In this document: piece by piece, positions 1 to 64,000 of the stretch
How positions within the stretch are numbered: the stretch's first letter is position 1
How the letters are laid out: the number at the start of each line of letters is the position of its first letter
Source of the DNA: Acidimicrobiia bacterium
GTDB taxonomy: Bacteria; Actinomycetota; Acidimicrobiia; Spongiisociales; ZC4RG35
Direction: 5' to 3'
Assembly: GCA_965215185.1 (NCBI GenBank)
Contig: OZ244034.1
Location: 2,304,001-2,368,000, forward strand
Length of the DNA stretch: 64,000 bases
The notes under the pieces: generated by a model
What the model was told of the DNA's origin: nothing
Seen by the model: only the letters and a program-made list of their open reading frames with translations
The model's database searches: none
Position numbers and translations under genes: made by a program

Positions 1-591
1 TGCGTGGAGCACGGTGGGTCGATGACGCCGGAGACCATTCAGAAGATGGTGGACAAAGGCATTCCCATCGTCACCACCTTCTCGCCCTTGGTGCAGCAGG
101 TCAAATTCGGCTTGGACTTCGGGATGACCGTCTCCGATGTGGAGCGGCGCAAGGATCAAATGGCCGACACGTCTCGGTTCGCCGGCAATGCGGCCGCCGC
201 CCGGGCAGGAATTCCCATCGTGTTCGGCACCGACGCCGGCAGCCCGGTGGTCCCCCACTACGCCATCGCCGAGGAACTCAAGTTCATGGTGGAAATCGAC
301 GTGTGCAAAGACAACCTGGACGCGCTCAACTCCATCACTCGCCGGGGCATCAAGCTCCTGGGTCTCGAAGACCAACTGGGCAGCCTGGAAGTGGGCAAGA
401 CCGCTGACGTGGTGGCCGTTGGAGGCGATCCCTTGGCTTCTTTGGACCACATGAAGGACGTCAAGCGGGTCCTCGTGCGAGGACACATGGCGTTTTCCTC
501 CGAAGGCGGCTACACCCAAACCGGTCGGGACGTCGAAGGCATTGGTACCCGTTGGGGACCCGGCCCTGACATCGGCTACCGGCGGGCCTAA
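1..591 (+). CDS. Amidohydrolase family protein, C-terminal part (5' end outside window)
   Basis: EHG, FGTDAG and GSLEVGKTADVV motifs of metal-dependent amidohydrolases. Confidence 0.85.
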   Translation, partial: CVEHGGSMTPETIQKMVDKGIPIVTTFSPLVQQVKFGLDFGMTVSDVERRKDQMADTSRFAGNAAAARAGIPIVFGTDAGSPVVPHYAIAEELKFMVEIDVCKDNLDALNSITRRGIKLLGLEDQLGSLEVGKTADVVAVGGDPLASLDHMKDVKRVLVRGHMAFSSEGGYTQTGRDVEGIGTRWGPGPDIGYRRA

Positions 592-629
592 GAGACTGTT
601 CGGACAAAGAGACGATCTAGAAGCAATAC

Positions 630-2018
630 ATGCTTGATCTGAGAATCGTCGGGGGCACGGTGGTGAGCGACGGACACTCCCGGCCGGCTGATGTCGGCGT
701 GGAAAGCCAGCTCATCACCGAAGTCTCCCCTCCTGGCGGCCTCGGGGCGGCGCGGCGGGAGATCGACGCAACCGGATTGCTGGTGATTCCCGGCGCGGTG
801 GACGCTCACTTTCACTGCCGGGCGCCCAGCCATCCTGAGCGGGCCACCTTCGCTTCCGAGTCGCGCGCGGCAGCTTCTTCGGGTATCACCACCCTGTTCG
901 AAATGCCGATCTCCAACCCGCCCTGCAGCACCCCCGAGGCGTTCCAAGCCCGGCGGCAGTTGGGAGAGGCCGAGAGCCTGGTGGACTTCGCCCTCTATTC
1001 GGGTGCGGGTTTCACCGATCCGGCCCGGGCAGAGGCGATGGCCGAGTGCGGAGCGATCGGATTCAAGCTGTTCACCCACCAGCCCCCGGCCGAACGGCTG
1101 AACGAATTCGAGGGTTTGTGGGCGTCGGAGCCTGATCAGATCTACGACTGCCTGCGCACGGTAGCCGCCACCGGTCTTCGCTGCGCGACGCATGCCGAGA
1201 GCCAGCATCTCATCGAGCGTTTCCGGGTTGATCAGGACCGCTTCGGCCATCCCTCCCGGCCCTCATTGGTAGAGGCCGCGGCGGTGGGACTGGTGGCCAC
1301 AATTGCCCGGGACATCGGCTTTCCCGCCCATATCGTCCACATCACCTCCCGGTTGGCCACCGAAGAGGTCCAGGCCGCCCAGGCGTTGGGAGTGGACCTC
1401 TCCGCTGAGTCCTGCCCGCACTATCTGCTGTTGGACGATTCCCACATTCCCCGTTTCGGCAACTTCGTGAAAGTGGCTCCGCCTCTGCGCCCCGCCGAAG
1501 ATGTAGCTTTCCTGTGGGAGGCGCTGACCGACGGGTCGCTGTCGGTGGTGGCCTCCGATCACGCTCCCTTCACCCCCGAAGAGAAAGCGTCCGCCGATTT
1601 CGCTACCTCCGGGCAGGGAATCCCTTCCCTTGAGATGCTGGTGCCGGCCATGATCGACGCCGGTTTGACCGGGCGATTCCCCCTGGCTCGGGCGGTGGAG
1701 GTGATGACCGCCAACCCGGCCAAACTTTTCGGCATTTATCCTCGCAAGGGAACGATCTCACCCGGATCCGACGCCGACCTGGTACTGGTGGATCCCGACG
1801 GAAGGCTGACTGTTGATTCGGCCCGGTTCCTGAGCCGATCAGGCGGAAGCGGAAAAGCCTATGACGGAATGGACTTGACGGGTCGGGTAATCACCACCCT
1901 CTCCCGAGGCCGGACAGTTTTCAGCAACGGCAAGGTCATAGGAAACTCGGGTGGAAGTTTTGTCTCTCCAGCCGGTCCGCCCCTTCATGTGACAGAGACC
2001 CAAACCTCCTCGGTTTAG
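630..2018 (+). CDS. Cyclic amidohydrolase (allantoinase/dihydroorotase/hydantoinase family)
   Basis: PGAVDAHFH, GFKLF, THAE, HIVHIT, ASDHAP, KGTISPGSDADLV. Confidence 0.88.
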   Translation: MLDLRIVGGTVVSDGHSRPADVGVESQLITEVSPPGGLGAARREIDATGLLVIPGAVDAHFHCRAPSHPERATFASESRAAASSGITTLFEMPISNPPCSTPEAFQARRQLGEAESLVDFALYSGAGFTDPARAEAMAECGAIGFKLFTHQPPAERLNEFEGLWASEPDQIYDCLRTVAATGLRCATHAESQHLIERFRVDQDRFGHPSRPSLVEAAAVGLVATIARDIGFPAHIVHITSRLATEEVQAAQALGVDLSAESCPHYLLLDDSHIPRFGNFVKVAPPLRPAEDVAFLWEALTDGSLSVVASDHAPFTPEEKASADFATSGQGIPSLEMLVPAMIDAGLTGRFPLARAVEVMTANPAKLFGIYPRKGTISPGSDADLVLVDPDGRLTVDSARFLSRSGGSGKAYDGMDLTGRVITTLSRGRTVFSNGKVIGNSGGSFVSPAGPPLHVTETQTSSV

Positions 2019-2081
2019 GGTCCGCATCCACTTGGCCCCGGGGCGGTTCGGACCAATCCTTTCACACACCGTTGTCTAGCG

Positions 2082-3896
2082 TTGGATAGGCAGTTAGTCG
2101 ACAGGCACCAAACACCTGTTCACGGCGCACTCCACCATGTGGCCCTGATGAAGCAACTCCAAGCCGACGCTTCCGGCACGGGCCTGGTAACCCTGACTTC
2201 AGGTGACAATTTCCTGGCTTCTCAGGAGTTGGGGGTTTCCCTGACCCGGCAGGGTCCGCTGTATGACTCGATAGCCCTGAGCGGCATCTACGACGCCATG
2301 GCCCTGGGTAACCATGACTTCGACCTCGGACCCGAGGTGACCGCCCGGTTTGTGGCCGGGTTTTCCCCACCGGTGACCTTCCTGTCCGCCAACGTGGACT
2401 TCTCGGGCGAACCCGACCTGCAGGCCCTGGTGGATCAAGGCCTGATCGCCGGTAGCACGGTTATAGAGACCGGCGGTGAACGGATCGGCGTGATCGGAGC
2501 GGTCACACCGTTGCTGCCCAACATCTCCACCCCTCGCAACGCAGTGGTGTCACCGGTGTTGCCGGCGGTGAAGGCGGCAGTCGAAAGCCTGACCGGCCAG
2601 GGAGTGAACAAGATCATCCTGGTCAGCCATCTCCAGGACGTCAACGAGGAAATCGAGTTGGTCGCAAGTCTCTCAGGCGTAGATATCGTGATCGCCGGAG
2701 GCGGGGACGACCTGCTCCGCAACGATGGGGATACCTGCCTCCCCGACGAAGAGGCTCTGTCGCCTTACCCGATCGAGGTGAAGGACGCCTCAGGCGCGAC
2801 GGTGCCGGTTATCACCGCTCCGGGTGGGTACCGCTGCATCGGGGAGTTGAACGTCACCTTCGATGGCGACGGCAACGTCACGGTGTTCGAGGGCCGCTCT
2901 ATAGGGGTTGGTTTCGATGTGGAACCCGATCCGACGGTCCAGGCCAACGTGATCGAACCTCTAACCCAGGCGGTGGGTCTCATCGACGCCGAGGTGATCG
3001 GCGCAAGCGAGGTCGACTTGGACGGGCGCCGTTCGGGAGTCCGCACCAGGGCCACCAACGAGGGCAATCTGCTGGCGGACACTCTGCGCGCCACAGCCAC
3101 CAACCTGGCCGATGACTTCGGGATCACGGCGGCGAATGTGGCCGTGCAGAACGGAGGCGGAATCCGCAACGACGCGGTTATCCCTGCGGGTGACATCACC
3201 ACCGGACACACCTGGGACATCGCTCCCTTCAGGAACTTCGTGGTGGTCGGCGAGGTTCCACGCGAAGTCTTCCATGTGCTGCTGGAGCAAGCAGTGGACC
3301 GGATACCGGGCGCCGGGGGTCAGTTCGCCCAGGTCTCGGGGTTCACTCTCACTTACGACCCGGCCGCTGCGGCCCGGGAGATAGCCCGGGACAGCAACTG
3401 CTCTCTGAGCGGCAACCCCGGCGAGCGAGTGCGCCGGGTGGTACTCGACGACGGCACGGTCATCGTCAGCGACGGCCAGGTGGTGCCGGGTGATCCGGTG
3501 ATGCTGGCCACCATCGATTTCCTGGCCAACGGCGGGGACTGCTACCCGCTGGGAGATATCGCCTTCACCAAGCTGGGCGTCAGCTACCAGCAGGCCTTGG
3601 CCAACTACATATCGATCGATCTGGGGGGAATGATCACCGCGGCGGCGTACCCGACCGACGGGGCTGGCCGGATTGTGGCTCTGGAAGCGGTGCCCGAACC
3701 GACCCCCGAGACTTTCGAGGTTACGGTTGCGGCGGGCGACTACCTGCGGAAGATCGCTATGACCCACCTCGGGGACGAGAACCGCTGGATGGAGATCTTC
3801 GATCTCAACAAAGGCGTGACCCAGGCCGACGGTGGGGCACTAACCAACCCCGACCTGATTCGTGTCGGCTGGGTGCTGAAGATACCCACCAACTAG
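2082..3896 (+). CDS. 5'-nucleotidase/metallophosphoesterase with C-terminal LysM-like domain; apparently 5'-truncated
   Basis: SGDNF, LGNHDFD, NGGGIR, TIDFLANGGD; C-terminal VAAGDYLRKIA..NPDLIRVGWVLKIP; no signal peptide and no first metal motif. Confidence 0.8.
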   Translation: MDRQLVDRHQTPVHGALHHVALMKQLQADASGTGLVTLTSGDNFLASQELGVSLTRQGPLYDSIALSGIYDAMALGNHDFDLGPEVTARFVAGFSPPVTFLSANVDFSGEPDLQALVDQGLIAGSTVIETGGERIGVIGAVTPLLPNISTPRNAVVSPVLPAVKAAVESLTGQGVNKIILVSHLQDVNEEIELVASLSGVDIVIAGGGDDLLRNDGDTCLPDEEALSPYPIEVKDASGATVPVITAPGGYRCIGELNVTFDGDGNVTVFEGRSIGVGFDVEPDPTVQANVIEPLTQAVGLIDAEVIGASEVDLDGRRSGVRTRATNEGNLLADTLRATATNLADDFGITAANVAVQNGGGIRNDAVIPAGDITTGHTWDIAPFRNFVVVGEVPREVFHVLLEQAVDRIPGAGGQFAQVSGFTLTYDPAAAAREIARDSNCSLSGNPGERVRRVVLDDGTVIVSDGQVVPGDPVMLATIDFLANGGDCYPLGDIAFTKLGVSYQQALANYISIDLGGMITAAAYPTDGAGRIVALEAVPEPTPETFEVTVAAGDYLRKIAMTHLGDENRWMEIFDLNKGVTQADGGALTNPDLIRVGWVLKIPTN

Positions 3897-3918
3897 CGAA
3901 GACTTCCCGTCTCGCACG

Positions 3919-3960
3919 AGCGGGTGTCCCGGCCCCAACGGCCGGGACACCCGCTTTCTT
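3919..3960 (+). terminator. Intrinsic terminator
   Basis: 16-bp perfect stem AGCGGGTGTCCCGGCC/GGCCGGGACACCCGCT, 5-nt loop, T-rich tail, just after the stop at 3896. Confidence 0.85.
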
Positions 3961-4086
3961 AGACCCCCGCAACCGTGTGGGTCTACCGATGCTGGGGCGA
4001 TTCCAGAGACTGTCTGGCGCAGGATCGATGCATGGCGGCATTCACTGCTTGGGTGACCTCAAGTCCCTCCACCGGGGCACTGTCAC

Positions 4087-5112
4087 CTAGAGTTTCAGAC
4101 CGCCCTTTCGCCAGGCTGTTATGTAGTTCATGCAGAACTCGTCCCTACCCTGCAGAACGTCCTCGGCCAGCCGGTAGGCCTCTGACTCCCGATCGGCTGC
4201 GAAGACTGCGGGGAGGGAGTTCATCACCGGATCGATAATGCCACTGTCTGCGCCAGCTTCAACCGTGAGATTGATGAAAGCGGTGTTCATCAACTTGCGC
4301 GCCGGTATCCCGAAGGAGACGTTGCTCATGCCGCCGGTGATGTGAATTTCGGGACCAAAACGGTTTCGTAGAGCACGGATGGCGTCCAGGGTATGCAAAC
4401 CGAAATTGCTGTCCACAGAAATGGGAAACACCAACGGGTCCACGAAGATGTTCGCTATCTCGATCCCCGCCGCAAGGGCTGCCTCCACCATACGGGAGGC
4501 GTTGTTGACCCGTTCAGAAGCGTCCGATGGCATGCCGTCCGAACCGGCGGCGGTGACGATGACCCGTGCTCCATACCTCGCGGCCAGATCTACCGCATCG
4601 GCCCGTTCCAAAGATGCCGAGTTGAGCAGCGGCCTGCTGTCTCCCAGTCCCCGGGCAGCAGCCAAACCGGTCTCTATGACGGTGATGTCGGAGGAGTCAA
4701 CCGAGATGGGAAGGGTGGTCAGCGACTTCACATAACCGACCAGCCACGCCATAGCCTGACGCTGCTCGGCGGTTTTGAGTGATATCTCGTCAACATTCAC
4801 ATCCAGGTAGTCAGCGCCGGCCCGTTGCTGGTCCATCACCACCCGCCGCAGGTACTCGTGGCCCACTTCCGCTTCGGCGCCCCCGGCCATGGCTGCCTCG
4901 ACAGCCAGTGCGATGTGCTTTATGCGTCCCTCGTCATAGGCCTGGCTTTGGCGCATGGTCTGCGATATAGCCAGAAGCCCCGGCTTGCCGTCCTCCGACG
5001 CGAAGGGGACCCCATCGACTCCCCCGCGAGTGGCAAACCGCTTGCCCTTTCGAAGAACTATCCGACTGGTGTGGACGTTTTCCCCGATAATCGTGTATCG
5101 CCCGGCGGTCAT
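4087..5112 (-). CDS. Pterin-binding methyltetrahydrofolate:corrinoid methyltransferase (MeTr/AcsE-like)
   Basis: IIGENVH, GADYLDVN, PISVDSS, LLNS, IFVDPLV, GGMSNVSFG; ATG at 5112 overlaps the upstream stop (ATGA). Confidence 0.85.
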   Translation of the reverse strand: MTAGRYTIIGENVHTSRIVLRKGKRFATRGGVDGVPFASEDGKPGLLAISQTMRQSQAYDEGRIKHIALAVEAAMAGGAEAEVGHEYLRRVVMDQQRAGADYLDVNVDEISLKTAEQRQAMAWLVGYVKSLTTLPISVDSSDITVIETGLAAARGLGDSRPLLNSASLERADAVDLAARYGARVIVTAAGSDGMPSDASERVNNASRMVEAALAAGIEIANIFVDPLVFPISVDSNFGLHTLDAIRALRNRFGPEIHITGGMSNVSFGIPARKLMNTAFINLTVEAGADSGIIDPVMNSLPAVFAADRESEAYRLAEDVLQGRDEFCMNYITAWRKGGLKL

Positions 5113-6797
5113 GAGCTCACCAGTTGAGCCATCTGTTCCTGAGCGGAGAAGGTGGCGGGCATGGGTTTGAGTTGACAGCCCTCGACGAAAAGGTTGAAGA
5201 AATCCGGGGTGGTCTCCAACTCGATGTGGGTCACCCACTTGGTCAGTTCCTCCGCCCAGCGGCGCTTTTTAGTGGACAACAACAGAGCACGGGCCCCATC
5301 GACCGCCGCGTTGCCCACCTTGACCACCCGCTCCTGCGCTACCGGCGCAATCAGCCCGATCTCGATGGCGTTGCCGACGTCGAGATAGGTTGCGAAACCT
5401 CCCGCCAGATACAGCCGGTCGATGTCGGCCGGTTGCACCCCGGCGTTGCGCATCACGATGTACTGTCCACAGTAGTTGGCGGCTTTGGCTTGGGCGAGGT
5501 TGCTGGCATCCTCCCGCGAGAAGGTGATACCCCGATCCGGCACCACATCGATGGAGAAACGTTTGCGGTCATCGGTGAATACCCCTCTCTCGGACATCAG
5601 ACCCTTTTGACGGAGGTCGGCCAAGAGATCAACCAGTCCCGAGCCGCAGATCCCCACCGCAGGTTCCCCGCCGATGGTCTCATAGGCAGAGGCTGTTCCG
5701 TCCGATGCCAGCGTGATCGATTCGATGGCGCCGTCGTAAGCACGCATCCCATAGGTGACCAGGCCCCCCTCGAATGCGGGACCAGCTGGGCAGGAAGCCG
5801 CCCACATCCGGCCTTCATGGCTGAGGACCACCTCGGTGTTGGTGCCCATATCGACCAGCATCTCGGTTCGCCCCTCCGCTCCGAGCCGGACCGTCTCCAC
5901 ACATGCCACCGCATCAGCGCCGACGTGGCTAGCCACCAGCGGGATTCCATAGGCCTTGGCTTGGCGGTTGGCGCGCAATCCCAGCGTCCGGGTGTCGGCA
6001 ACCAAGGCCGTGTGGGGACGAAGACCGGCTAGGTATTCGTGTTCCGTGAGGGACTTGTACGGCATCTCTCCGATGCTCTGCACGCTCAACCCGAACAGGA
6101 TGTCACGCATGGTGGAGTTTCCCGCCACCACGATCTCGTAGATATGGGGCGGGCGCCTGCGACGACCCGCCCGCTGGGCCAGATCCCGAGTGCCCTGGTT
6201 GATCGCAGCCACCACCGCCATGCGCAGTTCGTTCGCCACGCCGGGGCGGGCTTCGTAGGAGATCCGACGCATCACGTCGCTGCCGCCGAACTGCTGGGGA
6301 TTCTCGAAGCTGGCCACTCCCAAGGTGACTCCAGACTCCAGGTCCACCAACTCCATGACCACGGTGGTGGTACCGAGATCGATCGCCAAACCCAATATGG
6401 CGCCTCGGTACCTGTCGACCACCGTGTCTCCGTACTTGACCTCGTCACCTGCTCGGGTCACAGCCGGATGAAACTCCATGGGCCGCTCCTGGCCGAAGTG
6501 GCCGCCTTCGAGGATTCTCGGACGTCTCCGCAGTGGAGCGAATCTGATGGAGGGGCCGTCCCGCACCACCAGAGCCTGGCAGGCCAGGCGGTAGTTGCCC
6601 CGGAGGAACCGCTCGGTTTCGGTGCGTTCCACCAAGGCTTCCATCCCCTCGGTGACCTCCACCACACATTCGTGGCACTCCCCGTTGCGCAGACAGGAGG
6701 TGGGTACCTCAACCTCCAGTTCGTCGGCGTAGTCGAAGATGGTCTTACCGGCAAGGAGGGGACAGTTATTGTCGCCGTGGGAAACGGTGCTCATCAA
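5109..6797 (-). CDS. ASKHA-domain reductive activator of corrinoid enzymes (RACE/RamA-like) with N-terminal 2Fe-2S ferredoxin
   Basis: C-x4-G-x-C-x2-C...RLACQ ferredoxin; AIDLGTTT, NPQ..GSDVMRRI, DMGTNTE, AGPAFEG, GICGSG, LAGGF, GNAA. Confidence 0.9.
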   Translation of the reverse strand: MMSTVSHGDNNCPLLAGKTIFDYADELEVEVPTSCLRNGECHECVVEVTEGMEALVERTETERFLRGNYRLACQALVVRDGPSIRFAPLRRRPRILEGGHFGQERPMEFHPAVTRAGDEVKYGDTVVDRYRGAILGLAIDLGTTTVVMELVDLESGVTLGVASFENPQQFGGSDVMRRISYEARPGVANELRMAVVAAINQGTRDLAQRAGRRRRPPHIYEIVVAGNSTMRDILFGLSVQSIGEMPYKSLTEHEYLAGLRPHTALVADTRTLGLRANRQAKAYGIPLVASHVGADAVACVETVRLGAEGRTEMLVDMGTNTEVVLSHEGRMWAASCPAGPAFEGGLVTYGMRAYDGAIESITLASDGTASAYETIGGEPAVGICGSGLVDLLADLRQKGLMSERGVFTDDRKRFSIDVVPDRGITFSREDASNLAQAKAANYCGQYIVMRNAGVQPADIDRLYLAGGFATYLDVGNAIEIGLIAPVAQERVVKVGNAAVDGARALLLSTKKRRWAEELTKWVTHIELETTPDFFNLFVEGCQLKPMPATFSAQEQMAQLVSS

Positions 6798-7129
6798 TCT
6801 CGGCTTTCCCCGGTGCGACCTCTCCTCCGCTGCTCGGCGTCTCGCTTGATCCTGACGATCTTGTCTCGGGTCCGCTGCTCAGCGCGGGGATTGGACTCCC
6901 AAGCGCTTCGGTAGTCGAAGGTGCCGTCGTGGCCACAAGTGAATTCACCAGGATCATCAGGTACGGGGAGCTGATTGCGACACCGGAACAGCGCGGTGCA
7001 GACATCGTGACGGTTGCGGTACGGGCATCGCGTCAGGGACGATTCCTCGGCGTGGGCAACTATGTCGGAAAAGATGGCGGCCATACGATCAAGCCGCTCT
7101 TGGAAAGATTGCATATCCAAGTCGGACAT
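6794..7129 (-). CDS. Small Cys-rich hypothetical protein in the corrinoid operon
   Basis: 111 aa; CPY-x7-C-x5-C-x13-C; stop overlaps the start of the RACE gene. Confidence 0.7.
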   Translation of the reverse strand: MSDLDMQSFQERLDRMAAIFSDIVAHAEESSLTRCPYRNRHDVCTALFRCRNQLPVPDDPGEFTCGHDGTFDYRSAWESNPRAEQRTRDKIVRIKRDAEQRRRGRTGESRD

Positions 7130-7138
7130 GTGTTCTGC

Positions 7139-7888
7139 TCAGCGGACCTCTACGGCTAGTTTCTTCGCCAACTCCACACAGGCAAGCGCGTCTTTCCCGT
7201 ATCCGTCGGCGCCCACGTCCTTGCCGAACTCAGGAGTAACAGGCGCGCCCCCCACCATGAATCGCACCGAGTCCCTAAGGCCGACGTCCTTGAAAGCCTC
7301 CACCGTTTTGGCCATGTTGGGCATGGTGGTGGTGAGTAACGCAGACATGCCGATCACGTGAGCGTTGTGTTCTCTAACCGCTTCGACGAACTCGGCAGGT
7401 GCGGTGTTGACCCCCAGATCTATTACTTTGAACCCCCCGCCCCTCAGCAACATGATGCAAAGGTTCTTGCCGATGTCGTGCAAATCGCCCTGCACGGTAC
7501 CCATGATCACCGTCCCAACGGGTTCCACTCCCGACGCGGCCAGTATCGGCTCAACATGGGCCATTCCTGCTTTCATCGCCCTGGCGGAGATGAGCACTTC
7601 CGGAACGAACACGTATCCCTCCCGGAATTTGATCCCGACTATCCCCATCCCGGCGATGAGCCCGTCGTCCATGATCTCCATTGCACTCACCCCGCTGTCG
7701 AGGGCTTGTCTGGTGAGCCGTTCCACTGTCGAGGCGTCCCCGTCAATTAGAGCGGCGGCGATGTCCTGCATGTCCGGTGAGCAGCGGCTGAACAGGGTTA
7801 TGTTTCTTTCGATCTCTTCGGGTCGTTCTAGGAACTCCTCGATCTCGTCGCGGATGAATGGGTTGACAATGTCAGACAGTTCAGGCAT
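7139..7888 (-). CDS. Corrinoid (B12-binding) methyltransferase protein (MttC/MtbC-like)
   Basis: Cap domain GLIAGMGIVG..FVPEVL; GDLHDIGKNL (DxHxxG); MSALLTTTM; VGGAP. Confidence 0.92.
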   Translation of the reverse strand: MPELSDIVNPFIRDEIEEFLERPEEIERNITLFSRCSPDMQDIAAALIDGDASTVERLTRQALDSGVSAMEIMDDGLIAGMGIVGIKFREGYVFVPEVLISARAMKAGMAHVEPILAASGVEPVGTVIMGTVQGDLHDIGKNLCIMLLRGGGFKVIDLGVNTAPAEFVEAVREHNAHVIGMSALLTTTMPNMAKTVEAFKDVGLRDSVRFMVGGAPVTPEFGKDVGADGYGKDALACVELAKKLAVEVR

Positions 7889-7954
7889 AACAGGAAAGGG
7901 TTGGGGTCGTGGTTGGGTAAAGCGGTGTGGTATGTCTCATGATTCTTTCGGGTT

Positions 7955-9073
7955 TCAACTCTCTGCGCCGTTGGGGGGCGGATTGTGGACGACGAGCCGA
8001 CCGTCGGGTCGGTGGGCGTTGGAGTAGTCGCGGGCCGAGTCGGTCAAGGCCATGAGCACCTCCATCTTGGTCCCAAGCGGCACCGAGCCTTCGGGAGCGA
8101 GCCCATTGACCCCTGCTTCAAGCACTCCCATACATGCCTGGTAGGTGTCTTCATAGGTGCCGCTGAACAGGGTGGTGGGGTTGTTGATGTTACCCATCAG
8201 GGACATGCGGTCTCCGGTGATCTCTTTGGCGACGTAGGGATCGACCTGCGACTCGAAGTGAAAGCAGTCCCAGCCCGCTTCGGCGAAATAGTCGATCCGG
8301 TCAGTGGTCTCCCCGCAACAGTGGAAAATGCTCGGCCCGCCGATCTCAACTGTTACTTGTTTGTGCATCTCCAGTAAGAAATCCCGATAAGTGTCGGGGC
8401 TCACCAGTTCCCGGTTGGCGTGGTCGGCCCACATGATCGCGTCGGCGCCCGCCTCAAGTTGAGCGTGGGCTGACATCATGCAGGCGGGAAGCATCACCTC
8501 GAGGTAGCGGCGAATCTTGTCAGGGTCGAGAATCGTATCCATGAGGTAGTTTTCGATCCCCACCAAGTGGTATCCGACCGACCAGGGGCCATACACCTTC
8601 CCCACGATCCCGACATCGGGATAACGCTTGCGAAGCAATTTGATCGCTCCGAGCACTGCCTGGAATGTTTGCCGCTTGAGGTAATCGGAGGGAATCTTGA
8701 AGTCTTCGGGATCGGCGAGCACATGAGCGCTGGTGGCCGGCCAGTTGTCCACCGTTCCCCACCAAGTGGCCGCGTCCAAAGCGTCTGCTTCGAGCTGAGA
8801 ATGGAACACCGGCATGATCGTGTCGAGGCCGAGTTCTTCATGGGCGGTTGCCGCCAGGCGAGCCATCTTCTCGGCGTCAAGGTGGGCTTCCGGAAACCAC
8901 GCATCGGTCATTTCCATCGCTTCCAGAGTCACCACCGAACTGAGGGTCATGGCGGGCACCTTATCGACTCGTCCGCCGTACAACGCGGAGAGGAAACGGC
9001 GGCGAGGAGTCATCCACTCGCCGGTCAGGCGGGTGAAATTTTCACCCTTGCGCTTTATTATTGCAGGAGAGAT
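7955..9073 (-). CDS. UroD/MtaA-family methyltransferase (start uncertain: 9013 ATG or 9073 ATC)
   Basis: MTPRRRFLSAL, GPWS, FHCCG, MGNIN; typical UroD-fold methylcobamide methyltransferase. Confidence 0.85.
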   Translation of the reverse strand: MSPAIIKRKGENFTRLTGEWMTPRRRFLSALYGGRVDKVPAMTLSSVVTLEAMEMTDAWFPEAHLDAEKMARLAATAHEELGLDTIMPVFHSQLEADALDAATWWGTVDNWPATSAHVLADPEDFKIPSDYLKRQTFQAVLGAIKLLRKRYPDVGIVGKVYGPWSVGYHLVGIENYLMDTILDPDKIRRYLEVMLPACMMSAHAQLEAGADAIMWADHANRELVSPDTYRDFLLEMHKQVTVEIGGPSIFHCCGETTDRIDYFAEAGWDCFHFESQVDPYVAKEITGDRMSLMGNINNPTTLFSGTYEDTYQACMGVLEAGVNGLAPEGSVPLGTKMEVLMALTDSARDYSNAHRPDGRLVVHNPPPNGAES

Positions 9074-9279
9074 GGTTGATCCTTTCCGCACACTAGCCTC
9101 GGCAGGGGAGGATAAGGTTAAGAAACTTTTCTCTAAATAGTACAGCCAGTGCGCGGCCGAACGGCATTCGGGGAGCAGAAGAATCAAAGATTCGACCGCA
9201 CCCTGTGTTATGGCAGCCTACATCCCAAGTAGTATCGACTCGGAGAAGGGCCTGCATAAAAGACAAGGAGCACCTGACT

Positions 9280-10443
9280 ATGACACATGTCCCAGTAAAC
9301 CACATCACCTCGGACGCCGAGCGTGCCCGGCGATACGCCGCCTTACGAGAGGCCATGGCCGGCGCCGGCATGGATGCCTTCGTGATCTGTAGCCGCGGCG
9401 ACGAGTTCGTGCGGGGACGCGTCCAGTATGTCAGCGACATTTTTCAGTGGGCAGGACGCGGTTTTGTGGTTCTTCCCATGACGGGAGAGGCCACCTTCGT
9501 GACCGATCCCCTGTGGGGTACCGGGTTCGCTATGCAGGGACGGTGGTTGAACGATTACCGCCAGCCGGACGACGCCGGCACGGAGATCGGAGCGATCCTC
9601 TCCGATCATGGGCTGGCCAGCGGGACCATCGGAATAGTGGGACTGGCCGACATAACTTCTGTGGCCGATTACAACAGCATGCGAGCGGCCCTTCCCAACG
9701 CCAATCTGGTGGACGCCACCGACCTGTTCGACGACGTGCGGATCATCAAGAGCCAAGACGAGATCGACACCACCATCCACACCGGAAACATCATTCGCCG
9801 AGTGTTCAGTGCCTTGGAGGCAGAGATCCGGCCCGGAGTCCAGGAAGTGGACGTGCTGTCAGAGGCCCATCGCCTCGCTCGCCAGTTGGGCTGCCTAGAG
9901 GGGATCGCCCTGATGGGTCGCGCTCCTTTCGCCTGCTTCGGACCGGGAACCAACGGCGTGATCGAGAGAGACGACATCATCGTGATCGACTTGGAGTGGG
10001 GAGGCCCCATGGGCTATTGGGTCGAAGTTCGCCGGGTGTACAGCTTCAATCCTCCCACCGCCGTGCAGAAGGCTTTCTGGGAGATGCGAGTGGAAAGCTT
10101 CGAAGCTTGCGTGCAGGCCATGAAGGCCGGTGAGTCCTCTGACACGGTTCTCGACGCCCGCGATCGGGTCTACGACGCCTGGGGGTATTCGGCGATGGGC
10201 GCCAACTCCTACACCGCCCACGGCATCGGGGTCGACTCCCTGGAGCCACCCTGGGTACCCGGAAAAGAGCGGACCATGCAAGAGAACATGATCATCAACC
10301 TCCATCCGGCGATCGGTTTCTCGGACCCCGCGGTGGGGGCGGCGCTGGGCGGAATCAGCATCGCCGACAATGTCCTGGTCGGAGCCGACGGCGGAACCCG
10401 GATGGTCGATCAGACCGACGAATGGATCGTGCTCGACGCCTGA
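9280..10443 (+). CDS. M24 (Xaa-Pro peptidase/creatinase-like) hydrolase
   Basis: Creatinase-like N-domain, RIIKSQDEI, AHGIG; RBS AAGGAG before the ATG at 9280. Confidence 0.8.
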   Translation: MTHVPVNHITSDAERARRYAALREAMAGAGMDAFVICSRGDEFVRGRVQYVSDIFQWAGRGFVVLPMTGEATFVTDPLWGTGFAMQGRWLNDYRQPDDAGTEIGAILSDHGLASGTIGIVGLADITSVADYNSMRAALPNANLVDATDLFDDVRIIKSQDEIDTTIHTGNIIRRVFSALEAEIRPGVQEVDVLSEAHRLARQLGCLEGIALMGRAPFACFGPGTNGVIERDDIIVIDLEWGGPMGYWVEVRRVYSFNPPTAVQKAFWEMRVESFEACVQAMKAGESSDTVLDARDRVYDAWGYSAMGANSYTAHGIGVDSLEPPWVPGKERTMQENMIINLHPAIGFSDPAVGAALGGISIADNVLVGADGGTRMVDQTDEWIVLDA

Positions 10444-10542
10444 GCGCGGCTGACCGAGAAGCATTTCAAACTACAGAAGGCCGGGGCTCAGCGCCCCGGC
10501 CTTCCCAATTCTTGCCGAACGCCTGCGCCCAGCTACAGAAAT

Positions 10543-10910
10543 TCAGGCAATCGGATTCACCCAACGCAGTCCGGGAAACCGAGCAAAGTCCCAGTCAGCG
10601 GAGTACGACTCGGCGCCGTGCTCGATGGCTAACACCGCAAAATGAGCATCGGGAGTCAGATTCCCTCCGGTGCCTAGTGGCCCAAGTAAATCTCCCAACA
10701 CGAAGAGATGCCGCCTGGTCGGATGGACGACGGTGACGCATGGCTGTTCCAACCAGGACTCCACCACATCCAAGGATTCTTGAATTCCCATAGGATTTGG
10801 GAAGACCCGTGGCGAGGTTGACAGACGAAGAAAAGCTAGCAACACCGTCCAACTAAAGGCCACGGTCTCCACTCCCGACAGTGCTTCCGTCAACCAGGAA
10901 GCCGCTCTGA
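10543..10910 (-). pseudogene. vapC: VapC-type PIN toxin remnant lacking its N-terminus, no antitoxin
   Basis: WTVLLAFLRLST, GNLTPDAHFAVLAIEHG, SADWDFARFPGLRWVNP; first catalytic Asp region absent. Confidence 0.75.
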
Positions 10911-10913
10911 CCG

Positions 10914-12077
10914 CTAGTCGACCACCACTCGCCCGCTGATCAGACCCCTAGCGATCACCATGCGCATGATGTCGTTGGTGCCCTCTCCGATCACCAATAG
11001 GGGGGCATCGCGGTACAGACGCTCGATGTCCAGTTCTTGGCTGTAGCCCATTCCACCGTGGATCCGCATCGAATCCAAGGCATTGGTGCAGGCCACTTCC
11101 GAAGCGAAATACTTGGCCATCCCCGCCTCCATGTCGACACGCTTACCAAGATCGGCCTGGGAAGCCGCCCACCAGACTAGGAGCCTCGCCGCCTGCGTGT
11201 TGGTGGCCATCTCCGCCAGCTTCAACTGGATGGCCTGGAAACCTGAGATCTTGCGACCGAAGGCCTGGCGGGCGTTGGCATAGGCCAGAGCCTGGTTGTA
11301 GGCCTCCTGGGCAATCCCCACCGACCGGGCGGCGATGTTAATTCTTCCGATCTCGAGGCCGCTCATCACCTGCTTGAATCCCCTGCCCTCCACTCCCCCC
11401 ACCAGGTTCTCGACGGGTACCCGAACGTTGTCAAGCTGCACCTCGCAACTCTCGGTGCCCTTGTAACCCAGCTTGGGCAGATCCCGGCTCACCTCGAATC
11501 CGGGAGTTCCTTTCTCGACCAGGATCAGACTCAAGCCCCGATGCGCCGGTTGGGCGTCGGGATTGGTCTTCACCAGCACCGGCAGGGGGTCAGCGTAACG
11601 GGCATTGGTTATCCACAGCTTCGAACCACGGATCACATAGTGGTCCCCATCCCGGACTGCCCGGGTCTTGATGCCTTGCAGGTCGGTGCCGGCGTCAGGC
11701 TCGGTAAGGGCAATCCCGGTACGACGTTCCCCCGACGCCAGATCGGGCAGGAAGCGGTTCTTCTGTTCTTCGGTGCCGTGGCGGGCGATGATGAAACAGG
11801 AAAGGGAGTGGCTGCCCAGTATTCCCGCAATCCCCATCCAGCTTCGGGAGATCTCCTCGAAAACCAACGCGAGAGAAACAAAGTCGGCGCCCATCCCCCC
11901 GTACTCCTCGGGCACCGTGATGCCGAAGAGGCCCATCTGCTTCATCGATTCGACTATCTCGGTGGGGTATCTACCGGAGTGCTCCCATTCCTTCACCACT
12001 GGTCTGATCTCGTCGTCCACGAAACGACGCAATGTCTGTCGGAATAACTGGTGCTCGGGGCTGAGCTCGAAGTCCAA
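10914..12077 (-). CDS. Acyl-CoA dehydrogenase
   Basis: PEEYGG, ALTEPDAGTD, GSKLWITN, RQAFG, IHGGMGY, IGEGTNDI. Confidence 0.95.
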   Translation of the reverse strand: MDFELSPEHQLFRQTLRRFVDDEIRPVVKEWEHSGRYPTEIVESMKQMGLFGITVPEEYGGMGADFVSLALVFEEISRSWMGIAGILGSHSLSCFIIARHGTEEQKNRFLPDLASGERRTGIALTEPDAGTDLQGIKTRAVRDGDHYVIRGSKLWITNARYADPLPVLVKTNPDAQPAHRGLSLILVEKGTPGFEVSRDLPKLGYKGTESCEVQLDNVRVPVENLVGGVEGRGFKQVMSGLEIGRINIAARSVGIAQEAYNQALAYANARQAFGRKISGFQAIQLKLAEMATNTQAARLLVWWAASQADLGKRVDMEAGMAKYFASEVACTNALDSMRIHGGMGYSQELDIERLYRDAPLLVIGEGTNDIMRMVIARGLISGRVVVD

Positions 12078-12171
12078 GGCAATGCTCCCGTCTTAGGTTT
12101 TGTGATTCTGGCTTGTCAGTGGCGCCGGATGTGTGACGTCAACCATCTCTCATCCTAGGTCCGGGCGGGTC

Positions 12172-12456
12172 TCAATCCTCCTGCCCCGGCGCTTTCCCAA
12201 AGGCTCCGCCTGCCGAAAGTTCCTCCACCCGGGCATCCGAATAGCTCAAGAATTCCGTCACAATCGGCTCGCAGTTCTCCCTCGCCTCGGCGCCGCCCGG
12301 TAGGTCAACTCGGAAGGGTCTCCCTCGTACCGGACTGGCAGGCGACTCGATCTCTCCCCACAGATGAATGCACCGTCTTGACCCGCAGTTGGCGGTGCAG
12401 GGTGAGCGGAGCCTCCAGAGCTTGGGGAAAATGCGTATGTCCTCCAGAGGACGCAT
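12172..12456 (-). pseudogene. Probable class III CoA-transferase (CaiB/BaiF) remnant with internal deletion
   Basis: MRPLEDIRI N-terminus joined to a C-terminus-like SYSDARVEELSAGGAFG. Confidence 0.5.
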
Positions 12457-12669
12457 GGTCAAGACCCCTGACAGTTGCGCTGTTGCGAATGTCGGTTCGC
12501 GCATCGAACCACGAATCATCATGGGTATGTACCCGTGGCGTCGGGAAAGTCGGCTAACCACACCCCTTATGAGTGACATGATCTTTGGTGGGCCAGGTTT
12601 TGCGACCAGCGCCGGTTCCAACCAGACTCTTCACTCGATGACGACGATCCTCTCCGCCCCGGGTCGGGA

Positions 12670-13413
12670 ATGAGTCTGGGCAAAGCCCCCGAACCGGTCG
12701 CCGCCCGGATCACCGCCCGACTCGATCATGTCGCAGTGGCGGTCCCAGCCGCTGCAGAAGCCCTCGTGCGCTGGCGGGATACCTTGGGAGCGGGGTTTGC
12801 CGGGGGCACCCGGCGGGACGGATTCATAACCAGCCAGTGGCGTTATTGCAACGGCCCCAAGCTGGAGCTGATAGAACCCGACCCCGACTATCCAGCCGAA
12901 GATGTCTATCTAGCCGGCTTTTTGGGGAAGTTCGGCGCCCGTATCCACCATGTCACCCTCAAGGTCCCCAACTTGGAGCACACGGTGGACACCTTACGTT
13001 GCGCCGCGATCGAACCGATCGATATCAACCTGGAGCCCCTCTTTCACGAGGCTTTCATACGACCCCGGGATGGAGGGGGATTGCTCATCCAACTGTTGTG
13101 GACGGAGGTGGCTGATCACGAGTGGGAGAACGATCTGGATCTGGAAGTGATCCAGCCTCCTGACCATGGCGCCCACTTGGCGGCGGTGCGGCTGCGCCAT
13201 CCCGACCAAGAGAAAGCCGCCCGGTTTTGGACCATCTTGGGAGCAGACGTGACCCGGGAGCCACCGGGGCTGGTCGCCCGCTGGCCGGACTCGCCATTGG
13301 CGGTTCAGGTCGAACCGGGCCAGCCGGCCGGACCGGATTGCTTGCTCTTCGAAAACACCCCCTCGCTGCCACCCCACCCCCGGCTCGGACCGAAGGTTCA
13401 GGGAGAGGACTGA
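12670..13413 (+). CDS. VOC/glyoxalase family protein (methylmalonyl-CoA epimerase-like)
   Basis: LDHVAVAV, LELIEP, IHHVTLKV, AFIRPRDGGGLLIQL. Confidence 0.8.
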   Translation: MSLGKAPEPVAARITARLDHVAVAVPAAAEALVRWRDTLGAGFAGGTRRDGFITSQWRYCNGPKLELIEPDPDYPAEDVYLAGFLGKFGARIHHVTLKVPNLEHTVDTLRCAAIEPIDINLEPLFHEAFIRPRDGGGLLIQLLWTEVADHEWENDLDLEVIQPPDHGAHLAAVRLRHPDQEKAARFWTILGADVTREPPGLVARWPDSPLAVQVEPGQPAGPDCLLFENTPSLPPHPRLGPKVQGED

Positions 13414-13423
13414 ACAGCCCCAA

Positions 13424-14029
13424 CTATCCGGTGGCCAATCCCTCCCAAATCATGGCGGCGAAGGTGTCGGCCACCTCCTCGGCCGAGAGCTTGCCCTGCG
13501 GCGAGTACCACTGGTAGGCCCAGGCGCACATGCCAATCACACCCAAACTTGCCACCCGCGGCTGCAGATCGGCTCTGATTTGACCGGTTTGCTGGCCCCG
13601 CTGGATGACCCCGAAGAAGATGTCTTCTATTTGATCGCGCTTTTCTTTGACCTCGGCGAATCCCTCCTCGGACAGGAACCGACGCTCGCCGAGGAATACC
13701 GCCACATGTGACCGGTATTGCTCAACGGCTTCCACCGCGGTTGTGATCAGCCCTCGCAGTTGTTCGCCGGGATCGTCGGTGGTGCCCAACACCGTTTGCA
13801 CCGCCGCCAACTGATGATCGATGTACTCGTCATGAATGACCCGAAGCAGCTCTTCCTTGCTGATGAAGTGGTAATAGAAGGCTCCCTTGGTCAGGCCGGC
13901 GTCATCAACGATCGACTGCACCGAGGTGGCCGCGAACCCGTTGCGCTCGAACAGGGTGCGGGCGCTGGACACCAGCGCCTGACGGGTGGCGGTGGTCGAG
14001 TACTTCCTCTTGCTCTCGGGCACTGACAC
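13424..14029 (-). CDS. TetR family regulator (KstR2-like)
   Basis: LFERNGFAATSVQSIVDDAGLTKGAFYYHFISKEELL; IGMCAWAYQWY. Confidence 0.92.
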   Translation of the reverse strand: MSVPESKRKYSTTATRQALVSSARTLFERNGFAATSVQSIVDDAGLTKGAFYYHFISKEELLRVIHDEYIDHQLAAVQTVLGTTDDPGEQLRGLITTAVEAVEQYRSHVAVFLGERRFLSEEGFAEVKEKRDQIEDIFFGVIQRGQQTGQIRADLQPRVASLGVIGMCAWAYQWYSPQGKLSAEEVADTFAAMIWEGLATG

Positions 14030-14039
14030 TGACTGGACT

Positions 14040-15605
14040 TTACCCGGCCGAAATCGGGGTTTCCCCGGCCTGGGCCAACCTGCTCTTGTTTTCCCGTTCC
14101 TTGAGGACGGTTTTGAGCACCTTGCCGGTGGGATTGCGGGGCAACTCGTCCATAAACTCCACATAGCGCGGCATCTTGAAGCTGGCCAGATGCCCTCGGC
14201 AGTGGGAGATCAACTGATCGGCGGTGAGTTCCATTCCCTTGTGTAATACCACAAACGCCTTGGGAGTCTCGACCCACTTGGGGTGCGGAACACCTATCAC
14301 CGCCGCTTCATACACGGCCGGGTGCTGGTAGATGGTCTCTTCGATCTCAGAACTGGCGATATTCTCGCCGCCGCTTCGGATCATGTCTTTCAGCCGGTCG
14401 ATCACATACAGGTACCCATCCTCGTCGAAGCGGCCTATGTCTCCGGAATGGAACCACCCGTTGCGATGGGCGGCAGCGGTCGCCACAGGATCCCTCCAGT
14501 AGCCGGGCCCGACGGTGGGACCGCGCATCACGATCTCTCCCAACTCACCCACCGGCACCGGGGCCCCGGACTCGTCCACCACCCGGATGTCCACCCGGGG
14601 CATGGGTCGCCCCACCGAACCGGTCTTGGAAAGCATGTGAGCCTCATCCAGATAGGACACCCCGTTGCAGGTTTCGGTCATTCCGTAGCCTTCGATCAGG
14701 CGGGCTTTGGGAAACACCTCGCGGGTCTCGTGGTATAAAGACTCTGGCACTTGGCTGAAGATCAGCCACTTGACAGAGTTGGTGTCGAAGTCCTTGCGGT
14801 CCTCCAGTTTCCTGATCAGATGCACCATGGTGGCCACCATCACCATCCCGGTGATCCGCTCCCTGCTTACCACCTCCAAGATCCGCCGCGCGTCGAACCG
14901 CCGCAGAAGGATCATGGTGGCCCCCACATACCAGGTGCCAAAGCCGGGGATGTCCAGCCCGCCCACATGATATAGAGGTGCGAAGTTGAGGATCCGGTCA
15001 TCGCGGGTGAGTCCCAACTCCACCACTTGGGCGTCCATATTGGCGTTGGAGTTTCCGTGGGTGATCATGGCCCCCTTGGGACGGCTGGTGGTGCCCGAGG
15101 TGTACAGGATCCGCTGCAGATCGTCATCGCTTCTGGCCACAGTTTTCACTCGAGCCCCGGCGTGGGCCTCCAGTAGTTGGTGATAACCAATCCAGCCTTC
15201 GGGAACCGTGGGAGTGAGCGAAAGCAGGTGTCGCACTTCGGACAGACCTGCGCAGATAGGGGAAACCGCCTCGAAGAACTCGTCTTCGCTGGCGACAGCT
15301 ACCGCTCCCGCGTGCCCGAGCAGATAGTCGAGTTCTCTTTGGTGAAGACCGGTGTTGAGAGGAAGGAACACGCCTCCGATCTTGGCCACCGCCAGGGTGG
15401 TGATCAGATAGGCGGGACAGTTGCGGGCCACCAACGCCAGCATGTCATCCTCTCCCAAGCCAATCGAGAGCAACCCGGCGGCTAGCGCATTCACTTCATC
15501 GTCGAGCTGCGCATAGGTCCACTCCTGGTCTTCGAAGATCAGAGCGGTCCTGGTCTCGTGGCGATACCGATTCCAGTCCAGGATTTGGGCCAGGTTGGCG
15601 GTCAT
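14040..15605 (-). CDS. Acyl-CoA synthetase (AMP-forming)
   Basis: YTSGTTSRPKG, EGYGMTE, HSGDIG, RNPTGKVLK. Confidence 0.95.
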   Translation of the reverse strand: MTANLAQILDWNRYRHETRTALIFEDQEWTYAQLDDEVNALAAGLLSIGLGEDDMLALVARNCPAYLITTLAVAKIGGVFLPLNTGLHQRELDYLLGHAGAVAVASEDEFFEAVSPICAGLSEVRHLLSLTPTVPEGWIGYHQLLEAHAGARVKTVARSDDDLQRILYTSGTTSRPKGAMITHGNSNANMDAQVVELGLTRDDRILNFAPLYHVGGLDIPGFGTWYVGATMILLRRFDARRILEVVSRERITGMVMVATMVHLIRKLEDRKDFDTNSVKWLIFSQVPESLYHETREVFPKARLIEGYGMTETCNGVSYLDEAHMLSKTGSVGRPMPRVDIRVVDESGAPVPVGELGEIVMRGPTVGPGYWRDPVATAAAHRNGWFHSGDIGRFDEDGYLYVIDRLKDMIRSGGENIASSEIEETIYQHPAVYEAAVIGVPHPKWVETPKAFVVLHKGMELTADQLISHCRGHLASFKMPRYVEFMDELPRNPTGKVLKTVLKERENKSRLAQAGETPISAG

Positions 15606-15618
15606 GCTTGCGCCCCCA

Positions 15619-16794
15619 TCAGTAAGCAGCCTCCAATAGCGCGGTGACTTCGGATAGCGAGTTTACCGGCCGGGGATTGTTCTTCACCACCATGTCCTCC
15701 ATCGCGGATCTGGCCACCGACCTCAAATCCGAGCGGTCGACACCCAACTCGCGGATCCTGGTTGGCAAACCCAAACCGGCTACGAATTCTTTCAACAACG
15801 AAGCGGCCGATTCGGCCCTGGCGTATTCATCGCCCCGGGCGCCCAGGATCTCCCCTATCCGGGCTTGGGGCGCCACCGTGTGCTCCAGATTGAATCGCAT
15901 CACTTCCGGCAGCAATACGCAGGAGGTCATGCCATGCGGAACATTGCACCAGGCGCCGAGTTGGTGACCGAGGCCGTGACTCAACCCCGACATCACATTG
16001 ACAATTCCAAAGAAGGACTCCCATGCTCCCACCTGACACTGGGCGCGCGCTTCGGCGTTTTGGGGGTTGGCCACCGAGATGGGCAGGTTGTGAACCAGGC
16101 GGCGCAATCCGTCCAGACACAGGGCATCGGTGACAGGCTGGGCCGAAATGGAATAGAGGGACTCCACACAGTGGTCGACCGCCCGAATCCCGGTGGAGGC
16201 CCACAACCACTGGGGGGTGCTCACGGTCAACTCCGGATCAAGCACAATCACCTTGGGCGTCACCGGCCGTTGCAGATAGATGTGTTTGATGCGCTGGTGG
16301 GTAACGCCGAACCCGTGCGTGTACTCACCTGCCGACAGCGTGGTGGGCAGGGTAACTATCGGCGGCGGCGTACCTCTCATCTCTGGCATACGCACCGTGT
16401 CCGGATACCGAAACTCGATCCGCATCTGTTCCAGCCCGTGGGCGTCCGTGATGTCTTCGGCCAGGCACATTGCCACGGCCTTGGCCAAGTCGGCAATACT
16501 GCTGCCGCCCAGCGCCAAGAGTCCGTCGGCCTCCAGGCGGCGCGCCATCTGGGTGGCCTCCAGAACATTGCGCCGGGGAACATGCTGGCTGCTGCGGCTA
16601 TAGGTCCCCACCCGCCGGGAGCCCACCAACTGCTTGACCCGCTCGGCCAGCGGGGTCTTCTCGGACACACTGGGAGTGGTCAGAAGCAACCATCGGCTGC
16701 CCAGTCGATCCAACTCGTCGCTGAGCCACGCGACGCTCCCGGCGCCGAAGACCACCCGATCGATGGGAAGAATGTCGTAGGTTCGGGGACGCAT
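15619..16794 (-). CDS. Iron-containing alcohol dehydrogenase / maleylacetate reductase family
   Basis: LGGSS, PTTLSAGE, LDPEL, DHCVE, SHGLGH, PHG. Confidence 0.88.
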   Translation of the reverse strand: MRPRTYDILPIDRVVFGAGSVAWLSDELDRLGSRWLLLTTPSVSEKTPLAERVKQLVGSRRVGTYSRSSQHVPRRNVLEATQMARRLEADGLLALGGSSIADLAKAVAMCLAEDITDAHGLEQMRIEFRYPDTVRMPEMRGTPPPIVTLPTTLSAGEYTHGFGVTHQRIKHIYLQRPVTPKVIVLDPELTVSTPQWLWASTGIRAVDHCVESLYSISAQPVTDALCLDGLRRLVHNLPISVANPQNAEARAQCQVGAWESFFGIVNVMSGLSHGLGHQLGAWCNVPHGMTSCVLLPEVMRFNLEHTVAPQARIGEILGARGDEYARAESAASLLKEFVAGLGLPTRIRELGVDRSDLRSVARSAMEDMVVKNNPRPVNSLSEVTALLEAAY

Positions 16795-16810
16795 GGCGGG
16801 TGGGACCGTC

Positions 16811-17794
16811 CTAAACCCCGGCCAAGGCGGGCGCCACTTCTGCGCCCAACAGCCGAATGGTCCGCTCCGCTATCGACGGATCCATCCCCATCCACTCCAC
16901 CCGGCACATGATCTCGGTCACCCCCGCCTCCTCCCCATAGGCGCGGCAACGGGCGATCACCTGATCCGGGTCGCCGATCACCGCATGCTCCGCCAGGGCG
17001 TTCTTGGCCGTTAGCTGCTCGGCTGAATCCCAGGACCGGTAGCCCCGGTATTGACGGGCCAGATGAGGCCAAACCGCCTCGATGGCGGCATCGCTGCTCT
17101 CGGCCACCGCCACTTCCCTGGCCAGCGGGTAGGCGCGGTCCTCGGAGTGGCCCCACCGACGAAGCGCCGCCCGAAAGATCTCGAAACGCTCCGCCACCAC
17201 GGAAACGCTTCCGTCGGGAGTGCCAAACCAGGATGCGTCCAACCGGGCCGCTCGCTGGATACCTTTGGGTCCGAAGGCGCCCATCCAGACTTGCGGGCCA
17301 CCGGATTGGACCGGTCTCAGATGCACTTTTGCCCGGTCGGTCTTTCCCCAGTCCTCGTCGTATGCGACGGTCTCTCCCTTCCACAGCGCCCGCATCAGCG
17401 CCAGATACTTCTCGAAGCGCTGATTACGGTGAGCCCACGGAATTCCCAGCGCCTCGTACTCCGCTCGCCGGTATCCCACTCCGAACCCAGCCGTCAACCG
17501 GCCCCCGCACAGCACATCCAGGGTGGCCAACTCCTCGGCCAGCGCCAGTGGATGGTGCAGCGTCGCCAGATAGATACCCAGCCCGATCCGGATCCGGTCG
17601 GTCAGGGCGGCCAGATATGAAGCGGTTGGCAAAGGTTGGAAGAACTGGGAGGAGGCAAGATAGTGGTGCCCCAAAAAGACCGTCTCAAATCCCAGGGATT
17701 CGGCCAATTGGGCTTGATGGGCGACAACCCGCAGACGCTCGGCGGGTGACTCACCGAGGTCGGCTTGGGCGGATAGAAAGAGGCTGAGGCGCAC
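16811..17794 (-). CDS. LLM (luciferase-like) flavin-dependent oxidoreductase
   Basis: GFETVFLGHHY, HPLALAEELATLDVLCGGR, GVGYRRAEY. Confidence 0.9.
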   Translation of the reverse strand: MRLSLFLSAQADLGESPAERLRVVAHQAQLAESLGFETVFLGHHYLASSQFFQPLPTASYLAALTDRIRIGLGIYLATLHHPLALAEELATLDVLCGGRLTAGFGVGYRRAEYEALGIPWAHRNQRFEKYLALMRALWKGETVAYDEDWGKTDRAKVHLRPVQSGGPQVWMGAFGPKGIQRAARLDASWFGTPDGSVSVVAERFEIFRAALRRWGHSEDRAYPLAREVAVAESSDAAIEAVWPHLARQYRGYRSWDSAEQLTAKNALAEHAVIGDPDQVIARCRAYGEEAGVTEIMCRVEWMGMDPSIAERTIRLLGAEVAPALAGV

Positions 17795-17798
17795 CGGA

Positions 17799-18317
17799 TC
17801 AGCCGGGAGAACGAAGGTAGTCGCCCCGGAAGAACCCCAGGGCAGGAACCTCCGTGTCCTCGAAATCCAGCCGTTCCACTTCTCCGAGATAGATGACGTG
17901 GTCCCCTCCGGGAATCGTCTGCACCACCCGGCACTCGAACCGCGCCAGATAATCGTCCAACAGCGGCACGCCACCCACTCCCGGTGTCCAGGAAACTCCC
18001 TTCAGCTTCTCGGTCCCGGAGAGGTCTCCTTTGGCAAACCGTCGACACACCTGTTCCTGATGGGCGCCGAGAATGTGGACCGCGTAGCGTCCCGAACTCT
18101 CCAGAGCCCGATAACTGCTGGCGCCCAGGTCGACCGAGATCAATACCAAGGGAGGACGAAGCGATACCGAGGTGAAAGAGTTGGCCGCCAATCCGGCCGG
18201 ACCGGTCTCCTCATCGATGCTGGTGACAATGGTCACCCCGGTCATGAACTGCCCGCAGGCCCTTCGGAAATTCAGGGTGTCGAATTCGGGCGCCGAGGGT
18301 GTACCGTCTGTTTTCAT
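17799..18317 (-). CDS. Flavin reductase
   Basis: FMTGVTIVT, ANSFTSVSLRPPLV, GGDHVIYLGEV. Confidence 0.93.
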   Translation of the reverse strand: MKTDGTPSAPEFDTLNFRRACGQFMTGVTIVTSIDEETGPAGLAANSFTSVSLRPPLVLISVDLGASSYRALESSGRYAVHILGAHQEQVCRRFAKGDLSGTEKLKGVSWTPGVGGVPLLDDYLARFECRVVQTIPGGDHVIYLGEVERLDFEDTEVPALGFFRGDYLRSPG

Positions 18318-18334
18318 ACCAATCGGTTTGAATT

Positions 18335-19075
18335 CTATACTCCGCCGCCGAGACGTTCTCGGGCTTCGGCGGAACGAATCGTGGCCAATGCCGCTTCCGC
18401 CACCTTACCCTCCACCACCCTGGGCGCAGCATTGGACACCTCCACGGCCAACCTTTTAGTGGATCGCACCACAGAAGGCGACAACTTCGCCAACCTATCG
18501 ACCAGCACGCGCCTTTCTCCAGCGTCGGCCACCATGCCGACCATTCCCATCGCCAATGCCTGATCGGCGGGGATTGCAGCAGCGGGCAGCACCGACAACA
18601 AGGCAGCCCCTACCCCCAAAGAGTCCACCAGAGCCGGAAGCACCACCGCCGGGACCACACCCAATTCCGCCTCGGGAAAGTAAAAGCGAGCGTCGGGATC
18701 AGCCACCGCCAGGTCCGCCGAGACGGCCAGCGCCGCCCCGAACCCGATGGCGCTTCCCTGCACCAAAGCCACGGTGAATTGAGGGATCTCCCCCAGCAGA
18801 CGCAGCAAACGAACGTTGTCCACCATATAGGACATCACCTCTTGGTCGGAGGCAGCGGACAAACGGCCAAACTCCGACAGGTCCCACCCGGCGCAAAAGT
18901 GGTCGCCCGAACCTTCCAGCACCACCATCGCCACATCGTCCCGGCTGGCGATCCCTTCCAGAACGGCGGACAGCGCGTGACCGGTGTCCTGATCCACCGC
19001 GTTGCGGCGATGAGGGCGATCAATAAGGACACGGGCCAATGGGCCAGAGTAGCTGGTCTTAACAGAAGAGGTCAT
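18335..19075 (-). CDS. Enoyl-CoA hydratase/isomerase
   Basis: RRNAV, FCAGWDL, AIGFG, PEAELG. Confidence 0.88.
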   Translation of the reverse strand: MTSSVKTSYSGPLARVLIDRPHRRNAVDQDTGHALSAVLEGIASRDDVAMVVLEGSGDHFCAGWDLSEFGRLSAASDQEVMSYMVDNVRLLRLLGEIPQFTVALVQGSAIGFGAALAVSADLAVADPDARFYFPEAELGVVPAVVLPALVDSLGVGAALLSVLPAAAIPADQALAMGMVGMVADAGERRVLVDRLAKLSPSVVRSTKRLAVEVSNAAPRVVEGKVAEAALATIRSAEARERLGGGV

Positions 19076-19120
19076 ATTCTCCCAACCCTTTGGGTGACGG
19101 TTAACCTATTTCTTGAGTTG

Positions 19121-19954
19121 ATGTCAAAGGAATATACGGACTTGTCCCCAACCGCAAGAATGTTGAATGCTCCCCTGCATGTCGAGCAGCGCCCCAACTC
19201 TTGTTGGCTTCGGATGAACCGGCCTGAATCCGCCAATGCCCTCTCTCCCGATCTGATCGCCGCCATCGACCTGGCCCTCACCCAAGCCCAATCCCGCCCC
19301 GACACCAGAGCCGTGGTAATCACCGGCGTCGGCTCTGCCTTCTGCGGGGGAGCGGACGTGGCTGTAGCCGGGGCCATGCTGGACCGAAAGCAACTCGAAC
19401 ATCTGGCCGCCTACATGGAAGAGGCCAACAACCTCCTGGACCGGATCGAGGACTTCCCCCTGCCGGTCATCGCGGCGGTGAACGGTGCGGCCTTCGCAGG
19501 AGGTCTGGAGTTGGTGCTGGCCTGCGACCTGGCAGTTGCCGCCTCCACGGCTCCCATTGGGGATGCCCACGCTCGCCACGGCTTCGTGCCAGCCTGGGGA
19601 GCAAGCTGGAGGCTTCCCGCCGCCCTGGGCCCCGCCCGCGCCGGGCGGTTGATGTTGACCGGCGCCGCCCTTGTCGCCGCCGACCTTCCGGAGATGTTCG
19701 CTGCAGTGGTTGCGCCTCACGATCTGGAGAGAGAAGTGATGACGCTGATCGGAGAAATCGCCCTGTCCAGCCCAACGGCCATCACCGAGATCAAAAGGCT
19801 CTTGGTCTCCGATCGCTCCGCCCGGGCCGCATCCCGCCAACGGGAATGGAAGGCCCTGGGGCGGCAATTGGGAACTGCGGATCTGGCCGAGGGATTTGCC
19901 GCTTTCAGAACCGGCCGCCGTCCCGTTTTCACTCGCTCTTCCGACGTACCCTAA
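19121..19954 (+). CDS. Enoyl-CoA hydratase/isomerase (start 19121 or 19160)
   Basis: NRPESANAL, FCGGAD, VNGAAFAGGLELVLACD. Confidence 0.88.
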   Translation: MSKEYTDLSPTARMLNAPLHVEQRPNSCWLRMNRPESANALSPDLIAAIDLALTQAQSRPDTRAVVITGVGSAFCGGADVAVAGAMLDRKQLEHLAAYMEEANNLLDRIEDFPLPVIAAVNGAAFAGGLELVLACDLAVAASTAPIGDAHARHGFVPAWGASWRLPAALGPARAGRLMLTGAALVAADLPEMFAAVVAPHDLEREVMTLIGEIALSSPTAITEIKRLLVSDRSARAASRQREWKALGRQLGTADLAEGFAAFRTGRRPVFTRSSDVP

Positions 19955-19965
19955 CCTCAACGCCC

Positions 19966-20946
19966 ATGAAGTTCGGGATCCTCATTAATCATCAGTTTTC
20001 GCGGGATGATTCGCTGGAGACTCGGCTGGAGGAGACCGTGGAACTGGTTACCGCCGCTGCCGAATTGGGACTCGACTCGGTATTCGGAATACATCACTAT
20101 CTGGCGCGTTTGCAGACCCCCCAGCCCTTGACGCTCCTAGCGCGCCTCATCCCGGTTTCCGGAGATATGGAGTTGGGAACGGGCGTTTACATCAGCACCC
20201 TGGCCCATCCCGTTCACATAGCCGAGGAGGTGGCCACCCTCGACCAACTATCAGGTGGCCGGGTGATACTGGGAGTGGGGGCCGGGTATCGACACGACGA
20301 GTTCCAAAGCTTCGGGGTGAACTCCAAAACCAGGGGTAGGCGGTTCGTGGAGTCTCTAGAGGTGCTTCGGGCACTGTGGTCGGGAAAGCCCGTGACCTAT
20401 GAGGGAGAGTTCTATCGGCTGGAAGACCAGACCATCAGCTTTCCTCCCGCCCAACCCGGCGGCCCTCCCCTGTGGATAGGCGCCAACGCTCCTGGCACCA
20501 TCCTGCGCGCCGCTCGGATCGGCGACGCCTGGCTGCCCTCCCCCAATGTGAAACCGCGCTGGGCGATCGGCAATCTGGAGAACTTTCGACAGGAGGCGCA
20601 GGCTCATGGTCGGCTCGATCAGATCCGACGGTACCCGATTCTGAGGGAGATGTACGTCTCGACCGACCGCGCCCAGGCTGAACAAGAGGCCGGTCGCTTC
20701 ATTCGAGATGAATACCTCCACTACTCGGGCTATCGCCTGGAATTCTTCGACACCATGTTCGATGACCTGCGGCAAAAGGCCTTCCTGTGGGGTTCGCCCG
20801 ACGACATATCAGCCGGGATAGACAACCTGGCCCAGGCCGGGTTCGATCACTTCATGTTCCGGATGTCCTGGCTGGGAATGCCGTTGTCGCTAACCATGAA
20901 AAGCCTCGAACTGTTGGCCCGGGAAGTTATACCCCGCTTCCGGTAG
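19966..20946 (+). CDS. LLM flavin-dependent oxidoreductase (tandem copy 1)
   Basis: HPVHIAEEVATLDQLSGGRVILGVGAGYR. Confidence 0.9.
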   Translation: MKFGILINHQFSRDDSLETRLEETVELVTAAAELGLDSVFGIHHYLARLQTPQPLTLLARLIPVSGDMELGTGVYISTLAHPVHIAEEVATLDQLSGGRVILGVGAGYRHDEFQSFGVNSKTRGRRFVESLEVLRALWSGKPVTYEGEFYRLEDQTISFPPAQPGGPPLWIGANAPGTILRAARIGDAWLPSPNVKPRWAIGNLENFRQEAQAHGRLDQIRRYPILREMYVSTDRAQAEQEAGRFIRDEYLHYSGYRLEFFDTMFDDLRQKAFLWGSPDDISAGIDNLAQAGFDHFMFRMSWLGMPLSLTMKSLELLAREVIPRFR

Positions 20947-20949
20947 GTT

Positions 20950-21125
20950 GTTACCCTGCCGCTGGGACCGGTCCATCACGTCTCCATTTCAGTCACCCAC
21001 TTGGACCGCCCCATATCTACCGGATGACCCAGGGCCAAATGAGCGCTGGGCGATCTGGCTGAGGAGATTGGCCACCTTTGAATCGGGCCGCCGACCCGTT
21101 TTCATCCGCGCTCGCGACCTTCCCT
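20950..21125 (+). pseudogene. Relic of a VOC gene 5' end fused to an ECH gene 3' end (duplication scar)
   Basis: 20956-21025 resembles 22125-22200; 21050-21140 resembles 19878-19968. Confidence 0.7.
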
Positions 21126-21138
21126 AATCTCGGTGCCC

Positions 21139-22116
21139 ATGAAGTTCGGGATCCTTCTCAGCAATCAGTATCCGCGGACCGATTCACTGTCCACACGTTT
21201 GCAGCAGACCGTGGAATTGGTTACCGCCGCTGCGGAACTGGGATACGACTCGCTGTTTGGCGTACATCACTACCTGGGTCGTTTGCAAATGCCCCAGCCT
21301 TTGACGTTGCTGGCGCGCCTCATCCCGGCTTCCGGAGACATGACGCTGGGAACCGGAATCTTCATCGGTACCTTGGCCCATCCCGTTCACATCGCCGAAG
21401 AGGTGGCTACCCTCGACCAACTTTCAGGAGGCCGGATCATTCTGGGAGTTGGCGCCGGATACCGTCACCACGAGTTCCAAAGCTTCGGCGTGGACCCCAA
21501 AACCGTAGGCAGGCGGTTCGTCGAATCCCTGGAGGTGCTTCGGGCGCTGTGGTCGGGGAAGCCCGTGTCCCACCAGGGAGAGTTCTTTCAACTCGTGGAC
21601 CAGACCATCAGCGTTCCCCCTGCACAACCCGGCGGGCCTCCCCTCTGGGTAGGCGCCGGTGTTCCGGCCACCATTCTTCGCGCGGCCCGGATCGGTGACG
21701 CCTGGCTTCCCTCACCCCACGCAAAACCGCGCTGGGTCATCGGAAATCTGGAGAACTTCCGCCGAGAAGCGCAGGCCCACGGACGGCTGGGGCAGATCCA
21801 AAGCTATCCGATCATCAGGGAGACCTACGTCTCGACCAGCCGCGCCCAGGCCGAAAAAGAGGCGGGGCGCTTTATCAGGGACGAGTACGTCGACTACTCC
21901 CGTTACCTCGAGTTCTTCGACACCATGTTCGACGACCTGCGGCAAAAGGCCTTCCTGTGGGGTTCGCCCGACGACATATCAGCCGGGATAGACAACCTGG
22001 CCGCGGCCGGATTCGATCATTTCATCTTCCGCATGTCCTGGCTGGGAATGCCGTTCTCTCTAACCATGAGAAGCCTCGAGATGATGGCCAGAGAAATCAT
22101 TCCCCGATACCGCTAG
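21139..22116 (+). CDS. LLM flavin-dependent oxidoreductase (tandem copy 2)
   Basis: Close paralog of 19966-20946 with long identical stretches (FFDTMFDDLRQKAFLWGSPDDISAGIDNLA). Confidence 0.9.
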   Translation: MKFGILLSNQYPRTDSLSTRLQQTVELVTAAAELGYDSLFGVHHYLGRLQMPQPLTLLARLIPASGDMTLGTGIFIGTLAHPVHIAEEVATLDQLSGGRIILGVGAGYRHHEFQSFGVDPKTVGRRFVESLEVLRALWSGKPVSHQGEFFQLVDQTISVPPAQPGGPPLWVGAGVPATILRAARIGDAWLPSPHAKPRWVIGNLENFRREAQAHGRLGQIQSYPIIRETYVSTSRAQAEKEAGRFIRDEYVDYSRYLEFFDTMFDDLRQKAFLWGSPDDISAGIDNLAAAGFDHFIFRMSWLGMPFSLTMRSLEMMAREIIPRYR

Positions 22117-22124
22117 ATCTCGCC

Positions 22125-22652
22125 ATGCCCCTCGGACCGGTTCACCACGTCACGATTTCGGTCACCGATATGGCGCGATCCATAGCCTTCTACCGGGACG
22201 CTCTTGGCTTCAGGCTCACCATGCAGACCACCGTGAGCGACCCCGAACACGACCTCTACCTCCGGTTGCCCGAGGGCACTTCCGCACAAGTGGCGATCCT
22301 GCAGGCGGGGTCGGTGACCATCGGTGAGGTGGAACTCATCCAGTGGTCTTTTCCCTCGTCGGCGCCCCCTCCAGCCTATCCTCCCAAGCGGCCTGGTGAC
22401 CCCGGACCCTTTCTTCTGGCTTTCGAGGTGACCGGCGAAGAACTGGAGGAGATCTGCGAGCGGTTGACCAGACAAGGGGTGGAGTTCTGGTCGGAACCGA
22501 TCAGCTCCCATATCGACGGATACGGTGATATCAGGGCGGTGGTTTGCGAAGACCCCGACGGGACCATGATCGAACTGCTGACGCTTCCCACCCGTGAGCA
22601 AATACTGAAGACCCGCGCCGCTTACATGCAGCGACAGAAACAACACCCTTAA
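22125..22652 (+). CDS. VOC/glyoxalase family protein
   Basis: HHVTISVTDMARSIAFYRDALG, DPDGTMIEL. Confidence 0.88.
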   Translation: MPLGPVHHVTISVTDMARSIAFYRDALGFRLTMQTTVSDPEHDLYLRLPEGTSAQVAILQAGSVTIGEVELIQWSFPSSAPPPAYPPKRPGDPGPFLLAFEVTGEELEEICERLTRQGVEFWSEPISSHIDGYGDIRAVVCEDPDGTMIELLTLPTREQILKTRAAYMQRQKQHP

Positions 22653-22656
22653 AAGG

Positions 22657-22688
22657 AAAGCGAGCCCCCTTGGAGAGGGCTCGCTTTT
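22657..22688. terminator. Bidirectional intrinsic terminator between convergent genes
   Basis: AAAGCGAGCCC...GGGCTCGCTTTT. Confidence 0.8.
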
Positions 22689-22710
22689 CGCTTTCGAGTT
22701 GGCTAGGGGT

Positions 22711-24402
22711 TTAGCCCATCGAGATCAAGAAGTAGTCGTGCAGGTCATCTCGGGCGGGTACGAACCCATGTACCTGATCGGTGTATCCATAGGAGAGCAC
22801 CTGCTCATACAAGGGAATCCAGCACACCAGATCTATGAGTCCGATTCGGCCCAGTTCGTCATAGGTGGCGTTCCGCTCGCCTGCCTCTGTGGCAGCCAAG
22901 CCCTGGTCGGCCAGGGGGTCGATCCGGCCGTCGGGACAGGTCTTGGTAATGGCGTTGCTGGTCATGAACGCCCGCACCAACACATCCTCGTGGGGGTAGA
23001 CCGGAACTGTGGCGAACATGAACATTCCGTCCAGCTCACCGCCGATCACCTGTCCGAAGAAGGTCCCCACATCCAAAGGATTGCGAGTAACGCTGAACCC
23101 GACTGCCTCCAGCATGCCGGAGATAGCCTCGCCCACATCGGAGTCGCTGGGGTAGCGACCGGTGGTGTAGGTGTAGGTGACAGAAATATCTCCGCCCACC
23201 TCGGCCAACAGTGCGCTCGCTCCATCAGGATCGTATTCAATAGCTTCCTCGTCACCGTCCACGCTTTGGAAGAAGGTGTGGAAGAAACTGGTATTCGGCG
23301 AAGCCCCCGTGCCGTCAAAGATGGCGTCCACCAAGAGCTGTCGGTCGATGGCCTTGGCAGCCGCGGTCCTCACCCTGACATCGTCAAAGGGAGGAGCAGT
23401 GGACACCAAGAAGATGGTCATGTTGGACAGAGCCGCCACCGGGTGGACCGTCAGACCATCCTGGCCGGCTACATCATCCTGGAGTTGGGTGGGCACGTTG
23501 ACCACCAGATCGGCCTGCCCAGTCTGGAGCAGAGCCACTCGGGCGGCGTCGTCGCCAGCCCAAGACCACTCGATTTCATCCAATGACGCTTGGCCTCGCC
23601 AGTGGTCGGGATTGCGGGTCGCCACGATCGACGAACCTGCGTTCCATTCGGAAAGCACAAAAGGACCGGTGCCGATCGGCGCCAAACCGTATTCCTCATG
23701 TCCCACATTTGCGTAATACAGAGGCGGGAACACGTAGAGGTTGGCCAGCAGTTCCGGCACCGCATTGGTGGGGATGGTGGTTGTCACCTCAAAAGTGGTG
23801 TCATCCACCACCAGCACATCTGCGAATACTTGGAAAAAGCCCTTCAACACGGATCCATCGGTGTCACGGTGGGTAGTCAGTGAGAAAGCTGCCGCTTCAG
23901 CTCCGGCCGCCTCGCCGTTGGAGAAGGTTACGCCTTCCCTCATAGTGAACCGCCAGGTGAGGTCGTTAACCCTCTCCCAGCCATTGACCAAGCCGTCGGT
24001 TGAGGGAACCGCGTTTTCGTCGGTTACAACCAGTCGTTCGATAATGGAGATGGCCACAACTTGGTCGGACCGCGTACCGGTCATGGGGTTGAGCGTGGAA
24101 GGCTCAGCGCCGATAACCATACGCATGGTGCCACCCATAGGCATTTCCTCCACTTCGGCGGCCGTAGTCGTGGTGACTGCCTCGGTGGTGTCGGTGGTCA
24201 TGTCCTCTTCGGGCTCTTCTGCGGCTGCAGTGGTATCGGGTGTCTCCTCAACCGCTGGCTCGTCTGGGGCCGCGGTGGTGGTAGGCGCCGGGGCGGCGGT
24301 GGTGGTAGGCGCCGGGGCGGCGTCGTCATCTCCTCCGCAGGCTGCGGCGATTAACCCAAATACCAGCAAGAGCGCAAGCAGGGATCGTGTGGATTTTCTC
24401 AT
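22711..24402 (-). CDS. ABC transporter solute-binding lipoprotein, family 5
   Basis: Lipobox IAAAC, P/T/E-rich linker, REGVTFSNGE, PIGTGPF, DVRVRTA. Confidence 0.92.
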   Translation of the reverse strand: MRKSTRSLLALLLVFGLIAAACGGDDDAAPAPTTTAAPAPTTTAAPDEPAVEETPDTTAAAEEPEEDMTTDTTEAVTTTTAAEVEEMPMGGTMRMVIGAEPSTLNPMTGTRSDQVVAISIIERLVVTDENAVPSTDGLVNGWERVNDLTWRFTMREGVTFSNGEAAGAEAAAFSLTTHRDTDGSVLKGFFQVFADVLVVDDTTFEVTTTIPTNAVPELLANLYVFPPLYYANVGHEEYGLAPIGTGPFVLSEWNAGSSIVATRNPDHWRGQASLDEIEWSWAGDDAARVALLQTGQADLVVNVPTQLQDDVAGQDGLTVHPVAALSNMTIFLVSTAPPFDDVRVRTAAAKAIDRQLLVDAIFDGTGASPNTSFFHTFFQSVDGDEEAIEYDPDGASALLAEVGGDISVTYTYTTGRYPSDSDVGEAISGMLEAVGFSVTRNPLDVGTFFGQVIGGELDGMFMFATVPVYPHEDVLVRAFMTSNAITKTCPDGRIDPLADQGLAATEAGERNATYDELGRIGLIDLVCWIPLYEQVLSYGYTDQVHGFVPARDDLHDYFLISMG

Positions 24403-24491
24403 TATCTGAACTCCGATCGTCGTGTTTTTTTTACGGACGCCAACGTTGGTCGTAATCCCTCCCCGAATATATCACCATCTACGGCAAGAAC

Positions 24492-24509
24492 ATACCGACC
24501 GGTAGGGAT
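24492..24509. promoter_or_regulatory. Pseudo-palindromic putative TetR operator
   Basis: ATACCGACC|GGTAGGGAT upstream of the SBP gene; similar sites at 18316, 45231 and 57813. Confidence 0.5.
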
Positions 24510-24534
24510 ATTTCCAGCCTCCGCTCTCGAGACT

Positions 24535-25392
24535 TTACCCCAGGGTGACGGTGTCCAAATCGTTGGCCACGATCACCTCTCCGGTGTAACCACCGCGGCG
24601 CACATCATCTACAAACCCCTGCCGATCATTCTCGGTGATGGGCTCGGGGATGAGATGGGTCAGCACCAGAGTTGGGATCCCAAGTTCTTGCGCTTGGGAT
24701 CCTATTAAAAATGTGTCGGCGTGATAGTCGAGCACAAAGTGCAGGTAGTCTGGACGAGCCCGGATCAGCTCGAAGCGCATCGCCTCGTAGACCAGAGCAT
24801 CGGCTCCGCCGGCCAGGGTGGCCATCTTCGGACACACCAATGTGTCGCCACTGATGGCCACTGTCCCTGCGGGAGTCTCGATCCGATACCCCACCGCAGG
24901 GAAAACCGGCTCGTGACACACCGGCCCGGCCATCACCCTCACTTCACCCTGGGACCACACCTCGGTCAACGACTCTTCGATCTCAAAGGGTCTTATCTCG
25001 AGCCCGGGACGGGTTCCCCGACAGGTGTGAGCGCTCCGTACCTCCAAATCATGCTCCCAGTGATCAAGCATCCGCTCCAAGAAGTCCCTCGCCGGACCAG
25101 CAGGCGCCAGGATCGGAAGCGGCGGCGCCTCGTCGAGCCGGTCCATGATCCACCGCGACATCACCAGATCCTCCAAACCACTGACATGATCGCTGTGATG
25201 ATGGGTGACAAACACCGCATCCAAGTCAACCGGCGAAACCCCGCAACTCGCCAGGCGCATGGAAGTCGCCCGTCCCGCATCAAACTGCAACGCCACTCCA
25301 TCCGCCCGCACCAGCACTCCGGGTCCCGCCCGATCAGGCGAAGGAGCCGGCATCCCGGTTCCGGTAATCGTTATCAGTGTGGCCACGATCAC
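24535..25392 (-). CDS. MBL-fold metallohydrolase (RNase Z/AtsA-like)
   Basis: ITGTGMP, FDAG, THHHSDH, ISGDT, LVLTHL. Confidence 0.88.
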   Translation of the reverse strand: MIVATLITITGTGMPAPSPDRAGPGVLVRADGVALQFDAGRATSMRLASCGVSPVDLDAVFVTHHHSDHVSGLEDLVMSRWIMDRLDEAPPLPILAPAGPARDFLERMLDHWEHDLEVRSAHTCRGTRPGLEIRPFEIEESLTEVWSQGEVRVMAGPVCHEPVFPAVGYRIETPAGTVAISGDTLVCPKMATLAGGADALVYEAMRFELIRARPDYLHFVLDYHADTFLIGSQAQELGIPTLVLTHLIPEPITENDRQGFVDDVRRGGYTGEVIVANDLDTVTLG

Positions 25393-25553
25393 ACACTACC
25401 CCCCTGACTGTCCGGCTGAAAACCTGCCCCGGGTGGCCCCCCACATCCCTCCTCGGGAGCCCACCCCACTCGGGCTGCGAGGCCCACTCAGCATGATTGT
25501 CACATAGGTCTGCTTGAATTCCAGTGATAGAACTGCGCAGAAATGGAGTGAGG

Positions 25554-26618
25554 ATGCCTGACCACCCAACGGACCAAACGAGGGAGACCAACGGCGGCGT
25601 AGAGGGTCCCGACGCCGCGAATCTGAGCCTGTTCAGCATGGCGCTCTGGGGACCGGACGGGCCACCCGAACGCGTCTTTGGCAGGCATGATTGGGGGTCG
25701 TGCACAGAGGACAACGGACACGATAACGACTGTTTGGGGCATGTCTCATCAATCAGAGAACCCGTAGCGATTCCGCCTCCGAACATGCTCCTCTCCCTAG
25801 ACGAGATGCAGGCCATCGCCTTGGGATATAGGCCCATGGACATGAACGACAAATGGCTCGCGTTCATGGAGAGCGACCGCTTGTTCCTCCATCGGAGTTG
25901 GACCGGTCATGGCGTCTATGAGGTGACGTTCGCGGCCAAGGAGATAGGCTTCGTGATCACCTCAGCAAGAATCGAAGGTGATCCCCGCCGCAAGAAGGGA
26001 AACTTCGACCCGCGTGACTTTGACCCAATCAGCGAGCGCGACAACCTGCGAGACCTGATCGTGCATGTGTCCGGTGAGCCGATGCCCATCTCGTTGCCAA
26101 CGATCGTATCTCGCACCCCCACTCTCCAAGCCGTGTTCGGCGACATCACAGCCGAAGACGTCGACGCTGTCGTCAATGCCGCCAAGACAAGCCTGCTCGG
26201 CGGGGAAGGAGTCAACGGCGCCATTCACCGCGCGGCGGGCCCAGAACTACTCGCTCATTGCAGAACGCTCGACGGTTGTCCCGTCGGGCGCGCCAAGGTA
26301 ACTCCGGGCTACCGGCTGGATGCTCGCTGGGTCATCCACACCGTGGGGCCGCAGTGGCGGGGCGGAACTCACGGCGAACCGGTGTTGCTCGAGTCGTGCT
26401 ACCGCGAGTCCCTCGCACGCGCCGACGAGGTGGGCGCCAGGAGCGTGGCCTTCCCGGCACTCGCGACGGGCGCTCACGGCTATCCACTCAAGGCGGCCGC
26501 AACAACCGCCGTGGACACAGTTCGGTCGACTTCGACCAAGGTGGGCACGATCCGCTTCGTCTGCTTCGACAGGCGAACGCTGAGGACATTCCGGTCCGTA
26601 ATAGACCAAGACAGGTAG
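25554..26618 (+). CDS. Macrodomain (ADP-ribose hydrolase, YmdB/MacroD-like) fused to an N-terminal domain of unknown function
   Basis: [43 protein letters not shown]; N-domain [19 protein letters not shown]. Confidence 0.85.
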
Positions 26619-26762
26619 AGCGCTGACAGCGGGTCTAGAGTCTCGCATCCCTCAGGCCGGGGTGCTGTGCCGACCTCGGCCCTTCCCCGGCCCGGTTTGG
26701 GCCAGCAGCCTTATCGGCTCCGACCAGATCCAGAGCCGCGTGGGTTGGGGAAGCAACCTGGC

Positions 26763-26865
26763 CAACGCCTCGCACGCCGACGACACCCCGCCCGATCAGC
26801 CGAAGGAACCGGCATCCCCGCTCCTGTAATCGTCACCACTGCCGTCACGATCTACGCCCTACCCG
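26763..26865 (-). repeat. Degenerate second copy of the MBL hydrolase 5' end
   Basis: CCCGCCCGATCAGCCGAAGGAACCGGCATCCC..GTAATCGT matches 25325-25400. Confidence 0.7.
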
Positions 26866-26921
26866 TTGGCCAGCTAGGATGAAGTTTCGCGCACAGACAT
26901 TACCTCCAGGAGCGAAAGGCA

Positions 26922-28180
26922 ATGGGCAATACGGGCACGGACGAGGCACGTGGGAGTGTTTACTCAGCGGCCTCGCGGTGGGTAGATCACGCCCTGAGGG
27001 CCGACGATTCACTTTTTACGCCGGGTGAGCCCATCTGGTCGAGCCGGTGGCTCGGGGAACTCCGCAACCGGTACCTGAACCAGCCGGACGAGTCCTCTGA
27101 CGACTTCTACACGAAGCTAAAGCGGCAGTTAGAAGGTAGCCCGCCAGAGGTCTACCAGCTAATGGCCGAGTTACTGTATGTCCACCTTCTCATTGTGCAT
27201 CAAGAATCAATGAAAGGTTCTACGAAAAAGGAGCGGATCAATCGGGTGCTCGGATGGTCAGACAAAGACACGGCGATTCCTCAGGACCTGGTTGACGGTC
27301 TCTCCGTCGGCGTCGCTAACACTGGACCGGCGTTCAACACCCTCCGGCCGTTTCAGATCGGATTCCTTATGGAATTTGCCGAACGATGGAAGGGGCGCAG
27401 GGACGAAGATCGAAAGCATTGCTCGACAATCCCTGGGCCTTCAAGCAGTTCCTGCAGTTTGAGCCCACCAGCCAACTGTTCAAGGATTGGAAGGGCGATG
27501 GGCCCTACCGCGCCCAGTTTCAGGCACTGCTCCATCTCGTCTTTCCTGATACCTTCGAGGCGATACTTTCCATAGCACACAAGGAACAGATCGCCAGCGC
27601 CTTTGCGACAATGGTCACCGAGCTGACCGACGACCGCGACCACCAATTGGCGCAGATACGCATGCGTCTCGAAGCCGAGTATGGAACAGGCTTTAGCTAC
27701 TACCATGACCCGGTTCTTCCAATGTGGAATCCCGTTGAAACCCGAAAGGCTTGGGACAAGTTTATAAAACCCGCTAGCGACTTTATTGGGACAGGGCAAC
27801 TCGACAGCCAGGAGAATGAATACAAAGTAGAGGACGGTCGAAAGCTGGAACAGGCACGCAAGGCGGTGCTGGCTGGGGAAGCTGACTGGCCCGATCTGCT
27901 TAAGAGCGCACTGTCCAGCAATCTCATCACTTGGCGACAGAGATCCAAGCTCCGCGATTGGGTGGATGCATCCCCGGATGACGCCCTGCGTGCATTACAG
28001 ACCATTTGGACAGGGGAACCCTCGTCCGTTTCTTAACGAATTAGAGCCTTCTGCGACCTGCTCCCATCGGAGTTAAGCGGGACAGGAGTCCGTACCAGAA
28101 CTGCATCTTTCTTCAGATTGGGTTCAATGTTTATCGTTATCCGCCGTTCATGATCACTTTGTTCGACAAGGCATACAACC
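26922..28180 (+). pseudogene. McrB-like restriction protein N-terminal region, frameshifted and truncated
   Basis: DDSLFTPGEPIW..YQLMAELLYVHLL..ALLHLVFPDTFEAI recognised from actinobacterial McrB-type proteins; frameshift near 27410, in-frame TAA at 28034, no AAA domain. Confidence 0.55.
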
Positions 28181-28185
28181 CGGGT

Positions 28186-30141
<1,956 letters not shown>

Positions 30142-30179
30142 ACTCTGTTGGGCACCGCCGATAGATCCTTTCCCCGTTC

Positions 30180-30743
30180 GTGGATGAGATAGGCACAGGC
30201 AACGTATACGACGAAGACGGCTCGGGTAGGGCGGCCAACGCTATGCACTTCGGGTACAACTATTCCGGCGATGCCACGGTTCGAGAGCAGCGCGGTTTCG
30301 TGGCATGGCCCCCGGCTGGCTACGTCCCCAGTCAGACTGTCTGGGGACGATGGTCATTCCAACTAATCGCACAAGCCGACTTCACTCGGGCCACAGTGAG
30401 TGTCACAGACGACTACGGGCCCATCCCAGTGAATGTGATTAACCGGGCAGGGGCGTTCGTTTGGGCTGTGCACGGCGACCGGAATTCCCGGGAGTTTCCA
30501 CGGTTCCCTGATCGGGACTACTGCTACAGGGTGACCATCAGCAACGTCACAGTCGCCGGCACAGCCCAGACACCATTCCAGTATGTCACCTGTCTGATCG
30601 ATCCCGGCAATGAAAGCGAGAGCCGAGGTCGTTACCTCTCTCCTCCGGTGTGGTCACCCGACGGCACCCAAATCGCCTACACAAACAACGGCATCTGGAT
30701 CGCGGACACCGACGGCACCGGCCAACAGCAACTCAGCAAATAA
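30180..30743 (+). pseudogene. Fragment of a secreted/surface protein ending in a TolB/PD40-like repeat
   Basis: FVAWPPAGYVP; PVWSPDGTQIAY..IWIADTDG; 5' end cut by the IS3 element. Confidence 0.55.
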
Positions 30744-31049
30744 AGACAGAACCTGCCCCACCCACAATCGGACCGGACGGGCGAGACCTGTCACCAACAC
30801 CGATCCAGACCAACCTCCCCCCACCTCCCCAACACCCAACGAGAAGGACGCGACTGCCCTACTGAGTGAACTGGGCCTCGCCCGGCAGCGGACACCCCTT
30901 CCGCTGTGAGAGCTTGGGTGGTTCCAGCGCCGTCTGGATGCCGGTATGCCCGCGTTGTAGGGGACGGCCTTCTCAGCGGCCGCCAGCTTGTGACCATCGA
31001 GTAGGGAACCCGGCCAGTGGTACCCACCGTACCATTGAGGGTTGTGGTG

Positions 31050-31396
31050 TTAGCCGGCGGCTAGTTCCAGCATCCGTTCGTACATGGCCCGGGCGTCGAG
31101 GCTGGTGTTGTTGTTGACCCAGTCGTGTCCTGGCCGCCCGCGGCCACGTTCGCGTAAGTCTCCGCGGCTGTGCTGATGGCCTGCTCGGGGTGGAACTCAA
31201 CCCCTACCGTGTTGCCCGTAGCGCCCCGTATGTCCTCCGCCCACGGTTCGAGTACCTGGACACGCAGCGGGTGGGCAGCCGGGAACGGATACCCGAAACT
31301 GAGCATCACCGGCTCAGAACCCTCCCCACCAGCACAAGCAGCCGCCACAACACCGGACACCACCAGCACCACCAGAACACGCCACCGGCCGATCAT
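31050..31396 (-). pseudogene. TRAP DctP-type solute-binding lipoprotein with large internal deletion
   Basis: Lipobox VAAAC, FPAAHP..EPWAEDI..TG..TYANVAAG joined out of frame to a C-terminus-like DWV..ARAMYERMLELAAG*. Confidence 0.65.
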
Positions 31397-31511
31397 CAAA
31401 CCCTCGCCCCTGAACAGTCGCTTCACGCTTCCAGACCCTACCCTCCGAAGTGCCATGTCGTTGGAGGACACGCCGATGATTGGCTGCCCGGTGTCGTGGG
31501 TTTGTCGCCGG

Positions 31512-34499
31512 TTACTGGCATTGTGCCGGGGTACTGTCCTTTTGGGACACCGCGAGGACGTATGTGCCCTTGAAGCCGCCTTGGGAGTTGATCTTGACGT
31601 AGTGCGAACCGGTGCCTGCTGCGGTGAACTCCAACCTCGCGTCATTTCCCGGGCCGCTGTCTAAATCGTGGGAATCGTCTATCCGGCCTCCGCCCTTGGA
31701 ATGGAGACGGCCGGCGGTTTCGTAGGCGCCGTGCAGCGCCGTGTCATCAGGGTCGACGTAGATGCCGAGCAGCTCCGGATCCGGCAACGTTGCAGTGCCG
31801 GAGCTGAGCCCGCGTACTTCGAGCACATACGTCTCCCCGGCGATGAGTTCGACGCGTATCCAGTCGATGTCCCACGACGGGTCGATTCTCGCTCGCGTCG
31901 GGTCGCCGAAGCAACTGCCGACTTCCACCGACGCGGAGGTGCTGAAATCGGGAACCGGGTCGTTTGCCTGCGGTGACGTGCTTGCCATCAAGAACATCGA
32001 CTTCAACGAATGGGTGCCGGGTGACTGAACGCGTACGTAGTAGATGCCTGAGGGGACCACGGCATTCACGTATTCCTCGACGTTCGACTCATTTGTGCTC
32101 GAGGCGAGAACCGCCAGCGTCGAGTCGGACTGTGGCTGCTCGAGGAACACATCTGCATCACGGGAGATGTCCAACAAGACGGCCGCGACGAATCGTTCTC
32201 GTGTCAACGTAAACTTGAAATAGTTCGATCCAGAACTCAGCCAGTCATGCCACACGAGGCTCAGAGCGCCCTGCGTGGTCATATCTCCAAGGTCAAGCGC
32301 GCCGACGGGTCCCGCAGCATCGTCATCGGCCACCGTTGCCGACACTTGCGCCGACAGCCCAGCATAGTTCGCGTCAGCCGATGTCGCGGTCGCTGTCACC
32401 GACACCGTCTCGAACGCATCGTCGTTGTCGTCGACACCGGCAACCGTGACGGTCTGGGCCGTGCCCCATGTCGCCGAGGTGAAGACCAGCAGCGCCCCGT
32501 CGCTCACCCTCAACGCCCCGCTGTCACCCGAGGACACCACAACGACGACATCCGCCGACGGGGCAGTGGAGAGTCTCACCGAGAACTCCCCGGTGCCCAT
32601 CTCGCCCACGCGCATCTGCGTGGCGTCCACCACCAACCCGGAATGATCGTCGTCTTCGACATCGACCTCCAACTCCACGCGTGTCTCGTCGTAGGCAGCA
32701 TCGGTGGACGAAGCCACCGCTGTGACGGTCACGTTGTCATCGTCAGCATCGTCGTCGTCGACACCGGCAACCGTGACGGTCTGGGCCGTGCCCCATGTCG
32801 CCGAGGTGAAGACCAGCAGCGCCCCGTCGCTCACCCTCAACGCCCCGCTGTCACCCGAGGACACCACAACGACGACATCCGCCGACGGGGCAGTGGAGAG
32901 TCTCACCGAGAACTCCCCGGTGCCCATCTCGCCCACGCGCATCTGCGTGGCGTCCACCACCAACCCGGAATGATCGTCGTCTTCGACATCGACCTCCAAC
33001 TCCACGCGTGTCTCGTCGTAGGCAGCATCGGTGGACGAAGCCACCGCTGTGACGGTCACGTTGTCATCGTCAGCATCGTCGTCGTCGACACCGGCAACCG
33101 TGACGGTCTGGGCCGTGCCCCATGTCGCCGAGGTGAAGACCAGCAGCGCCCCGTCGCTCACCCTCAACGCCCCGCTGTCACCCGAGGACACCACAACGAC
33201 GACATCCGCCGACGGGGCAGTGGAGAGTCTCACCGAGAACTCCCCGGTGCCCATCTCGCCCACGCGCATCTGCGTGGCGTCCACCACCAACCCGGAATGA
33301 TCGTCGTCTTCGACATCGACCTCCAACTCCACGCGTGTCTCGTCGTAGGCAGCATCGGTGGACGAAGCCACCGCTGTGACGGTCACGTTGTCATCGTCAG
33401 CATCGTCGTCGTCGACACCGGCAACCGTGACGGTCTGGGCCGTGCCCCATGTCGCCGAGGTGAAGACCAGCAGCGCCCCGTCGCTCACCCTCAACGCCCC
33501 GCTGTCACCCGAGGACACCACAACGACGACATCCGCCGACGGGGCAGTGGAGAGTCTCACCGAGAACTCCCCGGTGCCTGCCTCGCCCACGTTCAGGCCG
33601 GTAGGCACGGCAAGGAGTCCCGCAGCTTCCCTGCTGCCTCCGCCGCCTCCTCCGCCTCCTCCTCCGCCGCTTCCGCTTCCGCCGCTTCCGCCGCTTCCGC
33701 CTCCTCCGCCGCTTCCGCTTCCGCCGCTTCCGCCGCTTCCGCCTCCTCCGCTTCCGCCGCTTCCGCTTCCGCCTCCTCCGCCTCCGATGGAGTCGTCGCT
33801 GCCGGGGCTTTCTTCCGAGGGTTCCAATTCCAAGGCGCGTGCGAGGAACGTGGCCATCTCTGCTCTGGTAACAGCTTGGTCCGGGCAGAACATGGTGTCT
33901 TCGCATCCTTTGGTGATACCCGAAGCGGCGAGCTTGGCGACACTTGCCGCGTACCAAGCGTCGGAAGGCACGTCGCTGAAACCAGGGTCGGGTCCTTCAT
34001 CCAGACCGAAAGCCCGCGACAGGAAGGCAGCCATCTCGGCGCGGGTCGTAGTCCGATCGGGGCAGAAGACACTGCCGTCCCCGCATCCCTTGGTGACGCC
34101 AAGTACTGCCAGGCGCTCAACGAAAGCTACGTGAGGATGCGCCGCGTCCACGTCCCCAAAGCGCCTTGACGCAGCCGGCCAGGGGTCCGCTCCGTCCAGG
34201 ACGCGAACAGTCCACACCGCCACCGTCGCGCGATCTATGTCATCCCCGGGGCAGAACCCCTCATCGCACTCAGTGCCCACAAACACCCCGGCGGCGGCAA
34301 GAGTGCTGACCGGCTCCGCGTAGTAGGTGTCCGGGGGAACATCCGAATACGGCGCACCGTCCTGCGCCACGGCCACCGACGTTGCTGCCCCCAGTACCGC
34401 AGCCACCATGGCCACAACAGCCAACCCCCAAACCACCCCAACACGAACGCCACTCAACCACAACCGCACTAAAACGAACCCCCACCGAGGCCGACACAA
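31512..34499 (-). CDS. SLH-domain surface protein with Gly/Ser linker, four Ig/Calx-beta-like repeats and C-terminal PPC-like domains (start uncertain)
   Basis: Signal peptide, YSDVP/FSDVP..TRAEMA SLH repeats, VRLSTAPSADV..FTSATWGTAQTVTVAGVDD repeats, DIDWIRVELIAGETY. Confidence 0.85.
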   Translation of the reverse strand: MCRPRWGFVLVRLWLSGVRVGVVWGLAVVAMVAAVLGAATSVAVAQDGAPYSDVPPDTYYAEPVSTLAAAGVFVGTECDEGFCPGDDIDRATVAVWTVRVLDGADPWPAASRRFGDVDAAHPHVAFVERLAVLGVTKGCGDGSVFCPDRTTTRAEMAAFLSRAFGLDEGPDPGFSDVPSDAWYAASVAKLAASGITKGCEDTMFCPDQAVTRAEMATFLARALELEPSEESPGSDDSIGGGGGGSGSGGSGGGGSGGSGGSGSGGGGGSGGSGGSGSGGGGGGGGGGGSREAAGLLAVPTGLNVGEAGTGEFSVRLSTAPSADVVVVVSSGDSGALRVSDGALLVFTSATWGTAQTVTVAGVDDDDADDDNVTVTAVASSTDAAYDETRVELEVDVEDDDHSGLVVDATQMRVGEMGTGEFSVRLSTAPSADVVVVVSSGDSGALRVSDGALLVFTSATWGTAQTVTVAGVDDDDADDDNVTVTAVASSTDAAYDETRVELEVDVEDDDHSGLVVDATQMRVGEMGTGEFSVRLSTAPSADVVVVVSSGDSGALRVSDGALLVFTSATWGTAQTVTVAGVDDDDADDDNVTVTAVASSTDAAYDETRVELEVDVEDDDHSGLVVDATQMRVGEMGTGEFSVRLSTAPSADVVVVVSSGDSGALRVSDGALLVFTSATWGTAQTVTVAGVDDNDDAFETVSVTATATSADANYAGLSAQVSATVADDDAAGPVGALDLGDMTTQGALSLVWHDWLSSGSNYFKFTLTRERFVAAVLLDISRDADVFLEQPQSDSTLAVLASSTNESNVEEYVNAVVPSGIYYVRVQSPGTHSLKSMFLMASTSPQANDPVPDFSTSASVEVGSCFGDPTRARIDPSWDIDWIRVELIAGETYVLEVRGLSSGTATLPDPELLGIYVDPDDTALHGAYETAGRLHSKGGGRIDDSHDLDSGPGNDARLEFTAAGTGSHYVKINSQGGFKGTYVLAVSQKDSTPAQCQ
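32420..33577. repeat. Tandem 327-bp intragenic repeats (about 3.5 units, essentially identical)
   Basis: Identical ORFs recur at 32704, 33031 and 33358. Confidence 0.95.
33637..33786. repeat. Low-complexity CCG/CCT/CTT repeat encoding a Gly-Ser linker
   Basis: Direct inspection. Confidence 0.9.
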
Positions 34500-34656
34500 T
34501 TACTACAGATACAACTCATTTACAGAGCAGAAGTTAGCACTTTATACTCGGCGCTCTCATTTTTACCTCACAATCGCCTTATAAATATAACACAGCGGGG
34601 CAGCGTCCCATTGACGTGGTGGGAATGATCCTTACCGCAGGATTGGATGGTATCTC

Positions 34657-34980
34657 GTGAGGACCGTCATGCGTCGGCTGGCAAGACTGGTGTGCTGGGT
34701 TCTGCTGTGTTTCGTGTTAGCAGAAGGCGGTGCTGCGGCGGGGACTGCTGTTGGTGCAAGAGTGGCTTTATTCGCGGTTCCTTCAATGAACGTATGCGAT
34801 CGCACACCAGCAGTTCGCGACACGATCGTCGCCGCGGTCGCCGGAATCGACGATTGCCAGGATGTGACCGAGGCGCACCTCTCCGGAATCGGAAGGTCTC
34901 TCATCCTGAGACGCATGGGCATCACGGCTCTTAGGGTTGGAGACTTCGACGGTCTGACCTCTCTGAGGAGATTGACGTTG
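34657..34980 (+). pseudogene. Secreted leucine-rich-repeat protein, N-terminal fragment
   Basis: Signal peptide; VCDRTPAVRDTIV..CQDVTEAHL cap; ITALRVGDFDGLTSLRRLTL. Confidence 0.7.
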
Positions 34981-35172
34981 CCCGACCGCTATCGGCCCGT
35001 TCTATTCGCCATGCCTGGCTGACAGACATTATTCATCAGATCCACCAGCGGTCACGGGGCACGTATGGGGCGCTGCGGGTGCATGCCGAACTGCGGTTGG
35101 GTCATGGAATCTCGTAGGACACAACGCGGTGGCGATGCTGATGCCCAGGAGCCGGCCTGGCCGGTCTCAGTA
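34981..35172 (+). mobile_element. IS3 orfB fragment
   Basis: Nucleotide similarity to 29340-29532. Confidence 0.8.
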
Positions 35173-35174
35173 GG

Positions 35175-35461
35175 TGACCGACGGCCCATTGATGATCACC
35201 CCGAAGACGACAGCACCTTCGTAGCTTCTTACATGATCTCCGATCCGGAAGGAACCACCACCGCCACCATGTTGACCGGCACCGACCGAGACGACCTGCA
35301 AATCACCAACACTGGACAGCTCAGTTTCCAGGAAATCCCCGACTATGAAAACCCCACCGATTCCAACCGCGACAACACCTACCAGGTAACAATCGAAACC
35401 ACCGCCGGCAGCCACACCACCCGCCACAACCTCACCGTGAAAGTCACCAACCAAGACGAAC
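35175..35461 (+). pseudogene. Cadherin-like repeat fragment
   Basis: SDPEG..GQLSF..PDYENPTDSNRDNTYQVTI..VKVTNQDEP. Confidence 0.7.
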
Positions 35462-35696
35462 CTGAGGTTCCCCCGGTTTGGCGGACTGTTTTGGTTGGTG
35501 TTCATGCCACCAGTTGTTGTTGGTGGCGGTAGTTTACGGGGCTTTGTTGGTTGTTGTAGGAGTGTCTCCTTTCGGGGTTGTACCAGCCTTCGATGTACTC
35601 GAAGATTGCCAGGCCCTGCTGGTGGCGGGTCTCCCATTTCTGGCGGTCCAGCAGTTCTGTTTGGAGGGTGGCGAAGAACGATTCCACGACGGCGTT
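35462..35696 (-). mobile_element. IS3 3' fragment with terminal IR
   Basis: NAVVESFFATLQTELL..IFEYIEGWYNPERRHS; end TGAGGTTCCCCCGGTTTGGCGGA. Confidence 0.8.
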
Positions 35697-36355
35697 GACG
35701 CCCCTATAGTCAAATTTTGGGTTTAGGGGGTGGTGTGTTGTCGGGTTTTGTGGTCGGTCATGACGCGTTGGTAGACCTCGCGGGCGAGGAAGCGTTTCAG
35801 GCAGCGGATGATGTCCTTTTTTGAGAGGCCCTGGGCGGTGCGACGAGCGACGTAGTCGATGGTGGGCTAGTGGAATCGCATTCGTACTATCGCTACTCGG
35901 TACAGCGCCGCGTTGGCTTGACGGTGCCCGCCTCTGTATAGACGATGCCTGTTGGTCTGTGCGGAGGAAGCCGGAATCGGACACGTGCCACAGAGTTTGG
36001 CGAATGCGGCCTCGGAACGGATCCGTTCGGGGTTGTCACCGAACACGATGAGAAGCTCCGCCGCGGAATCGGCTCCGATGCCAAAGCCGTCTCGCAGTGT
36101 TGGGGAGGCTTGGGCGGTGAGGTCGTCGAGCACGGTGTCGTGGGAGCGGATCTCGGTGTCGAGGTGGAGCCAGCGGCGTGCTAGTGCTCTTGAGTGAGTA
36201 CTTGGCGGAGGCTGTGGGGGTGTTGATCACCGAGACCCGAAAGCGTGCGCAACGGTTGATGAGCGCTTTGTTAGAAAGCCCATCGAGGGATTCGCGCAGC
36301 TCGGCCGGGGTGTTGACGATGATTGCCTTGAGGGTGATGATCGCCGAGGTTCGGC
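35697..36355 (-). mobile_element. IS110 element F (subfamily 2), C-terminal half with stops plus right end
   Basis: GIGADSAA..GDNPERIRSEAAFA..PASS..RHRL..RQANAAL; right end TTTGACTATAGGGGCGTC. Confidence 0.85.
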
Positions 36356-36790
36356 GAGCCTGTATACATGTCTGTGTGAGGTGGGTTCTTTATTGCTGTG
36401 GCTGGTGTGAGAGCCGGTCCGAGAGGAGAGTGTTTTGATGCCTATTGAACATGATGTGACGGAGGCGGCTGTGGTGGCTGCTGGTGTGGTGTCTGATGAG
36501 GTGGTGGAGGCGGTGGTTTCGGACGCTGCTGCTGGTGGTGTGGACCTTCTGGGTCCTGATGGGGTGTTGGCTGAGTTGACGAAGCGGATTCTGGAACGTG
36601 CTTTGGCTGAGGAGATGACCGATCATCTGGGCTATGAGTCCGGTGATCCGATGGGTCATGGTACGGGTAAGAACCGTAACGGGTCCTCTCCCAAACAGGT
36701 GCTGACTAAAGATCGGCGCGGTGGATTTGGACATTCCACGGGACCGTAACGCTACGTTCGAACCGAGGATCGTTCCCAAGGGCGCCCGGC
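36356..36790 (+). mobile_element. IS256-family left end and transposase N-terminal fragment
   Basis: End GAGCCTGTATACATGTCTGTGTGA; LLGPDGVLAELTKRILERALAEEMTDHLGY..RNG; PRDRNATFEP. Confidence 0.85.
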
Positions 36791-37230
36791 GCCGTAGCTG
36801 CCGGTGCCTTCCACCCCAACCCGCACCACACGACCCTGGGATCTCAACCAGCCGCCCAGTTCCTCAAAGCCGGTTGCATCGGCCGGGAACGGAGCGGTTC
36901 CCAGGACTCGACCGGCGGTGTCCACTACCGCCGCGACATGACAATCGCGATGGGTGTCCACCCCGCCAAACACCTCAACCAGGCTCTCTTTTTGTGACAT
37001 GAATGTCTTCTTCTTCCTTGGATAGACTCGCGGGTATCACCGGACCGGAAGCGGTGGACAGAACACTCATGATGGTGTGGAGAAGCAAGGCTCCTATAAG
37101 GTCACATCCGCTCCCGGGTCGGGGAGTGTCCCCAGGCCGAAAGCAGGCCGACAGATCATGATAAGGCACAAACGGCCAGTTTGTCAAGGGGTCAGACCCG
37201 CCCCGACCAGGGACCCCACCATTATCGAGT
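36786..37230 (-). mobile_element. IS110 element D (subfamily 2): left end plus recombinase N-terminal fragment (start 37000)
   Basis: GGVDTHRD, VEGTGSYGAG. Confidence 0.85.
37045..37215 (-). ncRNA. Putative bridge RNA of IS110 D (bounds approximate)
   Basis: Non-coding left end with scaffold shared with 41154-41290; guide-like segments match flank and element ends. Confidence 0.65.
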
Positions 37231-37587
37231 GTTTTGCAAATCGCTTTTCGGGGGTGGGGGTTGTTTGAGCTTTTTGGTGGGGTGGTTTGGGGTTGGGGCG
37301 AGTTCTGGGGGTTTAGTGGGGGGTTTTCCAGTAGCCGGTAGAGGTGGCGGGCGATGTACCGTTTGAGGCAGCGTCGTGCTTCGCGGGTGGTTTTTCCTTG
37401 GCTGATGCGTTTGGCTATGTAGGCCTGGGTTTTGGGACAGTGGCGGGTGCGGGTGATGGCCATGTTGTGGAGCGCGCGGTTGAGTTGGCGGTCACCGCGT
37501 CGGTTGAGTCGGTGGCGGGTGCGTTGCCCTGAGGAGGCTTGGAGGGGTGCTACGCCGGCTAGCCGAGCGAAGGCGGCTTCGTTACGG

Positions 37588-37766
37588 CAGCGGCAGCGTC
37601 CGAAACCACCGCCTCCACCACCTCATCAGACACCACACCAGCAGCCACCACAGCCGCCTCCGTCACATCATGTTCAACAGGCATCACAACACTCTCCTTT
37701 CGGGCCGGCTCTCACACCAGCCACAGCAATAGAGAACCCACCTCACACAGACATGTATACAGGCTC
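37588..37766 (-). mobile_element. Second IS256 left end, inverted relative to 36356-36533
   Basis: About 180-bp near-identical inverted copy. Confidence 0.9.
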
Positions 37767-38249
37767 GGTTTGAGCGCCTCGGCGGACGGTTTCCAGTACC
37801 CGCAGGGCTTCTCGGTCTCCCCGAGCGCGGGGAGCCGAAAGCCGGGAGCGTCCCAGCGCCTGGCGGGCGGCTCGTCGAGCGTCCAACGCGTCGGTTTTGG
37901 CGCCGTCGCGGGTCGGGTGGGGATGGCCGAACTCTATTACCCATTCACCAGCCTCAGAAAGGTAGTCGGTGACTCCTGCTCCGTAGCTACCGGTTCCTTC
38001 CACCACCCACGCTCGTTCCGCGGATGTGTGCTGGTTTGTCCACTCCAACAGTTGAGCATATCCCATGCTGGTTGTCCCAAAGCGCGCAGATGTCAACTCT
38101 CCGGTGGTGGCAGTGTCCACTACCGAAGCGGTGATCCAGTCACGGTCAGGGCCTATTCCTATCGTATGTTTTACCATCTCGGCTAGCATCGTATTTGTTC
38201 CTCTTTTCTGGTGTTACCGGTTAGAGCTGGCGTACCCCCGAGGAGCGGC

Positions 38250-38450
38250 AACCGTTACGGCAGACCTGTGATGGGTCACACCCATTTGGGTGGACAGGCT
38301 TCTGATCAGGCCAGCAACGAAGCACCCAGGCGGGCGCAGCGAAGGGTGTCGGACACATCGATTTGAAGACACGGACCGGTCGGTAAAGACAGAAACGGTC
38401 AGGGTTTTGGAGGGTCACGACACCACCGCTGCGCCTAGCCTGGCAGACTC
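38250..38450 (-). ncRNA. Putative bridge RNA of IS110 A (bounds approximate)
   Basis: Scaffold homologous to 39780-39960, with differences concentrated in two short guide segments. Confidence 0.7.
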
Positions 38451-38462
38451 TGAGAGCACCCC

Positions 38463-39698
38463 CTACATACTCACAGGGTTTGGTGCGGTGAGCCATTGGT
38501 GGTATCGGGTGGCGAGTTGGTGGTTGTGGTAGAGGCCTCGTTCGAGTTGTGAGAGGCGGTTTGGGTGGGCGTGGACGGCTGTGGCGGCCTGAGCGAGAGT
38601 GGTCCGGGTTTTTTGGCGTAAACAGCGTAGATCGGCGCCGTTGGGTGTTGAGGGTGGGTCGGTCAACAGTCGGTAGACCTGGCGGGCGATGTGGCGTTTC
38701 AGACAGCGGATGATCTCTCGGCGGGTTTTGCCTTCCGCCCGGCGTTTTTCGACGTATTCGATGGTGGTCTGGTCGCAGCGCATCCGAGTGGTGGCGATCC
38801 GCCACAAAGCGTTGTTGGCTTGGCGGTCGCCACCGCGGTTGAGGCGATGGCGCACAGGTCCTGAGGATGCCTGGACGGGACTGGCGCCGCACAACGCCGC
38901 GAAGGAAGCTTCCGATCTCATGCGTTCGGGGTTGTCACCAGCTGCGACCAATAAGGCGGCGGCGGTGTCCGGGCCGATCCCTGTGGTGGCCAACAGCGCC
39001 GGGTTGGCCCGGGCGCAGAGATCTTTGATCCGGGTGTCGAGTTCTCCGATCTCTGCGGTGAGGGTCTGGTATCTGCGGGCCAAGAGACGGAGGACATGTT
39101 TGGCGTAGGTGATGGTGGTGTCACCATCACCCGGACGAAAACCGGCACAGACCTTCCCGCGGGCTTTGGGGGAGAGCCCCCGAAGTTGGTGTTTGACCTG
39201 GTCGGGAGCAGTGACCACCAGGGCGTGCAGCTGGTTGATGGCCTGGGTACGGGCCTTGATCGCCGAACGGTGGGCCACTGTCAGCATCCGTATTGCTTCT
39301 ACTGGTCCGTTCCCGCTTTTGGGCAACCCGGTGGCCTGCCCGTTCAAAGCAGCCCGCGCCGCTGCCCGGGCGTCTGTGACATCGGTCTTGCCGAAGCGGC
39401 GGCGTAACTGGCGGTTGGGCCGGTTCACTTCCACCACCTCAACACCAATGCTCATAAGGTGGCGGGTCAGGCCGGCGCCGTAGCTGCCGGTGCCCTCCAC
39501 CCCGACCCGCACAACACGACCCAGGGACCCCAACCAGTTGTTCAACCGTTCATAACCGGCGACATCGGCCCGAAACGGCGCCGAGCCAAGGACCCGACCG
39601 GTGGCATCCACCACCGCCGCGACATGGGTATCACGGTGGGTGTCGACCCCACCAAACACAATCCGATCATCCTCTGACATATGCATCTTCTCCTTCAA
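38463..39698 (-). CDS. IS110 recombinase of element C (subfamily 2) with C-terminal XRE-like HTH
   Basis: DEDD: GVDTH, VEGTGSYG, KTDVTDA; Tnp ASSG; tail LRCLRQK..TLAQAA..LSQLERG. Confidence 0.92.
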   Translation of the reverse strand: MKEKMHMSEDDRIVFGGVDTHRDTHVAAVVDATGRVLGSAPFRADVAGYERLNNWLGSLGRVVRVGVEGTGSYGAGLTRHLMSIGVEVVEVNRPNRQLRRRFGKTDVTDARAAARAALNGQATGLPKSGNGPVEAIRMLTVAHRSAIKARTQAINQLHALVVTAPDQVKHQLRGLSPKARGKVCAGFRPGDGDTTITYAKHVLRLLARRYQTLTAEIGELDTRIKDLCARANPALLATTGIGPDTAAALLVAAGDNPERMRSEASFAALCGASPVQASSGPVRHRLNRGGDRQANNALWRIATTRMRCDQTTIEYVEKRRAEGKTRREIIRCLKRHIARQVYRLLTDPPSTPNGADLRCLRQKTRTTLAQAATAVHAHPNRLSQLERGLYHNHQLATRYHQWLTAPNPVSM

Positions 39699-39753
39699 AG
39701 GTAGAATTCGTTTCTGTTCTCTCTGACCCGAAAAAACGGTGGACAGACCACTC

Positions 39754-41153
39754 TGTGAGTATTGGGGGGGCCTTGTAGAGGCTGCCAGGATTGGCGTCAG
39801 CGGTGGTGTCGTGACCCGAGACCACTCTGACCTTTGTGTCTTTGCCGTGATATGTCCGACACCGCCGCGACGCCCCTGGGCGTTCCGTTGCTGGCCTGAT
39901 CAGAAGCTTGTCCACCCATGGGGTGTGACTCATCACAGTCCTGCCGTCACGGTTTGCGCCTTGTGAGGCACTAGCCCAGTTCGCACAAGAAAGAGAAGGT
40001 TTCTTATGTTGGCCACAATGGTAGAGCATGTGATCGGGATCGATCCTGATCGTGACCGGGTCACCGCCGCGGTAGTAGACACTTCCACCACCGGAGAACA
40101 AGCGACTGCGGTGTTCGGAACCACCCGGCTGGGATATGACCGGTTGTTGAAATGGGCAGACCAGCACACTCAGACGGCTGAGCGGGTGTGGTCGGTGGAA
40201 GGCTCGGGCAGTTACGGAGCAGGCGTGACCACCTATCTCGCTGCCCGAGGTGAACTAGTGGTGGAGTTCAACGATCCCACCCCTACCCGCGACGGCGCCA
40301 AAACCGACGCACTGGACGCTCGGCGGGCCGCTCGCCAGGTGCTGGGCCGTCCTTGGCCATCTGTCCCGCGGGCTAGGGGAGACCGCGAAGCCTTGCGAGT
40401 GTTGGAGACCACCCGCCAGGGCGCCCAAGGGGCCAGAGTATCGGCCATCAACCAGCTAAAAGCCCTGGTAGTGACCGCGCCAGTCGATCTTCGGGACCAA
40501 CTCCGAGGTCTGAGCACAACTGCTCTGGTGGCCAAGTGCGCGGCGTTTCGAATCCGACCCGCCTCCGTCAACGAACTGACCGCCACCAAACAAGCCCTAC
40601 GTTCTACAGCCAGACGCATCCGCAACCTCAACAATGAAATAGCAGAGCTGAAAACGCCCATCGCCGAAATGGTCACAGCCGCAGCTCCGCAACTGCTCGA
40701 CCAATTCGGGATTGGTCCGGTCACCGCCGCCCAAGTGTTCATCGCCTGGTCCCACCCAGGCCGATGCCGCAACGAGGCCGCGTTCGCTCGCCTGGCCGGC
40801 GTAGCACCCCTCCAAGCCTCCTCTGGACAACAAACCCGCCACCGGCTAAGCCGCTACGGCGACCGCCAACTCAACCGCGCCCTCCACACCATCGCTATCA
40901 CCCGCGCTCGGGACTGCCCCAAAACCCGGGCCTACATCGCCAAACGCATCAGCCAAGGAAAAACCACCCGAGAAGCCCGCCGCTGCCTCAAACGGTACAT
41001 CGCCCGCCACCTCTACCGACTCCTACAAAACCCGCCCCCAACCCCGGCCGAACCAGCCCCACCGTTCCACTCGGAAACGCCGCAACACCCCCACAAGCTC
41101 AAACATCCTCAAATCCCCGCCAAAAGCCTCGATTTGGAGAACATAGAAGCATC
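39754..41153 (+). mobile_element. IS110 element B (subfamily 1), apparently complete
   Basis: Left end TGTGAGTA shared with element A; right end CATAGAAGCATC; TC present at both junctions. Confidence 0.85.
39780..39960 (+). ncRNA. Putative bridge RNA of IS110 B (bounds approximate)
   Basis: Segments in LTG-RTG-LDG-RDG order match the left flank (AGACCACTC), right flank (TCAC), right end (AGAAGC) and left end (CTGTGA). Confidence 0.75.
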
Positions 41154-41292
41154 ACATGGCAAGAGCAAGGCTCCTATCAGGTCACAGCCGCCCTGTCGGG
41201 AGAGCACCGCCCCCAGGCCGGAAGCAGGCCGACAGATCACCACAAAGGCACAACAGCCAGGTCGGAGTCGAGTCAGACCCGCCCCGGCCTAG
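40006..41292 (+). CDS. IS110 recombinase of element B (ORF reads past the element right end)
   Basis: GIDPD, VEGSGSYG, AKTDALDA, ASSG, RQLNRALH. Confidence 0.92.
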   Translation: MLATMVEHVIGIDPDRDRVTAAVVDTSTTGEQATAVFGTTRLGYDRLLKWADQHTQTAERVWSVEGSGSYGAGVTTYLAARGELVVEFNDPTPTRDGAKTDALDARRAARQVLGRPWPSVPRARGDREALRVLETTRQGAQGARVSAINQLKALVVTAPVDLRDQLRGLSTTALVAKCAAFRIRPASVNELTATKQALRSTARRIRNLNNEIAELKTPIAEMVTAAAPQLLDQFGIGPVTAAQVFIAWSHPGRCRNEAAFARLAGVAPLQASSGQQTRHRLSRYGDRQLNRALHTIAITRARDCPKTRAYIAKRISQGKTTREARRCLKRYIARHLYRLLQNPPPTPAEPAPPFHSETPQHPHKLKHPQIPAKSLDLENIEASHGKSKAPIRSQPPCRESTAPRPEAGRQITTKAQQPGRSRVRPAPA

Positions 41293-41312
41293 GGGCACCT
41301 ATAAGTATGAGT
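41154..41312 (-). ncRNA. Left end / putative bridge RNA of IS110 C, separated from its ORF by element B
   Basis: Joining 39737-39753 to 41154 onward restores a sequence collinear with 37052-37215. Confidence 0.7.
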
Positions 41313-41845
41313 GGTTGGAGTCGACGTGGACGGGCGTAAACATGTGCTGGGGGTATGGCTGGGCGACGGCGGTGAAGGCGCCAAATACTGGTTGTCGGTA
41401 CTTACCGAGATACGCAACCGAGGCCTCGAAGACGCGCTGATCGTGTGCTGTGACGGCCTGAAAGGGCTCCCGGACGCGATCGAGGCGACATGGCCCCAGG
41501 CGCTGGTGCAGACCTGTGTGATCCACCTGCTGCGAGCCTCTATGCGGCTCTGCAGTTGGAAAGACCGAAAAACCATTGTGGCGGGCTTGCGACGCGTTTA
41601 CACCGCGGTAAACGCCGAAGCCGCTGTTGAGGCGTTGGACGAGCTCGAGGAACAATGGGGAAATCACTATCCCGGCGTTATACGAATATGGCGCCAGGCG
41701 TGGGAAGAGTTCACCCCGTTCCTGCGGTTCCCGCCAGAGCTTCGCAAGGTCGTGTACACAACCAACGTCGTCGAAAGCGTCCACTATCAACTACGGAAAG
41801 TCACCAAAACCAGGGGGCATTTCCCCACCGACCAATCCGCCCTCG
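41313..41845 (+). mobile_element. IS256 transposase internal fragment
   Basis: GRKHVLGVW, RNRG..CDGLKGL, QTCVIHLLR, YTTNVVES. Confidence 0.9.
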
Positions 41846-41953
41846 CACTTGGATCGCGCCTCGCCCAACAGCATCCAAATGCTGGGGCCGAGCGAGTTGA
41901 TATCGGTGGCCTTGAAAGTGATCCACGGGTGGGACTTCAGATAGGAGCGCACA
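41846..41953 (-). pseudogene. Possible Fic-family protein N-terminal fragment
   Basis: SHPWITF..IWMLLGEARSKCE recalled from Fic protein N-termini. Confidence 0.45.
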
Positions 41954-42069
41954 AGTGCCGCTCTACTATCGGTATATTGTTTTGACCATTCTGATGTCCA
42001 ACTTGTTGTCCAGTAAAGAGACAGTGCAGTCAAGAGGTTTGCGGGAGTTCCCCCGCGTTCTAGTCGGGG

Positions 42070-43614
42070 CTAAGCCTCCGTCTGGAACTTGGCTTTCTCT
42101 GCGTCTCGGAGCCATCTTTTCATTACTTTGCCGGAGTCGTTGCGGACTAGGGCATCTACTACTTCGAAGTGTTTGGGGACTTTGAATTTGCCGAGGTTGG
42201 CGCGGCAGTGGGCGGTTAGTTCTTCTTCGGTGACGGTCATGCCGGGGAGGGCCACCACGAAGGCTTTGGGTACTTCGTCCCAACGCTCATCGGGCACTCC
42301 CACCACTGCTGTCTCGCTAACTGCCGGGTGTCTGGCCAGCACCCGCTCAATTTCGGCGCTTGCCACGTTTTCTCCGCCGCTTTTGATCATGTCCTTCTTG
42401 CGGTCCACAAACCACATATAGCCCTCGGCGTCGATGCGGCAGATGTCGCCTGAGTGGAACCATCCGTCGCGGAAGGCGGCGGCGGTCTCGTCAGGATCGT
42501 TCCAGTAACCCGGCGACACTTTGGGTCCACGGGCGACTAACTCTCCGGGCTCCCCGGGCGGCACCGGTCGGCCTTCGTCGTCCACTATCCGAAGATCTAT
42601 GTTGGCAAAGGGCCTTCCCACAGATCCTATTTTCTCGGGAGGGGGGTTGGCCTCCAGGTAGGCGGCGCCGTTGGTGAGTTCGGTCATCCCATACGCCTCT
42701 GACAACCGCACGTGCGGCAGGGTCTCCTGGAAACGGCGATAGACCGGCGCCGGCAGCCCTCCGAAGATGATCCACTTCAGAGAAGACAGGTCGTACTGAT
42801 GGCGGTCTTCCATCCTCATGATGTCGTGGATGATCTGAGCGGCCAGCACCCCTCCCGCCACCTTCTCCTTCGCCACCAGCTTCACGATCTCCCGGCCCGC
42901 ATAGCTGTGGACGATCACCAGCGTCGCTCCTATGTAAAGAGCAGTGAGTCCTGGGACATCCAGTCCGCTGACGTGAAATAGCGGCGCCGAAAGCATGATC
43001 CGGTCACTAGGAACCAGTTCCATTTCCAGAATCTGACCCACCTGATTCCAGATCACGTTTCCGTGGGTGGTGATCACCCCTTTGGGATGGCTGGTGGTAC
43101 CCGACGTGTAAAGAATCCGGGCCAGATCATCCAGCCCCATCTGGGCGTCAGGCACCTCTGCCCCGGCGGCGGCAGCCATCAATTCCTCGTAAACGTGCCA
43201 GCCGGCTGGGCCTTGGCCGGCATGGACGATGACGTGCCGGATGTCTGGAGAAGAAGCGAGCGTCTCTTGGGCTTTGTCGTGGAACCGTTGATCGACCACC
43301 AGTCCCACCGCTCCGGAATGGTTGAGGATGTAGGTCAACTCCCGAGGGTGAAGGCGCCAGTTGAGGGGGATAAAGGCCGCTCCGATCCGGTTGATGGCCA
43401 GGATCTCGATCAGGTAGTGATAGGAGTTGTCGGCCAGGATGGCGATGATGTCTCCCCTCCCATACCCCAGGTCCAAGAGCGCCTGGGCCATTTCGCTGAC
43501 CGCCGCGTCCAGTTGCCGGTAGGTAAGCCGGACCTCTCCATCAACCACGGCCTCCTTGTCTCCGAAGCGGTGCTTGTTGCGTTCCAGCAGGCGGCTCAGA
43601 TTGGCGGTGGGCAT
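42070..43614 (-). CDS. Acyl-CoA synthetase
   Basis: YTSGTTSHPKG, EAYGMTE, HSGD, SGKVMK; paralog of 14040-15605. Confidence 0.95.
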   Translation of the reverse strand: MPTANLSRLLERNKHRFGDKEAVVDGEVRLTYRQLDAAVSEMAQALLDLGYGRGDIIAILADNSYHYLIEILAINRIGAAFIPLNWRLHPRELTYILNHSGAVGLVVDQRFHDKAQETLASSPDIRHVIVHAGQGPAGWHVYEELMAAAAGAEVPDAQMGLDDLARILYTSGTTSHPKGVITTHGNVIWNQVGQILEMELVPSDRIMLSAPLFHVSGLDVPGLTALYIGATLVIVHSYAGREIVKLVAKEKVAGGVLAAQIIHDIMRMEDRHQYDLSSLKWIIFGGLPAPVYRRFQETLPHVRLSEAYGMTELTNGAAYLEANPPPEKIGSVGRPFANIDLRIVDDEGRPVPPGEPGELVARGPKVSPGYWNDPDETAAAFRDGWFHSGDICRIDAEGYMWFVDRKKDMIKSGGENVASAEIERVLARHPAVSETAVVGVPDERWDEVPKAFVVALPGMTVTEEELTAHCRANLGKFKVPKHFEVVDALVRNDSGKVMKRWLRDAEKAKFQTEA

Positions 43615-43638
43615 GGCTGGTTTGTCCTCTGGTTGGGC

Positions 43639-44145
43639 CTAAGTGTCTTTGGCGTGCTTACTACGGTAGGCCAGAATCTCGGCCCGGGTGGGAAGAGCTA
43701 CGAATTCCAACAGATAACCGTCGGGATCCTTGGCAATAAAGGATCGGATCACCCCGTAGTTCTCGAGTTCCACAGCCAGGGGCTCGCAAAGAAACTCAGC
43801 ACCGGCCTCTTGCGCCCGACGGTACTGATCGTCAATCGTGTCGCCCTCTTTGATTTCAAACGACATGAGAAACCCGCCCAGGTCCTTCATCCCTCCCGGC
43901 CTGGTTCCCGGCGTGAGTCCATCATCCCATTCGATTAGTTCGATCTGGCCCAATTTCGACGGACCTTGCAGGAACACCGAGCGCCCGGTGGTGCCGGGGG
44001 GAAGCGCCAGGAACTTCTCCACGTCTTCTCCCTCCTGTTTCATCCTCAAAGTCGGCCGGTAGCCCAAGACCTGTTGATAGAACGCCACCGAGCGGTCCAA
44101 ATCGGTCACCGGCAAGGCGACATGGTGAATCTCGCTGACGCTCAT
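43639..44145 (-). CDS. VOC/glyoxalase family protein
   Basis: HHVALPVTDLDRSVAFY, DPDGYLLEF; paralog of 22125-22652. Confidence 0.88.
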   Translation of the reverse strand: MSVSEIHHVALPVTDLDRSVAFYQQVLGYRPTLRMKQEGEDVEKFLALPPGTTGRSVFLQGPSKLGQIELIEWDDGLTPGTRPGGMKDLGGFLMSFEIKEGDTIDDQYRRAQEAGAEFLCEPLAVELENYGVIRSFIAKDPDGYLLEFVALPTRAEILAYRSKHAKDT

Positions 44146-45206
44146 ACCAGAGTCAACTGATCAGACATCTGCAATTGGGGTATTACCTCCGAGGCGAAGG
44201 TTTCCATGGCCGTCAGGGCGGCAGATCGATCCAGAGACGGTATCCGAAACCAACCTATGTAATGAGTGACGCCCAACTCTTCGCCCAATAGGCTCAAGGT
44301 GTTGACCACTTGGTCGACCGAGCCGAAGTTTCCTCCGTGGGTGAGAGTCTGCTCCAAGGTGAGAAGCTCGATGTTCTCCCGGACCTTGGCGTAGTAGGCC
44401 GCTTCCGAGGCAAGCGCATCGTCGGATCCGGGGATCACTTTTCCGACTGATTGGTAGTAGCGAAGCGCGGCTTCGGCGGCCTCCCGCAGGCCAGCGGGAT
44501 CGGCGCCCGCCCACACCTGCTGCATGAACGGCAATTCGTAGTCGGCAGGGTTGAAGCCCGCCTCCACCAGAGAATCCCGATACACCTGGAAGTTGTCTTT
44601 CATCTTGCCCAGCGGAGTGAAGTTGGGAGAGGTGATGATGTTGGATCCGTCCAAACCCCTCTTTCTGAAAGAACTGGGGGATACTGCTCCGTGTACCAGT
44701 GGTGGGCCGCCCGCCTGATAGGGCCGGGGATAGGTGGTGAGGTTCTCGTATTGGAAATGTCGCCCCTGATAAGACCAGCCCTCCTCATTCCAGGCCAGAC
44801 TCACAATGTCCATCGCCTCGGCGTAGAGTTCCCGAGACTGGGCCGGATCGACTCCGAATCCTTTGAATTCCTTGGGCTGGTATCCCCGTCCCACTCCCAT
44901 CTGAAACCGTCCCTTGCTGATCACATCCAGCGCCGCTCCCTCTTCGGCCAAACGGATCGGGTCATGGAAGGGAACCACCATCACTGCAGTTCCGACCATG
45001 ATCTTTCGGGTACTGGCGGCGATCGCCGCTCCAAATTGCAGTGGGTTGCCCAATATGCCATAGCGGGAAAAGTGGTGCTCGGCTAGCCACACCGAATCAA
45101 AACCCAGTTGATCGGCGATCTGGATCTCCTCCAAGGTGTCATGGAGCACCTGGTGGTCTTCTTGTTCACCGGCCGATGGGAACAGATTCATGATTCCGAA
45201 TTTCAT
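44142..45206 (-). CDS. LLM flavin-dependent oxidoreductase
   Basis: GFDSVWLAEHHF, DPIRLAEE, GVGRGY. Confidence 0.92.
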   Translation of the reverse strand: MKFGIMNLFPSAGEQEDHQVLHDTLEEIQIADQLGFDSVWLAEHHFSRYGILGNPLQFGAAIAASTRKIMVGTAVMVVPFHDPIRLAEEGAALDVISKGRFQMGVGRGYQPKEFKGFGVDPAQSRELYAEAMDIVSLAWNEEGWSYQGRHFQYENLTTYPRPYQAGGPPLVHGAVSPSSFRKRGLDGSNIITSPNFTPLGKMKDNFQVYRDSLVEAGFNPADYELPFMQQVWAGADPAGLREAAEAALRYYQSVGKVIPGSDDALASEAAYYAKVRENIELLTLEQTLTHGGNFGSVDQVVNTLSLLGEELGVTHYIGWFRIPSLDRSAALTAMETFASEVIPQLQMSDQLTLV

Positions 45207-45230
45207 ATCCCGAACTCCGCTTCTCTTATC

Positions 45231-45248
45231 ATTCCGACCGGTCAGTAT
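45231..45248. promoter_or_regulatory. Pseudo-palindromic putative TetR operator
   Basis: ATTCCGACC|GGTCAGTAT upstream of the LLM gene. Confidence 0.55.
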
Positions 45249-45284
45249 GTTAGCGGATTCTTTCTGAATGTGCCGAGCGAGAAG

Positions 45285-46277
45285 CTAACGGTTGCGAAAA
45301 TGAGGAATGACCTCCTCGGCGAATCGCCTCACCGAATCAGTGGAAACAGAGGCCGGCATCCCGGTCCAGAACGGACGAAAGATCACATGGTTGATGCCCA
45401 GCGCCCGAAGCGATTCGATCCTGGCGATGAGGGTGGCGGGAGAGCCCACGTGAAAGGTGGTGCGGACCAGTTCCTCGATGCGGGACTTCTGCCAGGAAAT
45501 GGCCTCATACTCGGAGTAGATCATGTACTCCCTCTCCATGTACGGCAGAGCCGATTCGACCGCGGTCTTGTCATCGGGACCGCAGAAAAGTTCAACGATC
45601 AGAGGATATTCCCTTCCCTCCCGGGTCTTACCGGCCTCGGCCAACGCCTGGTCGTGCAATGCCAAAGCCTTCACCAGGTATCGGGGACTTGGCGAGTTAC
45701 CCGGAGCGAACCAGGCGTCTCCCATGCGAGCGGCTCGTTTCACCGCCGGTTTGCCTCCCGCTCCGATCCAGATGGGAGGGCCCCCCGGCTGGTGGGGAGG
45801 AACGCTGATGGTGTGGCCGGACACCTGGTAGTGCCGTCCTCGATAATCGACCTCCTCGCCACTCCACATTTGCCTGATGATCTCGATCGATTCGGTGAGC
45901 CGACCGGCCCGCTCCGCCCGGGGGATTCCGAAAGCGTCGAACTCGTTGTCCCGATATCCGGCGCCCAGACCCAGCACCACCCTTCCGCCAGAAATCTGAT
46001 CCAAGGTTGCGAACTCCTCGGCCACATGAACCGGATGAAGAAACGGCGCCAGCAAAATAGCGGTGCCGATGGTCATGGTGTCGGTAATCCCGGCCAGTCG
46101 GGCGGTCATCGAAATGGGCTGGAAGGTGGCGAGGTTGGCCAGATAATGGTGGATGGTCCACATCGAGTCGTATCCGAGTTGTTGGGCGGTCTCAGCCAGA
46201 TCCCACAACTCGGCGAGCCGCTGTTGAAGGTCGTCGGAATGCAGGTATTGATGGGAGGCCAGCAGCCCGAATTTCAT
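45285..46277 (-). CDS. LLM flavin-dependent oxidoreductase
   Basis: WTIHHYL, HPVHVAEEFATLDQISGGR. Confidence 0.92.
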   Translation of the reverse strand: MKFGLLASHQYLHSDDLQQRLAELWDLAETAQQLGYDSMWTIHHYLANLATFQPISMTARLAGITDTMTIGTAILLAPFLHPVHVAEEFATLDQISGGRVVLGLGAGYRDNEFDAFGIPRAERAGRLTESIEIIRQMWSGEEVDYRGRHYQVSGHTISVPPHQPGGPPIWIGAGGKPAVKRAARMGDAWFAPGNSPSPRYLVKALALHDQALAEAGKTREGREYPLIVELFCGPDDKTAVESALPYMEREYMIYSEYEAISWQKSRIEELVRTTFHVGSPATLIARIESLRALGINHVIFRPFWTGMPASVSTDSVRRFAEEVIPHFRNR

Positions 46278-47263
46278 GTCGAGGATCCACCGGAATCAGT
46301 GTGCTTCATCCTTCCTCCTAACCGGAAGAAGGGCGCCACCGCCTCGTCGCGCTCTCTTAGGGTCCGGGCCAGGCCCTTGTCTCTTCTTTCCCGGAGGAAA
46401 TTGAACTCTCCCTCCTCCAGCACCAGGTTGGTGGCCCAACCGTGGCCCACCCATCCGGTCATCTCACCCACTCCCTTGCCGCGGGCCTCCATCACCATCT
46501 GCATCATGGCCTTGCCCATCATGATTCCATCCAGAGGCATCATGGTGATGGCGGTTGCGTAGTCATCCACCCAGCGATCCAACTCTTCGCGGGGGACCAC
46601 CTTGTTTACGAACCCGATTTGCTCGGCCTCCGACGCCCCCAGAGGCCGCATGGTCAGCATGATCTCCTTCATCTTCTTGAGTCCCAGGTTTTCGATCCAG
46701 GCGTACATGTCCTGGGGAGCGGCGCCCAGGTAACGAAAAGCGGGATGCGTGAACAGGGCGTCGGGAGAAGCGATCACCAAATCGGTGGCCAGAGCGATCT
46801 GCATGTGCCCCCCATAGCAATAGCCGTGCACCTGGGAGATGGTGGCCTTCAGGCAGTTGGTGATGGGAGTGGTGAACGCCCCGAAGATCAGGTTGCGGTC
46901 GGGAAGCATTCGCTGGCGCTGAGCGGGGCGTCGCCGAGTGGCTCGGTCTTTGCCTTTGCCGTACCCGATGTAGTGGCCCAACTCGGAGGCGTCGGCACCG
47001 GTGCCGAAGCAGGGCCCGACGCCGCGGAAGACGATCACCTTGACGCTGTCATCCACCTCCGCCTCCTTCACCAGATCCCCGATCCGCTCCAGGGCGGCGA
47101 TGGGAAGGGCGTTGAGGCGTTCGGGAACATTGAAAGTCACATAGGCGATGGGCTTTTCGGGGTGCTTTTCGTAGAGGACGCTCTCTTCCAGCACGGCCGG
47201 GTCGGTCTGCATCGCCTCGGCGTCCCACTGTTCTCCCAGCAGATCGTATTCACTCTTTTTCAT
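46274..47263 (-). CDS. Enoyl-CoA hydratase/isomerase family
   Basis: PERLNAL, FGTGAD, VHGYCYGG. Confidence 0.88.
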   Translation of the reverse strand: MKKSEYDLLGEQWDAEAMQTDPAVLEESVLYEKHPEKPIAYVTFNVPERLNALPIAALERIGDLVKEAEVDDSVKVIVFRGVGPCFGTGADASELGHYIGYGKGKDRATRRRPAQRQRMLPDRNLIFGAFTTPITNCLKATISQVHGYCYGGHMQIALATDLVIASPDALFTHPAFRYLGAAPQDMYAWIENLGLKKMKEIMLTMRPLGASEAEQIGFVNKVVPREELDRWVDDYATAITMMPLDGIMMGKAMMQMVMEARGKGVGEMTGWVGHGWATNLVLEEGEFNFLRERRDKGLARTLRERDEAVAPFFRLGGRMKHTDSGGSST

Positions 47264-48783
47264 GGGGCGGTCTTCTCCAAGTTTGGCTTATCCAACAGAG
47301 CCCGGTTGATCTTGCCGGTCTCGGTGCGGGGTAGGGCGGAGACGAACTCCACCTGTCTGATGGCTTTGAAGTGCGCCAGTCGATCTCTGACGTACTCCTT
47401 CAACTCGGCGCCCATACCCGCAGAAACGATATCGGGCGCCACCACATACGCCTTGGGAACCTCGCCCATCCGTTCATCAGGAACCCCTATTACCGCTACG
47501 TCCGCCACCACCGGGTGGGAACGCAACACCTCTTCCAGTTCGGCAGGCCACACCTGAAACCCCCCGGTCTTGATCATGTCCCGCTTTCGCCCCACCAGGA
47601 ACAACACTCCGTCATCGTCCAGATAACCCACATCACCGGAGTGGACCCATCCGTTGCGGACCAACTCCCCGCTGGCCTCCCGGTCGCCCAGATATCCCTT
47701 GGCCAGGTCACTGCGGACACAGATCTCGCCCACCTCCCGCAACCCGAGCGCCCTGCCCTCTTCATCGCGGATCTCCAAGCTAACCCCCTCATAGACCCGA
47801 CCGGCCGATCCGGGCTTCCAACGGCCCGCCACCAGATCGGCCCGGGTCCATCCCGCCACATGCCCTGTTTCAGTCGAGCCGTAGTTGGTAGCGATGGGGA
47901 TCCCGAAACGCTCTTCGAATCGTCGCCGAAGCTGGGAATCAAGCGCTTGGCCCGCCACCAGCACCGCCCGTACCGTGCTCAAATCCACCGGCTCGTCCAA
48001 CGCGCACAGGTCATAGAGCATGGTCGGCATCAGGAACAGATTGTCGATCCGGTACCGCTCGACCAACTCCACCACCCGGGCCGCGTTGAACTTTTCCATC
48101 AGCAATAGGGGTCTTCCCACATAGAAGGCGAACAGCATGGTCTGCTGACCCCCACTGTGGAACAGGGGCAAAGCCAACAGGTTGGGCGGGACGCCAGGAG
48201 GGGCCATTTGGTAGGGCCCGGGACGCCCTTTGGAGACCGCCGCCAACTTCCTCACCGCCCCGGTCGTTCCCCCGTGGGTGGTGACCACCGGTTTGGGCAA
48301 CCCGGTGGTCCCGCCGGTGAAAACCACCACCGCCTCATCGCTGTCTTGCATCTCCAACGGAGGATCGGAAAGCGCTGAGCTCGAGGTGCTTTCCTCCCAT
48401 TCTTCCATGCTGCCAGCCGCCAGGGTGAGAGTCTCCCATCCGCTCACCAGCGGCGTCTGGGGGGTGATCACTACCAGTCTCGGGCGGGTTTGCTTGAGCG
48501 TCTTGGTCAATTCGTCACGGTTGTAGAGCGATGAGATGGTGACAGGGACCGCCCCCAGCCTCCAGACGCCATACAGCAGGGCCACCACTTCCGGGCGGTT
48601 GGGAACCACAATGGCCACCCGATCGCCTCGGACCACTCCACTGTCCTGCAACAGCCGGGCCACTGCGGCTGAAGTCCGCTCCAGGGCTCCCCAACTCCAG
48701 TTGCGCCCGTCCTCGAAAACCAGGGCAGAGCGATCCGAAGCTTCCTGCGCTCGATCGGAGAGCACCGCGGCGATATTTACCAC
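47260..48783 (-). CDS. Acyl-CoA synthetase
   Basis: FTGGTTGLPK, NYGSTE, HSGDVG, TGKINR. Confidence 0.92.
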   Translation of the reverse strand: MVNIAAVLSDRAQEASDRSALVFEDGRNWSWGALERTSAAVARLLQDSGVVRGDRVAIVVPNRPEVVALLYGVWRLGAVPVTISSLYNRDELTKTLKQTRPRLVVITPQTPLVSGWETLTLAAGSMEEWEESTSSSALSDPPLEMQDSDEAVVVFTGGTTGLPKPVVTTHGGTTGAVRKLAAVSKGRPGPYQMAPPGVPPNLLALPLFHSGGQQTMLFAFYVGRPLLLMEKFNAARVVELVERYRIDNLFLMPTMLYDLCALDEPVDLSTVRAVLVAGQALDSQLRRRFEERFGIPIATNYGSTETGHVAGWTRADLVAGRWKPGSAGRVYEGVSLEIRDEEGRALGLREVGEICVRSDLAKGYLGDREASGELVRNGWVHSGDVGYLDDDGVLFLVGRKRDMIKTGGFQVWPAELEEVLRSHPVVADVAVIGVPDERMGEVPKAYVVAPDIVSAGMGAELKEYVRDRLAHFKAIRQVEFVSALPRTETGKINRALLDKPNLEKTAP

Positions 48784-48786
48784 CGT

Positions 48787-49776
48787 TTACCTACCGCCGG
48801 AATGAAGGGGCGCCCCCTCGGGCTGAATACAACGAGACCCGTGGTCGTGATGAGTCTGTGTCCACCTCACATCGACGTCCGAGCAGGCTTGCACAGCGTG
48901 GGCACATCGGGAAGCGAACCGACAGCCCACGAACGCGGCCGTCACCCGCGGCGGGGTCCCGTCGATTCCCACCAGCGGCGCCTTTTTTGCCCACACCGGC
49001 ACCGACCTCAGAAGACCCAGCGTGTAGGGGTGGTGGGGTGAGTTGACCACAACCGACGTCGGGCCCAGCTCGACGATCTCTCCTCCGTACATCACCGCCA
49101 TCCGGGTGCATACTTCGGCGGCCAAAAGCAGGTCGTGGGTGACATAAATCAGAGAATGCCCCATGTCGGTAGCCAATTCCCTCACCAATTCCATCACCTC
49201 GGCCTGGGTGGTGACGTCGAGCGCCGAAGTGGACTCGTCAGCGATCACGATCTCGGGCTTGGAAACGATGGCGATGGCGATGGCGGCCCGTTGCCGCATC
49301 CCGCCCGACAGTTGGTGGGGATAGGATCGAAGCACCCGTTTGGGATCGTGGAATCCCATTCGTGAGATCACCTCTTCGATTCTCTCTGCCCTTTCGGCCG
49401 AGCTTTGGTCGGGTCGGTTGGCTCGCAGCACCTGCCTTATCTGGGTGTTGATTCGCAGCAACGGGTTGAGGGAACTGGAGGCGTTCTGGAAGACCATCCC
49501 CACATGACGGCCGCGAAGACGCTTCAGATTGTTTTGGCCATCTCCCAGCACTTGCTGGCCCTGGAAATAGATGGATCCCTCGGTGATCCGGACGTTTCGT
49601 TCGGTGAGGCCCAACAAGCTTCGCACGGCGGTGGTCTTTCCGCTTCCCGACTCTCCGATCAGCCCGATCACGTCTCCGGGATAGATATCAAGATCTAACT
49701 TGTCGACCGCCACGATGGTTCCCACGGAACTGGTGGCCTCCACCCTCAACGACCGAACGCTCAGCAGGGGTTCCAT
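48787..49776 (-). CDS. ABC peptide-type transporter ATP-binding subunit
   Basis: [32 protein letters not shown]. Confidence 0.93.
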
Positions 49777-49780
49777 GGCG

Positions 49781-50674
49781 CTACACGTAGGTCCGTTTGC
49801 GAGGGTCGTATCGGGCCCGCAGGGCGTCGCCCAGCAGGTTGATCGACAACACCACGAAGGTGATGGCGATCCCCGGGAAGGCCACCACCCACCAAGCATC
49901 CTGGATGAACTCCCGTCCACCCGCCAGCATCCCTCCCCAACTGATATCGGGAGAGACCACTCCCAGTCCCAGGAAGCTGAGCGCACTTTCGGCCAGAATC
50001 ATGGTGCCCACTTCCAAAGTAGCCAACACCAGCACCGTGCCCCCCACGTTGGGCAAGACGTGCCGGAGAATTATCCGCATGGATGAGGCGCCCGCCGCTC
50101 GCAACCCCAGGATGAAGGGGCGCTCGCGAAGAGAAAGGGCCTCGGCTCGGATGACGCGGGCGTACTGCGCCCAGCTGATGATGGCCAACACCGCCACCAG
50201 CACCGTCAATGACCTGCCCCGGCTGACGATGATGGCGATGGCCAAAAGGATGAAGGGAAGCGCCAGTTGGGCGTCGACTACCCGGGCGATGACGGTGTCC
50301 ATCCACCCCCGGCGATAACCGGCGATCATCCCCAGCAGCGTTCCAAACACCGATCCAAACAGCACCGCCGCGATAGCGATCACGAAGGTCAGCCGACCGC
50401 CATAGATAAGGCGGGCCAGCAGGTCCCGGCCCAGTTGGTCGGTGCCGAGTGGATGCTCCCACGTGCCGCCCTCCAAGAAGATGGGCGGAATCAGCCGGGC
50501 CCGCAAATCCTGGAGCCCCGGATCGACCAGGGGGAGGAGCGGCGCAACCAGTACCACCAGGCCCAACAGCACCAGGGGCAGTCCCATCATCCACAGCGAC
50601 CGGTTGTTGGCCCGGCGTACCCTATTGGCCTGCTTCCCCAACACAGCGCCGGTCAGCATTCTTCCAAACATCAT
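49781..50674 (-). CDS. ABC peptide-type transporter permease (OppC/DppC-like)
   Basis: HPLGTDQLGRD, ESALSFLGLG, GDALR. Confidence 0.93.
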   Translation of the reverse strand: MMFGRMLTGAVLGKQANRVRRANNRSLWMMGLPLVLLGLVVLVAPLLPLVDPGLQDLRARLIPPIFLEGGTWEHPLGTDQLGRDLLARLIYGGRLTFVIAIAAVLFGSVFGTLLGMIAGYRRGWMDTVIARVVDAQLALPFILLAIAIIVSRGRSLTVLVAVLAIISWAQYARVIRAEALSLRERPFILGLRAAGASSMRIILRHVLPNVGGTVLVLATLEVGTMILAESALSFLGLGVVSPDISWGGMLAGGREFIQDAWWVVAFPGIAITFVVLSINLLGDALRARYDPRKRTYV

Positions 50675-51600
50675 GATCCCTGCTCCCGGATCCGGGGATC
50701 GATGATCCCATAGACCAGGTCCACGGTCAGGTTGATCAGTACGAAGGTGACGGCCCCCACTATCACTATGGCCTGCACCAAGGAAAAGTCGCGAAATTGG
50801 ACGGCCTGGGTGGCCAGGGTGCCCAGCCCAGGCCAGGCGAACACGAATTCCACGGTCACCGCGCCGGAAAGAAGGGTGCCGGCCTGCAGCCCCATGATGG
50901 TCACCACCGGCAGGGCGGCATTACGAATGGCATGGGCGACAACCACGGTGCGTTCTTTGAGGCCCTGCGCTCGAGCGGAGGTGATGTAGGTCTCCTCCAA
51001 CACTTCGCTCAGACTGGACCGAGCCAGGCGGGCGATCCGGGCCATGGGCAGCACCGACAGAGTCACCGCCGGCAGCACCAGATGCTGCCAGGTACCTGAC
51101 TGCCCGGCCGGCAGCCATCCCCAGGCCACCGCAAACAAGAGGATGAACATCAGACCCAGCCAGAAAAGAGGTATCGACTGGCCCAGCAGCGCCACGAACA
51201 CTGAGATACGATCCCAGATCTTTCCCTCCTTGAGTGCGGCCACCACCCCCAAAGGAAGGCCGATCAGGGTGGCGATCAGCATGGCCGCCAAGGTCAATTG
51301 GATCGAAGAGGGAAAGCGGCCCAGAATCAACTCCCAGTTGGGGCGGCTGTAACGGAGGGATTTCCCCAGGTCGAACGAAGCCAACTGGCCGAGATAGTTC
51401 ACGAACTGAACGGGCAACGGCTTGTCCAACCCGAGTTCGATCTGCTTGTCCAGCACCTGCTCCTCGGTGGCGAATTCTCCCAGGATGTTGCGAGCCGGAT
51501 CGCCGGCGGTGCGGGCCAGGAAGAAGGCCAGGCTGAGAGCGATCAGAAGAGTGATCAGCGCTCCCAGGAGTTTCGGAGCCATGAACCGCACAAAGCTCAC
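50671..51600 (-). CDS. ABC peptide-type transporter permease (OppB/DppB-like)
   Basis: GLDKPL, YITSARAQGL, VEFVFAWPGLG, IDPR. Confidence 0.93.
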   Translation of the reverse strand: MSFVRFMAPKLLGALITLLIALSLAFFLARTAGDPARNILGEFATEEQVLDKQIELGLDKPLPVQFVNYLGQLASFDLGKSLRYSRPNWELILGRFPSSIQLTLAAMLIATLIGLPLGVVAALKEGKIWDRISVFVALLGQSIPLFWLGLMFILLFAVAWGWLPAGQSGTWQHLVLPAVTLSVLPMARIARLARSSLSEVLEETYITSARAQGLKERTVVVAHAIRNAALPVVTIMGLQAGTLLSGAVTVEFVFAWPGLGTLATQAVQFRDFSLVQAIVIVGAVTFVLINLTVDLVYGIIDPRIREQGS

Positions 51601-52433
51601 CGGGTGGCCTCCTCAACATCCTGACCAATGGCCTCCTCCAGAGCCGAGCGATCCCAGTCCTTGCCGGGAATGGCTGCTATCAGTTGACGGGTGTAGGGGT
51701 GGGAAGGTGACGCCAGCAGATCTTCGGTATCGCCGGATTCCACCACCCGGCCGTCTTTCATGACATACACCCGGTCGCACAGGTTTCGGACCACGCTCAG
51801 ATCGTGGCTGATCAAAAGTACCGCGATTTGCTCGTCGGAGCGCAGCTGCAACAGCAGATTCAGAATTTGGGCCTGCACCGATACATCCAGAGCCGAGGTC
51901 GGTTCATCGGCTACCAACAGCGAGGGACGAAGCAGGAGGGCTCGGGCTATCGAGACTCGCTGGGCCTGGCCTCCGCTCAGCTCGTGAGGGAGATGGTCAA
52001 GAAGGTCTTCGGTCAGACCCACCTTGGCCAGCAGTTCCAAGTCGGTTGCCCAACCGGTTCGATCGTGATGAAGAGATCGTAGTTCGGATAGCCCTTGGCG
52101 CACCGTTTGACGGGGATCGAGCGAACCGTGCGGATCCTGGAACACCACCTGGATTTGGGAACGCAAACGACGCATCCGCGAGCGGGAGATGCCGATGATG
52201 GATTCGCCTGCCAGGTTGATCCGGCCTTCAGTGATCTTCCCCAAAAGCGCCGTGGCCAAAGCCAGGGTGGTCTTGCCCGATCCCGATTCTCCCACCAGGC
52301 CGATTATCTCACCCGCCTCGATATACAAGGAGACGCCGTCCACCGCCACCACATCGGGTCTTCTACCGACACCCCGCTCAGAAAAAACCACCCGCAAATC
52401 TTCGATTTCGAGAACGGGTGGGGTGGTAGTCAC
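51597..52433 (-). CDS. ABC peptide-type transporter ATP-binding subunit
   Basis: [24 protein letters not shown]. Confidence 0.93.
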   Translation of the reverse strand: MTTTPPVLEIEDLRVVFSERGVGRRPDVVAVDGVSLYIEAGEIIGLVGESGSGKTTLALATALLGKITEGRINLAGESIIGISRSRMRRLRSQIQVVFQDPHGSLDPRQTVRQGLSELRSLHHDRTGWATDLELLAKVGLTEDLLDHLPHELSGGQAQRVSIARALLLRPSLLVADEPTSALDVSVQAQILNLLLQLRSDEQIAVLLISHDLSVVRNLCDRVYVMKDGRVVESGDTEDLLASPSHPYTRQLIAAIPGKDWDRSALEEAIGQDVEEATR

Positions 52434-52445
52434 ATTCGGTCCTGG

Positions 52446-53486
52446 TTATCCAGAAAAGCGGGGGACGACTTGCGACCCTATCCCTTCAATGGCCTCCAGC
52501 GTCTCTTCTAGGCTGGGGCCTTGGAAGTGGCGAAGCCGCACGATTATCTCCTCCGGTCCCACCAGTTCGATCCACTTCGGCAGCGTCTCCAGCCAGTGCT
52601 CCAGCGACCCGCACAGCACCCGGTCGATCAGCACATGATCAACGGTCAGATCAGCCGGACCGGAGAGGTCGGCGAACCACGGCTCGTATTTGGGGTGGTA
52701 GCTGTTGCCTCTCTCCATGTATACCCGGTGATAACCGAGCACATATTCTCCGTAGGTGTCCCGAGCTACTTGATCGGTCTCTCCCAGCCAGGCTTCTCGC
52801 AGCATGACGATTCTGGGTTTTCTCCCCACCTTCTCGCATTCCTCCCGGTACACCTTGGCGAGGTCGGCCAGCCAGTGGATGTTGCGGATCGGTCCGGTTA
52901 TCCAACCGTCCGCATATCGGGCGGCTCGTCTAACGCCGCCCGGTGACCAGGCGCCAGCGAAGACTTCCAACTCCACATCTGCTACCGCCTCATCGCGGAT
53001 GGGGGTCCTGCCCTGATACGGGCCGTCCAGGATTAATTCCTTACCGGCCAGATAGGCGTTGATGGCCTCCAAACCCTGCTCCATCCGCGCCGCTCGTTGC
53101 CCGTGATCCACTCCCATTATCTGGAAATCCCCTTCCATGTAACCGGCCCCTACACAAAGCCGGAACCGTCCGGGGTGAAGAGCGGCCAGCATGGTGGCAT
53201 CCTGAACAACTTCCACCGGATGGTGCAGGGGCAGTACCACAAGCCCTGCAGCAAACATGATCCCCTCTACTTTCCCCAAGCCGTAGGCAGAGAGCAGTAT
53301 CGGGTTGTGCGAGTAGGACGTGGCACCGGAACTGCGCCGTTCGCCGGTGTACACGCAGTGGAACCCCGCAGCAGCCGCAGCGGCGGACTCCCGGACGAAA
53401 CCGGACAGGTCATAGATGCGCCGACCCTCTTCGAATACCTGGTTGGGCGGTGCGATACTGAAACGAATAGCTGAATCCGGTGACGA
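52446..53486 (-). CDS. LLM oxidoreductase; frame open to 53486 but lacking a canonical start there
   Basis: IRFSIAPP..GFHCVYTGERR..HPVEVVQDA..GRFRLCVGAGY; homologous to 59236-60282. Confidence 0.75.
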   Translation of the reverse strand, partial: SSPDSAIRFSIAPPNQVFEEGRRIYDLSGFVRESAAAAAAGFHCVYTGERRSSGATSYSHNPILLSAYGLGKVEGIMFAAGLVVLPLHHPVEVVQDATMLAALHPGRFRLCVGAGYMEGDFQIMGVDHGQRAARMEQGLEAINAYLAGKELILDGPYQGRTPIRDEAVADVELEVFAGAWSPGGVRRAARYADGWITGPIRNIHWLADLAKVYREECEKVGRKPRIVMLREAWLGETDQVARDTYGEYVLGYHRVYMERGNSYHPKYEPWFADLSGPADLTVDHVLIDRVLCGSLEHWLETLPKWIELVGPEEIIVRLRHFQGPSLEETLEAIEGIGSQVVPRFSG

Positions 53487-53564
53487 CTATAGACAAAGAG
53501 TAGCCCCCTGCCACCATAATCCCGATAGCCTCACCTATCTTGGGACCAAGAGATCGAAAGGAGC

Positions 53565-54986
53565 TTGAGGTTGGAATACCAGGATTACGACGCCATGGGG
53601 CTGGCCGAGTTGGTGCGAGAAGGCGAAACGACACCATCTGAGTTGCTGGAGACGGCCATCGGCGAGATCGAACGGCTGAATCCGGTGCTGAACGCTGTGA
53701 ACCGCAAGATGTACGACGAAGCCCGCTCTGCGATCAACAGCGGTCTGCCCGAAGGGTCCTTCACCGGAGTTCCCTTTCTGCTCAAGGACCTACGGGCGGC
53801 TTACGCCGGGGTTCCCACCGTGGCAGGTAGCGCCTTCTTCGCGGACAGGGTTGCTCCTCACGACAGCGAATTGGTTCGCCGATACAAGGCGGCAGGCCTG
53901 GTGATCGCCGGCAAGACAAACACTCCCGAGTTCGGCGGAGCACCGACCACCGAACCCAGCCTGTACGGACCCACTCGTAATCCTTGGAACCTGAATCACT
54001 CAAGCGGCGGCTCGAGCGGCGGCTCTGCGGCGGCGGTGGCCGCCGGAATGGTGCCGGCCGCCCATGGGAGCGACGGTGGAGGATCGCTTCGCATTCCGGC
54101 GGCATGCTGCGGGGTGTTCAGCATCAAACCCACCCGGGGGAGGACACCGGCCGGGCCCGACTTCGGTGAAGCCTGGAACGGATTGAGCGCCGAGCACGTC
54201 ATCAGCCGCACAGTGCGAGATAGCGCCGCTCTGTTGGACGTCACCACCGGCCCCTCGCCGGGGGATCCATACTCGGTGCCGAGGGCCAAGGAGCCATTCT
54301 TGGATTCAGCCTCTCGGCCACCGGGTCGCCTCCGGGTGGCCTTCACTTCTTCCACTGCGGCCGGACCCGCTCATCCGGACTGCGTGGAAGCAGTGGACAA
54401 GACGGTAAGACTTCTTTCAGAGCTGGGCCACGAGGTCACAGAAGACAGTCCGGAATGGGATCGCCTCACCGTGGGCGCCGCCTTCCGGCTGCTGATCGCC
54501 GCCAACGTGCAGGCGGGAATCGACGAGTATGCCGAGCAGAAGGGTCGGCGCCCCCGAGACGACGAACTGGAGAACGTCATCCGGGTGCTAGGCGGCGAGA
54601 GCTACGACTCCACCTCGATAGACATGGTGAGAGCAACCTGGGCGATGCATCGCAGCGGTCGGGCCGTGGCGCCTTTCTTCGAGAAATACGATGTGTGGTT
54701 GACCCCCACGGTGGCCACACCTCCCCCGCCGCTGGGCCAGATCGACATGACAACCGATGACATCGACGGTTACCTGGTGACGGTGTTCGGGTTCATACCC
54801 TTCACCGCCATCGCCAACATAGCCGGGATCCCGGCCATGTCGGTGCCCCTCCACTGGAACTCGGATGGTTTGCCCATAGGAGTCCACTTCGTAGCCGGCT
54901 ACGCCCGGGATGATCTTTTGTTCAGCCTGGCAGCACAACTGGAGGAAGCCCGGCCTTGGGCCACGCGTCGCCCACTATTGAGGTAG
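53565..54986 (+). CDS. Amidase signature family protein
   Basis: [41 protein letters not shown]. Confidence 0.95.
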
Positions 54987-55139
54987 TCCCGCAGGCCAGC
55001 TAAAATTTGGAAGGCTTCGATCCGGCAGTTGCCGCGAGTCCACTCCCGGAAGGTCAGGATCGTACCGACAGGTTTCCTTTCTTGAATTCCGGAGCGAGCC
55101 AACAATGCCGCAGGTCGCAACCGGTACACAGTCCGGTGA

Positions 55140-55951
55140 CGCAGTGGGCAGCATGTTCCTGGCCGCCCAGAGTTGGCCCGATCCCCTCGTTACCTGCCCT
55201 GGTTGTCATCTCCGGCTACCTGGCGTCCGGTGGAGCCAACGCTCTCAATCACGGCTTGGAAGATGACCTGGACCAGAAGATGCGGCGCACCCGCCGTCGC
55301 CCGGTTGCCAGCGGAAGATTATCCAAAACGCAGGCTTTCGTCTTCGGAACAGTTCTCAACCTGGCCGCCTTCACCGTCTTGGCGGCCTTTGTGAACGTCC
55401 TCAGCGGCGTGCTAGCCCTGAGCGGCACCATCATATACATATTCGTTTACACCAAAGGCCTCAAGCGGACCACCCCCCAGAACATCGTGATCGGAGGGGC
55501 GGCGGGTGCGGTTCCGCCGCTGGTCGGGTGGGCCGCCGTAACAGGAACGGTTGAACTGCCGGCCCTCTACCTCTTTGCCATCATTTTTCTGTGGACACCC
55601 CCGCACTTTTGGGCTCTGGCCTTGTTGATCAAGGACGATTACGCCCGCGCCGGGATCCCGATGCTGCCGGTCGTCTCCACTCTGGCAGTTACCAAGCGTC
55701 AGATCCTCATCTACACCGTGGTGCTGGTTGGGCTTTCCATGTCATTAGCGACCACCGGGGCGGTAGGGTGGATCTACCTGGTCGGCGCCTTCACACTGGG
55801 GGCAGGGTTCACAATCCGGGCAATCCGGCTCGCAAGGGGAGAAGGAATAGAGGGCGCCAAGGCTTTGTATCTGTTTTCGCTCTCATATCTTGCCCTGCTG
55901 TTCGTTGTTGTGGCGGCTGATTCGGTGCTGGGCAGGTTCGTCATAGGTTGA
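55140..55951 (+). pseudogene. cyoE: Heme o synthase (protoheme IX farnesyltransferase), 5'-truncated
   Basis: DQKMRRTRRRP, LKRTTPQNIVIGGAAGA, WTPPHFWALA..DDYARAGIPMLP; N-terminal TKPR helix absent. Confidence 0.75.
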
Positions 55952-56080
55952 GTCAAGACTTAAAGAGCAACACCGGACCGGTGAGCACGGTCCACACCGA
56001 GCTTCGCTTTGGTCGCTACCAAGGAAACGACGGGGCCGACTCATGTCGACCCCGTCGTATTCTCTGTTTGGATTCGGGTT

Positions 56081-57760
56081 CTACTCCTGGAAGTAGATCC
56101 CCTCGTAGTCGATTTGCAAATCGAGGCGATGGTTGAATCCGCCCACCCCGGTGGTGTAGGCGAAATTGTCCACCTGGTCGTACACCGAGACCCAGCAGAC
56201 CAAGTCGATGAGGACGATCCGCTCAACCTCGCTGTAGACCGCGTTGCGCTTCGCCTCGGTCTCTGCCGTTGCACCCAGCACTGCCAGTTTGTCCAGCCTC
56301 TCGTCGGTGCAGGCCTTCACCAATCCGGCGGAGGTGAAGGTTGTGCGCATAAAGACGTCCTCATGCGGATACCGCACATCGAAAGGAAGCTGGTGACTGC
56401 CGGCCAACTGGTTGGTAAACAGCGCAACAATGAACTCACCCGGTTCCAGACCGCGGGCATCCAGTGGCAACCCGACCGCCTCCAGCATGCCGACCACGGC
56501 TTCGCCGATGTCCCTGTCACTTATGTAGCGGCCGATCGTGTAGTTGATCGGAATGGGCGGGATGTCGCCCTCCGCCTGCACTTCGGCAATCAACTCCCTC
56601 GCCTTGTCCGGATCGTACGGGTAGTAGTCGTCAGCATGCGCCCCGGTGCTGGCGAAGAAATTGTGATAGGCGTTGGGGTTGGCGATACCACCCCGACCCA
56701 ATAGCACTCCTTCTACCAAGGCTTCCCGATCAATGGCATGGGCGATTGCCTTGCGGAGACGGACGTCTTCCAACTGCGGAGAGTTGATGTTCATGCCTAT
56801 GAAGAACTTGTTCCCGCCGGGCGCGGCGGAGAGGACCAGACTGTCATCCTCTTCAACTTCATCGAAGAGCTGGGGAGACAGGGTCACGATCATGTCGGCG
56901 TCGCCGGTTTGCAGAAGAGCCAAACGGGTGTTGGCGTCTGCCGCCCAGGTCCATTCGACACCGTCCAGGTTGGGAGCGCCGTTCCAGTAGTTCTCGTTGG
57001 CGGAGGCCCTGATCATCTCACCGGGAATCCACTCCTCAAGAACCAACGGGCCGGTGCCCACCGGCGCCAAACCGAATTGTTCGGCGCCCACTTCCGCCAT
57101 GTAGGCGGGCGGAAACACGAATGTCTCGGTGAGGAGAGCGGGGAGCAGTCCGATCCCCGTCCTGGTGGTGGTGGTGATCTCAAAGGTCGTGTCATCGATG
57201 GCCTGAGCGTCAGCGATCAGCGTGAAGTAGACCCGCAGTCCGCCGGTATCCCGATTGGCGCGCACGGAGGCAGCCGCAGCTTCGGCGTTGAAAGGCTCGC
57301 CGTTGTGGAAGGACACACCTTCGCGCACGGTAAACCTCCAGGTCAGATCATCGACCTGCTCGTAGGCGGTGATCAGGCCGCTGGGCTCGGGATGGTTGTC
57401 GGCGTTCTTTTCCATGAGAACGTCGATGATTCCCCGCGAGACCTGCTGGGCGAAGCGAGAAGTGGCTATTGAGGGGTTGAGAGAACGAGGCTCGGTGCCG
57501 ATCACCATCCGCAGGACGCCGCCGTCCACCTTGGTGGGCCCGGCCGCGGTGGTCTCGGTCATCTCCTCGTCATCCTCCATCTCTGCTGCCGTGGTAGTGG
57601 TGGCGGTCGTGGTGGCGGTCGTGGTCTCGGGGGTGGGCTCGGGCGCCGCAGTGGGGGCGGTTTCCTCATCGTCAGCGCCACAGGCGGCTACCAATAAGGC
57701 CAGCGTCGCCAAGACTGCAATCAGCTTGACGCCCAAAACCTGGCGGTTTCTCAGTCGCAT
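56081..57760 (-). CDS. ABC transporter solute-binding lipoprotein, family 5
   Basis: Lipobox LVAAC, REGVSFHNGE, PVGTGP; paralog of 22711-24402. Confidence 0.92.
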   Translation of the reverse strand: MRLRNRQVLGVKLIAVLATLALLVAACGADDEETAPTAAPEPTPETTTATTTATTTTAAEMEDDEEMTETTAAGPTKVDGGVLRMVIGTEPRSLNPSIATSRFAQQVSRGIIDVLMEKNADNHPEPSGLITAYEQVDDLTWRFTVREGVSFHNGEPFNAEAAAASVRANRDTGGLRVYFTLIADAQAIDDTTFEITTTTRTGIGLLPALLTETFVFPPAYMAEVGAEQFGLAPVGTGPLVLEEWIPGEMIRASANENYWNGAPNLDGVEWTWAADANTRLALLQTGDADMIVTLSPQLFDEVEEDDSLVLSAAPGGNKFFIGMNINSPQLEDVRLRKAIAHAIDREALVEGVLLGRGGIANPNAYHNFFASTGAHADDYYPYDPDKARELIAEVQAEGDIPPIPINYTIGRYISDRDIGEAVVGMLEAVGLPLDARGLEPGEFIVALFTNQLAGSHQLPFDVRYPHEDVFMRTTFTSAGLVKACTDERLDKLAVLGATAETEAKRNAVYSEVERIVLIDLVCWVSVYDQVDNFAYTTGVGGFNHRLDLQIDYEGIYFQE

Positions 57761-57878
57761 CGTTCTTCTCCTTTTTGATTAGCTGCGAATCCGGTGTAGC
57801 GGATCTCTTTACACACCAATCGGTATCAAAACAATATTTAGCATAAAGCCCTTCAGGCCGTGATGGGGAATGCAGCGA

Positions 57879-58886
57879 CTATTGCCTTCGAGGTGTGGGA
57901 ATCATTTTGCCGGGCCATCCCACCCCGTAGGTGAACTCTCCGGGTTGGACCATGGCTGGCCGAGCAGGCGCCAACATGAGGAATGGCTTTTCTGTGACGG
58001 TGAACTCCCTCATCGGCCCCGGACCCCACAACTCGAACCCCGGACCCATGCCGGCCTGCGATCCGATTTCGTCAACAATGAACTCTTCGACACGCTCTCC
58101 CGTCACAAGATCTGTTATCCATCCCACCGGACCAGTCTCTGCCCTGATACCTACTTGAGACGGTCCGTACCGCCCGTCGAGTGCCCCGGCATGAGAAGCC
58201 AGGAACACTTTCACCTGATCCAGGATCGCAACCCGGTCGGGCCCGGTGGGATCTGAGTCAAGGTGACCGCGGTAGCGCAAGGTGTTGAGACACCCCTCCA
58301 CTCCCAGCGTCGGGTCGTTTGACTCTCCACCACCGAACTCGGCGAGGAAGGAGGACCCCCCGGCGGCGGTTACCGCTTGACTGAGTTGTCCGGGGACATG
58401 GCGGTTGATCACCACCGGGAGGTAACCGAACGAAGCGCTGAGATCCAGGTCACCGTAGTCGTAGGTGTAGTGCAATCCCCGCCCGGGAGTCCCGGAATGG
58501 AGGTCAACGACGCAATCAGTCTCGTCCAATAGAGCGGATAGCAGAGCATGCGCCAGCTGATCGCTCAAGAATCCGGCCTGCCGACCTGGAAAACGGCGGT
58601 TCAACTGGAAGCCATCGGGGTTGTCCCGGGTGCCGACGGTGAGCCCGAACAGATTGGAGGCTGGTACCAGTATGACCTTTCCGGCCAGATCGGAGTTGAG
58701 CAATCTCTTGCGCAATTCGTGGACCGCCAACGCTGCCAAGGGCTTGTCTCCTATGATCCCCGCCACGATGGCGGTGGCCGGACCGGACCGGGCGCCCACC
58801 AGGCGGTGAAACCTGATCTTCCAGGTTCCACCATCCACCCGGCGGGATCCGGCTTCAACCTCGTAAATCGCCTCTGTCACACCCAT
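57879..58886 (-). CDS. Succinylglutamate desuccinylase/aspartoacylase (M14)-like protein
   Basis: LNRRFPG, VVDLHSG, LAEFGG; RBS AAGGAG before the ATG at 58886. Confidence 0.8.
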   Translation of the reverse strand: MGVTEAIYEVEAGSRRVDGGTWKIRFHRLVGARSGPATAIVAGIIGDKPLAALAVHELRKRLLNSDLAGKVILVPASNLFGLTVGTRDNPDGFQLNRRFPGRQAGFLSDQLAHALLSALLDETDCVVDLHSGTPGRGLHYTYDYGDLDLSASFGYLPVVINRHVPGQLSQAVTAAGGSSFLAEFGGGESNDPTLGVEGCLNTLRYRGHLDSDPTGPDRVAILDQVKVFLASHAGALDGRYGPSQVGIRAETGPVGWITDLVTGERVEEFIVDEIGSQAGMGPGFELWGPGPMREFTVTEKPFLMLAPARPAMVQPGEFTYGVGWPGKMIPTPRRQ

Positions 58887-59235
58887 GTTTTGCTCCTTGC
58901 TTCTGATTTGTCGCCGTATTACGTGAAACCCCACTCTGCTCAGCCAACAATTTCCAACCGCCGTTCTTGAAATTGTCCCATGACCCGCCCATATTGATAG
59001 CAGCCACAAACACCTCCCGGACCACCCCGACGTCAGCGGTCCGCATGCAGGTCACATTTCCGAACCGACCCCCCGGTCTCACCGGGTCTCCCGCGCTCGG
59101 ACCTCGGCGGCGGGGGTGGGGGTGGGGCCCAATCGGAGAGGGGTCTGTCCGGGGATTTCGCGAGATAGTGATGGTATTGGAGGTCTGATGTCATGGTCGT
59201 TTTTGACCACGGCGGGTACGACAATACGGTAGCTC

Positions 59236-60282
59236 TCAATTGAACCGCGGGATAATCTCACGGCCGATGCGTTCGATTACCCGCAAAGTGTCATGGGGAG
59301 GAGGTCCGCTTTGGAAACGCAGCCGCAGCACGAACTCCTCGGGTTGAATGGTTTCTACCCATCCTTCGAGAAGCTCTATCCAGGTATCGACTGATCCCAC
59401 CATGAACCGATCCTCCAGCAGGTGGTGGAGGGCCAGTTCCTCCTTCCGGTCGATCTCCCGCAACCACGGATCCACCCCCACGTCATAGGGTTTGCCCTCC
59501 CCGGTCTCTTCACTCTTCCACCCTCCCTGCATGCGGGGGAAGTACTCCGCATGAGCATGAACAACATGCGGGCCGTATTCGGCGCGGGCCTGTTCGTCGG
59601 TGTCGGCCAGCCAGGCTTCCCGCAACAACCCGATGCGGGGCGCCTTGCCGTGCGCACGGCACTCCTCCCGGTAAACCTCGGCCAGTTCGGCCACGACCTT
59701 TCCGGTGCGCATCGGGTCGGGCAACCACCCGTCGGCCAGGCGAGCGGTCCGTCGCACCCCTGCCTCGGCCCATGAACCCACCCACACTTCCGGCATGTGA
59801 GGTCCCATAGCCGGATCGAGAGCCGGTACCGGTCCTCTTCCCACGTCGATACTGATCTCCCCATTGCGGAAAGCGTTGATGATCTCAAGCCCCTCCTCCA
59901 TGTCCCTGCCACGCCGGGACAATTCCTTCCCGAACATCTCGAAGGCGTGCTCGTTGTACCCCGCTCCCACTCCCAGCCGGAACCTTCCCGGATAAAGGGA
60001 GTTCAACACCGTGGCGTCCTGAATCACCTGGTACGGATCCCGCAGCGGCAACTGCACCACGGTCACCGCGAAATTCAAACGGGTGGTGGCTTGCAGCGCC
60101 GAAGCGGCCAGAACGTGGGGACTGGTGGTGTAGGCGGTCACGCCGATCCGTCGCTCCCCCACCACCACCGAGTAGAAACCGGCTCGCTCGGCAGCCTGGC
60201 ACTCGGCTATGAAGGCGTCAAAATCGAACTCGTAACGTCCGTTGACGATTCGCTGCAGGGGTACGGCCAGGCTGAAACGCAA
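59236..60282 (-). CDS. LLM flavin-dependent oxidoreductase
   Basis: AERAGF, PLRDPYQVIQDA, GRFRLGVGAGY. Confidence 0.88.
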   Translation of the reverse strand: MRFSLAVPLQRIVNGRYEFDFDAFIAECQAAERAGFYSVVVGERRIGVTAYTTSPHVLAASALQATTRLNFAVTVVQLPLRDPYQVIQDATVLNSLYPGRFRLGVGAGYNEHAFEMFGKELSRRGRDMEEGLEIINAFRNGEISIDVGRGPVPALDPAMGPHMPEVWVGSWAEAGVRRTARLADGWLPDPMRTGKVVAELAEVYREECRAHGKAPRIGLLREAWLADTDEQARAEYGPHVVHAHAEYFPRMQGGWKSEETGEGKPYDVGVDPWLREIDRKEELALHHLLEDRFMVGSVDTWIELLEGWVETIQPEEFVLRLRFQSGPPPHDTLRVIERIGREIIPRFN

Positions 60283-60293
60283 CTTGCTTCTCC

Positions 60294-60998
60294 TCAGGCG
60301 ACCCAGGATTCGGGGTGCCGTAGGGTGTATTCATGTCTGACCACGTGGTAGCTGGGGCGAGTCAAACCCGATCCCATCGCTTCTTGGTGCCGAGCAATGA
60401 CAGTCTCCGTGTCCCCTTCTTCCAGGGAATGAGAAACCCTTCCCCACTCCAGCATCACCATGATCTCCGGCTCGGCGCCGGGATAGACGGTGTGTTTTCC
60501 ATCCTCAAAACATACCCTGCCGCGAAAAAACCCCGGCAAGCTCCGCAGACGGAAGAATTCCTCGGTTCGATACCACTCCAAGAGCCTGGGACGATCCGGA
60601 TCCGGCAGATCGAAGCGAATGGTGGTCACCGCCGGGCCGATCAGGGCGCCGGCCAAGCTGGGACGGTGCGGATCGTCATGAACCGAATCGGGAATGCCCT
60701 CGGTGAGCACCTGGTCGTAGATCATTAGAGAATGATTGGAGATCTTCTCGGCGATTATCAAATCCAGTTGCGGGTCGGAAGCCCTCATCTCGTCGTAGAT
60801 CTTGCCGAAGATCTCGATGCCCGGTATTTCGTAGAAGTTGCATATCCACGGCGACCCCACAACCGCCTGGTAGCCGTGAGCGCTGTACTGGCCCACCGAG
60901 ACCGCGTCGGGACCATGCCGACGTTTGTACCCATCGGTGAATTCCGGAATGTAGTCAGGGTCCACATCCATGCGGGAGTTGTACATCCTAGGCAGCAA
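60294..60998 (-). CDS. Hypothetical protein (EthD/DUF4286-like two-domain), tandem copy 2
   Basis: Paralog of 61187-61891; RBS before the TTG at 60998. Confidence 0.7.
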   Translation of the reverse strand: MLPRMYNSRMDVDPDYIPEFTDGYKRRHGPDAVSVGQYSAHGYQAVVGSPWICNFYEIPGIEIFGKIYDEMRASDPQLDLIIAEKISNHSLMIYDQVLTEGIPDSVHDDPHRPSLAGALIGPAVTTIRFDLPDPDRPRLLEWYRTEEFFRLRSLPGFFRGRVCFEDGKHTVYPGAEPEIMVMLEWGRVSHSLEEGDTETVIARHQEAMGSGLTRPSYHVVRHEYTLRHPESWVA

Positions 60999-61186
60999 GT
61001 AATGCTCCTCTCCTGGGGCTGAACAGGTCGGCAAGATACTTGCTTCCAGCCTAATGCTTCCGGTTGGTCTCCTCCTTGGTCACCCTTCCCCAATACTGCC
61101 GGAGAGCAGGAACTTTCTCGACCAGTCGGAACCCCGTAGTCAGGACCGGCAGCGAACTCGGGGCAGTTCCGACCGCGGGCCTGGTT

Positions 61187-61891
61187 TCAAGCCACCCATG
61201 ATTCTGGGTGTCGCAGGGAGTACTCGTGTCGGACCACGTGATAGCTGGGACGGGTCAACCCCGCGCCCATCGAATCCTGGTGACGACCGATGACACTCTC
61301 GGTGTCCCCTAATTCCAGGGCGTGAGCGACGCTTCCCCACTCGAGCATCACCATGATCTCGGCTTCGCGTCCCGGGTACACCGTGTGCTTTCCCTCTTCG
61401 AAACAAACCCTGCCCCGAACGAACCCCTCCATACCCCGCAGGCGGGGGAATTCCTCGGCGCCGTACCACTCCAAGAGCCGGGGTCGCTGGGCGACGGGCA
61501 GGTCGAAACGGATAGTGGTGACCGCCGGGCCGATTACGGTGCCTGCCAAGCTGGGCCGGTGCGGATCGTCATGAACAGAATCGGCGATGCCCTCGGTGAG
61601 CACTTGATCGTAAATCATCAGTGAGTGGTTGAATATCTTTTCCGCAACGATCACATCCAACTGCTGGTCGGCCATCCTGGTGCGGTCGTAGGTCTCACTG
61701 AATATGTGCACTCCCGGGATCTCATAGAAGTTGCATATCCACGGCGACCCGACCACCGCCTGGTAGCCATGAGCGCTGTACATACCAACCGACACCACAT
61801 CTGGACCATGCCGACGCTTGTACCAGTCGGTGAACTCCGGCACATAATCGGGATCAACATCCATTCGGGAGTTGTACATCTTCGGCAGCAT
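61187..61891 (-). CDS. Hypothetical protein (EthD/DUF4286-like two-domain), tandem copy 1
   Basis: EFTDWYKRRH and LLEWY..EEF..PGF patterns of dimeric alpha/beta barrels. Confidence 0.7.
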   Translation of the reverse strand: MLPKMYNSRMDVDPDYVPEFTDWYKRRHGPDVVSVGMYSAHGYQAVVGSPWICNFYEIPGVHIFSETYDRTRMADQQLDVIVAEKIFNHSLMIYDQVLTEGIADSVHDDPHRPSLAGTVIGPAVTTIRFDLPVAQRPRLLEWYGAEEFPRLRGMEGFVRGRVCFEEGKHTVYPGREAEIMVMLEWGSVAHALELGDTESVIGRHQDSMGAGLTRPSYHVVRHEYSLRHPESWVA

Positions 61892-61969
61892 CTGCGCTCC
61901 TGTCTTGCGGTAAAAAGGGCGGGAAAAGACGCCTCTCAGCCTAGTGCTCAGGGACGATCTCCTCCCGGG

Positions 61970-63223
61970 TCACCTCTCCTTTTTTGCGATCCCGAAGGTG
62001 ATGGGAAGAGTCTCCAACAGCCGGAATTGAAAGTGGGGGCGGCGGCGGAACTCGGTGGCCGCCAACCGGATGGGATCAAAGCGTTGGAGCAACTCCCTGA
62101 TCGCAACCTGCGCCTCCATGCGAGCCAGGGGCGCTCCCAGGCAAAGGTGCCTACCCCCGCCGAAAGAGAGGTGCTTGATGTCCGGACGGTGGATATCTAT
62201 TTGGTCAGGATGATCGTAGAGATCTGGGTCGCGGTTGGCGGCGGCGATCAGAGCCAGGACCCGCTCTCCCGGAAACATGCGCTCCCCGTCCACCTCCCAA
62301 TCGGTGGTCAGATAGCGATAGTGGGCATGCAGCGGCGCTTCCCAGCGCAGGAACTCCTCCACCGCGTTGGACACCAACTCTGGGGAGGACCGCAGGAGGT
62401 CCATCTGCTCGGGGTTCTGGAGGAGGCCCAGCACCATCGAGCCGATCAGGCCCATGGTGGTCTCGAACCCGGCAGTGAGCAGACCGCGAAGCGTGGCGAT
62501 CAGTTCGTCACGCGACAGCCGGTCTCCAACCTCTTCCAACGCCACCAGACGGGAAGTGAGATTGTCGGAGGGAAACTCTCGATGGCGGTCTACCAAAGCG
62601 CCCAGATACTCGATGAAATTGCCACAGGATCGATGGCACAACTCGATGCCCTCCTCGTCGTTGGCGTCGGGCACGAACATGCGGAGCAGATCGGGAGTCC
62701 AATCCATCAGCATCTGCCAATCCTGGTCGGGGATTCCCAGAAGGCCACAGATCACCCGCATGGGCACCACCATGGCGAAATCCGACATCACTTCCATCTC
62801 TCCCCGCGGCTCTACCGCATCCAACGCCTCGGTGACGATTCGCTCAACCATGGGGCGGTATCCCTCGGTAGCGCGAGGGGTGAAGGCCGGACTCAGCAGG
62901 CGGCGCAGTCGAGTGTGGTCGGGCGGGTCGGACATGGAGATGCTGTGCGCCCACATCCGGGCCGCCGGACCTCCGCGCAGGGCCTTGGGAATCTCTCCTC
63001 CGGGCGGGCGCATCCGAGAAGCCGAACTTCCCAACACCGATGCGGCGTCTGGGAACCGGCTCACCACCCGGGCGCCGCCGTCGCCCAAGGCCGCCTGGCC
63101 GACCGGGCATTGCTGGCGAAGCCGCTCGTACACCGGGTAGGGGTCGGCCAGTAACTCCGGGTCGGTGGGATCGTAGACGATCCTCGTCCCCTCATCCCCT
63201 TTTGGCGATGGCGCTGTGTTCAT
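61970..63223 (-). CDS. Cytochrome P450
   Basis: DPPDHTRLR, AGFETT, EEFLR, FGGGRHLCLG. Confidence 0.96.
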   Translation of the reverse strand: MNTAPSPKGDEGTRIVYDPTDPELLADPYPVYERLRQQCPVGQAALGDGGARVVSRFPDAASVLGSSASRMRPPGGEIPKALRGGPAARMWAHSISMSDPPDHTRLRRLLSPAFTPRATEGYRPMVERIVTEALDAVEPRGEMEVMSDFAMVVPMRVICGLLGIPDQDWQMLMDWTPDLLRMFVPDANDEEGIELCHRSCGNFIEYLGALVDRHREFPSDNLTSRLVALEEVGDRLSRDELIATLRGLLTAGFETTMGLIGSMVLGLLQNPEQMDLLRSSPELVSNAVEEFLRWEAPLHAHYRYLTTDWEVDGERMFPGERVLALIAAANRDPDLYDHPDQIDIHRPDIKHLSFGGGRHLCLGAPLARMEAQVAIRELLQRFDPIRLAATEFRRRPHFQFRLLETLPITFGIAKKER

Positions 63224-63240
63224 GTGACTGCTTTTCGTGT

Positions 63241-64000
63241 CTAGGCCCCGCTCATCGCCCGCAGTTCCCGCTTGAGGATCTTGCCCTGGGTGTCGATCGG
63301 GAGGCTCTCCACCACGTGAACCGCCTTGGGGACCTTGTAACCGGCCAAGGATTGCTTGCAGTGGACGATCACCGCCGCCGGATCAACCTCAGCGCCGGGC
63401 GCGATCACCGCGAAAGCCGTCACCGCTTCCGACCAGTAGTCGTCGGGGACCCCCACCACCGCCACCTGCATGATTCCCGGATATCCGTACAGCACTCGCT
63501 CCACCTCTTGGCTGGAGACGTTCATGCCGCCGCTTTTGATCATGTCCTTTTTGCGGTCGAAGAAGAACAGGTTGCCATCGTCGTCGATTCTCACCAGGTC
63601 ACCGGTGCGCAGCCACCCATCCCGGAACACCTCGGCGGTCTTCTCCGGATCGCGGTAGTAGCCGACCATGGCGGAAGGAGACCGGCAAGCCAACTCACCG
63701 ATTTCGGCATGTTGGTCGTCGTCGTCGAACACCGCTACCTCCAGTTGCGGCACAGCCTTGCCGATCCAGGTGGGATCGCCGCCCGGGATCTCGTCCAGGC
63801 TGCTGAACCACCCGACCGAACCCAACTGGGTGAGTTCCGACTGCCCCCAATAGGTGGCCCACAGTACTTCGGGATTGGCCTTGGCCCATCCTTCCAACAT
63901 GGCCCGGGGAACCGTGCCACCGTAGGTGATGCATCGGCGCAGGCTCGAGAAGTCGTAGTCCTCGAACCCCTCCACCTGGGTCATCGCCAAATAGAAGGTG
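63241..64000 (-). CDS. Acyl-CoA synthetase, C-terminal part (5' end outside window)
   Basis: YWGQSE, RTGDL, GKILKR. Confidence 0.9.
   Translation of the reverse strand, partial: TFYLAMTQVEGFEDYDFSSLRRCITYGGTVPRAMLEGWAKANPEVLWATYWGQSELTQLGSVGWFSSLDEIPGGDPTWIGKAVPQLEVAVFDDDDQHAEIGELACRSPSAMVGYYRDPEKTAEVFRDGWLRTGDLVRIDDDGNLFFFDRKKDMIKSGGMNVSSQEVERVLYGYPGIMQVAVVGVPDDYWSEAVTAFAVIAPGAEVDPAAVIVHCKQSLAGYKVPKAVHVVESLPIDTQGKILKRELRAMSGA

Follow-up and report, generated by a model that had tools for sequence, protein, structure and literature searches.

Nested IS110-family elements in an Acidimicrobiia genome with guide sequences that fit flanks in other insertion sequences

Layout of the nest

Five IS110-family elements are nested at 35.7-41.3 kb of the window (the whole 64,000-nt stretch that was analysed), within copies of IS256 and IS3. 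The nest consists of two IS110 subfamilies with a protein identity of about 47% between them, and of a fragment named F. Elements A and B belong to subfamily 1, C and D to subfamily 2. The DEDD_Tnp_IS110 and Transposase_20 domains are both present in B and C (Pfam PF01548 and PF02371 at E-values of 1.3e-24 and 1.2e-18 for C, and of 7.2e-13 and 1.1e-18 for B), and N-terminal domain fragments are found in A and D. The guides lie upstream of the transposase gene in all three subfamilies, unlike the downstream seekRNA of the IS1111 group. The assignment of these elements as putative guide-bearing IS110 elements of the IS110 group is supported at the sequence level. An Rfam search of window positions 33000-45000 gave no match at E ≤ 1, which means only that no curated model fits.

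At the left border, an IS3-family fragment (35463-35697, minus strand; OrfB C-terminus with rve_2/rve_3) forms the right-hand flank of F. It is 99.6% identical to genome positions 1611218-1611452 by BLAST, and the rve_2/rve_3 match in the ORF at 35502-35984 (minus strand) begins at residues 97-101, the junction with F. The right end of F (35700) thus adjoins the IS3 integrase stretch, as the first-pass annotation had it. F itself, a third IS110-type fragment (35698-36354, minus strand; tblastn residues about 136-347; 87% identical to genome 897410-897694), retains the C-terminal part of its transposase and the right end ...TTTGACTATAGGGGC (35700-35714), and its left end and guide were cut off by IS256. 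The left part of this IS256-family element (36355-36793, plus strand; 94.8% by BLAST; Transposase_mut N-terminus) corresponds to bases 4-442 of the IS256 copy at genome 2507226. Its right part (41314-41843, plus strand; bases 704-1234; Transposase_mut E = 1.5e-54; 94.5% identity with genome 2505993-2506523) was targeted by C. Strand and order are the same in both parts, which are one IS256 copy with bases 443-703 absent; an uninterrupted IS256 copy has the site of C as CACTCCAAC-G-ACCACG. Part of the IS256-IS3 debris of the window is found again at genome 1610756-1611452.

Element D (36794-37231, minus strand) is a subfamily-2 left end with a predicted bridge RNA and a DEDD_Tnp_IS110 N-terminus, 98.5% identical to genome 1097038-1097496. 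It keeps the first 76 or so transposase codons and is cut at the IS256 joint. Alignment and fold place its target guides at 37179-37188 (left) and about 37152-37164 (right) and its donor guides at 37089-37098 (left) and 37056-37070 (right). Element A (37232-38475, minus strand; left end from 38475) has its guide at 38402-38411. Its right end is shortened by 13 nt through D, and its transposase, with residues 142-255 or so deleted, is interrupted by the first 180 bases of a second, inverted IS256 copy (37588-37767, minus strand; 96.7% identity with window 36355-36534 read backwards).

The main part of C (38476-39753, minus strand), recognised by both Pfam domains and a right-end alignment, has an open transposase frame of 411 codons (38463-39698) and a truncated right end. 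Of the left end it retains the inner 55 nt, in which the right donor guide is represented by its right half (39741-39753). The outer 160 nt, with the target-binding loop, lie at 41154-41313 on the minus strand by alignment and fold, with the left target guide at 41260-41269, the right one at about 41233-41246 and the left donor guide at 41169-41178. Between the two parts, and within the donor-binding guide of C, sits B, a complete 1400-bp subfamily-1 element with both Pfam domains (39754-41153, plus strand; 98.65% identical to genome 1665806-1667211). The earlier placement of B in the bridge RNA of C is thereby specified. The guide of B (39818-39827) matches its flank (39744-39753) at 9 of 10 positions. 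In sequencing contigs from two runs, 39751 is directly followed by 41152, with 1400 bases absent and two letters shared, which is a joint lacking B.

Guides, predicted folds and element ends

The first-pass annotation paired a 10-nt guide with the flank of its own element for A, D and C, and all six 10-mers are found where it placed them, on the same strand. The matches are 7/10 for A (38402-38411 against 38476-38485; chance 0.009), 7/10 for D (37179-37188 against 37231-37240; chance 0.005) and 9/10 for C (41260-41269 against 41313-41322; chance 0.0002), where the lone mismatch would be a G:T wobble. Chance here is an equal or better match at 20,000 random genome positions each, with two registers allowed. 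The flanks are also what they were said to be: that of A falls in non-coding sequence at the 3' end of C, some 30 nt short of, rather than at, the canonical subfamily-2 terminus; that of D is the right end of A, 13 nt before the expected ATAGAAGCATC; and that of C lies in an IS256-family (Transposase_mut) gene. The guide of D fits the flank of a 98% identical sister copy (1,097,484) better, at 9/10, than its own.

The matches of A and D are weak when taken alone and become credible because covariation of the 10-nt guide with its own left flank, taken over 22 left ends in the genome, fixes the guide position. In subfamily 2, a left guide matches its own flank at a mean of 8.4/10, against 5.0 for guides of other classes (13 copies; n = 142). 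The values for subfamily 1 are 8.0/10 and 3.2 (9 copies; n = 50), and 0/50 cross pairs reach 7. The chance of the match per copy ranges from 0.03 down to below 5e-5, so the guide-flank matches stand far above chance, a check that had been proposed for them.

A second, shorter guide fits the right half of the target. It is variable over 5-6 nt. In 5/8 subfamily-2 classes, the reverse complement of this variable stretch agrees fully with the right half-site over its first 5 nt; one further class matches at 4/5. When 11 subfamily-2 and 8 subfamily-1 left ends are folded with RNAalifold, a long stem surrounds a guide, then a small hairpin, then a guide, and in both subfamilies the two guides lie in one internal loop closed by the long stem. 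Two-sided changes occur in 16/59 pairs in subfamily 1 and in 2/29 pairs in subfamily 2. [quoted passage not shown]

The donor loop is poorly predicted by RNAalifold, and the donor-guide matches are read from alignments. The subfamily-2 sequences are GATAGGAGCC, which fits the element's right end (ATAGGAGC), and TGAGTG, which is complementary to its left end (CACTCA). The corresponding pairs in subfamily 1 are CAGAAGC with TAGAAGC and TCACA with TGTGA; in t3, similar matches involve GATAGGAGC and ACGCAT. In subfamily 1, TC is present at both joints of B and B2, and the contig joint lacking B shares two letters. In subfamily 2, one C is shared, with no clean dinucleotide duplication in five empty-site comparisons. 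The subfamily-2 site expected for recombinase B reads CAGACCACTC-ACGG. Empty sites are present for ISL3, IS3 orfA, IS256, IS481, the subfamily-1 transposase and t3. Contigs from an RNA run cover the left end of D and the gene of C, with DNA carry-over possible. Taken together, the two related scaffolds carry at least 15 guide classes, for which matched half-sites and empty sites are available. These form a natural reprogramming series, which yields pairing rules for both scaffolds: a left match of about 9 nt, a single shared C or TC, and a right match of 5-6 nt.

Targets in the genome and the origin of the nest

In the window, all four readable guides point to another transposon, as had been claimed for every readable guide. 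Genome-wide this does not hold: 16 of 28 left junctions lie in or adjoin IS110, IS256, IS3, ISL3 or IS481 and two further ones lie at an integrase gene, and ten are outside recognisable insertion sequences (a PD40 gene, a UvrD-like gene, intergenic sites and others) or unassigned. An enrichment of targets in insertion sequences, the second check proposed, is found: 13/22 collapsed events are in them, with a binomial P = 2e-7 against a baseline of 12.2%, an upper bound that is the repeat fraction of the genome and not an IS annotation (P = 0.004 if 30% of the genome is neutral). Retention bias, insertions into insertion sequences being harmless, also raises their share of junctions.

The reciprocal targeting proposed between the subfamilies is found in both directions. 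A, B, c1324 and c373 of subfamily 1 enter subfamily 2 (donor-binding guide, right end, transposase gene), and D, c979 and c374 of subfamily 2 enter subfamily 1 (right end, transposase gene). It is not exclusive, however, since c1097 lies in a subfamily-2 right end and c981 next to a subfamily-1 right end, both within their own subfamily, and IS256, IS3, ISL3 and IS481 are also hit. The c1095 and c1098 classes insert 12 nt inside IS3 terminal repeats; the c1005 guide matches its flank at 6/10. In related Acidimicrobiia genomes, guides match flanks at 7-10/10 at 15/18 loci, and 8/18 flanks are IS21, ISL3 or IS3. A genome scan with left and right guides (≤ 1 mismatch) gives 24 predicted full sites, six of them in repeats; seven are unoccupied near-cognate sites of the guide of C, in unique DNA. 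Therefore either the pairing rules are incomplete or such sites are selected against.

The nest is probably the product of sequential RNA-guided insertions of IS110 elements into conserved, multicopy, harmless sites of other insertion sequences. In the left non-coding end of each element, a bridge RNA would use a left target guide of about 9-10 nt to read the left half-site and a right target guide of about 5-6 nt to read the right half-site, directing recombination into another insertion sequence. The likely order, as judged from the nesting, would begin with an IS256 copy entering F, itself adjoining an IS3. C would then have entered the IS256 transposase gene, A the right end of C, D the right end of A and B the left end of C; a second IS256 copy and later deletions would have truncated A, D and F. 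Guides have diversified in this genome and its relatives, and most classes now read conserved sequence of other mobile elements: the right-end motif, donor-binding guide and transposase codons in IS110, and elsewhere IS3 terminal repeats and orfA, the transposase genes of ISL3, IS481 and IS256, and the start of an integrase gene. The likeliest reason is that these sites, being multicopy, slow-changing and harmless to the host, allow a strictly site-specific element to multiply; inactivation of the target would be a side effect.

Of the two causes offered by the first-pass annotation, a safe harbour fits these data, and none of them demonstrates an arms race. A broader form of conflict, which we regard as unlikely, is a parasite-on-parasite network in IS-rich genomes. 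The guides would be under selection to track conserved, unchangeable transposon parts, including a rival's donor-binding guide, which cannot mutate without loss of mobility, and IS110 elements would be both hyperparasites silencing other insertion sequences and mutual competitors that co-diversify. The arms race proper, in which selection favours guides that disable a competitor by hitting its bridge RNA, its right end or its transposase gene, with guides and targets in mutual pursuit, is quite unlikely in our judgement. It draws on the two-way targeting, on the splitting by B of the right donor guide of C, a functional and constrained part, on c373 and c979 lying in codons of a conserved Transposase_20-domain motif, and on subfamily-1 guide variants (GAGACC../GAGGCC..) that mirror subfamily-2 stem variants (GGTCTG/GGCCTG). 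However, no other landing sites are as conserved or as numerous as constrained ones, so this pattern is expected without conflict. Furthermore, both copies with a GAGGCC guide sit in non-IS DNA instead of subfamily 2, and the targets of the IS110 elements extend to IS256, IS3, ISL3 and IS481, none of which is an RNA-guided competitor.

The junction pairs c979/c374, c3012/c3102 and B/c1324 may stem from duplicated composites instead of independent hits. Their flanks are 88%, 93% and 87% identical, respectively, and together with the debris repeated in part at genome 1610756-1611452 this would agree with a few old IS110-in-IS composites having been duplicated or moved as units before diverging, with few independent insertions. 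With the pairs collapsed, however, 13/22 events in at least 12 different guide classes remain in insertion sequences. In addition, the related genome G182 has a subfamily-1-like left end, 86% identical to B, inserted at the corresponding position in a subfamily-2-like element with only 66% protein identity to C, and this unequal divergence of insert and host argues for separate insertions; a small number of events is therefore very improbable. That insertions were never aimed at insertion sequences, the nest reflecting survival in harmless DNA and the guide-flank matches chance, agrees with the frequency of IS nests in IS-rich genomes, the matches of just 7/10 for A and D and the empty near-cognate sites in unique DNA, but it is already contradicted by the left-guide covariation (8.0-8.4/10 against 3.2-5.0), by right-guide matches independent of the left guide and by the use of the same sites in different IS copies and other genomes, and we give it almost no credence.

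Bridge-RNA recombinases are under development as genome editors. To our knowledge, little has been written on natural guide targets beyond REP, attC and Tn21 ends. Targeting of these is an already known habit; added here are other insertion sequences as the main targets. The pile-up shows a natural target preference of these RNA-guided recombinases for other jumping genes, one another included, and a strictly site-specific element can spread with other transposons as its repeat family. Targeting of other transposons would mean that IS nests arise by programming and not through tolerance alone. Should inactivation of the host insertion sequence prove important, mobile elements would be interacting in a new way.

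Comparison with known RNA-guided elements

As described in the available text on the IS621/IS110 bridge-RNA recombinases (Durrant et al. 2024, PMC11208160; Hiraizumi et al. 2024, PMC11208158), the elements here share with them a DEDD plus Tnp20 recombinase, a left non-coding end of about 200-260 nt that precedes the gene, an internal loop whose left and right target guides fit the flanks, a second guide pair fitting the element's own ends and, in subfamily 1, a probable short shared core (TC). Unlike in these systems, the subfamily-2 joint shares only one C, and no Rfam model matches the elements here. The natural targets recorded in that text for IS621 and relatives are repetitive elements such as REP, whereas here they are mostly other insertion sequences, including a relative's bridge RNA. 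In the IS1111 group, according to the available part of PMC11187229, the seekRNA is downstream of the gene and the inverted repeats are subterminal, in contrast to the upstream guide here. DEDD-type site-specific elements in the end of another transposon are known, and c1095 and c1098 in IS3 terminal repeats resemble them; in the present genome, however, coding regions and further IS110 elements are among the targets as well.

Tandem or expanded IS110 loci (bioRxiv 10.64898/2026.08.14.744561) have in common with the nest, in the available portion of the preprint, repeated insertion at occupied IS110 loci, head-to-tail modules and a lack of target immunity. There, the modules are near-identical with one-sided donor matches, while here subfamilies of 47% identity enter each other via target guides; neither 'nested' nor 'other IS' is present in that portion. 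Finally, ISPpu9, ISPpu10 and ISPa11 target REP sequences in the available text of PMC12288879, 10.64898/2026.03.19.712850 and PMC11187229. As in the nest, a strictly site-specific IS110/IS1111 element multiplies there via a multicopy repeat as landing site; that repeat is a host extragenic element in their case and another transposon here.

Layout of the nest

An ORF listing, Pfam searches and a self-BLAST covering the whole genome (3.12 Mb, 60.7% G+C) resolved the nest and its domain content. The region of 35.46-41.84 kb consists of nested elements, which on the minus-strand reading form a head-to-tail chain within a single copy of an IS256-family element. The right part of this IS256 is found at 41314-41843 and its left part at 36793-36355. 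Between them, read on the minus strand, are three IS110 elements: C of subfamily 2 (left end 41313, truncated right end 38476), A of subfamily 1 (38475-37232) and D of subfamily 2 (37231-36794). F, a third IS110-type fragment (36354-35698), and an IS3 fragment (35697-35463) follow in the same reading. A complete subfamily-1 element of 1400 bp, B (39754-41153, plus strand), interrupts C, and a copy 98.65% identical to B is located at genome 1,665,806-1,667,211. A contains 180 bases from the start of another IS256 copy. The transposases of the two subfamilies share about 47% protein identity. In contigs from two public runs 39751 is joined to 41152, with 1400 bases skipped and 2 letters shared; this joint would be a B-less form, its sides being only 28 and 24 nt, under the 30-nt caution level.

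Two inverted IS256 left ends are present at 36355-36534 and 37588-37767, and deletions adjoin both. The losses near these ends comprise residues ~142-255 of A, and also D sequence and 260 nt of IS256. Because each inverted left end has a deletion alongside, we suggest that the nest was reshaped by IS256-mediated deletions after the IS110 insertions, whose order in the nest we infer. Between two IS3 fragments, a 155-codon frame at 35065-35532 is without a Pfam match; judged by eye, it looks like a stranded piece of a repeat-rich surface protein. Contigs of the metatranscriptome run X19 cover the D left end (37064-37209) and the C transposase gene (38871-39707) at depth 2-6, a small share for which DNA carry-over is possible. 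One of them extends into a flank of the type seen at c1097, an IS110 left junction elsewhere in the genome (c-numbers denote such junctions throughout).

Guide loops and their half-sites

The first-pass annotation had proposed that the guides of these IS110 elements point at other transposons, reciprocally between the two subfamilies. All six 10-mers it named are present where it placed them. The match between guide and own flank holds well for C (9/10), but 7/10 for A and 7/10 for D are weak when taken alone; random genome positions match as well or better with a probability of 0.0002 for C, 0.009 for A and 0.005 for D. The weak own-flank matches of A, D and c1005 count against the reading. 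The guides of A and D are nevertheless credible because many diverged copies in the genome show covariation. In 12 aligned subfamily-2 left ends, the 10 nt directly 5' of a conserved CTGG covary with the 9-10 nt directly outside the element, with guide/flank pairs TACCAAACC/TACCAAACC, TATGAAACC/TATGAAACC, TTGACAAAC/TTGACAAAC and AACTGAAATC/CACTGAAATC. The same covariation is observed in nine subfamily-1 left ends, with the guide between GTGACCC and TGACC. With two registers permitted in every comparison, subfamily-2 guides match their own flanks at a mean of 8.4/10 (13 copies) versus 5.0 for the flanks of other guide classes (n = 142; 7% reach 7), and subfamily-1 guides at 8.0/10 (9 copies) versus 3.2 (n = 50; none reaches 7). 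The guide-flank matches are thus better than chance. Two left ends stand alone, their guide loops intact and no transposase gene adjacent: one at genome 228,671 (L017; guide TCGATTTGAC, 9/10 against its flank) and one at 255,767 (L010; AATTGAAATC, 7/10).

On its 3' side, the guide loop contains another variable segment of 5-6 nt that reads as the reverse complement of the right half-site. Agreement is 5/5 in five of the eight subfamily-2 classes (c979, c1005, c1098, C and c3012), 4/5 in D/c1097, 3/5 in c2397 and 2/5 in c1095. RNAalifold places both guide stretches of either subfamily in one internal loop, with a long closing stem and a small hairpin between them. Two conserved stretches further 3' match the element's own ends. 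In subfamily 2, GATAGGAGCC has the sequence of the right end ATAGGAGC, and TGAGTG is complementary to CACTCA at the left end; equivalent donor matches are present in subfamily 1 and in t3, a separate three-copy IS110 family. The anatomy of the IS621 bridge RNA, as described in the available part of PMC11208160, is also found in these left ends, and the elements are ordinary IS110-group members. No matching Rfam model is found in the window at 33000-45000 or in the t3 target region.

Exact insertion sites were taken from uninterrupted target copies elsewhere in the genome. The empty sites read ACTGAAATC-C-GATGAGCC in ISL3, GGAAAC-C-GAACTGG in IS3 orfA, CTCCAAC-G-ACCACG in IS256 and CCACCAAC-C-AACAAC in IS481. 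A single C is common to target and element in subfamily 2, and TC is present at both joints in subfamily 1. These sequence relations are consistent with RNA guidance of insertion. Scanning the genome for full sites (left plus right guide) with up to two mismatches gives tens of sites per guide, which is chance level and hence noise; with up to one mismatch, 24 sites are found, of which 6 lie in repeats; this is too weak for a decision and was not used as support. Near-cognate sites in unique DNA stand empty, which counts against the reading.

Targets in this genome and in its relatives

Of 29 candidate left junctions catalogued, a doubtful stub (c2481stub, an LE-like 10-mer at 2,481,831 with no guide loop) was dropped. 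Sixteen of the remaining 28 lie within or adjoin other IS. D is inserted at a subfamily-1 right end, c981 8 nt past one, c1097 at a subfamily-2 right end and A likewise in a subfamily-2 right end, at its variable part. The site of B and c1324 is the subfamily-2 right donor guide. This site is notable: the guide is unable to drift freely, because its complementarity to the element's own left end must persist. The subfamily-2 transposase codons GACCGCCAAGCCAACAACG are hit by c373, and the equivalent subfamily-1 codons, GACCGCCAACTCAACC, by c979 and c374. Outside IS110, the targets are the IS256 transposase gene (C), IS3 orfA (c1005), IS3 terminal repeats 12 nt inside (c1098 and, probably, c1095), the 3' end of the ISL3 transposase gene (c3012, c3102) and the 3' end of an IS481 gene (c982stub). 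The IS3 element L113 carries the c1095/c1098 target motif in each of its two 80-nt inverted repeats; the flank ORF of c1098 gives no Pfam hit, and from the shared terminal motif and L113 its target is judged to be IS3.

For ten of the 28 junctions the target DNA is non-IS or unassigned, which counts against the reading. Their sites include a PD40-repeat gene, a UvrD-like gene and one gene without a known family, as well as positions that follow an integrase gene, a 2-hydroxyacid dehydrogenase gene or a DUF6527 gene. The flanks of c909 and c228 are similar to the IS110 right-end motif over no more than ~10-21 nt, and these junctions were counted as non-IS. With three possibly duplicated pairs merged and t3 excluded, 22 events remain. 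Thirteen are in IS, versus a repeat fraction of 12.2% that is an upper bound for IS (binomial P = 2e-7), and the excess holds if 30% of the genome is neutral (P = 0.004). The proposed enrichment of IS among the targets is borne out.

The excess of IS targets extends to relatives. Relatives of the C transposase come nearly all from Acidimicrobiia metagenome-assembled genomes. In 15 of 18 related loci with a recognisable guide loop, guide and flank match at 7-10/10. Eight of the 18 flanks are IS21 IstB, ISL3 or IS3; the other ten are without assignment, possibly IS families outside the reference set. Of the 17 longest flank ORFs in related genomes, 12 give no Pfam family, and blastx against a small in-house transposase set assigns three further flanks (L026, L027, L041). 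Three relatives count against the reading, with guide-flank misfits in L028, L036 and L040 (3, 4 and 5 of 10). L028 has a guide of the class directed at transposase codons of subfamily 1, yet is located at an ISL3-type site ...GCTGAAATC. The misfits suggest left-end exchange by recombination between copies, or half-match insertion, which is reported in the available part of a 2026 preprint (10.64898/2026.08.31.748434). G182, a related genome from the same order, has a subfamily-1-like left end (guide GAGAACACTC) that is 86% identical to B and occupies the same site as B, in an opposite-strand subfamily-2-like element with only 66% protein identity to C. This unequal divergence of insert and host suggests that a programmed site received separate insertions.

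A second recursive nest is found at genome 1,095,800-1,098,950 (loci L001, L005, L006). Here c1095 is located at an IS3-end-like motif and contains another IS3 end in its left end; c1098 sits 12 nt within that end, and c1097, a 98% sister of D, sits in the c1098 right end. Beyond the c1097 right end are a residual 11 nt of the c1098 right end and then the IS3 tip. At the c1097 right end (genome about 1,096,040-1,096,090), a 19-nt stretch, TGCGAATATCTAGGATGCT, lies between ...CAAAACCC and CTCGATTTGAC. Its sequence is similar to the beginning of an A-type subfamily-1 left end, at a site fitting A's guide TCCAAAACCC (8 contiguous matches), and may be the remnant of a second A-type hit.

The t3 copies (genome 984,058-985,329; 1,647,191-1,648,462; 2,652,769-2,654,040) are all identical, so this family was active recently. 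The t3 guide, AAACGACC, fits the flanks of the copies. For two of the three copies the insertion site is the beginning of a phage-type integrase gene (Arm-DNA-bind_3, Phage_int_M, Phage_integrase); this site occurs a third time at 896,975 (L099), where it is empty.

Target preference and known systems

A strictly site-specific element would multiply only where its site is repeated, and would survive best where the site is harmless. Conserved parts of other transposons would be both. Such multicopy harmless sites would be the most economical cause of the preference for IS. An arms race between the subfamilies would be a much less likely cause. Its one hint is that two subfamily-1 guide variants mirror two stem variants of subfamily 2, and the copies with the second guide variant are located outside subfamily 2. 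The nest as an assembly artefact is rejected, since its junctions follow the guide rules and its parts recur in independent runs.

The preference for multicopy harmless sites has parallels. Partridge and Hall 2003 reportedly belongs with the known targeting of REP, attC and Tn21 ends. In the available parts of PMC11208160 and PMC11187229, this targeting follows the same logic of repeated harmless sites. The target habit itself, with a dozen or more guide classes directed at five IS families, looks new, as does targeting both ways between two IS110 subfamilies, including a bridge-RNA guide. The literature covered gave us no account of IS110 guides that target other IS families or one another; the supplementary target tables of PMC11208160 and PMC11187229, outside this scope, may bear on the point. 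Closest to it is a 2026 preprint on tandem and expanded IS110 loci (10.64898/2026.08.14.744561), in the available part of which the modules are near-identical and the half matches are on the donor side.

Follow-up and report, generated by a model that had tools for sequence, protein, structure and literature searches.

Putative bridge RNAs of two IS110-group scaffolds in nested insertion sequences of an uncultured Acidimicrobiia lineage

Introduction

IS110, IS116 and IS900 are actinobacterial members of the IS110 family, without terminal inverted repeats and without target duplication; the elements described here belong to the same family and phylum and can be likened to them by description. 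In IS621, as far as the available part of the published account goes, the second base of the core, T, is almost invariant while the first is less conserved, and cores GT, AT and TT work (PMC11208158). Within the IS1111 group a different site is chosen by each close group of elements (PMC11187229), and titles cited in PMC11208160 point to members that target the ends of other mobile elements, namely the terminal repeats of the Tn21 family and integron attC sites.

The window, that is, the whole stretch of 64,000 nucleotides analysed, contains stacked insertion sequences at positions 36355-42110, as mapped by blastn and Pfam. This region is very probably a graveyard of IS110-group elements of two types, here called S1 and S2, which carry guiding bridge RNAs, use an NC core and lie inside a broken IS256-type element. 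What adds interest is that the elements target one another and that their core ends in C.

Architecture of the Nest

The broken IS256-type element contains the IS110-type element S2#2, which in turn contains S1b and S1a; S1a contains S2a (Table 1). A bridge RNA is located in the left end of all four IS110-type elements, and there are two scaffolds, S1 (alleles A and B, in S1a and S1b, respectively) and S2 (alleles C and D, in S2a and S2#2, respectively). Of the four alleles, only B belongs to an element that is complete and has its recombinase intact; in A and C the recombinase is truncated, and allele D is split by the element of B.

Table 1. Features of the nest and of its bridge RNA alleles, in positions of the window
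Feature	Position	Strand	Remarks
IS256-type element, 5′ part, Mutator-family transposase N-terminus	36355-36793	+	outermost host of nest
S2a, truncated S2-type IS110: left end, allele C, first ~72 recombinase codons	36786-37230	-	
S1a, 3′ part: recombinase C-terminus and right end	37233-37594	-	85.4% identity to S1b reference positions 1007-1308
Second IS256-type copy, 5′ end, within S1a recombinase gene	37588-37770	-	97.8% identity to IS256 reference 10-193, inverted
S1a, 5′ part: left end, allele A, recombinase codons 1-141	37770-38475	-	
S2#2, main part: right end cut by S1a, recombinase, leader, 3′ remainder of bridge RNA D	38476-39753	-	
S1b, complete S1-type IS110 element, 1400 bp	39754-41153	+	ends same in 98.6% twin at genome 1.666 Mb
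S2#2, left end and allele D	41154-41298	-	88% identity to S2 reference positions 1-127
IS256-type element, 3′ part	41299-42110	+	3′ limit approximate
Bridge RNA A	38232-38438	-	left target guide 38402-38411; right target guide 38360-38364; GAT 38357-38359
Bridge RNA A, donor guides	left 38298-38306; right 38266-38276	-	
Bridge RNA B	39791-39972	+	left target guide 39818-39827; right target guide 39844-39848; GAT 39849-39851
Bridge RNA B, donor guides	left 39899-39907; right 39928-39938	+	
Bridge RNA C	37040-37222	-	left target guide 37179-37190; right target guide 37158-37162; GAT 37155-37157
Bridge RNA C, donor guides	left 37090-37097; right 37064-37070	-	
Bridge RNA D	41154-41298	-	left target guide 41260-41271; right target guide 41239-41243; GAT 41236-41238
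Bridge RNA D, left donor guide	41170-41177	-	target loop and left donor guide only in 41154-41298

By blastn, the 5′ part of the IS256 host corresponds to reference positions 13-451 of a second genomic IS256 copy (94.8% identity) and is matched by PF00872; in the 3′ part, 41311-41843 corresponds to reference positions 710-1243, with a match to PF00872 profile positions 187-364. Between the two host parts 258 bp of IS256 are absent. The start codon of S2a is at 37000, its left junction reads as target core AC at 37231-37232, and over 419 aligned bases it is 99.3% identical to an S2 copy at genome 1.097 Mb. By eye, the join of S2a and IS256 at ~36790 falls within a short stretch common to both. 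Comparison of right ends shows that the insertion of S2a severed the right end of S1a after GATTTGCAAAAC; the target core of S1a is CC at 38476-38477, and its ORF 37743-38189 is matched by PF01548. The second IS256-type copy was inserted into the S1a recombinase gene first and was truncated by a deletion later.

The main part of S2#2 aligns at 79.6% identity with positions 141-1453 of a reference S2 copy (genome 2.397 Mb); its recombinase is intact with 411 aa (38463-39698) and ends at a stop codon inside the S1a left end, and its target core is CC at 41299-41300. In S1b the target core is TC at 39752-39753 and the element's own TC lies at 41152-41153; the recombinase ORF (40006-41292), with Pfam matches to both domains, reads past the right end without a stop codon. 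The earlier note on this DNA had proposed the recombinases of B and C as assay partners, which does not hold for C, beside which only the ~72-codon fragment lies; the intact S2 recombinase goes with the split allele D.

Recombinases

The S1 and S2 recombinases are 47.7% identical. PF01548, the N-terminal DEDD RuvC-like domain, is matched nearly full-length by those of S1b (E 7.2e-13) and S2#2 (E 1.3e-24), and PF02371, the C-terminal Tnp domain, by both at E about 1e-18. With phmmer, the structures of the ISCro4 and IS621 transposases are found at E 7e-11 and 2e-9, respectively, in two separate aligned stretches; the GID, E and KTDAxDA motifs and a Ser-Gly align with the structures, D, E and DxxD aligning with ISCro4. 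From this alignment, the serine of the Ser-Gly is the likely counterpart of S241 of IS621. Taken with both domains, a two-loop RNA upstream of the gene, loops matching target and donor, and conservative core junctions are features of the IS110 group. In contrast to the IS1111 group, the RNA lies upstream of the gene in all copies and at most about 25 bases of right end follow the ORF.

Bridge RNA Alleles and Their Structure

The S1 scaffold, GTGACCC-[10]-TGACC...GTGTCTT-[variable]-GAT.TGTCCGACACC, is shared by A and B, and the S2 scaffold, GGTCTGAC-[12]-TGG...TGTGCCTT-[variable]-GATCTGTCGGCC, by C and D; both were found where the earlier note had placed them. All four alleles that it listed are present, but only B lies in an uninterrupted element: D comprises no more than the 5′ two-thirds of its RNA, with the right donor guide and leader at 39699-39753, across the 1400-bp element of B, and C is short of one right-target-guide base compared with its 99.3% twin elsewhere in the genome.

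According to the S1 and S2 consensus structures, the bridge RNA is ~185 nt long, contains two internal loops and lies between the left end and the recombinase start codon. A covariance model built from eight S1 copies (R1) scores A with 155.4 bits (E 1e-41) and B with 209.8 bits (E 6e-57), and a second model, R2, matches C at E 1.4e-38. The target-loop stem-loops of A and B fold with z of -6.4 and -4.0, respectively, none of 200 shuffles being as stable. From these E values and fold scores it follows that the two scaffolds are not due to chance. The donor stem-loop of B taken alone (z +0.78) is no better than shuffles. The S1 structure was checked on 22 distinct RNAs of several genomes: pairing holds in 95.2% of cells, and compensatory changes occur at 20 of the 52 pairs; this covariation is reached in none of 500 shuffles, and slid controls stay at or below 48%. 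A search of 35500-42500 against Rfam 15 returned no match at E up to 1.

Direct sequence comparison of the target guides, which the earlier note had seen to differ completely, gives about random agreement within each scaffold: A and B are identical at 4/10 left and 0/5 right positions, C and D at 4/12 and 2/5. The alignments show invariant donor segments, ATCAGAAGC and ATCACAG in S1 and ATAGGAGC and TGAGTG in S2. The longer target-loop stem noticed in A amounts to 21 additional bases in the apical hairpin of the loop (S1 alignment columns 44-64).

Guides and Flanking DNA

Eight bases plus two core bases make up the left target guide, which is identical in sequence to the DNA left of the insertion; the right target guide consists of five bases, followed by the invariant GAT, and is complementary to the DNA right of the insertion. 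As for the second loop, it agrees with both ends of the element itself, right (...AGRAGCA-TC) and left (TGTGAGT in S1, ACTCAT in S2). By inspection, AGAAGC of the S1 donor matches the right end ...AGAAGCATC and ACTCA..CACAG the left end CTGTGAGT, while in S2 ATAGGAGC matches ...ATAGGAGCATC and ATGAGTG matches CACTCAT. The elements have neither a target duplication nor terminal inverted repeats, but a short core at both junctions (NC left, TC right). By eye, S2 carries TTGACA in the right end and, 17 bases further downstream, CATACT in the left end, and S1 carries TTGGAG, then TGT-GAGT​AT.

Covariation of guides and flanks across homologues, the check that the earlier note itself had named, was assessed on 50 distinct pairs with 37 distinct left guides, drawn from the present genome and the genus to which it belongs. 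Of 8 non-core flank bases, the left target guide matches 6.12, compared with 2.65 for mismatched pairs, and none of 5000 permutations was as high, a test which overstates independence because copies within the genus are kin. A one-base shift of the flank fits better in 11 of the 50 pairs, and three have at most 3/8 matches. Positions 1-5 of the right target match in 23, 23, 21, 19 and 14 of 29 rows, respectively, where a share of about 0.2-0.33 is expected; position 6 matches in 2/29.

Of the alleles in the nest, A matches its own flank at 7/10 positions, B at 9/10, C at 7/10 (by eye) and D at 9/10, the tenth being a G.T wobble; the near-identical twin of C reaches 9/10. The right target of B agrees with its guide at only 2/6 positions, and B may therefore be a half-matched insertion. 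The lost right target of D, read from the second IS256 copy, is ACCACG, where ACCACA is predicted. Three sites in the genome are within one mismatch of the ideal 15-mer of A, all of them unoccupied S2 right ends, and the best sites for C are likewise right ends. The landing sites are mostly other mobile elements of the same family.

Variability per sequence pair is 0.60 in the left and 0.61 in the right target guide, compared with 0.23 in the remaining RNA, 0.03 in GAT, 0.01 in the left and 0.09 in the right donor guide; the claims that guides were reprogrammed in nature on conserved scaffolds and that the donor segments are conserved and track the element ends are borne out. The comparison supports the view that the alleles are IS110-group bridge RNAs whose target loops have been retargeted in nature. 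In close relatives guides differ through point substitutions, and nothing in the sequences points to a special guide-rewriting mechanism.

The Core Dinucleotide and Alternative Explanations

The junction dinucleotides are CC, TC, AC and CC for A, B, C and D, respectively, just as had been read before. At 51 of 52 distinct right ends the core that belongs to the element is TC, and left-junction cores are TC, AC, CC or GC; the CT core of the IS621-like subgroup is absent at both ends. The invariant GAT of the target-loop 3′ strand is complementary to the element's A-TC, and the first core base of the target equals the penultimate base of the left guide in 30 of the 33 in-register pairs, which indicates that the target base is read, not ignored. 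The better reading is a two-base NC core in which C is always second and the first base is set by the left guide.

The earlier note had seen in the same junctions a terminal C as the only fixed core, unlike IS621. That there is a single fixed C without a two-base core, under a truly relaxed rule apart from IS621, with S1 and S2 as two orthogonal systems, we consider unlikely. In every copy C is the only base that both junctions share, the first core base of the target can be A, C, G or T, and the pairs that need a one-base shift could reflect a loose geometry around the core; also, donor guides and element ends differ between S1 and S2, and R1 matches S2 RNAs weakly (E 1e-5 to 3e-9). However, in the element the base before C is constrained and pairs as part of A-TC with the invariant GAT, and on the target side it follows the left guide. 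As IS621, too, has a nearly fixed core base beside a flexible one (PMC11208158, in the part available), the rule is not relaxed; only the identity of the bases differs.

It is improbable that the junctions arose mainly from homologous or illegitimate recombination among IS copies, with guide matches carried along by duplication of the nest. Rearrangement did take place here, as two deletions and the inverted IS256 fragment show, some flanks are common to duplicated regions (e.g., the copies at genome 3.012 and 3.102 Mb), and the S1 copy at 0.981 Mb has the same eight bases on both sides, which simple insertion does not explain; yet each of the 37 distinct left guides matches its own, different flank, and removal of the element with one shared core restores the frame, by eye, for the copies at 0.979 and 0.373 Mb. 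Further, contigs in two of three DNA-type runs from other samples join 39751 to 41152, skipping exactly the 1400 bases of the B element with two bases shared, as an empty site would, though the shorter side of these joints measures only 24-28 bases and such joints can arise from other organisms or repeats; the empty-site sequence is absent from this assembly, even with six mismatches in 48 bases. Least credible is that the left-end RNA acts only as a leader or small RNA controlling recombinase expression, as once proposed for ISPpu9, and guides no DNA: it does lie directly upstream of the recombinase start codon, and guide-DNA pairing is read here from sequence matches, but a leader gives no reason for loop bases identical to flanking host DNA, nor for a second loop matching both element ends.

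Proposed Mechanism and History

For guided insertion, the preferred reading, IS621 suggests the course of events. The element would leave as a circle in which the joint of right and left end forms the donor site and may also rebuild a promoter for the RNA, for which the TTGACA and CATACT of S2 are candidates by eye; the RNA would then pair with target and donor, and the recombinase would exchange strands just after the two-base core. The left junction retains the target core and the right junction the element's TC, as is to be expected if the product is determined by exchange of the top strand. A circle junction was not among the four joints listed from assembled contigs. In one RNA library, a single contig of 209 nt (depth 4) covers an A-type bridge RNA; such libraries may contain DNA.

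The four alleles are probably the record of four guided insertions: the element of D would have entered the IS256 transposase gene, that of B the bridge RNA gene of allele D, within its donor loop, that of A the right end of the D element, and that of C the right end of the A element. Most of the recombinase genes of A and C would then have been lost through two deletions and the IS256 insertion.

Comparison with Known Systems

IS621 and IS622 (ISCro4) of Enterobacteria resemble the present elements in many respects, as described in the available parts of the published accounts (PMC11208160, PMC11208158). They share the DEDD RuvC-like plus Tnp recombinase and a bridge RNA in a long left end, in which the target loop precedes the donor loop; the left guide has the sequence of the left target's top strand together with the core, and the right guide, a short one, is complementary. 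Like a handshake guide, the invariant T of GAT lies opposite the A that precedes TC in the element, with bases adjacent to the core-binding ones pairing with the top strand in the other DNA partner. The S1 right donor guide is discontiguous (11 RNA versus 8 DNA bases), S1 has, by eye, a short ATA...TAT subterminal repeat around the 14-base donor, and one core base is fixed while the other is flexible; all of this has its likeness in these systems.

There are also differences. The proteins are only distantly related by the phmmer matches given above, the core is TC with C fixed here but CT with T fixed in IS621, no Rfam family matches the RNAs described here, the host belongs to an uncultured Acidimicrobiia lineage, and other insertion sequences, rather than REP elements, make up most of the targets; the S2 donor loop is compact, with contiguous donor guides of 7-8 bases. 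The IS1111 elements with a seekRNA (IS4321/IS5075, IS1111-attC) are, in the part of the account available, likewise RNA-guided DEDD transposases (PMC11187229), but theirs is a non-coding region downstream of the transposase gene, together with long subterminal inverted repeats, whereas the RNA of the elements described here lies upstream, as in the IS110 type.

Genome Setting and Architecture of the Nest

The genome is a single contig of 3.12 Mb with a G+C content of 60.7%, and its closest named relatives are metagenome-assembled Acidimicrobiia. Between the genes for an SLH-domain protein and an acyl-CoA-synthetase-like protein lies a heap of insertion sequences (approximately 35500–42110), which was mapped by comparing the region with reference copies elsewhere in the genome. 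It consists of elements of two IS110-type subfamilies, S1 and S2, inserted into each other and into an IS256-type element (see the table below); their bridge RNAs are referred to as alleles A (in S1a), B (in S1b), C (in S2a), and D (in S2#2). The nest has since suffered two deletions, one from the inverted IS256 copy into S1a, the other removing the remainder of S2a, the tips of the right ends of S1a and S2#2, and, from the outer IS256 element, 258 bp; the join at about 36790, read by eye, is located in a short shared stretch. To the left of the nest (35519–36377) are fragments of two further mobile elements, one of them a third, more distant IS110-type recombinase with 44–56% identity to those of S1 and S2.

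Features of the nest and its left border (positions in the window)
Feature	Position (nt)	Strand	Location or remark
IS256-type element	36355–36793 and 41299 to ~42110	plus	outermost element
S2#2	41298–41154 and 39753–38476	minus	within the IS256-type element
S1b	39754–41153	plus	complete element of 1400 bp, within the bridge RNA gene of S2#2
S1a	38475–37770 and 37594–37233	minus	within the S2#2 right end
Second, inverted IS256 copy, 5′ end	37770–37588		within the S1a recombinase gene
S2a	37230–36786	minus	within the right end of S1a
S1 recombinase ORF	40006–41292		
S2 recombinase	38463–39698		
ORF with integrase-core (rve_2) C-terminus	35502–35984		left of the nest
Third IS110-type recombinase fragment	35753–36377	minus	left of the nest

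Recombinases of the Two Subfamilies

PF01548 and PF02371 are present in the intact ORFs of both S1 and S2, which places them in the IS110 family; the two recombinases are 47.7% identical, and the orthogonality that the earlier note ascribed to the two recombinase/RNA pairs is putative. With S1b as the query, the solved transposases of ISCro4 (E 7e-11) and IS621 (E 2e-9) were matched, and the catalytic motifs align. Segments of such recombinases are found 49 times in the genome by tblastn, and a pattern search recovered 12 target loops of the S2 type and nine of the S1 type, the latter belonging to eight S1 copies and one divergent RNA of a third type. The only intact S1 recombinase gene is that of S1b, its 98.6% identical twin being frameshifted. 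Of the four alleles, B alone resides in an element with the potential to be active. The recombinase beside allele C, which the earlier note had proposed for assays, is no more than a fragment; it is the split allele D that goes with the intact S2 enzyme.

No stop codon closes the S1 recombinase ORF within the element, and the ORF reads out across the right end. The stop codon of the S2 recombinase is the TGA within GATTTGAC of the S2 right end, and because of this position, insertions of the A class (see below) exchange the final residues of the S2 protein. Contigs from three runs lack 115 bases of the S1b recombinase gene (40175–40291), a deletion variant of the element in other samples. The genome further encodes three apparently intact copies of another IS110-family recombinase (genome positions 984078–985088, 1647211–1648221, and 2652789–2653799) with only 35% identity to that of S1b.

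Bridge RNAs

At the left end of each element, about 185 nt form two stem-loops, both of which contain an internal loop. A search of Rfam with 35500–42500 gave no match at E values up to 1, and covariance models were made from the in-genome copies (R1 for S1, R2 for S2). R1 detected S1-type RNAs in 24 of the 101 related genomes searched, this genome and one unpublished genome included, and among them 11 of the 16 other genomes of the genus; S2-type RNAs were detected by R2 in 11 of 16. Among 22 distinct S1 RNAs, 95.2% of the cells are paired and compensatory changes are found in 20 of 52 pairs (0 of 500 shuffles as high; slid controls 36–48%).

The variability of these RNAs is concentrated in the two strands of the target loop, just as had been read from the four alleles alone: the mean pairwise difference is 0.60 for the left and 0.61 for the right target guide, compared to 0.01 and 0.09 for the left and right donor guides, 0.03 for the GAT following the right target guide, and 0.23 for the rest of the RNA. 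Allele A carries 21 extra bases; that these represent a duplication of the hairpin together with the right guide was considered and dropped, the resemblance, judged by eye, being weak, and Tandem Repeats Finder reported no repeat scoring 30 or more in 38300–38450.

One metatranscriptome library yielded a 209-nt contig (depth 4) which is collinear with an A-type bridge RNA (38288–38452 with 39920–39960), starts some 23 bases in from the left end, and is free of differences over its first 164 bases; the same joined form also occurs in DNA contigs from two runs. In X20, an RNA library which was the fourth run alongside three DNA-type runs, three contigs cover 7 of 30 bins, the uncovered parts carrying no information. 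Contig and coverage alike are no more than weak hints of expression. A third type of bridge RNA, matched weakly by R1 (E 1.6e-7), is located at genome positions 228711–228944; its left guide reads TCGATTTGAC, which corresponds to the conserved GATTTGAC of S1 and S2 right ends.

Correspondence of Guides and Flanks

The rule by which guides pair with flanks was taken from passages of PMC11208160 and applied to all 75 copies with a recognizable left end, from this genome and the loci fetched from others, which comprise 50 distinct guide/flank pairs and 37 distinct left guides. Over its eight noncore bases the left guide matches its own flank at 6.12 positions on average, versus 2.65 for the flanks of unrelated copies, a mean reached in none of 5,000 permutations. 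The main inference of the earlier note, that guides have been reprogrammed on conserved scaffolds, holds. Matches to the right target, in the 29 copies with a paired right end, number 23, 23, 21, 19, and 14 at positions 1–5 and fall to two at position 6, and the working right guide therefore comprises five bases. Poor fits occur: three of the 50 pairs match at three or fewer of the eight positions, and several right flanks found by pattern are the sequence of nested neighbors, with a match of zero.

In 11 of the 50 pairs the left-guide match stops one base short of the invariant C, and a one-base shift fits better (among them loci L045, L057, L061, L071, and L077 and the genome copies at 1.095, 1.098, 2.397, 3.012, and 3.102 Mb). 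The targets of these copies seem to carry one additional base between the half-sites; a bulged guide–target pairing, one C too many in the left end, and a U·G wobble at the last guide base were considered as possible causes. The S1 copy at 0.981 Mb (genome 978200–981163; loci L006 and L065) is flanked by the identical eight bases AATTTGAC on either side, which is at odds with a single guided insertion, and has an S1-like right-end remnant on its left.

At the level of the four alleles, D matches its own flank at 9 of 10 positions, the tenth being a G·T wobble, and its deleted right target, read from a second IS256 copy in the genome, is ACCACG versus the predicted ACCACA. For allele A the score is 7 of 10, and its ideal 15-mer occurs, with one mismatch at most, at three places in the genome, each of them an unoccupied right end of S2. 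The match of allele C, determined by eye, is likewise 7 of 10, its right guide having since lost one base; a near-identical twin (99.3% identity in an alignment of 419 bases) scores 9 of 10. Allele B agrees with its left flank at 9 of 10 positions but with its right flank at only 2 of 6; for its twin, located in unique DNA, the figures are 9 of 10 and 5 of 6, respectively. In contigs from two of the three DNA-type runs, 39751 is joined to 41152 (1400 bases skipped, two shared), as expected for the empty site of B, the shorter side of these joints being only 24–28 bases long; the empty-site sequence is absent from this assembly even when six mismatches in 48 are allowed. These contigs confirm the insertion of B by evidence external to the assembly; their source could be a related strain or a related S2 copy, not necessarily the same locus.

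The Core Dinucleotide

The base preceding the left end is C in every copy, and the junction bases in the earlier note were correct. Its notion of a core with a single fixed C needs rewording since the base before this C, which may be T, A, C, or G, follows the guide: in 30 of 33 in-register pairs it is identical to the penultimate base of the left guide, the others being one wobble and two mismatches. The sequence ...AGRAGCA-TC terminates 51 of 52 distinct right ends (the exception is a truncated right end within another nest). On the 3′ strand of the target loop a GA, the complement of TC, is conserved, and the T after it complements the A preceding TC.

The left junction always bears the core of the target and the right junction that of the element, without a single reversed pair. 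This one-sided inheritance is the outcome that products determined by the top strand would give; it agrees with a preprint (10.64898/2026.08.31.748434) that argues for single-strand, copy-type movement of IS621, and no discussion of it was found in the literature passages on IS621. The scheme as a whole is that of IS621, in which, according to passages of PMC11208158, the incoming donor core pairs with the right guide after top-strand exchange, and a handshake base with donor position 7. Covariation of the bases following the right donor guide with the target core and positions 6–7, a possible handshake, fits, as judged by eye, in the AC-core group, where TCC or TTC follow G or A at target position 7; most TC-core copies, B among them, do not fit by the same inspection.

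Insertion Sites of the Elements

Of 19 left flanks captured by pattern in the genome, 14 recur elsewhere in it and eight lie within S1, S2, or IS256 reference sequence (9 of 20 when allele C, which the pattern missed, is added). Five classes of insertion recur. Insertions of the A class are located 23 bases inside the S2 right end, so positioned that the victim keeps its terminal donor bases and −35 box; those of the C class are found 11 bases inside the right ends of S1 and S2. Members of the B class occupy the donor loops of bridge RNA genes of S2, with two cases in this genome, and B-like S1 copies, judged by their flanks (L042 and L022), are at the same donor-loop site in two other genomes. 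An S2 class with the guide AAACTCAACC resides within the S1 recombinase gene, at a single codon position, and an S1 class is, reciprocally, found at a single codon position within the gene for the S2 recombinase. In two gene insertions checked by eye, removal of the element and one core restores the reading frame.

This distribution may simply reflect that harmless insertions have survived in a genome where spare DNA is scarce. Alternatively, S1 and S2 might form a guild of IS110 elements whose guides are retargeted onto conserved working parts of their siblings, a scenario to which we give somewhat less than even credence and which, if selected for, would amount to RNA-guided homing between mobile elements. 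If homing is real, it would provide safe landing sites within a small genome, the lodger would ride along whenever its host element moves, and the B class would disable a competitor; one-sided core inheritance would then document, in natural copies, that the product is decided by transfer of the top strand. Among the literature matches listed there was no relevant report of IS110 elements nested in IS110 elements, though such a report may still exist.

Relation to Known Bridge RNA Systems

Bridge RNAs and the natural diversity of their targets are already established (PMC11208160 and PMC11187229), and the central claim is thus a rediscovery, in a new lineage, of a known mechanism: the observation stands confirmed but repeats what was published in 2024. 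What is added is a ready-made series from one genus, in which two scaffolds carry 37 or more natural variants of the left guide; it shows where natural variation occurs (8 + 2 positions on the left and 5 on the right) and which positions are never touched. That the elements mostly land in each other, at guide-specified positions, and that left and right cores are unlike bears on how IS110 elements move, where the questions raised in 10.64898/2026.08.31.748434 are whether they are cut or copied and whether one strand or two are involved.

The fixed base of the core is C, not T; were a recombinase of this type active in a heterologous host, sites with an NC core, which are inaccessible to enzymes using CT or GT cores, would come within its reach. 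No cores other than CT and GT were found in the texts of a 2025 preprint and a 2026 review; non-T cores may already be on record in supplementary tables. For IS621, passages of PMC11208158 describe top-strand cuts just 3′ of the core, with one core base nearly invariant and the other tolerant, and cores AT, GT, and TT work according to passages of PMC11208160. The rule is thus alike and the bases are unlike: in S1 and S2 the target core is NC and that of the element TC, whereas IS621 combines NT with CT.

Follow-up and report, generated by a model that had tools for sequence, protein, structure and literature searches.

The known role of bridge RNAs is to direct IS110 elements to repeats of the host. 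Precedents for IS110 elements that target other mobile elements are also known, namely IS1383 into IS1384 and IS5075 into Tn21. In the first of these, IS1383 reportedly targets the inverted repeats of IS1384. The bridge RNA of IS621 is described as having two loops, target-binding first and donor-binding second, with handshake guides (Durrant et al., 2024, PMC11208160; Hiraizumi et al., 2024, PMC11208158).

The window, that is, the whole 64,000-nucleotide stretch of an Acidimicrobiia bacterium contig (OZ244034.1) analyzed here, contains a nest of IS110 elements in which one, element B, interrupts another, element C (Table 1). We put the probability at about 0.8 that B is an IS110 element guided into the donor-loop region of C-type elements, and that its sub-lineage hits that site repeatedly and independently. 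As in IS621 from E. coli, the recombinases here have a DEDD and a Tnp domain, the left end is predicted to encode a non-coding RNA with the target loop before the donor loop, the left guides correspond to the top strand, and additional bases would suit a handshake role. The right guides would, again as in IS621, be complementary to that strand, and a candidate promoter is predicted to be split over the junction of right end and left end, as it is in IS621. In contrast to IS621, the donor core is TC, with only the second base common to many targets (CC, AC, GC); at about 395-411 aa, the recombinases are longer, and the natural target is the left end of another IS110 rather than a REP element.

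Like IS1383, these are IS110-family elements with a specific target in another insertion sequence. However, IS1383 reportedly targets the terminal repeat of an element from a different family, whereas the targets here are the guide-RNA gene, junction promoter or recombinase gene of IS110s, in both directions. IS5075 likewise inserts specifically into an end of another mobile element that is conserved and functional, and disables that end, but it is a member of the IS1111 group, with an RNA encoded downstream of the gene, and its host is a Tn3-family transposon. The conserved, multi-copy target neutral to the host is shared with ISPpu9, ISPpu10 and other REP-targeting IS110s, although their repeats are described as host intergenic elements and not as mobile elements. 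Open-access keyword searches did not turn up any IS110 guide directed at the bridge-RNA region of another IS110, and the supplementary natural-target tables (PMC11208160) could hold cases.

Table 1. Positions of the nested elements in the window; RNA loops, stems and guides are predicted.
Feature	Position	Strand	Remarks
Element B	39754..41153	+	1400-bp IS110-family insertion sequence, open recombinase frame
B target-binding loop	39793..39874	+	RNAalifold on 20 left ends, pair counts with controls, guide-flank covariation
B target-loop outer stem	39793-39811 with 39857-39874	+	
B left target guide GAGACCACTC	39818-39827	+	
B right target guide and handshake bases GCCGTGAT	39844-39851	+	variable segment
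B donor-binding loop	39880..39952	+	5' boundary 39880 approximate; outer-stem 3' strand 39943-39952
B left donor guide CAGAAGCTT	39901-39909	+	
B donor-loop inner hairpin	39910-39929	+	
B right donor guide TCATCACAG	39930-39938	+	
B recombinase frame	40006..41292	+	428 aa as listed; Pfam PF01548 and PF02371, NCBIfam NF033542
B right-end terminus	41134..41153	+	holds -35-like hexamer TTGGAG (41134-41139)
Element C, outer 159 bases of left end	41154..41312	-	starts with ACTCATACTTATAGG (41298-41312)
C target-loop stem	41272-41285	-	
C left target guide CGACTCCGACC	41260-41270	-	matches flank 41313-41323 at 10/11
C right target guide region	41231-41243	-	
C donor-loop 5' stem	41181-41193	-	
C left donor guide GATAGGAGCC	41169-41178	-	
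Element C, remainder	38476..39753	-	right end cut at position 1476 of 1510-bp reference copy
GAGTGGTCT	39745-39753	-	rest of C's right donor guide TGAGTG and handshake bases
C donor-loop 3' stem	39737-39744	-	
C recombinase frame	38463-39698	-	
Element A	37231..38475	-	B-type relic inside C's right end
A left target guide TCCAAAACCC	38402-38411	-	
IS256-family element fragment interrupting A	37588-37770		
Element D	36786..37230	-	C-type relic inside A's right end; left end 37003-37230 uninterrupted
D left target guide TTGACAAAC	37179-37187	-	
D intact donor-loop segment ATGAGTGTTCT	37060-37070	-	
IS256-family (Mutator-type) transposase gene, 3' part	41313..41985	+	PF00872, E = 1.5e-54

Element B and its recombinase

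Element B, which is copy B1 in the numbering of B-type copies and belongs to genome G000, shows the hallmarks of IS110 elements, with a 252-base non-coding left end 5' of the gene and no terminal inverted repeats. The core TC flanks it at 39752-39753 (in the flank) and at 41152-41153 (B's own last two bases). A copy of 98.6% identity, B2, is found at genome positions 1665808-1667204. Because element B has no internal stop codon, its recombinase frame runs 46 codons into the left end of C. Domain matches identify the frames of both B and C as encoding IS110 recombinases: PF01548, the N-terminal DEDD RuvC-like transposase domain, scores 49 bits in B and 87 bits in C (cut-off 29), PF02371, the C-terminal Transposase_20 domain, 67.9 and 67.7 bits, and NF033542 (IS110 family RNA-guided transposase) 172 and 193.5 bits (cut-off 140). 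Both proteins also share a conserved QASSG stretch, which we take to contain the candidate catalytic serine.

On the computed join of right end to left end, consensus matching predicts a junction promoter for circular B (TTGGAG-17-GAGTAT, with the -10 hexamer GAGTAT at 39757-39762) and one for C-type elements (TTGACA-17-CATACT). The RNA run contributes a single contig, at 40570-40748, inside the recombinase gene of B. Contigs from two public metagenome runs connect 39751 to 41152, with exactly 1400 bases absent and a 2-base ambiguity, which is the empty-site form, though support from them is weak because there is one contig per run and the shorter sides span just 24 and 28 bases.

Predicted bridge RNA of element B

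The left end of B is predicted to encode an IS621-type bridge RNA, based on an alignment of 20 B-type left ends from 12 genomes that was compared with shuffled and slid controls. In the target-loop fold, 97.5% of cells are paired, compared to 35-53% in the slid controls, and 21 compensatory cells were observed vs. 6.6 +/- 2.7 in shuffles, none of 500 reaching 21. This loop comprises 18 + 3 pairs, with compensatory changes in 4. The donor-loop architecture was recovered in 17 of 20 single-sequence folds, and its outer stem alternates, by eye, between CCGU/ACGG and CCGC/GCGG. An Rfam scan of 34000-44000, with E up to 1, matched no family, and Rfam 15 may hold no bridge-RNA model.

Within this fold, GTGA is found at 39847-39850 and TCACAG at 39933-39938, while AGAAGC (39903-39908) repeats the right-end bases 41145-41150. 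The TCACA of the right donor guide is complementary to the first bases of the element, TGTGA, in 20/20 B-type sequences. The guide order proposed in the sequence-only reading (left target, right target, left donor, right donor) is supported within the conserved two-loop fold, target loop first. By analogy, the RNA would presumably be made and used as in IS621.

Insertion into the left end of element C

When 39754-41153 is removed, the joined sequence is collinear with the left end of D (37003-37230) and with seven other intact C-type left ends, bearing out the initial observation that B interrupts the left end of C. In alignment, C-type left ends show the two-loop layout seen in B. Their predicted donor guides are ATAGGAGC, identical to the right-end terminus, and TGAGTG, complementary to the left-end start and kept in 9/9 aligned C-type copies. 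The insertion is thus assigned to the donor-binding part of C's left end. B follows base 159 of that end, with the left donor guide on one side and the GAGTGG portion of the right donor guide on the other. The inner structure of the C donor loop is less clear than that of B, as RNAalifold folds some bases of the left donor guide into a small hairpin. A C left-end terminus at 41300-41305 was considered and dropped, as further copies place it at 41312.

The insertion would probably disable C's own RNA. The further proposal that B immobilizes C despite an intact recombinase is moot, because element A also cuts off the right end of C, at 1476/1510. Sibling C-type copies with the same donor guides could in principle supply RNA in trans. 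The IS256-family gene beside C was the target of C's own insertion, and an intact copy lies near genome position 2506 kb. Across this genome, 10 of the 22 IS110 copies lie within other IS110 DNA, and 4 more lie in transposase genes of other insertion sequences. A break in the donor loop of the C-type copy c7 (genome ~909 kb) was rejected as a third B insertion in G000, since all that remains there of a B-type element is 14 bases of its right-end terminus, and it is counted as a remnant.

Agreement between guides and flanks

The left flank of B, AGACCACTC at 39745-39753, is found again within B at 39819-39827 (9/9), and every coordinate first given for this match and for GTGA, AGAAGC, TCACAG and TC holds. 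On its own, a single 9-mer match is unremarkable because the 3.12-Mb genome contains 39 copies. Among B-type elements, however, the left guide and the left flank vary together, with a mean identity of 6.05/10 for cognate vs. 3.28 for non-cognate pairs in a test of 37 rows that retains 9 that are not real guide-flank pairs; a value this high did not arise in any of 10,000 permutations. Individual matches include 9/10 in B1 and B5 and 10/10 in L004 and L020. In C-type elements, the corresponding means over 12 copies are 6.0/9 and 4.25, with a 1-base register shift needed in several copies, and again none of 10,000 permutations gave as high a value.

The right target guide of B, corrected here to the variable segment GCCGTGAT, has the position expected of an IS621-type layout. 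It agrees less well with B's site in the window, where its pairing is limited to the core, the final base of the right end and two more bases (via GTGAT). The event in the window therefore looks like a left-half match. Elsewhere, the right guide fits at 6/7 in B2, via TCACG in L003, and at 4/5 at each of two sites in genome G200. The full complement of GCCGTGAT (TC-ACGG) is found at the chromosomal site of B2 and in the donor loops of the C-type copies c4, c6 and c9.

Recurrence and alternative explanations

A survey of 401 genomes of the order recovered the B-in-C junction in 5 of them, 7 times in total and in two bacterial families, whereas a reversed control pattern gave 0. In G200, two B copies of 99.6% identity occupy two clearly different host left ends, with flanks that differ on both sides, and these insertions are considered independent because such similar copies occupy different host elements. 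B1 and L003 are only 82% identical, yet each retains a 9/9 guide-flank match and has a near-identical twin elsewhere in its own genome, and their C-type hosts lie at different genomic sites. The recurrence and independence of the junction therefore support programming against C-type donor loops.

An alternative that we regard as improbable is an incidental off-target half-match, in which the B1/B2 lineage is aimed at ordinary chromosomal sequence and C merely contains the 9-mer. Half-match insertion has been reported for IS621 (bioRxiv 10.64898/2026.08.31.748434), the 9-mer is frequent, and B2, with guides identical to those of B, occupies a unique chromosomal site that fits both guides better (12/13) than the site in C. 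B-type copies with the same or nearly the same guides are also found at unique chromosomal sites outside recognizable insertion sequences (B2, B3, B6, B8, L002 and L015); for c5 and B3, a Pfam search with the translated short flanks had no match. No insertion is present at the near-perfect donor-loop sites of c4, c6 and c9 or at 34 further exact 9-mer sites. However, the same junction recurs 7 times in 5 genomes and two families, including the two independent hits in G200, whose copies' right guide also fits both host sites. Furthermore, the right guide of B is the exact complement of the c4/c6/c9 donor-loop variant, and among 7 examined genome sites that differ from the 13-mer of B's two guides by no more than one base, 3 are C-type donor loops.

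Far less probable is a single ancient insertion, after which a B-in-C composite was copied or inherited so that recurrence reflects descent. The divergence of B7 from B1 (84% identity) is similar to that of its host from C (83%), as this would predict, and kin genomes are non-independent. Nevertheless, the nearly identical inserts of G200 lie in host flanks that are unlike on both sides, and the twins and separate host sites of B1 and L003, with both guide matches preserved, also argue against descent. An assembly artefact from collapsed or mis-joined repeats is the least credible explanation, since, despite the dense repeat nest and the lack of any piece spanning either B junction among the contig pieces listed (four runs, one of them RNA), the assembly is one closed 3.12-Mb contig, the junction is built exactly like that of an IS110, having the core on each side and a guide match, and equivalent junctions are found in four other assemblies.

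Reciprocal nesting

B-types and C-types are each found inserted in conserved recombinase codons of the other. The exact junction pattern of the reverse nesting, a C-type element in a B-type recombinase gene, occurs in a single one of the 401 genomes searched, namely G000, which has 2 copies. A further case of reverse nesting, L012 in genome G009, has a diverged flank and comes from outside the 401-genome sample. Additionally, GATTTGAC, which holds the -35 box of the predicted junction promoter, is hit by D-type elements and many B-types. B-type elements with guides of this class lie in recognizable IS110 right ends (B5, L018, L011), in unclassified sequence (L010, L021, L025) or behind a repeated flank (L008, L009 and siblings). 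As these sites are only partly recognizable as IS110 right ends, it is not claimed that the whole class targets them. The right-end GATTTGACAA site is a candidate target of D2.

Whether the two sub-families form a reciprocal RNA-guided network, with guides selected against indispensable parts of the other in hyperparasitism or an arms race, is doubtful on this evidence, and we offer the idea only tentatively. Because the left guide of B is the exact antisense, over 9 bases, of C's right donor guide, the RNAs of B and C could also pair and interfere directly.

Proposed mechanism and implications

Under guided insertion of B into C-type donor loops, the C/D-type left ends would encode their right donor guide and handshake bases at the AGACCAC-TC target. 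The left guide of B's target loop is identical to this target, which lies on the antisense strand of the C/D-type donor-binding loop region (GAGTGGTCT). Circular B, guided by the loop, would recombine at the TC core and split the bridge-RNA gene of C between its two donor guides. The B sub-lineage has made the same insertion repeatedly and independently in related genomes, which makes the C/D-type donor-loop segment a regular, non-exclusive target of B's guide. The likeliest reason for this choice of target would be that it offers a conserved, multi-copy site neutral to the host; the insertions may also reflect parasitism as a selected strategy.

In this locus, one IS110 guide appears to be directed against the gene for another IS110's guide RNA, in a genome whose IS110s mostly live within other insertion sequences. 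The data also provide natural evidence on half-site tolerance and on a core with only the second base common to donor and target. If the targeting is selected, it would represent natural RNA-programmed conflict, or safe-harbor use, between mobile elements, would reveal parts of IS110 too constrained to escape, and would yield orthogonal recombinase-RNA systems that occur as natural pairs and have known targets.

The nest of IS110 elements and the limits of B

The window (G000:C1:2304001-2368000) lies in a closed 3.12-Mb genome, G000, and holds a nest of insertion sequences that includes the IS110 elements A, B, C and D. The recombinases of B and C share 46% identity, contain both PF01548 and PF02371, and pass the threshold of NCBIfam model NF033542 ('IS110 family RNA-guided transposase'). 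Relatives of B (B-type; B itself is B1) and of C (C-type) recur in G000, and B-type loci in other genomes carry L numbers. A third IS110-type recombinase gene, present in three copies, is about 35% identical to both.

Elements, related copies and sites (window coordinates unless marked G000 or L; guide scores are ungapped identities to the left flank)
Feature	Position	Strand	Guide	Setting or remark
Insertion-sequence nest	36355-41985
IS256-family fragments	36355-36793; 37588-37770
IS256-family transposase gene	41313-41985			Pfam Transposase_mut; host gene entered by C
C	left end from 41312; recombinase frame 38463-39698	minus		left end split by B
B (B1)	39754-41153	plus	9/10; AGACCACTC 9/9	splits left end of C, in donor loop
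A	37231-38475	minus	7/10	decayed B relative; in C right end, cut at 1476 of 1510-bp reference copy
D	36786-37230	minus		decayed C relative, left end intact; cuts A right end, in motif CGATTTGACAA
D2, c7				in right-end motif CGATTTGACAA
B2	G000 1665808-1667204		9/10	unique, unclassified DNA
B3			8/10	unique, unclassified DNA
B4			7/10	C-type recombinase codons
B5			9/10	C-type right end
8-mer and second terminus at B5	G000 978220-978266; 981097-981130
B6			7/10	downstream of phage-type integrase gene
B7			7/10	donor loop
B8				dehydrogenase gene
B9, c5, c8				unclassified
c2				PD40-repeat gene
c3, c10				position 1123 of two B-type recombinase genes only ~76% alike; c3 and c10 nearly identical
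c4				HTH_Tnp_1 (IS3-type orfA) gene with 14 genomic copies
c6				ISL3 family, assigned by flank 92.5% identical to that of c9
c9				DDE_Tnp_ISL3 gene
L003			9/10
L004			10/10
L020			10/10
CGATTTGAC(AA) motif or guide sites	37179-37187; 37231-37250; G000 981096, 228671, 1097483, 909140; L008-L025
B-type gene joined to donor loop	L002:2680-2920 (genome G002)
Third IS110-type recombinase gene	G000 984078-985106; 1647211-1648239; 2652789-2653817

The strings and coordinates of the sequence-only reading for the B/C junction proved correct throughout. Deletion of B restores a C left end (the non-coding, bridge-RNA-encoding end) that aligns unbroken with D and seven other C-type left ends of G000, and TC flanks B on both sides. 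In contigs of two metagenome runs, 39751 is joined to 41152, a joint that leaves out 1400 bases and is ambiguous by 2; this lends slight support to the expected empty site of B, because there is one contig per run and the short sides are 24 and 28 bases. The recombinase frame of B has no stop within the element and extends 46 codons into the C left end (41154-41292), while a circular form would stop after another 8 codons, in B's own left end; C-type frames likewise end near their own right end. B2, a 98.6% identical twin of B, has its frame broken by a 1-base deletion at element position 1030, and B is therefore the sole open-frame copy of its sub-lineage in G000.

A bridge-RNA-like fold with target and donor guides

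Twenty B-type left ends were aligned: B1, A, B3 and B6 from G000 and 16 from eleven other genomes. RNAalifold predicts an internal loop enclosed by a long outer stem, which in B is formed by 39793-39811 and 39857-39874. On its 5' side the loop consists of the hypervariable segment following GTGACCC; a three-pair inner stem comes next, and the 3' side consists of another hypervariable segment and, after it, an invariant GAT. Stem cells are paired in 97.5% of cases, falling to 35-53% when partners are slid, and compensatory changes occupy 21 cells against 6.6 +/- 2.7 in shuffles, none of 500 reaching 21. In 17 of the 20 single-sequence folds, a second module lies downstream, with an outer stem, the 5' loop side CAGAAGCUU, the hairpin GUCCACCC...GGGUGUGAC and the 3' loop side UCAUCACA. 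This order and shape (stem, left guide, stem-loop, right guide, twice) are those described for the bridge RNA of IS621 (PMC11208160, PMC11208158). The target-binding loop of A (38330-38400) has about 25 added bases in its inner stem-loop relative to all 19 other aligned left ends.

The first variable segment follows the left flank copy by copy. Across 37 rows, the cognate mean identity is 6.05 vs 3.28 for non-cognate pairs, and none of 10,000 permutations was as high, a figure that is not a probability because related copies are not independent. Nine rows are not real pairs (eight chance matches to the anchor motifs and the truncated B8), and were kept although they work against the result. 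The second variable segment of B1 and B2, GCCGTGAT, is the reverse complement of A-TC-ACGGC, which would correspond in turn to the last base of the right end, the core and the right flank, the form expected of a right target guide with handshake base, as in IS621. It matches the B2 site (TC-ACGGG) at 6/7 and B1's own site (TC-ACATGG) in GTGAT only; the event in the window thus matches perfectly on the left and weakly on the right, a type of insertion reported for IS621 (bioRxiv 10.64898/2026.08.31.748434). The donor guides fit the termini of B: AGAAGC is identical to its right end, and in 20/20 sequences the starting bases TGTGA are paired by TCACA.

Over the junctions read, the only base that donor and target cores have in common is the second (C), in contrast to the CT/CT picture of IS621. 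Where the cores differ, every left junction read retains the first core base of the target (C, A or G), and the right junction retains the donor T wherever readable, a pattern that may hint at the place of strand exchange.

The site of B in the left end of C

C-type left ends follow the same two-module plan. In the 12 copies, the first-loop guide matches each left flank at 9, 9, 9, 8, 7, 6, 6, 5, 4, 3, 3 and 3 of 9 ungapped positions (mean 6.0 vs 4.25; 0/10,000 permutations as high), and the low-scoring guides match at 8 of 8 positions, by eye, after a one-base shift. In the second module, the first guide GAUAGGAGCC contains ATAGGAGC, the right-end terminus ...ATAGGAGCATC, and the second guide carries UGAGUG, invariant in 9/9 aligned copies and complementary to C-ACTCA, the second core base and first left-end bases of C-type elements. 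GG or GU and then U or C follow and complement the core of the target together with the final base of the left flank, which would fit a handshake guide. The inner structure of this module is less clear than in B; in the RNAalifold prediction, some of the left donor guide is folded into a small hairpin.

B is inserted after base 159 of the C left end, between U and GAGUGG of the right donor guide. Since this guide is split, the insertion lies within the donor-binding module of C, as the sequence-only reading had it. B lies antisense to its C-type host in every case. The left target guide of B (39818-39827) is consequently the exact 9-base RNA complement of the right donor guide and handshake bases of C (39745-39753, minus strand), so that the bridge RNAs of the two elements might base-pair.

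The donor loop as a recurrent target

B might have landed in the C donor loop by accident, without any special relation between the two. The 9-mer target has 39 copies in G000, B2 lies in unique DNA with guides identical to those of B1, and B3, B6, B8, L002 and L015 are also outside recognisable insertion sequences, while three near-perfect C-type donor-loop sites are unoccupied. Against this, 7 of the genome sites read differ from the 13-mer AGACCACTCACGG by one base or none, and three of these sites are C-type donor loops, in c4, c6 and c9. Furthermore, five of the 401 genomes sampled from across the order contain a junction pattern consisting of the 3' part of the donor loop followed by the start of a B-type left end (twice in G000, at B1 and B7, once each in G003, G033 and G191, and twice in G200), whereas the reversed control pattern gave no matches; B8 is an additional, unrelated near-match. 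The two G200 inserts are 99.6% identical, but their host sequence differs on both sides, and they represent two recent, independent events. Their left guide matches the two sites at 9/10 and 8/10, and in place of the ACGGT predicted by their right guide, one site has AAGGT and the other AGGGT. A single ancient B-in-C composite behind B1 and L003, which are 82% identical, is argued against by the perfect 9/9 guide-flank match of each, by their near-identical twins elsewhere in their own genomes and by the different places of their hosts. We conclude from these comparisons that this B sub-lineage probably targets the donor-loop segment of C/D-type elements regularly, though not exclusively.

Nesting across the genome and genus

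Of 22 readable left junctions in G000 (10 B-type, 12 C-type), 10 fall within other B/C-type IS110 DNA, which covers 27,796 bp (0.89%) of the genome (binomial probability 2e-15, for copies that are related), and four more fall within other transposase genes; the other eight are B2, B3, B6, B8, B9, c2, c5 and c8. Nine of the 12 C-type copies, located at about 374, 909, 980, 1006, 1096, 1097, 1099, 2341, 2345, 2398, 3013 and 3103 kb, lie in other insertion sequences (five IS110, one IS256-family, one HTH_Tnp_1 and two ISL3 transposase genes), and the family behaves as an 'IS hunter'. Similar nesting is found in other genomes of the genus, with L006 resembling B4, L012 resembling c3, and the L004 guide directed at the start of a C-type left end (first 25 bases). 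Among the genomes searched besides G000, 11 of 16 from the genus and 1 of 24 from other genera have the B-type left end.

The right-end motif CGATTTGAC(AA), which contains the predicted -35-like box of the junction promoter, is spelled by the guides of D, D2, c7, B5, B9 and many B-type copies in other genomes, some of the latter not in a recognisable IS110 right end. At L002, a B-type gene breaks off at element position 1240 and continues into a reverse-strand C-type donor loop exactly at ACTCAT, which resembles the C-type left-end start; this junction may be a product of half-site recombination. B5 has the 8-mer AATTTGAC on either side and a second B-type right-end terminus just upstream, a tandem arrangement that one simple insertion would not account for.

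Precedents, proposed mechanism and meaning

Targeting of mobile elements by the IS110 group is already known, with IS1383 entering IS1384 repeats and IS4321/IS5075 entering Tn21 ends. Repeated insertion at IS110 loci, with tandem growth, is described in a 2026 preprint. Keyword searches of open-access literature returned no case of an IS110 guide directed at the bridge-RNA region of another IS110, or of a reciprocal IS110 network.

For B and C, anatomy, families, fold, covariation and recurrence are read from the elements themselves, and the steps of excision, promoter and RNA follow the work on IS621. B would excise as a circle whose joined ends form a promoter; the computed right-left joins carry promoter-like boxes, at consensus level only (TTGGAG-17-GAGTAT in B, TTGACA-17-CATACT in C-type elements). 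The left end of the circle would then be transcribed into bridge RNA, which with the recombinase would pair with the donor junction and AGACCAC-TC-AC.., and strands would be exchanged at the core, cutting C's own RNA gene in two. The proposed immobilisation of C is not readable from the locus, because A has removed the last 34 bases of C as well, and because sibling C-type copies have the same donor guides and the bridge RNA acts in trans in IS621. Most likely, these targets are used because no other sequences of a multi-copy element dispensable to its host are as constrained as its donor-guide segments, its catalytic-motif codons and the -35 box of its junction promoter; selected hostility between elements is possible.
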